Below are positions 1 to 19,166 of a stretch of DNA of 19,166 bases, one piece after another. The translations under genes and the position numbers were made by a program. The stretch is from the NCBI GenBank assembly GCA_964573245.1, contig CAZNJA010000023.1, positions 1 through 19,166 on the forward strand. Direction: 5' to 3'. The first letter of the stretch is position 1. Every line of letters begins with the position of its first letter. The DNA comes from an uncultured bacterium. Lineage in GTDB: Bacteria; CAIJMQ01. The notes under the pieces were generated by a model. That model saw only the letters and a program-made list of their open reading frames with translations. It made no database searches and was not told the DNA's origin.

Positions 1-1
1 T

Positions 2-89
2 GGAGAGGTGGCTGAGCGGCCGAAAGCGCGCGCTTGGAGAGCGTGTATACCGCAAGGTATCCAGGGTTCGAATCCCTGCCTCTCCGCCA
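2..89 (+). tRNA. tRNA-Ser(GGA)
   Basis: Acceptor stem GGAGAGG (2-8)/CCTCTCC (79-85), discriminator G86, encoded CCA 87-89. Anticodon stem CGCGC/GCGTG with loop TT-GGA-GA (anticodon 36-38). Long variable arm ATACC-GCAA-GGTAT; T-arm CAGGG-TTCGAAT-CCCTG. Confidence 0.97.
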
Positions 90-171
90 CTTTTTGCATT
101 GCAAAAAGTGGCGAGACTTCGACATCTCGCCACCAAAGGTGGCGGATGACGAGTCCGCCGCGAGATCTCGC
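85..171. repeat. Chain of interlocking inverted repeats (REP-like palindromes) directly after the tRNA 3' end
   Basis: CGCCACTTTTTGCA (85-98)/TGCAAAAAGTGGCG (100-113) perfect 14 bp; GTGGCGAGA (108-116)/TCTCGCCAC (125-133); CGCCACC (128-134)/GGTGGCG (138-144); GGCGGA (141-146)/TCCGCC (154-159); palindrome GCGAGATCTCGC (160-171). Confidence 0.85.
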
Positions 172-233
172 CTCTACAATTTGCTTTGTAAATTTGAGGG
201 TGGGTCCGGCCCTGCAAACGTGAGATAATAAGT

Positions 234-479
234 ATGCATTATGTTTACATTTTGCTGAATGAATCAAAGACACGAACATATACTGGCGTTACCGACAACA
301 TCGAGAAACGTTTAGCAGAACACAATGCTGGACGAGTAAAGTCTTCACGTCCGTATCGTCCTTATAAAATAATACACAGTGAGTTATTAAAAACATTAAG
401 TGAAGCTCGCCAGAAAGAAAAGTTTTATAAATTCACGATAGGGCGTAGAAGATTAAAGGAGACGCTTTTTAAGTCTTGA
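234..479 (+). CDS. Short stand-alone GIY-YIG nuclease family protein
   Basis: 81 aa with YVYIL...YTGVT.NIEKRL.EHN.G motif and C-terminal A...EK, giving the Y/Y/R/H/E residue set of the minimal GIY-YIG domain. Confidence 0.9.
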
Positions 480-545
480 GTTGCTATCTAAATTTTAAAT
501 AGAAAACTTAGCAAGGAGAACAAAACTTATAGGGTGGCACGAGCA

Positions 546-1883
546 ATGCGTAATACAATAGAAAAATTCTTCAAACTCAAAGAATTAAACACCAATATCC
601 GCACGGAAGTCATCGCAGGTATAACTACTTTTATGGCGATGGCTTACATCATTTTCGTCAATCCTGCCATGCTTTCTCAAACGGGCATGGATTTCAACGC
701 CGCGATGGTAGCAACTTGCATTTCTGCGGCAGTCGCTACGATTATGATGGGATTATATGCCAATTATCCAATCGCTCTTGCTCCTGGGATGGGACAGAAC
801 GCTTTTTTCACTTATACAGTTTGTCTTGCAATGGGGATTTCCTGGCAGGTTGCTTTGGGCGCCGTTTTTATCGAAGGAATTCTTTTTATTATTCTTACCG
901 CAACGAAAGCAAGGCAGGCGATTATAGAAGCAATACCTAGTTGTATCAGATATGGCACCGCCTGTGGAATAGGACTGCTTATTGCGTTTATCGGACTTAT
1001 TGATGCAGGCGTAATTGTTTCTGCTCCGGCGACTTTGGTTACATTGGGCGATGTAACCAGTCCTGCGACGCTTTTGGCTCTGTTTGGGCTTATCGTCACA
1101 GGCGTGCTTTTAATCAAAAACATAAAAGGCGCGATACTTTGGGGAATACTCGTCACCGCGGCGGCAGGCATCCCTTTTGGCATCGTCAAATATCAGGGTT
1201 TTATATCGCGTCCGCCATCTATGATGCCAACATTTTTGCAGATGGACATTTTAGGTGCGCTTAATTGGGGGCTTTTATCAATTATATTCGTATTTTTGTT
1301 CATGGATATCTTCGATACCGTCGGGACATTGGCGGGAGTTGCTGAATTGGGGGGGTTCATGAGGCAAGGCAAACTTCCCCGCGCAGGAAAGGCGATGATG
1401 TCCGACGCTGTAGGAACTTGTGTCGGAGCTATGTGCGGAACGCCGACGGTAACCAGCTACATCGAAAGCGCTGCTGGTATATCAAGCGGCGGCCGTTCGG
1501 GGTTGGCAAATGTTATTACGGGTCTTGCGTTTTTGGCAGCGCTGTTTTTTTCGCCGTTGGTGCAGATGATAGGCGGAGGTTATCAGATGGCCGCAGGGGC
1601 ATCATTAAGGCCTATTACGGCGCCCGCGCTGATTCTCGTCGGGAGTATGATGCTTCGTTCGATTGTAAACATTGATTGGAAAGACTATAGCAATTCTATT
1701 CCTGCGTTTTTGGTAATTTTGGTTATGCCTCTTACTTTTAGTATTGCCACGGGCATAGCCGTTGGTTTTATCAGTTATTCCGCGCTAAAACTCTTTACGG
1801 GTCAAGGCAAAAAAGTTTCTTGGCTTGTATATCTTCTTGCTGCATTGTTTATTTTAAGATTTTTATATCTAAAGGCATTATAA
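546..1883 (+). CDS. NCS2 family (AzgA/PbuG-like) purine permease
   Basis: TEVIAGITTFMAMAYIIFVNP, PIALAPGMG, DIFDTVGTL, TSYIESAAG..GGRSG and MPLTFSIA.G motifs with many TM helices. ATG at 546 is preferred over GTG at 534; the start is uncertain. Confidence 0.93.
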   Translation: MRNTIEKFFKLKELNTNIRTEVIAGITTFMAMAYIIFVNPAMLSQTGMDFNAAMVATCISAAVATIMMGLYANYPIALAPGMGQNAFFTYTVCLAMGISWQVALGAVFIEGILFIILTATKARQAIIEAIPSCIRYGTACGIGLLIAFIGLIDAGVIVSAPATLVTLGDVTSPATLLALFGLIVTGVLLIKNIKGAILWGILVTAAAGIPFGIVKYQGFISRPPSMMPTFLQMDILGALNWGLLSIIFVFLFMDIFDTVGTLAGVAELGGFMRQGKLPRAGKAMMSDAVGTCVGAMCGTPTVTSYIESAAGISSGGRSGLANVITGLAFLAALFFSPLVQMIGGGYQMAAGASLRPITAPALILVGSMMLRSIVNIDWKDYSNSIPAFLVILVMPLTFSIATGIAVGFISYSALKLFTGQGKKVSWLVYLLAALFILRFLYLKAL

Positions 1884-2016
1884 TGCGAAAAATAACTGAT
1901 AAATTCTATTATTCCACAACGTAAATTTTTATGAGCCAAAACTTCGAACATAACAACAGCAGCTTTTCCGAGGTGGACACTGTGTCCCAAAGATAGGTTC
2001 CGCGAGGTGCTTTATA

Positions 2017-3117
2017 ATGACAAACAATAAAAGAATTTTACTTCTTTTTTTATTAGTTTCGCTGACTCTTCCGTTAAAAGCATCTACTCAAGTCCGATTA
2101 AAAGACGTTAGATACAACAGCCGACCGGACAAAACTCGAATAGTCATAGAAATTGACAGAATATCCCGATACAGAGCAAAGAGAAGTTCTTCTGGCGCTA
2201 TTTTATTAAGTATTCCCGAACTAAAAACCACGCTTAACCAAAACCGCTGGGACGTTAATGACGGATTGATCAAAAATATCTCTTACAGCCGCTCTCAAAT
2301 TACAATTAATTTAGAAAAGTCGCCTGCCGAGTATCATGTTTCTTCTCTGCGCAACCCCCCTCGCGTTATCATAGATATATCGGGAAAAACTTCCATCGCC
2401 CCGATAGAACAAATAACCTCCGTTTTTCTAAAAACTGTTGTGATTGACGCCGGGCACGGCGGAAAAGATGCGGGGGCGATAGGTCCAACCGGTTTAATGG
2501 AAAAAACGGTTACACTTGATATAGCAAAAAGATTGAGAGAAATTTTAAAAAGCCAGGGCATAAGAGTTGTTTTAACCAGAGACAAAGACGAGTTCGCCTC
2601 CCTGCAAAGAAGAGTCGTGCTCGCAAATAGTTCCAATGCAGACTTGTTCCTGTCAATTCATTGCAATTCGGCTTTTTCCTCCAAGGCGCAGGGCTTTGAG
2701 AGTTATTTTTTGTCTCCTGCAACCGATGACCTTGCAAGAGCAGTAGAAGCAGTAGAAAATTCTGTGCTTATGATGGAACCGCACCACTCCAACAAAAACA
2801 AAAAACTTTTAACAATACTAGCCGATTTGACCTATACCGAATATAGAAAAGAGAGTAAAATGCTGGCAGAAATAATTCAATCTAATTTGGACGGGGTTTT
2901 TTCTACGCCGAACAGGGGTGTTAAATCCGCGCTCTTTTACGTGCTTAAAGGGATTGAATCGCCTGCTGTGCTGGTAGAACTTGGATTTATAAATAATTTC
3001 GAAGAAGAAAGGCTTTTTAGAAATGGCAGACACAGGCAACTCCTGGCAGAGAACTTAGCAGAAAGTGTTTTGCAATTCAAAAAAGCGTTTGACTTAAGCG
3101 CAGGTTTCACAAAATAA
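2017..3117 (+). CDS. N-acetylmuramoyl-L-alanine amidase (Amidase_3) with signal peptide and AMIN-like domain (AmiC-like)
   Basis: N-terminal signal peptide; AMIN-like TRIVIE...LRNPPRVIIDI; catalytic VVIDAGHGGKD.GA, EK, FLSIHCN and PAVLVELGFI motifs. Confidence 0.92.
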   Translation: MTNNKRILLLFLLVSLTLPLKASTQVRLKDVRYNSRPDKTRIVIEIDRISRYRAKRSSSGAILLSIPELKTTLNQNRWDVNDGLIKNISYSRSQITINLEKSPAEYHVSSLRNPPRVIIDISGKTSIAPIEQITSVFLKTVVIDAGHGGKDAGAIGPTGLMEKTVTLDIAKRLREILKSQGIRVVLTRDKDEFASLQRRVVLANSSNADLFLSIHCNSAFSSKAQGFESYFLSPATDDLARAVEAVENSVLMMEPHHSNKNKKLLTILADLTYTEYRKESKMLAEIIQSNLDGVFSTPNRGVKSALFYVLKGIESPAVLVELGFINNFEEERLFRNGRHRQLLAENLAESVLQFKKAFDLSAGFTK

Positions 3118-3124
3118 TTTAAAC

Positions 3125-4018
3125 ATGAATACAATCCAAAATCCGCAATCCGCAATCTCCGAAGGAGTCCGACACTCGTCCTCTTCGGAGTCGTCGAACC
3201 GCAATCGCAACAGCCCCATAGGCATGTTCGATTCCGGCGTGGGCGGCTTGACTCTCTTAAAAAGTATAAAACGAATTCTTCCAAACGAGCAAATAATATA
3301 TTTTGGAGACACCGCGCATCTTCCTTACGGAACAAAGTCTGCAAATGTTATTAAAAACTTTTCCCTTCAAATTGCGGATTTCCTGGAAAAACAAGGAGTA
3401 AAAGCCTTACTAGTTGCCTGCCACAGCGCTTCTTCAACGGCCCTGTCGGATTTAAAGAAAAAGTTTAAAATACCCGTACTTGGAGTTATAGAGGCGTCAG
3501 CACAAAAAGCGATAACAATAACAAAAAACAATAAAATCGGCGTTATAGGCACAACGACAACTATTAAAAGCAACAGTTATCAGTCTTTTATACAAAAGGC
3601 AAATCCTAAAATAACTTTAATTAGTGTCGCAGCGCCTCTTTTGGTCCCCCTTATCGAAGAAGGCTGGAGTAAGAAGGGTGTTATGTCGCGTATTCTAAAA
3701 GAATATGTTGCGCCTTTTAAGAAAGCCTATATAGACACTCTTATTCTCGGATGCACTCATTACCCTTTAATAAAACGGCTTTTTCGTAAGGAACTTGGTT
3801 CAAGCGTAACGTTGGTAGATGCTTCGATAGAGACAGCGCTCTGCTTTAAAAAACTCCTTACAGAAAAAAAGTTGTTAAATGATAGCGGCAGTTCTTCGCC
3901 TAATTATAGTTTTTACGTAAGTGATGACCCGGATAAATTCTCCCAATTAGCCAAGCTCTTTCTGGGTGAAAAAATCCAAGCGGTAAAACCCGTATCTTTA
4001 GAAAAATGGCATTATTGA
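3125..4018 (+). CDS. murI: Glutamate racemase with a repeat-derived N-terminal extension
   Basis: PIGMFDSGVGGLT, YFGDTAHLPYGTKS, VACHSAS and LILGCTHYP catalytic motifs. The first ~30 aa are atypical. Confidence 0.96.
   Translation: MNTIQNPQSAISEGVRHSSSSESSNRNRNSPIGMFDSGVGGLTLLKSIKRILPNEQIIYFGDTAHLPYGTKSANVIKNFSLQIADFLEKQGVKALLVACHSASSTALSDLKKKFKIPVLGVIEASAQKAITITKNNKIGVIGTTTTIKSNSYQSFIQKANPKITLISVAAPLLVPLIEEGWSKKGVMSRILKEYVAPFKKAYIDTLILGCTHYPLIKRLFRKELGSSVTLVDASIETALCFKKLLTEKKLLNDSGSSSPNYSFYVSDDPDKFSQLAKLFLGEKIQAVKPVSLEKWHY
3133..3211. repeat. AATCCGC heptamer tract interrupted by a palindromic element, within the murI 5' end
   Basis: AATCCAA-AATCCGC-AATCCGC-AATC (3133-3157), inverted repeat CTCCGAAG (3157-3164)/CTTCGGAG (3183-3190), then degenerate resumption AACCGC-AATCGC-AAC. 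Confidence 0.7.
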
Positions 4019-4100
4019 CCTATATAATTTTTATCCGCTCCCTGCGTCCTGCGTATTTTAAAACCGATAGGCGTAAGGCAAGCGTTTAATCTCCATGCAC

Positions 4101-4129
4101 TTGAAAACATCTTACTATTAGAGTAAAAT
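4101..4129 (+). promoter_or_regulatory. Putative sigma70 promoter upstream of dnaA
   Basis: TTGAAA (4101-4106), 17-nt spacer, TAAAAT (4124-4129). Confidence 0.55.
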
Positions 4130-4220
4130 AAGAGTAAATAGGTCGCCCCATCGTTCATTTTAAGATATTATTTTTTAGATAATAACGTAAACCAGTATGC
4201 CTAAAAAGGAAAGGAATTAT

Positions 4221-4375
4221 TGTGGACAAGTTGTTGGAAGTTATCCGCTTCCTGAAAATTTTACCTGCCAAGCAAAAACCAAAACAAGGTTGCGTCGGCA
4301 GCGCTCGCTTTATGCAGGCGCTTGCATCGCCGACTCTTGATAAGTCATTATTTAGTGTGGATAACCTGTGAATAA
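4221..4375. promoter_or_regulatory. DnaA-box cluster upstream of dnaA (oriC sub-region or autoregulation site)
   Basis: TGTGGATAA perfect (4356-4364), TGTGAATAA (4367-4375), TGTGGACAA (4221-4229), TTATCCGCT (4241-4249, with another copy at 4031-4039). Confidence 0.8.
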
Positions 4376-4387
4376 AAAGGGTGGAGA

Positions 4388-5734
4388 ATGAGCATATCTG
4401 AAGAAAATAGTGTCTGGGATAAGGTCTTGTTTGCAATAAAAGGTCAAGTCGACGAGAAAAGTTTTAATATGTGGTTCAAACCACTCAAATTTATGTCGGC
4501 GAAAGGAGACGTCTTAAACATTGAAGCGCCCTCCCAATTGTTCGCTGATTGGATTCATAAAAATTATAAGGAAATAATAGACAAGGGACTGTCTTCTGTT
4601 GCGGACCAGAAAATAAAATTAGAATTTTCCATATGCCACGAAGCTAAGGGGAAGCAAAAGGTAAAAAAACAAGGCCCTTCGCTTTTCGAAAGACACGATA
4701 CCGGTTTTTCCGTTAGACTTAATCCTAACTATACTTTTGATAAGTTTGTCGTGGGTGGCGGGAATCAGTTTGCTCATGCCGCGGCAATGGCCGTAGCCAA
4801 TTCTCCCGGCAAAGCCTATAACCCTTTCTTTATTTACGGCGGCGTGGGTTTGGGGAAAACACACCTCATGCAGGCTATCGGCAACGAACTTATCTGTAAG
4901 CACGGGGATAAAAACATTCAATATATTTCCAGCGAAAAATTCACCAATCAGTTAATCGGCGCAATACAAAACAGGACAACCGAAAGATTTCGTAAGAATT
5001 ACCGCTCTTTGGGCGTGCTCTTAATCGACGACATCCATTTTATCGCAGGCAAAGAGAGCACCGAAGCAGAGTTTTTTCACACGTTTAACGAACTTTACGA
5101 TGCTCACAAGCAAATTGTGGTTTCAAGCGACCGGCCGCCGCAAGAAATTCCCACACTGGAAAAGCGGCTTATGTCTCGATTTCGCTGGGGGTTGGTTGCG
5201 GATATCCAGCCTGCGGATTTTGAAACAAGAATGGCAATTCTACAGAAAAAAGCGGCGTTTTATGGGTACAATGTGCCAGAAGAAGTGCTCTCTTATATCT
5301 GTTCGGGGATTACGGCAAATATAAGAGAGTTGGAAGGTGCTTTAATAAGAGTAGTTGCTTACTCGTCTTTAAACGGGAAGAGCTTAAACCTGGGAGTCGC
5401 CAAAGAGCTTTTAAAAGATTTGATAGAGGTTAGCGAATTTAAAAAACCAATAACCATTGATTTAATTAAAGAGGAGGTTAGCAAGGCTTTTAATATAAAG
5501 GTTTCGGAGATGAATTCAAAAAAAAGAGACAGAGCAATTGTTTACCCACGCCAGATTGCAATGTATTTAGTAAGGGAACTTACCGATTTTTCGTTGCCCG
5601 GTATAGGTTATAATTTCGGGGGAAGAGATCATACAACCGTAATTCATGCTTGCAACACAATAAAAACAAGAAAGAAAGCGGATAAGAACCTTAACCAAAT
5701 GATAGACCAGATAGTACAAAACATAAAGTGTTGA
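4388..5734 (+). CDS. dnaA: Chromosomal replication initiator DnaA
   Basis: LNPNYTFDKFVVG, YNPFFIYGGVGLGKTHL (Walker A), LLIDDIHF (Walker B), RELEGAL and domain IV GGRDHTTVIHA. Confidence 0.99.
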   Translation: MSISEENSVWDKVLFAIKGQVDEKSFNMWFKPLKFMSAKGDVLNIEAPSQLFADWIHKNYKEIIDKGLSSVADQKIKLEFSICHEAKGKQKVKKQGPSLFERHDTGFSVRLNPNYTFDKFVVGGGNQFAHAAAMAVANSPGKAYNPFFIYGGVGLGKTHLMQAIGNELICKHGDKNIQYISSEKFTNQLIGAIQNRTTERFRKNYRSLGVLLIDDIHFIAGKESTEAEFFHTFNELYDAHKQIVVSSDRPPQEIPTLEKRLMSRFRWGLVADIQPADFETRMAILQKKAAFYGYNVPEEVLSYICSGITANIRELEGALIRVVAYSSLNGKSLNLGVAKELLKDLIEVSEFKKPITIDLIKEEVSKAFNIKVSEMNSKKRDRAIVYPRQIAMYLVRELTDFSLPGIGYNFGGRDHTTVIHACNTIKTRKKADKNLNQMIDQIVQNIKC

Positions 5735-5958
5735 ATATATTAAAAATACTATTATTAACTATAATGGGGATACTGTGGATAATTAAAGTTTCTCTCCACA
5801 GAAAAACATTGAAGTTAACATTATTAAAAATAAGGAATTACGGCTTTTTCCCTTGTATAAACAACACCTACTAAGATGAAGACGTTTTTAGTATATAAGG
5901 TACTAAGAATAATAAACAGGTTTTATTAAATAAAAAAGAAATAAAACAAGGAGGAAAA
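5735..5958. promoter_or_regulatory. Putative oriC sub-region in the dnaA-dnaN spacer with DnaA boxes and AT-rich unwinding region
   Basis: Perfect TGTGGATAA (5774-5782); degenerate boxes TGGGGATAC (5765-5773), CTCTCCACA (5792-5800) and GTATAAACA (5855-5863), the last followed by CTACTA (5868-5873, DnaA-trio-like) and a very AT-rich tract. Confidence 0.7.
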
Positions 5959-7083
5959 ATGAGAATTAAAACAACACAAAATGACTTATTTAAGAGCCTG
6001 CAAATTATCCAAGGAGTCATATCTATAAGAACAACATTACCAATTCTTTCATATGTTCTACTCTCAACTAAAAACGGGAAAATATCTTTATTTAGCACAG
6101 ACTTGGAAGCGGGAATTAAATGTGACGTCTCAGGAGAAATCATAGAAGAAGGAACAATAGCCCTGCCCGGCAAAAGAGTGTTGGAATTAACAAGAGAGTT
6201 TCCAAAAGGAGAAATCGAAATCTCCACAGAGAAGAACACAACGACTATAAAATGCGCCAAAACACGCGTGCGGATCAACGCGCTCCCACCCGACGACTTC
6301 CCTGGTTTTCCGGAAATCGTAGGGCAGAAGATAAACATGAAAGGGGATATATTAAAATCAATGATTCAGAAAACACTTCTTGCTGTCTCGAAAGAAGAAA
6401 GCCGGTATACTTTAACGGGCGTATATTTATTGATAAAAGGCGACAGTTTAGAAATGGTCGGAACAGACGGAAGACGGCTTTCTTTAATAGAAGAAACCCT
6501 TAAAAAGGATGCCGTAAAACAAAAGAAAAGTTGTATTTTACCTATGAAGACGTGCAACGAAATTATGAGAATAATAACAGACGAGAACCTGGTCTTGACC
6601 CTAGGAGAAAAGCAGGTGAATTTCGTCCAAACCCGCCAGACAAAAACAAAAGAAGATGAGCAGGAAAGCGTTTCCCTTACATCGCGATTAATAGAGGGCG
6701 AGTTTCCAGATTATAACAAGGTTATTCCCAAAGGCTTCCAGCAAAAACTTATGATTAACAGACAAGAATTAATAGAAGCTGTTACAAGGGCCTACATTTT
6801 GACAAAGGAAAAGGGCGGCCCAGTAAAGCTTGATGTCAAGAAAGACGCCATAGTCGTCAGCTCCAACGTATCCGAAGTTGGGGAATCATCCGAACAGATA
6901 ACGGTTAAAAACGGAGAAAAAGAGATGCAGATAGCGTTCGACCCCGAGTATATGTTGGATATTTTAAAAGTTATAGACAGCAAGGATGTTTTGTTGGGAT
7001 TGAATTCTTCAAAAGAGGCCGCGCTATTCAGGCCCATGGACAACGAAAGGTTTGTGTACGTTTTAATGCCGATGGAGACATAA
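5959..7083 (+). CDS. dnaN: DNA polymerase III beta sliding clamp
   Basis: TLPILS, TDLE, SRYTLTGV, GTDGRRL, SRLIEGEFPDYNKVIP and C-terminal YVLMPM motifs; AAGGAGG RBS; follows dnaA. Confidence 0.98.
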   Translation: MRIKTTQNDLFKSLQIIQGVISIRTTLPILSYVLLSTKNGKISLFSTDLEAGIKCDVSGEIIEEGTIALPGKRVLELTREFPKGEIEISTEKNTTTIKCAKTRVRINALPPDDFPGFPEIVGQKINMKGDILKSMIQKTLLAVSKEESRYTLTGVYLLIKGDSLEMVGTDGRRLSLIEETLKKDAVKQKKSCILPMKTCNEIMRIITDENLVLTLGEKQVNFVQTRQTKTKEDEQESVSLTSRLIEGEFPDYNKVIPKGFQQKLMINRQELIEAVTRAYILTKEKGGPVKLDVKKDAIVVSSNVSEVGESSEQITVKNGEKEMQIAFDPEYMLDILKVIDSKDVLLGLNSSKEAALFRPMDNERFVYVLMPMET

Positions 7084-7084
7084 G

Positions 7085-7396
7085 ATGGCTAAAAAGGGAC
7101 CGGAGCCTCTAAATAAAATATTAGAGAAGGTTTTAGGAAAAATACAGAGACAAAAGGAAGAAAGGGCAAGAATTTCTAATGTTTTAGACCAACTTAATTT
7201 GATTTTTGGGAAAAAGGTAAGTTCTCACGTCAAACCGCTTAGAATTTACAAAAAAAGGCTTATTATTATAGTCAATGCCCCGGTTTATTTACAGGAACTA
7301 CTGTTTAAGAAAGAAAAAATAATAGAAGCGGTAAACCGAACTTTTAACAAAGAGGCGATAGAAGATATTAGCTTTAGGGTGGGCGAATCTCGTTAG
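7085..7396 (+). CDS. DUF721 / DciA-like helicase-loader family protein
   Basis: 103 aa with N-terminal PEPL..IL, H.KP......L.I.V....YLQEL..K..II..VN and I.FRVG pattern; located between dnaN and gyrB, a typical DUF721 position. Confidence 0.75.
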   Translation: MAKKGPEPLNKILEKVLGKIQRQKEERARISNVLDQLNLIFGKKVSSHVKPLRIYKKRLIIIVNAPVYLQELLFKKEKIIEAVNRTFNKEAIEDISFRVGESR

Positions 7397-7461
7397 GCGT
7401 ATATGCTTTAACGTCTCGCGTATTGTTAGAACCACCTCTAATAGGATTGAAGCATGAATAA

Positions 7462-9981
<2,520 letters not shown>

Positions 9982-10035
9982 GAAAACAATCAAAGACCAA
10001 AGAGAAGTTTTCTGTTAAAATTATTCGACTTCGTT

Positions 10036-10122
10036 GCCGGAATGGCGGAATTGGCAGACGCGCTGGATTCAAAATCCAGTGGACATTGAAAGTCCGTGTG
10101 GGTTCAACTCCCACCTCCGGCA
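10036..10122 (+). tRNA. tRNA-Leu(CAA)
   Basis: Acceptor GCCGGAA/CTCCGGC with discriminator A10122 (CCA not encoded); D-arm GGCGGAATTGGCAGACGC; anticodon arm CTGGA-TTCAAAA-TCCAG (CAA 10070-10072); variable arm GGAC...GTCC; T-arm GTGGG-TTCAACT-CCCAC. Confidence 0.95.
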
Positions 10123-10179
10123 CCCTTAAAACAAATAATAGCAGAGAGAGAGGCTATAATTCTTACTATTTATTCTTTG

Positions 10180-11196
10180 TTATTTTGAAGAGCGGGAACG
10201 AGAACTTCCTCTGCCTTTTTGTTGTTGCCCGAAAATCATTCTTCCCGCCGAAGTTTGTAAAACCGAAGTTACTTCTACGGTCAATTCTTCGCCGATCAAG
10301 CCACGCGCATTTTCCACCACGACCATCGTTCCATCATCCAGATATGCTATCCCTTGGTTGGGCTCTTTGCCTTCTTTGACTATTCTTATCTTTAATTCTT
10401 CGCTTGGCAGAATTACCGGTTTTAATGCGTTAGCCAATTCGTTTGTATTCAAGACGGCCACTCCCTGCAATTTAGCTATTTTATTTAGGTTGTAGTCGTT
10501 TGTAACAATTATTCCGGTTAAAGTTTTTGCCAATTGTATAAGTTTTGAATCGACTTCTCTTATGTCTGGGAAATCCTTTTCTTCAATCACAACTTCCAAA
10601 GAGCCGCTTTTTTGCATTCTATTGAGAATATCCAATCCGCGTCTTCCTCTTTTTCTTCTTAAAGGAATAGTCGAGTCGGCTATTTTTTGAAGTTCGTTTA
10701 ATATAAACTTGGGTATTACTATTACTCCTTCAAGAAAGCCCGTTTCCGCGATATCCGCAATGCGTCCGTCTATTATCACGGAGGTGTCTAATATTTTCCA
10801 TTTTTTCTCTTCATCCCGAGAAAGCTGCGGAAGAACAACTTTAAATTCTTCTCTTTTTCGCCAAGAGACCATCATTCCCAAGTATCCCAAAGCCAAAGCA
10901 ATTCCCACTCTTAAAATAATAGACACTTCGGGAGTGAAGGGAAAACTTAAAACAGTGCTTGTAATTAAATTAGCTAAAACAAGTCCTATTATCAAACCTA
11001 TTGAGCCGGCAACCAACCCTTTCGGGGGGGTTTTTCTTAATCCCCACTCAAGAAACAAAATAGCTGTTGCCCATGCAGCTCCCCAGAGCACGCCCCAAAC
11101 GTCAGGCTGAAAAATATTACCGAATCCCTCTGCGAAATACGCGCCTGTTACTATGCAGAAAACCGCAAAAAGAACACGAATTATAATTGCGAACAT
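10180..11196 (-). CDS. PIN/TRAM domain membrane protein (YacL-like)
   Basis: N-terminal TM helices; PIN motifs [27 protein letters not shown] and [32 protein letters not shown]...[14 protein letters not shown]; downstream of radA as in Bacillus. Confidence 0.93.
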
Positions 11197-11210
11197 AATA
11201 TCACCTCACT

Positions 11211-12704
11211 TTAATTAGGGAAAAATTTATTAAGCGCAGATACAACATCTTTTACGCCTATACATTCGATCTTGTCCGCCTTTGTTCCTGTGGCAGATGC
11301 GGATGAAGACAAATTTACAAAAGGTAGTATACACTTTTTAAACCCCAATTTCTCTGCCTCTTTTATTCTTGCTTTAATATTGGACACGCCTCTTACCTCG
11401 CCGGATAAGCCCACTTCGCCCACAAATAGAGTGCCGGCGGGCAGGGGTTTGTTTTTTAAAGAAGAAACAATTGCAAATATTACCGGCAAGTCTATCCCGG
11501 TTTCTTCTATCTTAATGCCTCCCGCCACATTAACGAATAAATCATATTTATGCAGCGGCGCGCCAAAAGTTTTCTCCAGAACGGCCAGCAAAAGAAGCAC
11601 CCTGTTATAATCCACGCCTGCTATTACTCTTCTGGGAAAATTCATTGATGTGGAAGTGGTTACAAGCGCTTGAATTTCTACTAAAAGAGGTCTTGTTCCT
11701 TCAATAGAAGAGGCGATAACGGTTCCGGGGGCGGGCGAAGGATTGCGTGACATAAAAATTTCGGAAGGATTTGGGATTTCTTTTAACCCTTTCTCGGTCA
11801 TTTCAAAAACGCCTATTTCCTGTGTGGAGCCGAATCTGTTTTTAAAAGTTTTTAAAATGCGGAAAGGACCCGTTTTTTCTCCTTCAAAATAAAGGACGGC
11901 ATCTACCATATGCTCTAATACCCTGGGCCCGGCAATTAAACCTTCTTTTGTAACATGGCCTATAAGAAAGAGGGCTTTAGAGCCCTTTTTTGTAAGTTGA
12001 ATTAAATCGGAGGCGCATTCTCTTATTTGTGATACGGAGCCCGGGGAAGAATTAACACCCGGCTTATATGCTGTTTGTATGGAATCTAAAATAATCCAAT
12101 CGGGCGAAGTTTCTTCTATGAATTTTTTTATCCTTTCCAAACTAACTTCACAAAGAATACTTAAATCTGCTTGCCCGCCTGCTTGCTCCGACGCCGCGTC
12201 GGAGCGGGCAGGTTTGTTGGGAGTGGATGAAAATATTTTTAATCTTTCGGCTCGCAGTTTAATTTGAGATAGTGATTCTTCGCCGGAAACATAAAGGACC
12301 TTTTTGCCTTTTTGCGAAGCCATTGCCGCAGCTTGTAAGAGAAGCGTTGACTTGCCGATGCCAGGCTCGCCGCCGATTAGAACAACATCGCCTTCTACTG
12401 TGCCGCCGCCCAAAACCCTGTCTAGTTCCGATATCCCAGTAGAAAATCTTTCCTGCCTTGATGAGCCGTTTCCGGCGAGGCAGGTTTGTTCTTGCTCTTT
12501 CCCGCCTGCTCCCGAAGAATGAGGGCGGGCAGGTATTTGGGAAAGAACGACAGGTTTATTCCCCCATACATGTTTATCTTGAACTTCGACGGGAGTTTCT
12601 TCTAAGAGAGTGTTCCAACTATCGCAGGAAGGACATTTACCCAACCACTTTATAGATGCATAACCGCAGTTTTGGCAAACAAAAGTCGTCTTTGGGTTTA
12701 CCAT
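11211..12704 (-). CDS. radA: DNA repair protein RadA/Sms containing in-frame palindromic insertions
   Basis: C4 zinc finger CQNCG...KCPSC, Walker A GGEPGIGKSTLL, DSIQT, GHVTKEG, KNRFG, EGTRPLLVEIQAL and GEVGLSGE. At 497 aa it is longer than the usual ~455-460 aa. Confidence 0.98.
   Translation of the reverse strand: MVNPKTTFVCQNCGYASIKWLGKCPSCDSWNTLLEETPVEVQDKHVWGNKPVVLSQIPARPHSSGAGGKEQEQTCLAGNGSSRQERFSTGISELDRVLGGGTVEGDVVLIGGEPGIGKSTLLLQAAAMASQKGKKVLYVSGEESLSQIKLRAERLKIFSSTPNKPARSDAASEQAGGQADLSILCEVSLERIKKFIEETSPDWIILDSIQTAYKPGVNSSPGSVSQIRECASDLIQLTKKGSKALFLIGHVTKEGLIAGPRVLEHMVDAVLYFEGEKTGPFRILKTFKNRFGSTQEIGVFEMTEKGLKEIPNPSEIFMSRNPSPAPGTVIASSIEGTRPLLVEIQALVTTSTSMNFPRRVIAGVDYNRVLLLLAVLEKTFGAPLHKYDLFVNVAGGIKIEETGIDLPVIFAIVSSLKNKPLPAGTLFVGEVGLSGEVRGVSNIKARIKEAEKLGFKKCILPFVNLSSSASATGTKADKIECIGVKDVVSALNKFFPN
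11272..11312. repeat. Degenerate palindromic element near the radA 3' end
   Basis: TTGTC (11272-11276)/GACAA (11308-11312) and TCCGC (11275-11279)/GCGGA (11299-11303); encodes LSSSASATGTKADK. Confidence 0.5.
12166..12212. repeat. CCTGC...GCAGG palindromic element in radA
   Basis: CCTGCTTGCTCCGACG (12178-12193)-CCG-CGTCGGAGCGGGCAGG (12197-12212): 16-bp arms with 2 G.T pairs, plus an extra half-site 12166-12177; encodes PARSDAASEQAGGQAD. Confidence 0.85.
12452..12484. repeat. 33-bp CCTGCC...GGCAGG palindromic element in radA
   Basis: CCTGCCT (12452-12458)/AGGCAGG (12478-12484), inner GCCG-TTTC-CGGC (12465-12476); encodes CLAGNGSSRQ. Confidence 0.8.
12501..12533. repeat. 33-bp palindromic element in radA with a second copy in the rpsB leader
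   Basis: CCCGCCTGCTCCCGAAGAATGAGGGCGGGCAGG encodes PARPHSSGAGG; 12499-12532 is 28/34 identical to 18203-18236. Confidence 0.8.
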
Positions 12705-12715
12705 ATAATTAGATA

Positions 12716-12750
12716 AAAAATTAAATATTAAAAATCAAATATCAAAAATG
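12716..12750. repeat. Degenerate heptamer tract (AAAWATY-type, five units)
   Basis: AAAAATT-AAATATT-AAAAATC-AAATATC-AAAAATG. Confidence 0.75.
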
Positions 12751-12811
12751 TAACATTACCGAAGACTAAAAAAAGCAAATTCTACAAATGATAACCTAGC
12801 ATTGTCAGTTA

Positions 12812-13222
12812 TCATGCAGGCATAAGAGGCAACAAAGCTGATATAAAAATAAAATAGCTAAGTATTATGCTTAATAGTAAAATTGCCGCATGTATACATC
12901 CTGCAAGCTTGCGATTTTTATATTTTATTTCTAAGGCGATTGCAGCTAAGGTAATAATAACAGTTAAAATATATCTTAAAAGATACGCGTCCCCAAACCT
13001 TATTAACAACTTAGTCATAGAAGGAAGCGCGTGGAAGTATGGACGCCACACATCAGCTATTCTTGGGATAGCGATACCTTCAGGATGAAGTGGACCAACA
13101 ATAAATTCAGGTAATATAACAATAGATATAAGAGAGCTACAACAAGCAAGTGTCAATAGTAAGACAGTAAAAAAACGAAGCTCATCATTTATAGTGGTTT
13201 CCTCAAGTTGTTCATTTTGCAT
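12812..13222 (-). CDS. Hypothetical membrane protein (about 3 TM)
   Basis: 136-aa ORF with hydrophobic segments filling the dnaB-radA gap in the same orientation; no family recognised. Confidence 0.7.
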   Translation of the reverse strand: MQNEQLEETTINDELRFFTVLLLTLACCSSLISIVILPEFIVGPLHPEGIAIPRIADVWRPYFHALPSMTKLLIRFGDAYLLRYILTVIITLAAIALEIKYKNRKLAGCIHAAILLLSIILSYFIFISALLPLMPA

Positions 13223-13245
13223 TTTAACTTTTGATTTTTACATTT
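13213..13245. repeat. Degenerate heptamer tract inverted relative to 12716-12750, overlapping the ORF start codon
   Basis: CATTTTG-CATTTTA-ACTTTTG-ATTTTTA-CATTT; on the minus strand AAATG-TAAAAAT-CAAAAGT-TAAAATG-CAAAATG. Confidence 0.7.
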
Positions 13246-13254
13246 CCTATAGAA

Positions 13255-14592
13255 CTATTCTTCACTTGTAAAAGATAAATCCTCAAATCTCGTATATTGC
13301 TTGATGAAAGATAGTTTTATAGTTCCTGTGGGGCCGTTTCTCTGTTTGGCTATATTTAGTTCTGCTTTTCCCTTTAACTCCTCATCGTCTTGCTTATAAT
13401 ACTCCTCCCTTAATAAAAGCATAACCACATCAGCGTCTTGCTCTAATGCCCCCGATTCTCTTAGGTCTGAAAGTATTGGGCGACGGTCATCTCCCCGCGT
13501 CTCGACTCTGCGGGAGAGTTGGGAAACGGCAATAACAGGAATTTGCAATTCTCTGGCTAAGCCTTTTAAAGCCCGAGATATTTCGGCTATCTCCTGCTGG
13601 CGGTTTTCGGATGCGGTCCCTGAACTCATAAGCTGTATATAGTCCAAAATAATAAGGGCAACGTCTTGTTTTGCTTTAAGCCTTCTTGCTTTAGCTCGCA
13701 GTTCCAAAGCATTAAGAGTGGATGAATCGTCTATAAATATTGGAGCATCAAAAAGAACTCCCGCACCTATTGATAATTTTGGCTCGTCTTTCTCTGCTAA
13801 ATATCCCGTTCTCAATTTATGCGAATCAACTCTTGCCTCCATACAGAGAAGTCGCTCCGCCACCTGCTCCTTAGACATTTCTAAAGAAAATATTGCGACA
13901 GGTTTTTTTTCTTCGACAGCAACATTCCTCGCAATATTTAAAGCAAGGCTTGTTTTCCCCATAGAGGGCCTGCCTGCAATGATTATAAGTTCAGGAGAAT
14001 GAAGCCCCGAAGTCCTTTCGTCCAAATCCTTGAATCCGGTGGGCAATCCTGTAATGTGTTCCTTCCTTCTAACGAGTTCGTCCACCATTTCCATGGAAAT
14101 GAGGTCTTTTATAGAAACGAATCCGGATGAAATTTTCTGTTGAGCGATATTGAAGATGTTTTGCTCCGCTTTGTCGAGGAGTTTGGAACCATCTTCTTTG
14201 CCGGCATAACATTTGTTTATTATGTCGGAAGAGACATCTATGAGTTCTCGCAGGACAGCTTTTTCTCTAACGATTGTCGCATAATGTTCTATATTTGCAG
14301 GAGTTGGGATTGAGGATAAAAGAGTGCTTAAAAAAGAAGCCCCGCCGATTTTTTCCAGTTCGCCTTTCTTTTTTAACCTATCCGTGAGAGATATTAAATC
14401 TACAGGTTTGTCGTCGTTATAAAGGTCTAATATTGCTCTAAATATCAATTGGTGTTCTTTTTGGTAAAAATGTTCGGGTTTTAATCTCTCCCCAGCAATA
14501 TCTATTAAGTTTTTATCTAGAAGGATAGAGCCTAAAACAGCAATTTCCGCTTCTATGTTTTGTGGGGGGACCATGTCCGGAGAATTTTTCAT
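13255..14592 (-). CDS. dnaB: Replicative DNA helicase DnaB
   Basis: PPQNIEAE.AVLG, TGF.DLD, IAGRPSMGKT, FSLEMS, DYIQL, SQLSR, SDLRESGALEQDADVV and AKQRNGPTG; no intein. Confidence 0.99.
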   Translation of the reverse strand: MKNSPDMVPPQNIEAEIAVLGSILLDKNLIDIAGERLKPEHFYQKEHQLIFRAILDLYNDDKPVDLISLTDRLKKKGELEKIGGASFLSTLLSSIPTPANIEHYATIVREKAVLRELIDVSSDIINKCYAGKEDGSKLLDKAEQNIFNIAQQKISSGFVSIKDLISMEMVDELVRRKEHITGLPTGFKDLDERTSGLHSPELIIIAGRPSMGKTSLALNIARNVAVEEKKPVAIFSLEMSKEQVAERLLCMEARVDSHKLRTGYLAEKDEPKLSIGAGVLFDAPIFIDDSSTLNALELRAKARRLKAKQDVALIILDYIQLMSSGTASENRQQEIAEISRALKGLARELQIPVIAVSQLSRRVETRGDDRRPILSDLRESGALEQDADVVMLLLREEYYKQDDEELKGKAELNIAKQRNGPTGTIKLSFIKQYTRFEDLSFTSEE

Positions 14593-14640
14593 AATACCCT
14601 TACCTCACTTATTTTGGTAGTAATAAAAAGAGAATTTCGT

Positions 14641-14707
14641 TAGCCGGCCAACCAGTTTGCCAGTTTAAAGATTAACCATTAACCTGCTCACCCGTTAACC
14701 GGTTAAC
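14641..14707. repeat. Degenerate octamer tract (TAACCNGT-like) between frr and dnaB
   Basis: TAGCCGGC-CAACCAGT-TTGCCAGT...TAACCAT-TAACCTGC-TCACCCGT-TAACCGGT-TAAC. Confidence 0.6.
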
Positions 14708-14717
14708 AAAGGCACCA

Positions 14718-15272
14718 TTAAACCGTTCCGATTTCTTTTTCCTTCTCTGCCAAACTCTTATTGATTTTTTCTATATAGCTGGAAGTCAGTTGTTCGAGTT
14801 CTTTCAACCCTCTTTTTACATCATCTTCAGAAATATGCTCTTCTTTTTCTGTCTTTTCGATTTCTTCTTTTGCGTCTCGTCTTCTGTTGCGAATGGACAC
14901 CCTTGCTTCTTCGGCTACTTTATGGACGATTTTAATGAGTTCTTGTCTTCTTTCGTGGGAAAGAGGCGGGACCGGTATTTTTATCCCTTCTCCTTCTATC
15001 GAAGGCATTAAACCTAAGTTAGCCGCTAAGATTGCATTTTTGATTTCGCTTATTACAGCTTTGTCCCATGGCTTTACGACAATTAAGCTGGCGTCTGCCG
15101 TTACGGTTGCCAAATGATTGACCGGAGTAGGTGTCCCATAATAAGGGACCCTGACGTTATCAAGAAGCGATGGGCTTGCCTTGCCGGTTCTTATAACGCT
15201 GAATTCATGATTCAGATTGTTAATGCATTGCTTCATATTTTCCTCTGTTTTTTTCAAAATATCTTTAATCAT
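14718..15272 (-). CDS. frr: Ribosome recycling factor
   Basis: IRTGKASPSLLD.V.V.YYG.PTP, KPWDK, PPLSHERRQEL.K, ARVSIRNRRRDA and ISEDD; GGAGG RBS. Confidence 0.98.
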   Translation of the reverse strand: MIKDILKKTEENMKQCINNLNHEFSVIRTGKASPSLLDNVRVPYYGTPTPVNHLATVTADASLIVVKPWDKAVISEIKNAILAANLGLMPSIEGEGIKIPVPPLSHERRQELIKIVHKVAEEARVSIRNRRRDAKEEIEKTEKEEHISEDDVKRGLKELEQLTSSYIEKINKSLAEKEKEIGTV

Positions 15273-15304
15273 AAATCCTCCCTCTTATAAAAGTTAAAAA
15301 TTTT

Positions 15305-15598
15305 CTATTCTTTTTTCTTCTTTTCTTGAATTTCACGTTGTTTTTTATTGATATATATAATAGCCATTGGTAAAGCTATTAAATATACAATCCACGGCAA
15401 GAAATTATATGGCTTAGGTAGCAGGATAAGTGATAAAAGAAAAACCATACTGGCAATCCAAAAAACAATCGCGGCTTTAATCATAAAAGCTTTTTCCTTG
15501 GGGCCGTTGGTGTTTTTAATGCTGGCATAAGTTCCTATTAACCCGCCTATAATTCCTATAGTTACTCCTAGTATTCCGCCTATTAACCCCGCGTTCAT
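15305..15598 (-). CDS. Small hypothetical membrane protein (Gly-rich first TM, about 3 TM)
   Basis: 97 aa; GLIGGILGVTIGIIGGLIG glycine-zipper-like helix, two more hydrophobic segments and a basic C-tail; abuts the upstream ORF. Confidence 0.75.
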   Translation of the reverse strand: MNAGLIGGILGVTIGIIGGLIGTYASIKNTNGPKEKAFMIKAAIVFWIASMVFLLSLILLPKPYNFLPWIVYLIALPMAIIYINKKQREIQEKKKKE

Positions 15599-15961
15599 TT
15601 ATAAAACCTTTCTCCTGTAAGGAATTTTTGTATTATTCTTTTTATCCTTTTCTTGAATATAGTACGTTCTAAATATATATATCACAAAAATTAGATTACC
15701 AATAAAAAAGACAAGCATACGGTTGTTGCGGGGCAATGTTGGAGATGATAAAAATATAATATAAATTATCCCCACAACTAAAATTATAATAAGATGCTTT
15801 ATCTGCTTTCGCGACAGAGGTTTTGCTCTTATTTGTTTGGTGTCATTTTTAAAGTTTTTAATAGCCGGGATGAATACCGAAAAAAGCATTAATCCCACAA
15901 ATAAAACCATTGCGAAAGCCCAAAACCATCCCAGAGTCCTTTCCCATAATGTTAACTCCAT
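15599..15961 (-). CDS. Small hypothetical membrane protein (about 3 TM)
   Basis: 120-aa ORF with three hydrophobic stretches starting 9 nt after the pyrH stop. Confidence 0.7.
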   Translation of the reverse strand: MELTLWERTLGWFWAFAMVLFVGLMLFSVFIPAIKNFKNDTKQIRAKPLSRKQIKHLIIILVVGIIYIIFLSSPTLPRNNRMLVFFIGNLIFVIYIFRTYYIQEKDKKNNTKIPYRRKVL

Positions 15962-15970
15962 AGCAACTTT

Positions 15971-16687
15971 TTATTTTATTATTGTCCCGACTTTTTCGCC
16001 TTTTAATATTTTTTTGATGCTGTGGGGATTCTTTATGTCGCAGACTATAATCGGAATATTATTTTCTCTGCATAGAGATATCGCCGTCAAGTCCATTACT
16101 TTCAAATTTTTTTCTAAGACTTGTTGGTAAGTAAGTTGTTTGAATTTTTTCGCTTTAGGATTGATTTTCGGGTCGCTGTCATAAACCCCGTCCACTTTGG
16201 TTGCTTTTAATAATATGTCGGCGTTTAATTCTACGGCTCTTAATGCGGCGGCCGTGTCGGTTGTAAAGTAAGCATTGCCTGTACCTCCCGCAAAAATGAC
16301 TGTTTTGCCGTTTGCCAAAAGTTCTACAGATCTTTCTTTAGAAAACAAGGGACATATATTCTTTACTTCTAACGCGCTCATAATGCAACTGTCTATGCCG
16401 TTTTTTGACAGGACGTCTTTTAAATGAAGAGCATTGATTAATGTGCCAATCATTCCCATATAATCCGAAGCATATCTATCTATTCCCTTGTCCTGCGCAT
16501 TTATTCCGCGGATGATATTTCCGGCGCCGATAACCATGCCGATTTCCAGAGAGGCGGTTTTTTTTATGTTTTTTATCTGTGAAATGAATTGGTTAAGAGG
16601 GCTGTTGGCGGAAATTTTATCTTTGGGATTACCCAAAAATTCTCCTGAAAGTTTTATTAATACGCGTTTGCGCAAAGGTTTTGGCAT
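15971..16687 (-). CDS. pyrH: Uridylate kinase
   Basis: RVLIKLSGE, GAGNI.RG, DYMGMIGT.INAL, GTGNAYFTTDTAAALRA.E, KVDGVYDSDP and LKVMDLTA. Confidence 0.98.
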   Translation of the reverse strand: MPKPLRKRVLIKLSGEFLGNPKDKISANSPLNQFISQIKNIKKTASLEIGMVIGAGNIIRGINAQDKGIDRYASDYMGMIGTLINALHLKDVLSKNGIDSCIMSALEVKNICPLFSKERSVELLANGKTVIFAGGTGNAYFTTDTAAALRAVELNADILLKATKVDGVYDSDPKINPKAKKFKQLTYQQVLEKNLKVMDLTAISLCRENNIPIIVCDIKNPHSIKKILKGEKVGTIIK

Positions 16688-16757
16688 AGGCTCTTCGTTT
16701 TGCTTGCCGGTAGCCCCCGGTATTAGTTAGGGCTACTTGCCATTCTATCCTAAAATA

Positions 16758-17354
16758 CTACTGTTCACCAAGTTGGTAACGAATAAAACGGTTCACTCGA
16801 ATATTTTCTTTTATTTTGCCTATATATTCGTCTATGAGTTCGCCTATCGTTTTGTTGGGGTCTTTAATAAACGGCTGGTTTAGCAGGCAAACTTCGGAAT
16901 AAAACTTTTTGAGTTTTCCTTGTGTTATTTTCTCTATTACAGCCGCAGGTTTATCCGCAGACTGGGAGTTGTATAATTCGGTTTCCTTTTTGATAACTTC
17001 TTCAGGAATGTCTTTCTGCGAAACATATTTGGGATTGCTTGCAGCAATGTGCATTGTAATGTCTTTTACCAAATTTTTAAACTCTTCCGTTCTTGCTACA
17101 AAATCCGTTTCACAGTTGATTTCCACCAAAACGCCGATTTTGCCGCCAAAATGTATATATGAGGCAATTCTTCCTTCCGAGGTTACTCTTTCTTTTTTCT
17201 CCTGACCTTTTACAATTCCCTTCTTCCTTAAAATTGCCGCAGCTTTTGTCAGGTCGCCGCTTGCCTCTTCCAAAGAGGTTTTACAGTCCATGATAGGCGC
17301 GTCGGTTCTTTCTCTCAATTTCTTCACAAGTCCTATATCTATCTTGTTGCTCAT
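16758..17354 (-). CDS. tsf: Translation elongation factor Ts (short 198-aa type)
   Basis: [44 protein letters not shown] and L..Q.FIKDP; its start overlaps the rpsB stop. Confidence 0.98.
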
Positions 17355-18184
17355 TCTGCACCCCCGCCGTGAGTTGCTGCCGGCTTCTTCTCTTCTATCG
17401 TTTGTTCGGAGGTTTCTTTTGTTTTTTCTTTTTCGGCCATTTCAGGAGAGCCCTTTTCCGGATTCTCTTTTTGGGCTTTCTTGATTGATTTGATAGCTTC
17501 TTTTCTCCCTTCTAAAATCCCATCCGCCAATTTGGAAGCGATTAATTTTATAGCTCTTATAGTGTCGTCGTTCGCAGGGATAGGATAATTGATTTCTTCG
17601 GGGTCGCAGTTCGTATCTACCAAAGCCACAATCGGTATACCCAATTTTTTTGCTTCCGCCACGGCTATTTTTTCTCTGTGTGGGTCAACGATAAACATGC
17701 AATCCGGAAATTTGTCCATGTTTTTTATGCCTGCGAAATTTTTTTCGAGTTTTGCTTTCTCTTTTTTTAACTTGGATGCTTCTTTTTTGATTAGCTGGTC
17801 AATTTTCCCGGTTTCTTCCATCTTTTCAATCTCTTTAAGGCGGGATATGGACTTTTTAAGCGTCTCGAAATTTGTTAATGTTCCACCGAGCCATCTGTCA
17901 ACTACATAAAAAAGTTCTGCTCGCTTAGCTTCTGACAGTATTGCTTCCTGCGCTTGTTTTTTTGTCCCGACAAACAAAAAGGTTTTATCTTGCGACGCCA
18001 ATTTTTTCATGAAATCGTAGGCTTCCTGGAATTTTTTCACGGTTTTGGTTAAATCAATAATATGTATGCCTTCTTTTTTGCCATATATATACTGCGCCAT
18101 TTTGGGATTCCACCTGTTTGTAGGATGCCCGAAATGCAGAGCCACTTCCAGTGCTTCAGATATAGAAATAACTTCTTTGGTCAA
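17351..18184 (-). CDS. rpsB: 30S ribosomal protein S2
   Basis: HFGH...[33 protein letters not shown] and VDTNCDP...IPANDD; TTG start with AAGGAGG RBS. Confidence 0.98.
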
Positions 18185-18202
18185 AGTTTTCCTCCTTATA
18201 CG

Positions 18203-18237
18203 TTCCCGTCCGGTCCCGAAGAATAAGGGCAGACAGA
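18203..18237. repeat. Second copy of the radA 12499-12533 palindromic element in the rpsB 5' UTR
   Basis: TTCCCGTCCGGTCCCGAAGAATAAGGGCAGACAG versus TTCCCGCCTGCTCCCGAAGAATGAGGGCGGGCAG, 28/34 ungapped. Confidence 0.75.
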
Positions 18238-18310
18238 TTAATTCTTAATTTTGCCCCGATGTGTCATCGGAATGGGTTTTTGGCAATCTAAAAAAATTCT
18301 AGAGCCCAAG

Positions 18311-18340
18311 ATTATATCACAGCTGGAAATTTTATTGCAA
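18311..18340 (-). promoter_or_regulatory. Putative sigma70 promoter of the rpsB-tsf operon
   Basis: Minus strand TTGCAA (18340-18335), 18-nt spacer, extended -10 TGaTATAAT (-10 at 18316-18311). Confidence 0.7.
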
Positions 18341-18424
18341 TTGCAAGGAAAAACTTCTCTTTTTGTATATCCAAAGGCATTTGGGAAATTTAGGGGGGGA
18401 CCTATGTTTTAATGCGGTTGGTTT

Positions 18425-19036
18425 TTATTTGTCTAAAACCGTAATAATCGCGAATGTTACAAAATATCCGGCCGCACTTGCCAAAAAAGCCAAAGAAAAC
18501 GGCCATGTGTTTGTATAGTGCAGGATCAAGGTTATTGCCATAGTTGCGATAACAGGTTTTTCAAGGGTTTTGTAAAGAGGTAACTTTATGCTTACTTTAG
18601 TAAGAAAAAATACAGTAAAAATAAACATAATTGCCAGATTTATTACAATAGTTGTGCATAATCCTACTAAACCATAACGGGGAGTGAGATAAAAATTTAA
18701 CGGGATGTACGATATGGTTCCTATTACTAAAGATGAGAAAATGATCCACTTTTTGTTTAGAACTCCAGTTATCCCTATAAGGAAAATATCATAATAAATA
18801 AGGATTATAGCCCAGACTATTATCTGAAAAGGTAAAGTTAGAATTTCTAATGCTTCCTTAGAGAAGAAAAAGAGAATATTTTGCGCCCTAAATGCAACAA
18901 AGGCAACAAGAGGGAACAAGAAGATAGATGTTATCCGCAGATTTTCAAATTGGTTATCTAAAAATGCTTGCCCTGAATCGTCCGCCATTGATTCGGTGGC
19001 GGACTGCTTCAAGGATTGATTTTCTTTGTCCGACAT
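18425..19036 (-). CDS. Membrane protein resembling the C-terminal half of a polysaccharide flippase (Polysacc_synt_C-like)
   Basis: 203 aa from the ATG at 19036, 4 nt after the gpsA stop; LNFYLTPRYGLVG resembles the LN..LIP.YG..GA flippase motif; about 6 TM. Confidence 0.65.
   Translation of the reverse strand: MSDKENQSLKQSATESMADDSGQAFLDNQFENLRITSIFLFPLVAFVAFRAQNILFFFSKEALEILTLPFQIIVWAIILIYYDIFLIGITGVLNKKWIIFSSLVIGTISYIPLNFYLTPRYGLVGLCTTIVINLAIMFIFTVFFLTKVSIKLPLYKTLEKPVIATMAITLILHYTNTWPFSLAFLASAAGYFVTFAIITVLDK
18980..19004. repeat. GTCCGCCA...TGGCGGAC palindromic element in-frame in the flippase-like ORF
   Basis: Perfect 8-bp arms 18980-18987/18997-19004 with a 9-nt loop; lies in QSATESMADD. 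Confidence 0.7.
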
Positions 19037-19040
19037 AAAG

Positions 19041-19166
19041 TTATTTCTGGATGTGAGATTCTTCTTTTGGCGTTCTTCCCATAAGTTCGCCCACCTCATC
19101 GAAGGGTTTTTTGCCTTCCCACAGAATCTCATAGACGGCGCGCGCTATCGGCATTTCCACGCCGAA
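19041..19166 (-). CDS. gpsA: NAD(P)H-dependent glycerol-3-phosphate dehydrogenase, 3' end (partial, runs off the window)
   Basis: Own translation of the minus strand from 19166: FGVEMPIARAVYEILWEGKKPFDEVGELMGRTPKEESHIQK*, matching the GpsA C-terminal VEMPI..AVY.IL..G......LM.R..K.E pattern. Not in the ORF track. Confidence 0.88.
   Translation of the reverse strand, partial: FGVEMPIARAVYEILWEGKKPFDEVGELMGRTPKEESHIQK

Follow-up and report, generated by a model that had tools for sequence, protein, structure and literature searches.

As far as we know, HUH enzymes are the only ones for which it has been worked out how short palindromic repeats are spread. Among the described systems that resemble the locus analysed here, the Ssn system of Neisseria meningitidis centres on SsnA, a GIY-YIG protein of 94 aa whose binding to its own hairpin repeat, the NTS, and cleavage next to it take place in single-stranded DNA only (Chenal et al. 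2025, PMC11893778); in the available text of that paper the authors themselves compare the system with IS200/IS605 and REP elements, and tRNA is not mentioned. In the REPIN/RAYT system, as described in the available text of PMC3337134, two inverted imperfect palindromes with a variable yet paired inner sequence occur in hundreds of copies, also without a gene, and the linked nuclease gene encodes an HUH tyrosine transposase. The available text of PMC2330249 describes T4 SegB, a phage-borne GIY-YIG gene that is found at tRNA genes and is present or absent between relatives, with occupied and empty alleles at the homologous site; the enzyme has a C-terminal DNA-binding motif, cuts duplex DNA, and is described there with no hairpin partner. 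UPF0213 and Slx1, which are nearest to the protein of our locus in sequence and fold, differ from it as housekeeping or repair proteins. Within the open-access literature covered, no description of tRNA-linked GIY-YIG/hairpin cassettes was found.

The locus lies at the start of a stretch of 19,166 nucleotides, the window, which is an entire contig (C23) of a genome of 1.46 Mb and 38% GC (G000). Judged from its sequence, it would work like Ssn/NTS and looks like a REPIN, but it is neither. The best overall explanation, to which we assign a probability of roughly 0.62, is that the locus represents one copy of a small selfish module, consisting of a GIY-YIG nuclease and a partner DNA hairpin doublet. 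Taken by itself, the selfish pairing of nuclease and hairpin is quite probable, and that this nuclease family drives the spread of gene-less doublets is a nearly even bet, with the odds slightly against it; that the nuclease cuts or moves the hairpin is a prediction. The features concerned are:

2-89, + strand: tRNA-Ser(GGA) (ARAGORN, Rfam); its last bases, TCCGCCA (83-89), are also the first arm of the hairpin doublet
83-116, + strand: hairpin A, a bulged monomer (TCCGCC-stem-loop-GGCGAGA) with a perfect 14-bp stem, 85-98/100-113
115-155, + strand: hairpin B, the inverted partner of A (sequence and folds; canonical form in the leader alignment)
154-159, + strand: TCCGCC, direct repeat of the tRNA 3' end (sequence; position conserved in the leader alignment)
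160-211, + strand: second, decayed unit with a GCGAGATCTCGCC node, an imperfect hairpin and a GGGTCCGGCC end (sequence and fold)
234-479, + strand: 81-aa single-domain GIY-YIG nuclease of a tRNA-Ser-linked clade (PF01541, tree, dN/dS, model)
481-514, no strand: TTGCTA/TAGCAA pair, present but outside the element (1 of 59 loci; chance 9-15%)
546-1883, + strand: NCS2/xanthine-uracil permease, the host neighbour on the right side of the occupied site; it follows the same tRNA without the cassette in congener G003

The sequence-only reading, made from the letters of the window before any database was searched, had claimed an intact GIY-YIG gene of 81 aa, and the claim held: the ORF at 234-479 matches PF01541 (E 1e-14) over residues 1-68 and carries no other domain, and among 63 aligned relatives Y5, G18, R26 and H30 are invariant and Y16, N31 and E62 nearly so. 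The predicted structure is a GIY-YIG model with a pLDDT of 91; the nearest solved sequences and folds are UPF0213 (1ZG2, 1YWL) and Slx1, with no Foldseek match under E 0.001. NCBIfam yielded no match above cut-off, and the Rfam scan yielded nothing past cut-off except two tRNAs. Contigs from three other sequencing runs span parts of the leader and the gene without a single differing letter, and the two are therefore not an assembly artefact. The dN/dS ratio is about 0.07, which implies that the gene is functional, and pS (0.62-0.8) places the synonymous sites near saturation against every relative (48 genes), from which it follows that the gene transfers are old and that no recent jump was caught.

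With Ssn/NTS the locus shares a single-domain GIY-YIG protein of less than 100 aa (81 aa here, about 95 aa and cd10448 for Ssn) that adjoins a directional, imperfect DNA hairpin which is also found alone. Nevertheless, the protein belongs to another clade, scoring 40 bits on an Ssn-like profile as compared to 140-168 bits for the 14 members of that profile (proteins that group with four adjoining the NTS motif of PMC11893778 and that form a clade of their own with support of 100/98, SsnA itself not being included). It also does without the Ssn-like C-terminal W-rich helix, and the NTS/SRM sequence (GTCATTCCCGCG...GGAATC type) is not found in the flanks in the window, whereas an SRM-like motif lies beside 9 of the 14 Ssn-like rows. 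Finally, the hairpin of the window is an abutting doublet that is tied to tRNA-Ser and has a low copy number, and the activity is in this case predicted from the sequence. We consider the protein most likely to be a hairpin-specific ssDNA nuclease like SsnA.

A chain of overlapping inverted repeats that begins inside the tRNA end, as had been noticed from the letters, was recovered by a repeat search (85-98/100-113, 108-116/125-133, 83-94/135-146, 120-130/160-170 and 107-121/161-175). The palindrome module does not end at 171, where it had been taken to end: according to both sequence and DNA fold, a second, decayed unit spans 160-211. When folded as DNA, 83-211 reaches -37.1 kcal/mol (z -7.2), a value that 0 of 200 shuffles equalled. 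In the simplest parse of this segment, a bulged hairpin (TCCGCC-loop-GGCGAGA) and its abutting reverse complement form an inverted doublet, which is followed by the decayed second unit; the doublet has the consensus TCCGCC-loop-GGCGAGAYCTCGCC-loop-GGCGGR. In the window, hairpin B is lengthened by a nested layer, GACT-T-CG / CG-AGTC, outside CATC-T-CGCCACC / GGTGGCG-GATG. Tandem units occur elsewhere too, with several nodes per leader in L011, L014, L024, L039, L046, L055 and L058. The stem of hairpin A has at least 8 pairs in 38 of the 41 clade leaders that could be parsed. There is no terminator-like site or U-tract in 1-600 and the structure is conserved well past one stem, so that a terminator or processing stem as the sole explanation was rejected.

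The likeness to REPINs lies in the two inverted imperfect palindromes, the inner sequence that varies and yet remains paired, the gene-less copies and the linked nuclease gene. Compared with the REPINs of the available text of PMC3337134, the doublet has a spacer of zero, few copies instead of hundreds and a tRNA gene as its target, its gene matches PF01541 only and not an HUH transposase, and genes of this type usually have the repeat on one side only. The inverted pair TTGCTA (481-486)/TAGCAA (509-514), which had been put forward as a companion of the gene on its downstream side, is present, but as the right end of the element it was rejected: it lies behind 1 of the 59 close loci, namely that of the window itself, and pairs of this kind are at chance level (6-bp inverted pairs in 41 of 464 window tiles of 40 nt, and in 14.8% of shuffles). 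Downstream of 53 clade genes, loose patterns found a node-like motif in 14 and a tRNA-3'-like piece in 7, and because such motifs are rare we regard the element as having no defined right end.

Relatives of the gene were collected by a genome-contig scan, in which the best 80 of 113 relatives were taken; 58 close ones (63-81%) and the window make up 59 loci. A tRNA-Ser gene lies on the same strand, at most 450 nt upstream, in 49 of these 59 (drawn from the best 80 of the 113), its anticodon being GCT in 16, GGA in 16, CGA in 9 and TGA in 8. A tree was built from 157 GIY-YIG-like ORFs, of which 124 were retained after length, score and duplicate filters (88 columns; the bootstrap had not settled), and it places the window protein in a clade of 53 rows with support of 100/99. 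It had been proposed as a check that homologues should be enriched for tRNA 3' ends and for palindromes, and they are: 45 of the 53 clade rows have tRNA-Ser upstream versus 2 of the 71 other short GIY-YIG rows, and the TCCGCC...GGCGAG hairpin adjoins the gene in 47 of 53 versus 4 of 71. These last four comprise the sister rows L191 and L201, one upstream paralogue with a clade leader in its flank, and one NTS-like locus. Many of the more distant relatives adjoin other tRNAs (Val, Asp, Gln, Lys, Glu, Pro, Phe, Ala, Leu). The type of hairpin tracks the nuclease lineage, i.e. the doublet goes with the clade and its sisters, NTS-like hairpins with Ssn-like rows (9 of 14), and other trailers with other paralogues.

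The window genome itself holds four GIY-YIG paralogues, two of which adjoin tRNAs. One of these genes (C14:13159-13600) lies directly 3' of tRNA-Val(GAC), with tRNA-Val-like copies on both sides in which the anticodon arm is swapped for a CCGACGTWACGTCGG-type palindrome whose 14-mers occur in 15 copies genome-wide. Another (C1:9880-10400) has a copy of the 5' half of tRNA-Gln(CTG) on one side and a complete copy on the other, with a trailer, ATGAACC...GGTTCAT, that is also present behind tRNA-Ser(GGA) in G002. A further one (C27:11400-11800) lies away from tRNAs, between inverted repeats of the CCCCGCACCTT/AAGGTGCGGGG type, and a UPF0213-like paralogue (C1:26141-26344) has neither a tRNA nor a hairpin adjoining it. 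In congener G002, locus L368 (contig C37) consists of tRNA-Ser(CGA), then a different hairpin trailer that ends in ATCCGCC, and then a GIY-YIG gene of another clade; the equivalent site in the window genome (C39) has no gene. In the divergent clade member L149 and the sisters L191 and L201, a partial copy of tRNA-Ser carries the doublet in its anticodon loop, not at the 3' end, and an intact tRNA flanks the gene on its other side.

The doublet also occurs without the gene. In the window genome the same leader is found behind tRNA-Ser(GCT) with no nuclease gene, the start of a leader is found behind tRNA-Tyr at a contig end, and two strict doublets (C22, C55) lie away from tRNAs; the bulged monomer has 45 strand-counted matches, as compared to 4 and 5 for reversed and swapped controls and 0-1 for shuffles. 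In G002, a leader without the gene follows tRNA-Ser(TGA). Around the doublet in six partial tRNA copies of other genomes (Ser, Val, Met, Gly and two Pro), the flanks continue the neighbouring tRNA sequence with nothing duplicated, most clearly for Val, Met, Gly and one Pro, where 22-24 of 28 positions match before the copy ends. The doublet thus occurs alone as a precise insertion without target duplication. It is found in both orientations, in intergenic DNA as well as in dead copies of tRNAs, where it lies within the D-arm, anticodon or T-loop, and at one recurring site doublets are nested in another repeat family (L340, L346, L347, L349, L367, L370).

For the joint distribution of gene and doublet, 201 genomes around one Omnitrophota holder were surveyed, with clade membership set at E<=1e-20; 8 of the 201 carry the gene. 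The doublet was found in 15 of the 201 (control 0), i.e. in 5 of the 8 gene-bearing genomes and in 10 of the 193 others, an enrichment for which Fisher values overstate the significance, as kin are non-independent and G041 was picked as the holder. Copies away from the gene are present in 4 of the 8 gene-bearing genomes. Hairpin A anchored at tRNA-Ser is found in 4 of 8 versus 1 of 193, where the pattern matched 28 genomes, only matches overlapping an ARAGORN tRNA were kept and CGGAGA and GACGAG variants are missed (the match in G116 overlaps a tRNA and has no stem). Copy numbers are low, with 2 strict doublets in the window genome and, over both strands, no more than 13 matches to the pattern per genome among the 201. 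A shorter marker, the 12-mer GGCGAGAYCTCR, matched 106 of the 201 genomes, but only about 2 of 27 further loci inspected were hairpins, and for this reason the full doublet pattern was used instead. The correlation that the sequence-only reading had asked for is therefore present as an enrichment, yet it is not a strict one, since 10 of the 15 doublet-bearing genomes are without the clade, as is G002, at the thresholds used (E<=1e-20 in the survey). The hairpin is thus linked to the nuclease lineage, although the majority of genomes with a doublet are without the clade.

These clade-less genomes are what an alternative would predict in which another enzyme (RAYT or an IS200/IS605 TnpA) moves the hairpins and the GIY-YIG gene rides along with a captured copy, serving in Ssn-like restriction of incoming ssDNA. 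The doublets nested inside another repeat family at one recurring site would fit it as well, as would the lowered transformation that SsnA causes in Neisseria according to the available text of PMC11893778. We nevertheless consider this alternative unlikely, as the type of hairpin follows the nuclease lineage. Among the genomes that are rich in doublets but without the clade, sister rows with an adjoining hairpin are present in G166 and G196, and G231, the richest in doublets, has no hairpin adjoining its short GIY-YIG genes; other GIY-YIG clades or HUH enzymes could act as movers of the doublet.

Returning to the selfish module of nuclease and hairpin, the presence of the cassette varies between close relatives. 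An empty site between tRNA-Ser and NCS2, which had been named as something to look for, was found in two congeners. In G003, about 150 nt of other hairpins lie between the same tRNA (97.7% identical to that at 2-89) and NCS2, with no GIY-YIG gene, and in G002 a third kind of trailer and an NCS2 remnant are present, with no GIY-YIG gene between tRNA and NCS2. A contig of run X4 joins 89 to 556; it stems from a diverged relative, with 8 differences in the tRNA. A search of 40 relatives revealed no clade member, the best other matches being 40-44% identical. At the same time, the nuclease is 75-81% identical to that of the window in five distant genomes in which RpsB is only 46-54% identical. These genomes are labelled Omnitrophota, Planctomycetia, Deltaproteobacteria, Verrucomicrobiota and Ratteibacteria, where the Planctomycetia-labelled genome falls in the same phylum sample as the Omnitrophota one; the record names 'uncultured Planctomycetia' of L005 and L010 were accordingly set aside as proof of cross-phylum spread, because G236 and G042 are in the phylum sample of the Omnitrophota genome. 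Congeners thus differ by gain and loss of the cassette, which also has a scattered distribution among distant lineages. Points that weigh against the selfish module are the doublet-bearing genomes without the clade, the low copy numbers, the want of a defined right end, the synonymous saturation that hides any recent jump, and the failure of a single-protein query to find clade members, and with them a vehicle, in viral contigs.

Such a pattern of occupied and empty alleles at a tRNA gene is shared with T4 SegB, and a free-standing homing endonuclease of that type would cut empty duplex tRNA-Ser genes and be copied by break repair, with the hairpins as scars or as protection. The strict specificity for tRNA-Ser over four anticodons and the empty alleles (G003, G002, the X4 contig) are in line with homing, and SegB itself recognises a T-arm motif of the tRNA and homes (PMC2330249, available text). 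Yet the window protein, with its 81 aa, has no C-terminal DNA-binding part where SegB has NUMOD3, the downstream neighbours vary so widely that two-sided homology is missing between lineages, the restored tRNA sequence means that the target would survive the insertion, and the doublets that were inserted alone would be left unexplained. We hold homing to be distinctly unlikely.

An alignment of 25 leaders shows a common architecture: tRNA...CTC TCCGCCA, hairpin, TGGCG A GATC T CGCC, hairpin, GGCG GATC CGCCA, start codon. The distance from the end of the leader to the start codon is about 15 nt (median) and the orientation is fixed. Loop and stem letters vary freely whereas the pairing is kept, with 92% of cells pairing and 14 of 21 pairs changing on both sides; this covariation exceeds all 500 shuffles and every slid control, but it is overstated because the structure was derived from the same sequences and the sequences are related. 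In 41 of 42 parsed leaders the four nucleotides of the linker are complementary to the four that follow hairpin B (shuffle mean 17.4, maximum 28), in one of three forms: GATC/GATC, GACC/GGTC or AGTC/GACT. The inner pairs of hairpin A in 39 leaders comprise 290 Watson-Crick, 2 G-T, 7 A-C and 9 other combinations, i.e. there is no wobble of the RNA type, and this profile would be more in keeping with a DNA hairpin than with selection for an RNA helix.

It is on this point that the idea of a tRNA 3' trailer switch has to be judged, in which the hairpins act as RNA and control tRNA processing or the translation of a domesticated repair or stress nuclease. TGGCG could pair with the CGCCA of the tRNA or with the repeat behind hairpin B, the orientation and the spacing to the start codon are fixed, the protein is under strong purifying selection, and its nearest solved folds are the UPF0213 and Slx1 repair nucleases (albeit with no Foldseek match under E 0.001). 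Besides the near absence of G-T pairs in the stems and of a terminator-like U-tract, however, the doublet is present in both orientations within dead tRNA copies and intergenic DNA, the gene is present in only 8 of the 201 sampled genomes, and some copies are broken (L042, L056-L058, L150), all of which makes a role as RNA improbable.

The 3' ends of tRNA-Ser genes are common att sites, and leftovers of prophages or integrative elements that used them would account for an integrase neighbouring 2 of 55 loci and for the doublet in 7 viral stretches, but the neighbour survey has largely refuted this very remote alternative: the downstream ORFs are mixed host genes (53 of 55 are not integrases, 8 are dnaX), the site in the window is closed by the syntenic host gene NCS2, and a single-protein query found no clade member in viral contigs.

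At tRNA-Ser genes the doublet is positioned at CTC^TCCGCCA; behind it comes a repeat of the old end, and about 15 nt after that the gene. As the doublet itself begins with TCCGCC(A), the tRNA regains its end, and an insertion at this position by a doublet with such a start would explain why serine tRNAs are chosen. We infer that TCCGCC at 154-159 is the displaced original tRNA end, and likewise the order of the insertion events at the tRNA of the window. Leaders behind tRNA-Ala and tRNA-Tyr (L122, L139 and C84:1-40 of the window genome) have arms that have become CCACCA/TGGTG, matching the ends of those tRNAs, and these variants fit the same kind of insertion.

The chemistry of GIY-YIG enzymes is hydrolysis of DNA, and they are not known to join strands, so that host repair would have to do the insertion. 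In the mechanism that we propose, the gene would be transcribed by read-through from the tRNA promoter, and the protein would bind the hairpin when this is single-stranded, for instance at a replication fork, in incoming DNA or in a heavily transcribed tRNA gene. It would then nick beside the hairpin, as SsnA does with the NTS hairpin, upon which host repair, through annealing of strands or a template switch primed by the nick, may insert the doublet, or the doublet plus gene, into tRNA genes. The first arm, being the end of a serine tRNA, would supply both homology and harmlessness and thereby fix the target. In its most general form, namely that a GIY-YIG protein of 80 aa alone mobilises a class of hairpin elements, each lineage having its own doublet and using an ssDNA nick that host repair pastes into tRNA genes while the tRNA stays working, the proposal is tentative, and we hold it to be somewhat less probable than its opposite.

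In any case, the locus offers a testable pair: an 81-aa nuclease and a defined bulged hairpin, for which the point of insertion is exactly defined and empty alleles exist. Should cleavage or movement of the hairpin by this enzyme be confirmed, the principle known from Ssn would apply to a second lineage of GIY-YIG proteins, a class of parasites of tRNA genes would have been overlooked until now, and new small, sequence-specific ssDNA nucleases would become available. If a GIY-YIG protein mobilises the element on its own, this would be a transposon-like system without transposase chemistry, as well as a source of many hairpin-specific ssDNA nucleases.

Further palindromes in the window contain the same core word as the leader:

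11275-11297, no strand: degenerate N11 mini-palindrome within the radA 3' end; G001-G003 have decayed counterparts and G004 a gap of 18 nt
18981-19003, no strand: member of the N11 family within the 5' part of an ORF for a membrane protein; G001 and G002 have it as well, G004 does not

The hairpins near 18980 and 11275 are real, as the sequence-only reading had it, but their assignment to the GIY-YIG gene did not stand. They belong to a YCCGCC-N11-GGCGGR family with 32 strict copies in the window genome (reversed-pattern control 0) and a fixed 11-nt middle, unlike the leader. The family is common, with 11, 31 and 13 copies, in three congeners where the clade was not found, it adjoins only 1 of the 53 clade genes, and it is near 1 tRNA. 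With the leader it has the core word in common, and 19 of the 45 bulged monomers likewise have middles of 10-11 nt. The two hairpins thus represent a related family, and nothing ties them to the GIY-YIG gene.

The radA gene (window 11211-12704, - strand) holds three in-frame palindromic insertions of 33, 33 and 39 nt, which are of the CCTGCC...GGCAGG/GGCGGG type and are absent from the orthologues in G001 and G002. The listed ORF of 235 aa at 18425-19166 begins inside the tail of the upstream gene, and alignment with congeners suggests that its true start is the ATG directly before the N11 hairpin. Other abundant short repeats in the window genome are ACCCCGTTAGAGAT (41), GATTACACAGATTA (12) and heptamer runs of the ATTTTTGATATTTA type, and the N11 palindromes are often nested in these repeats.
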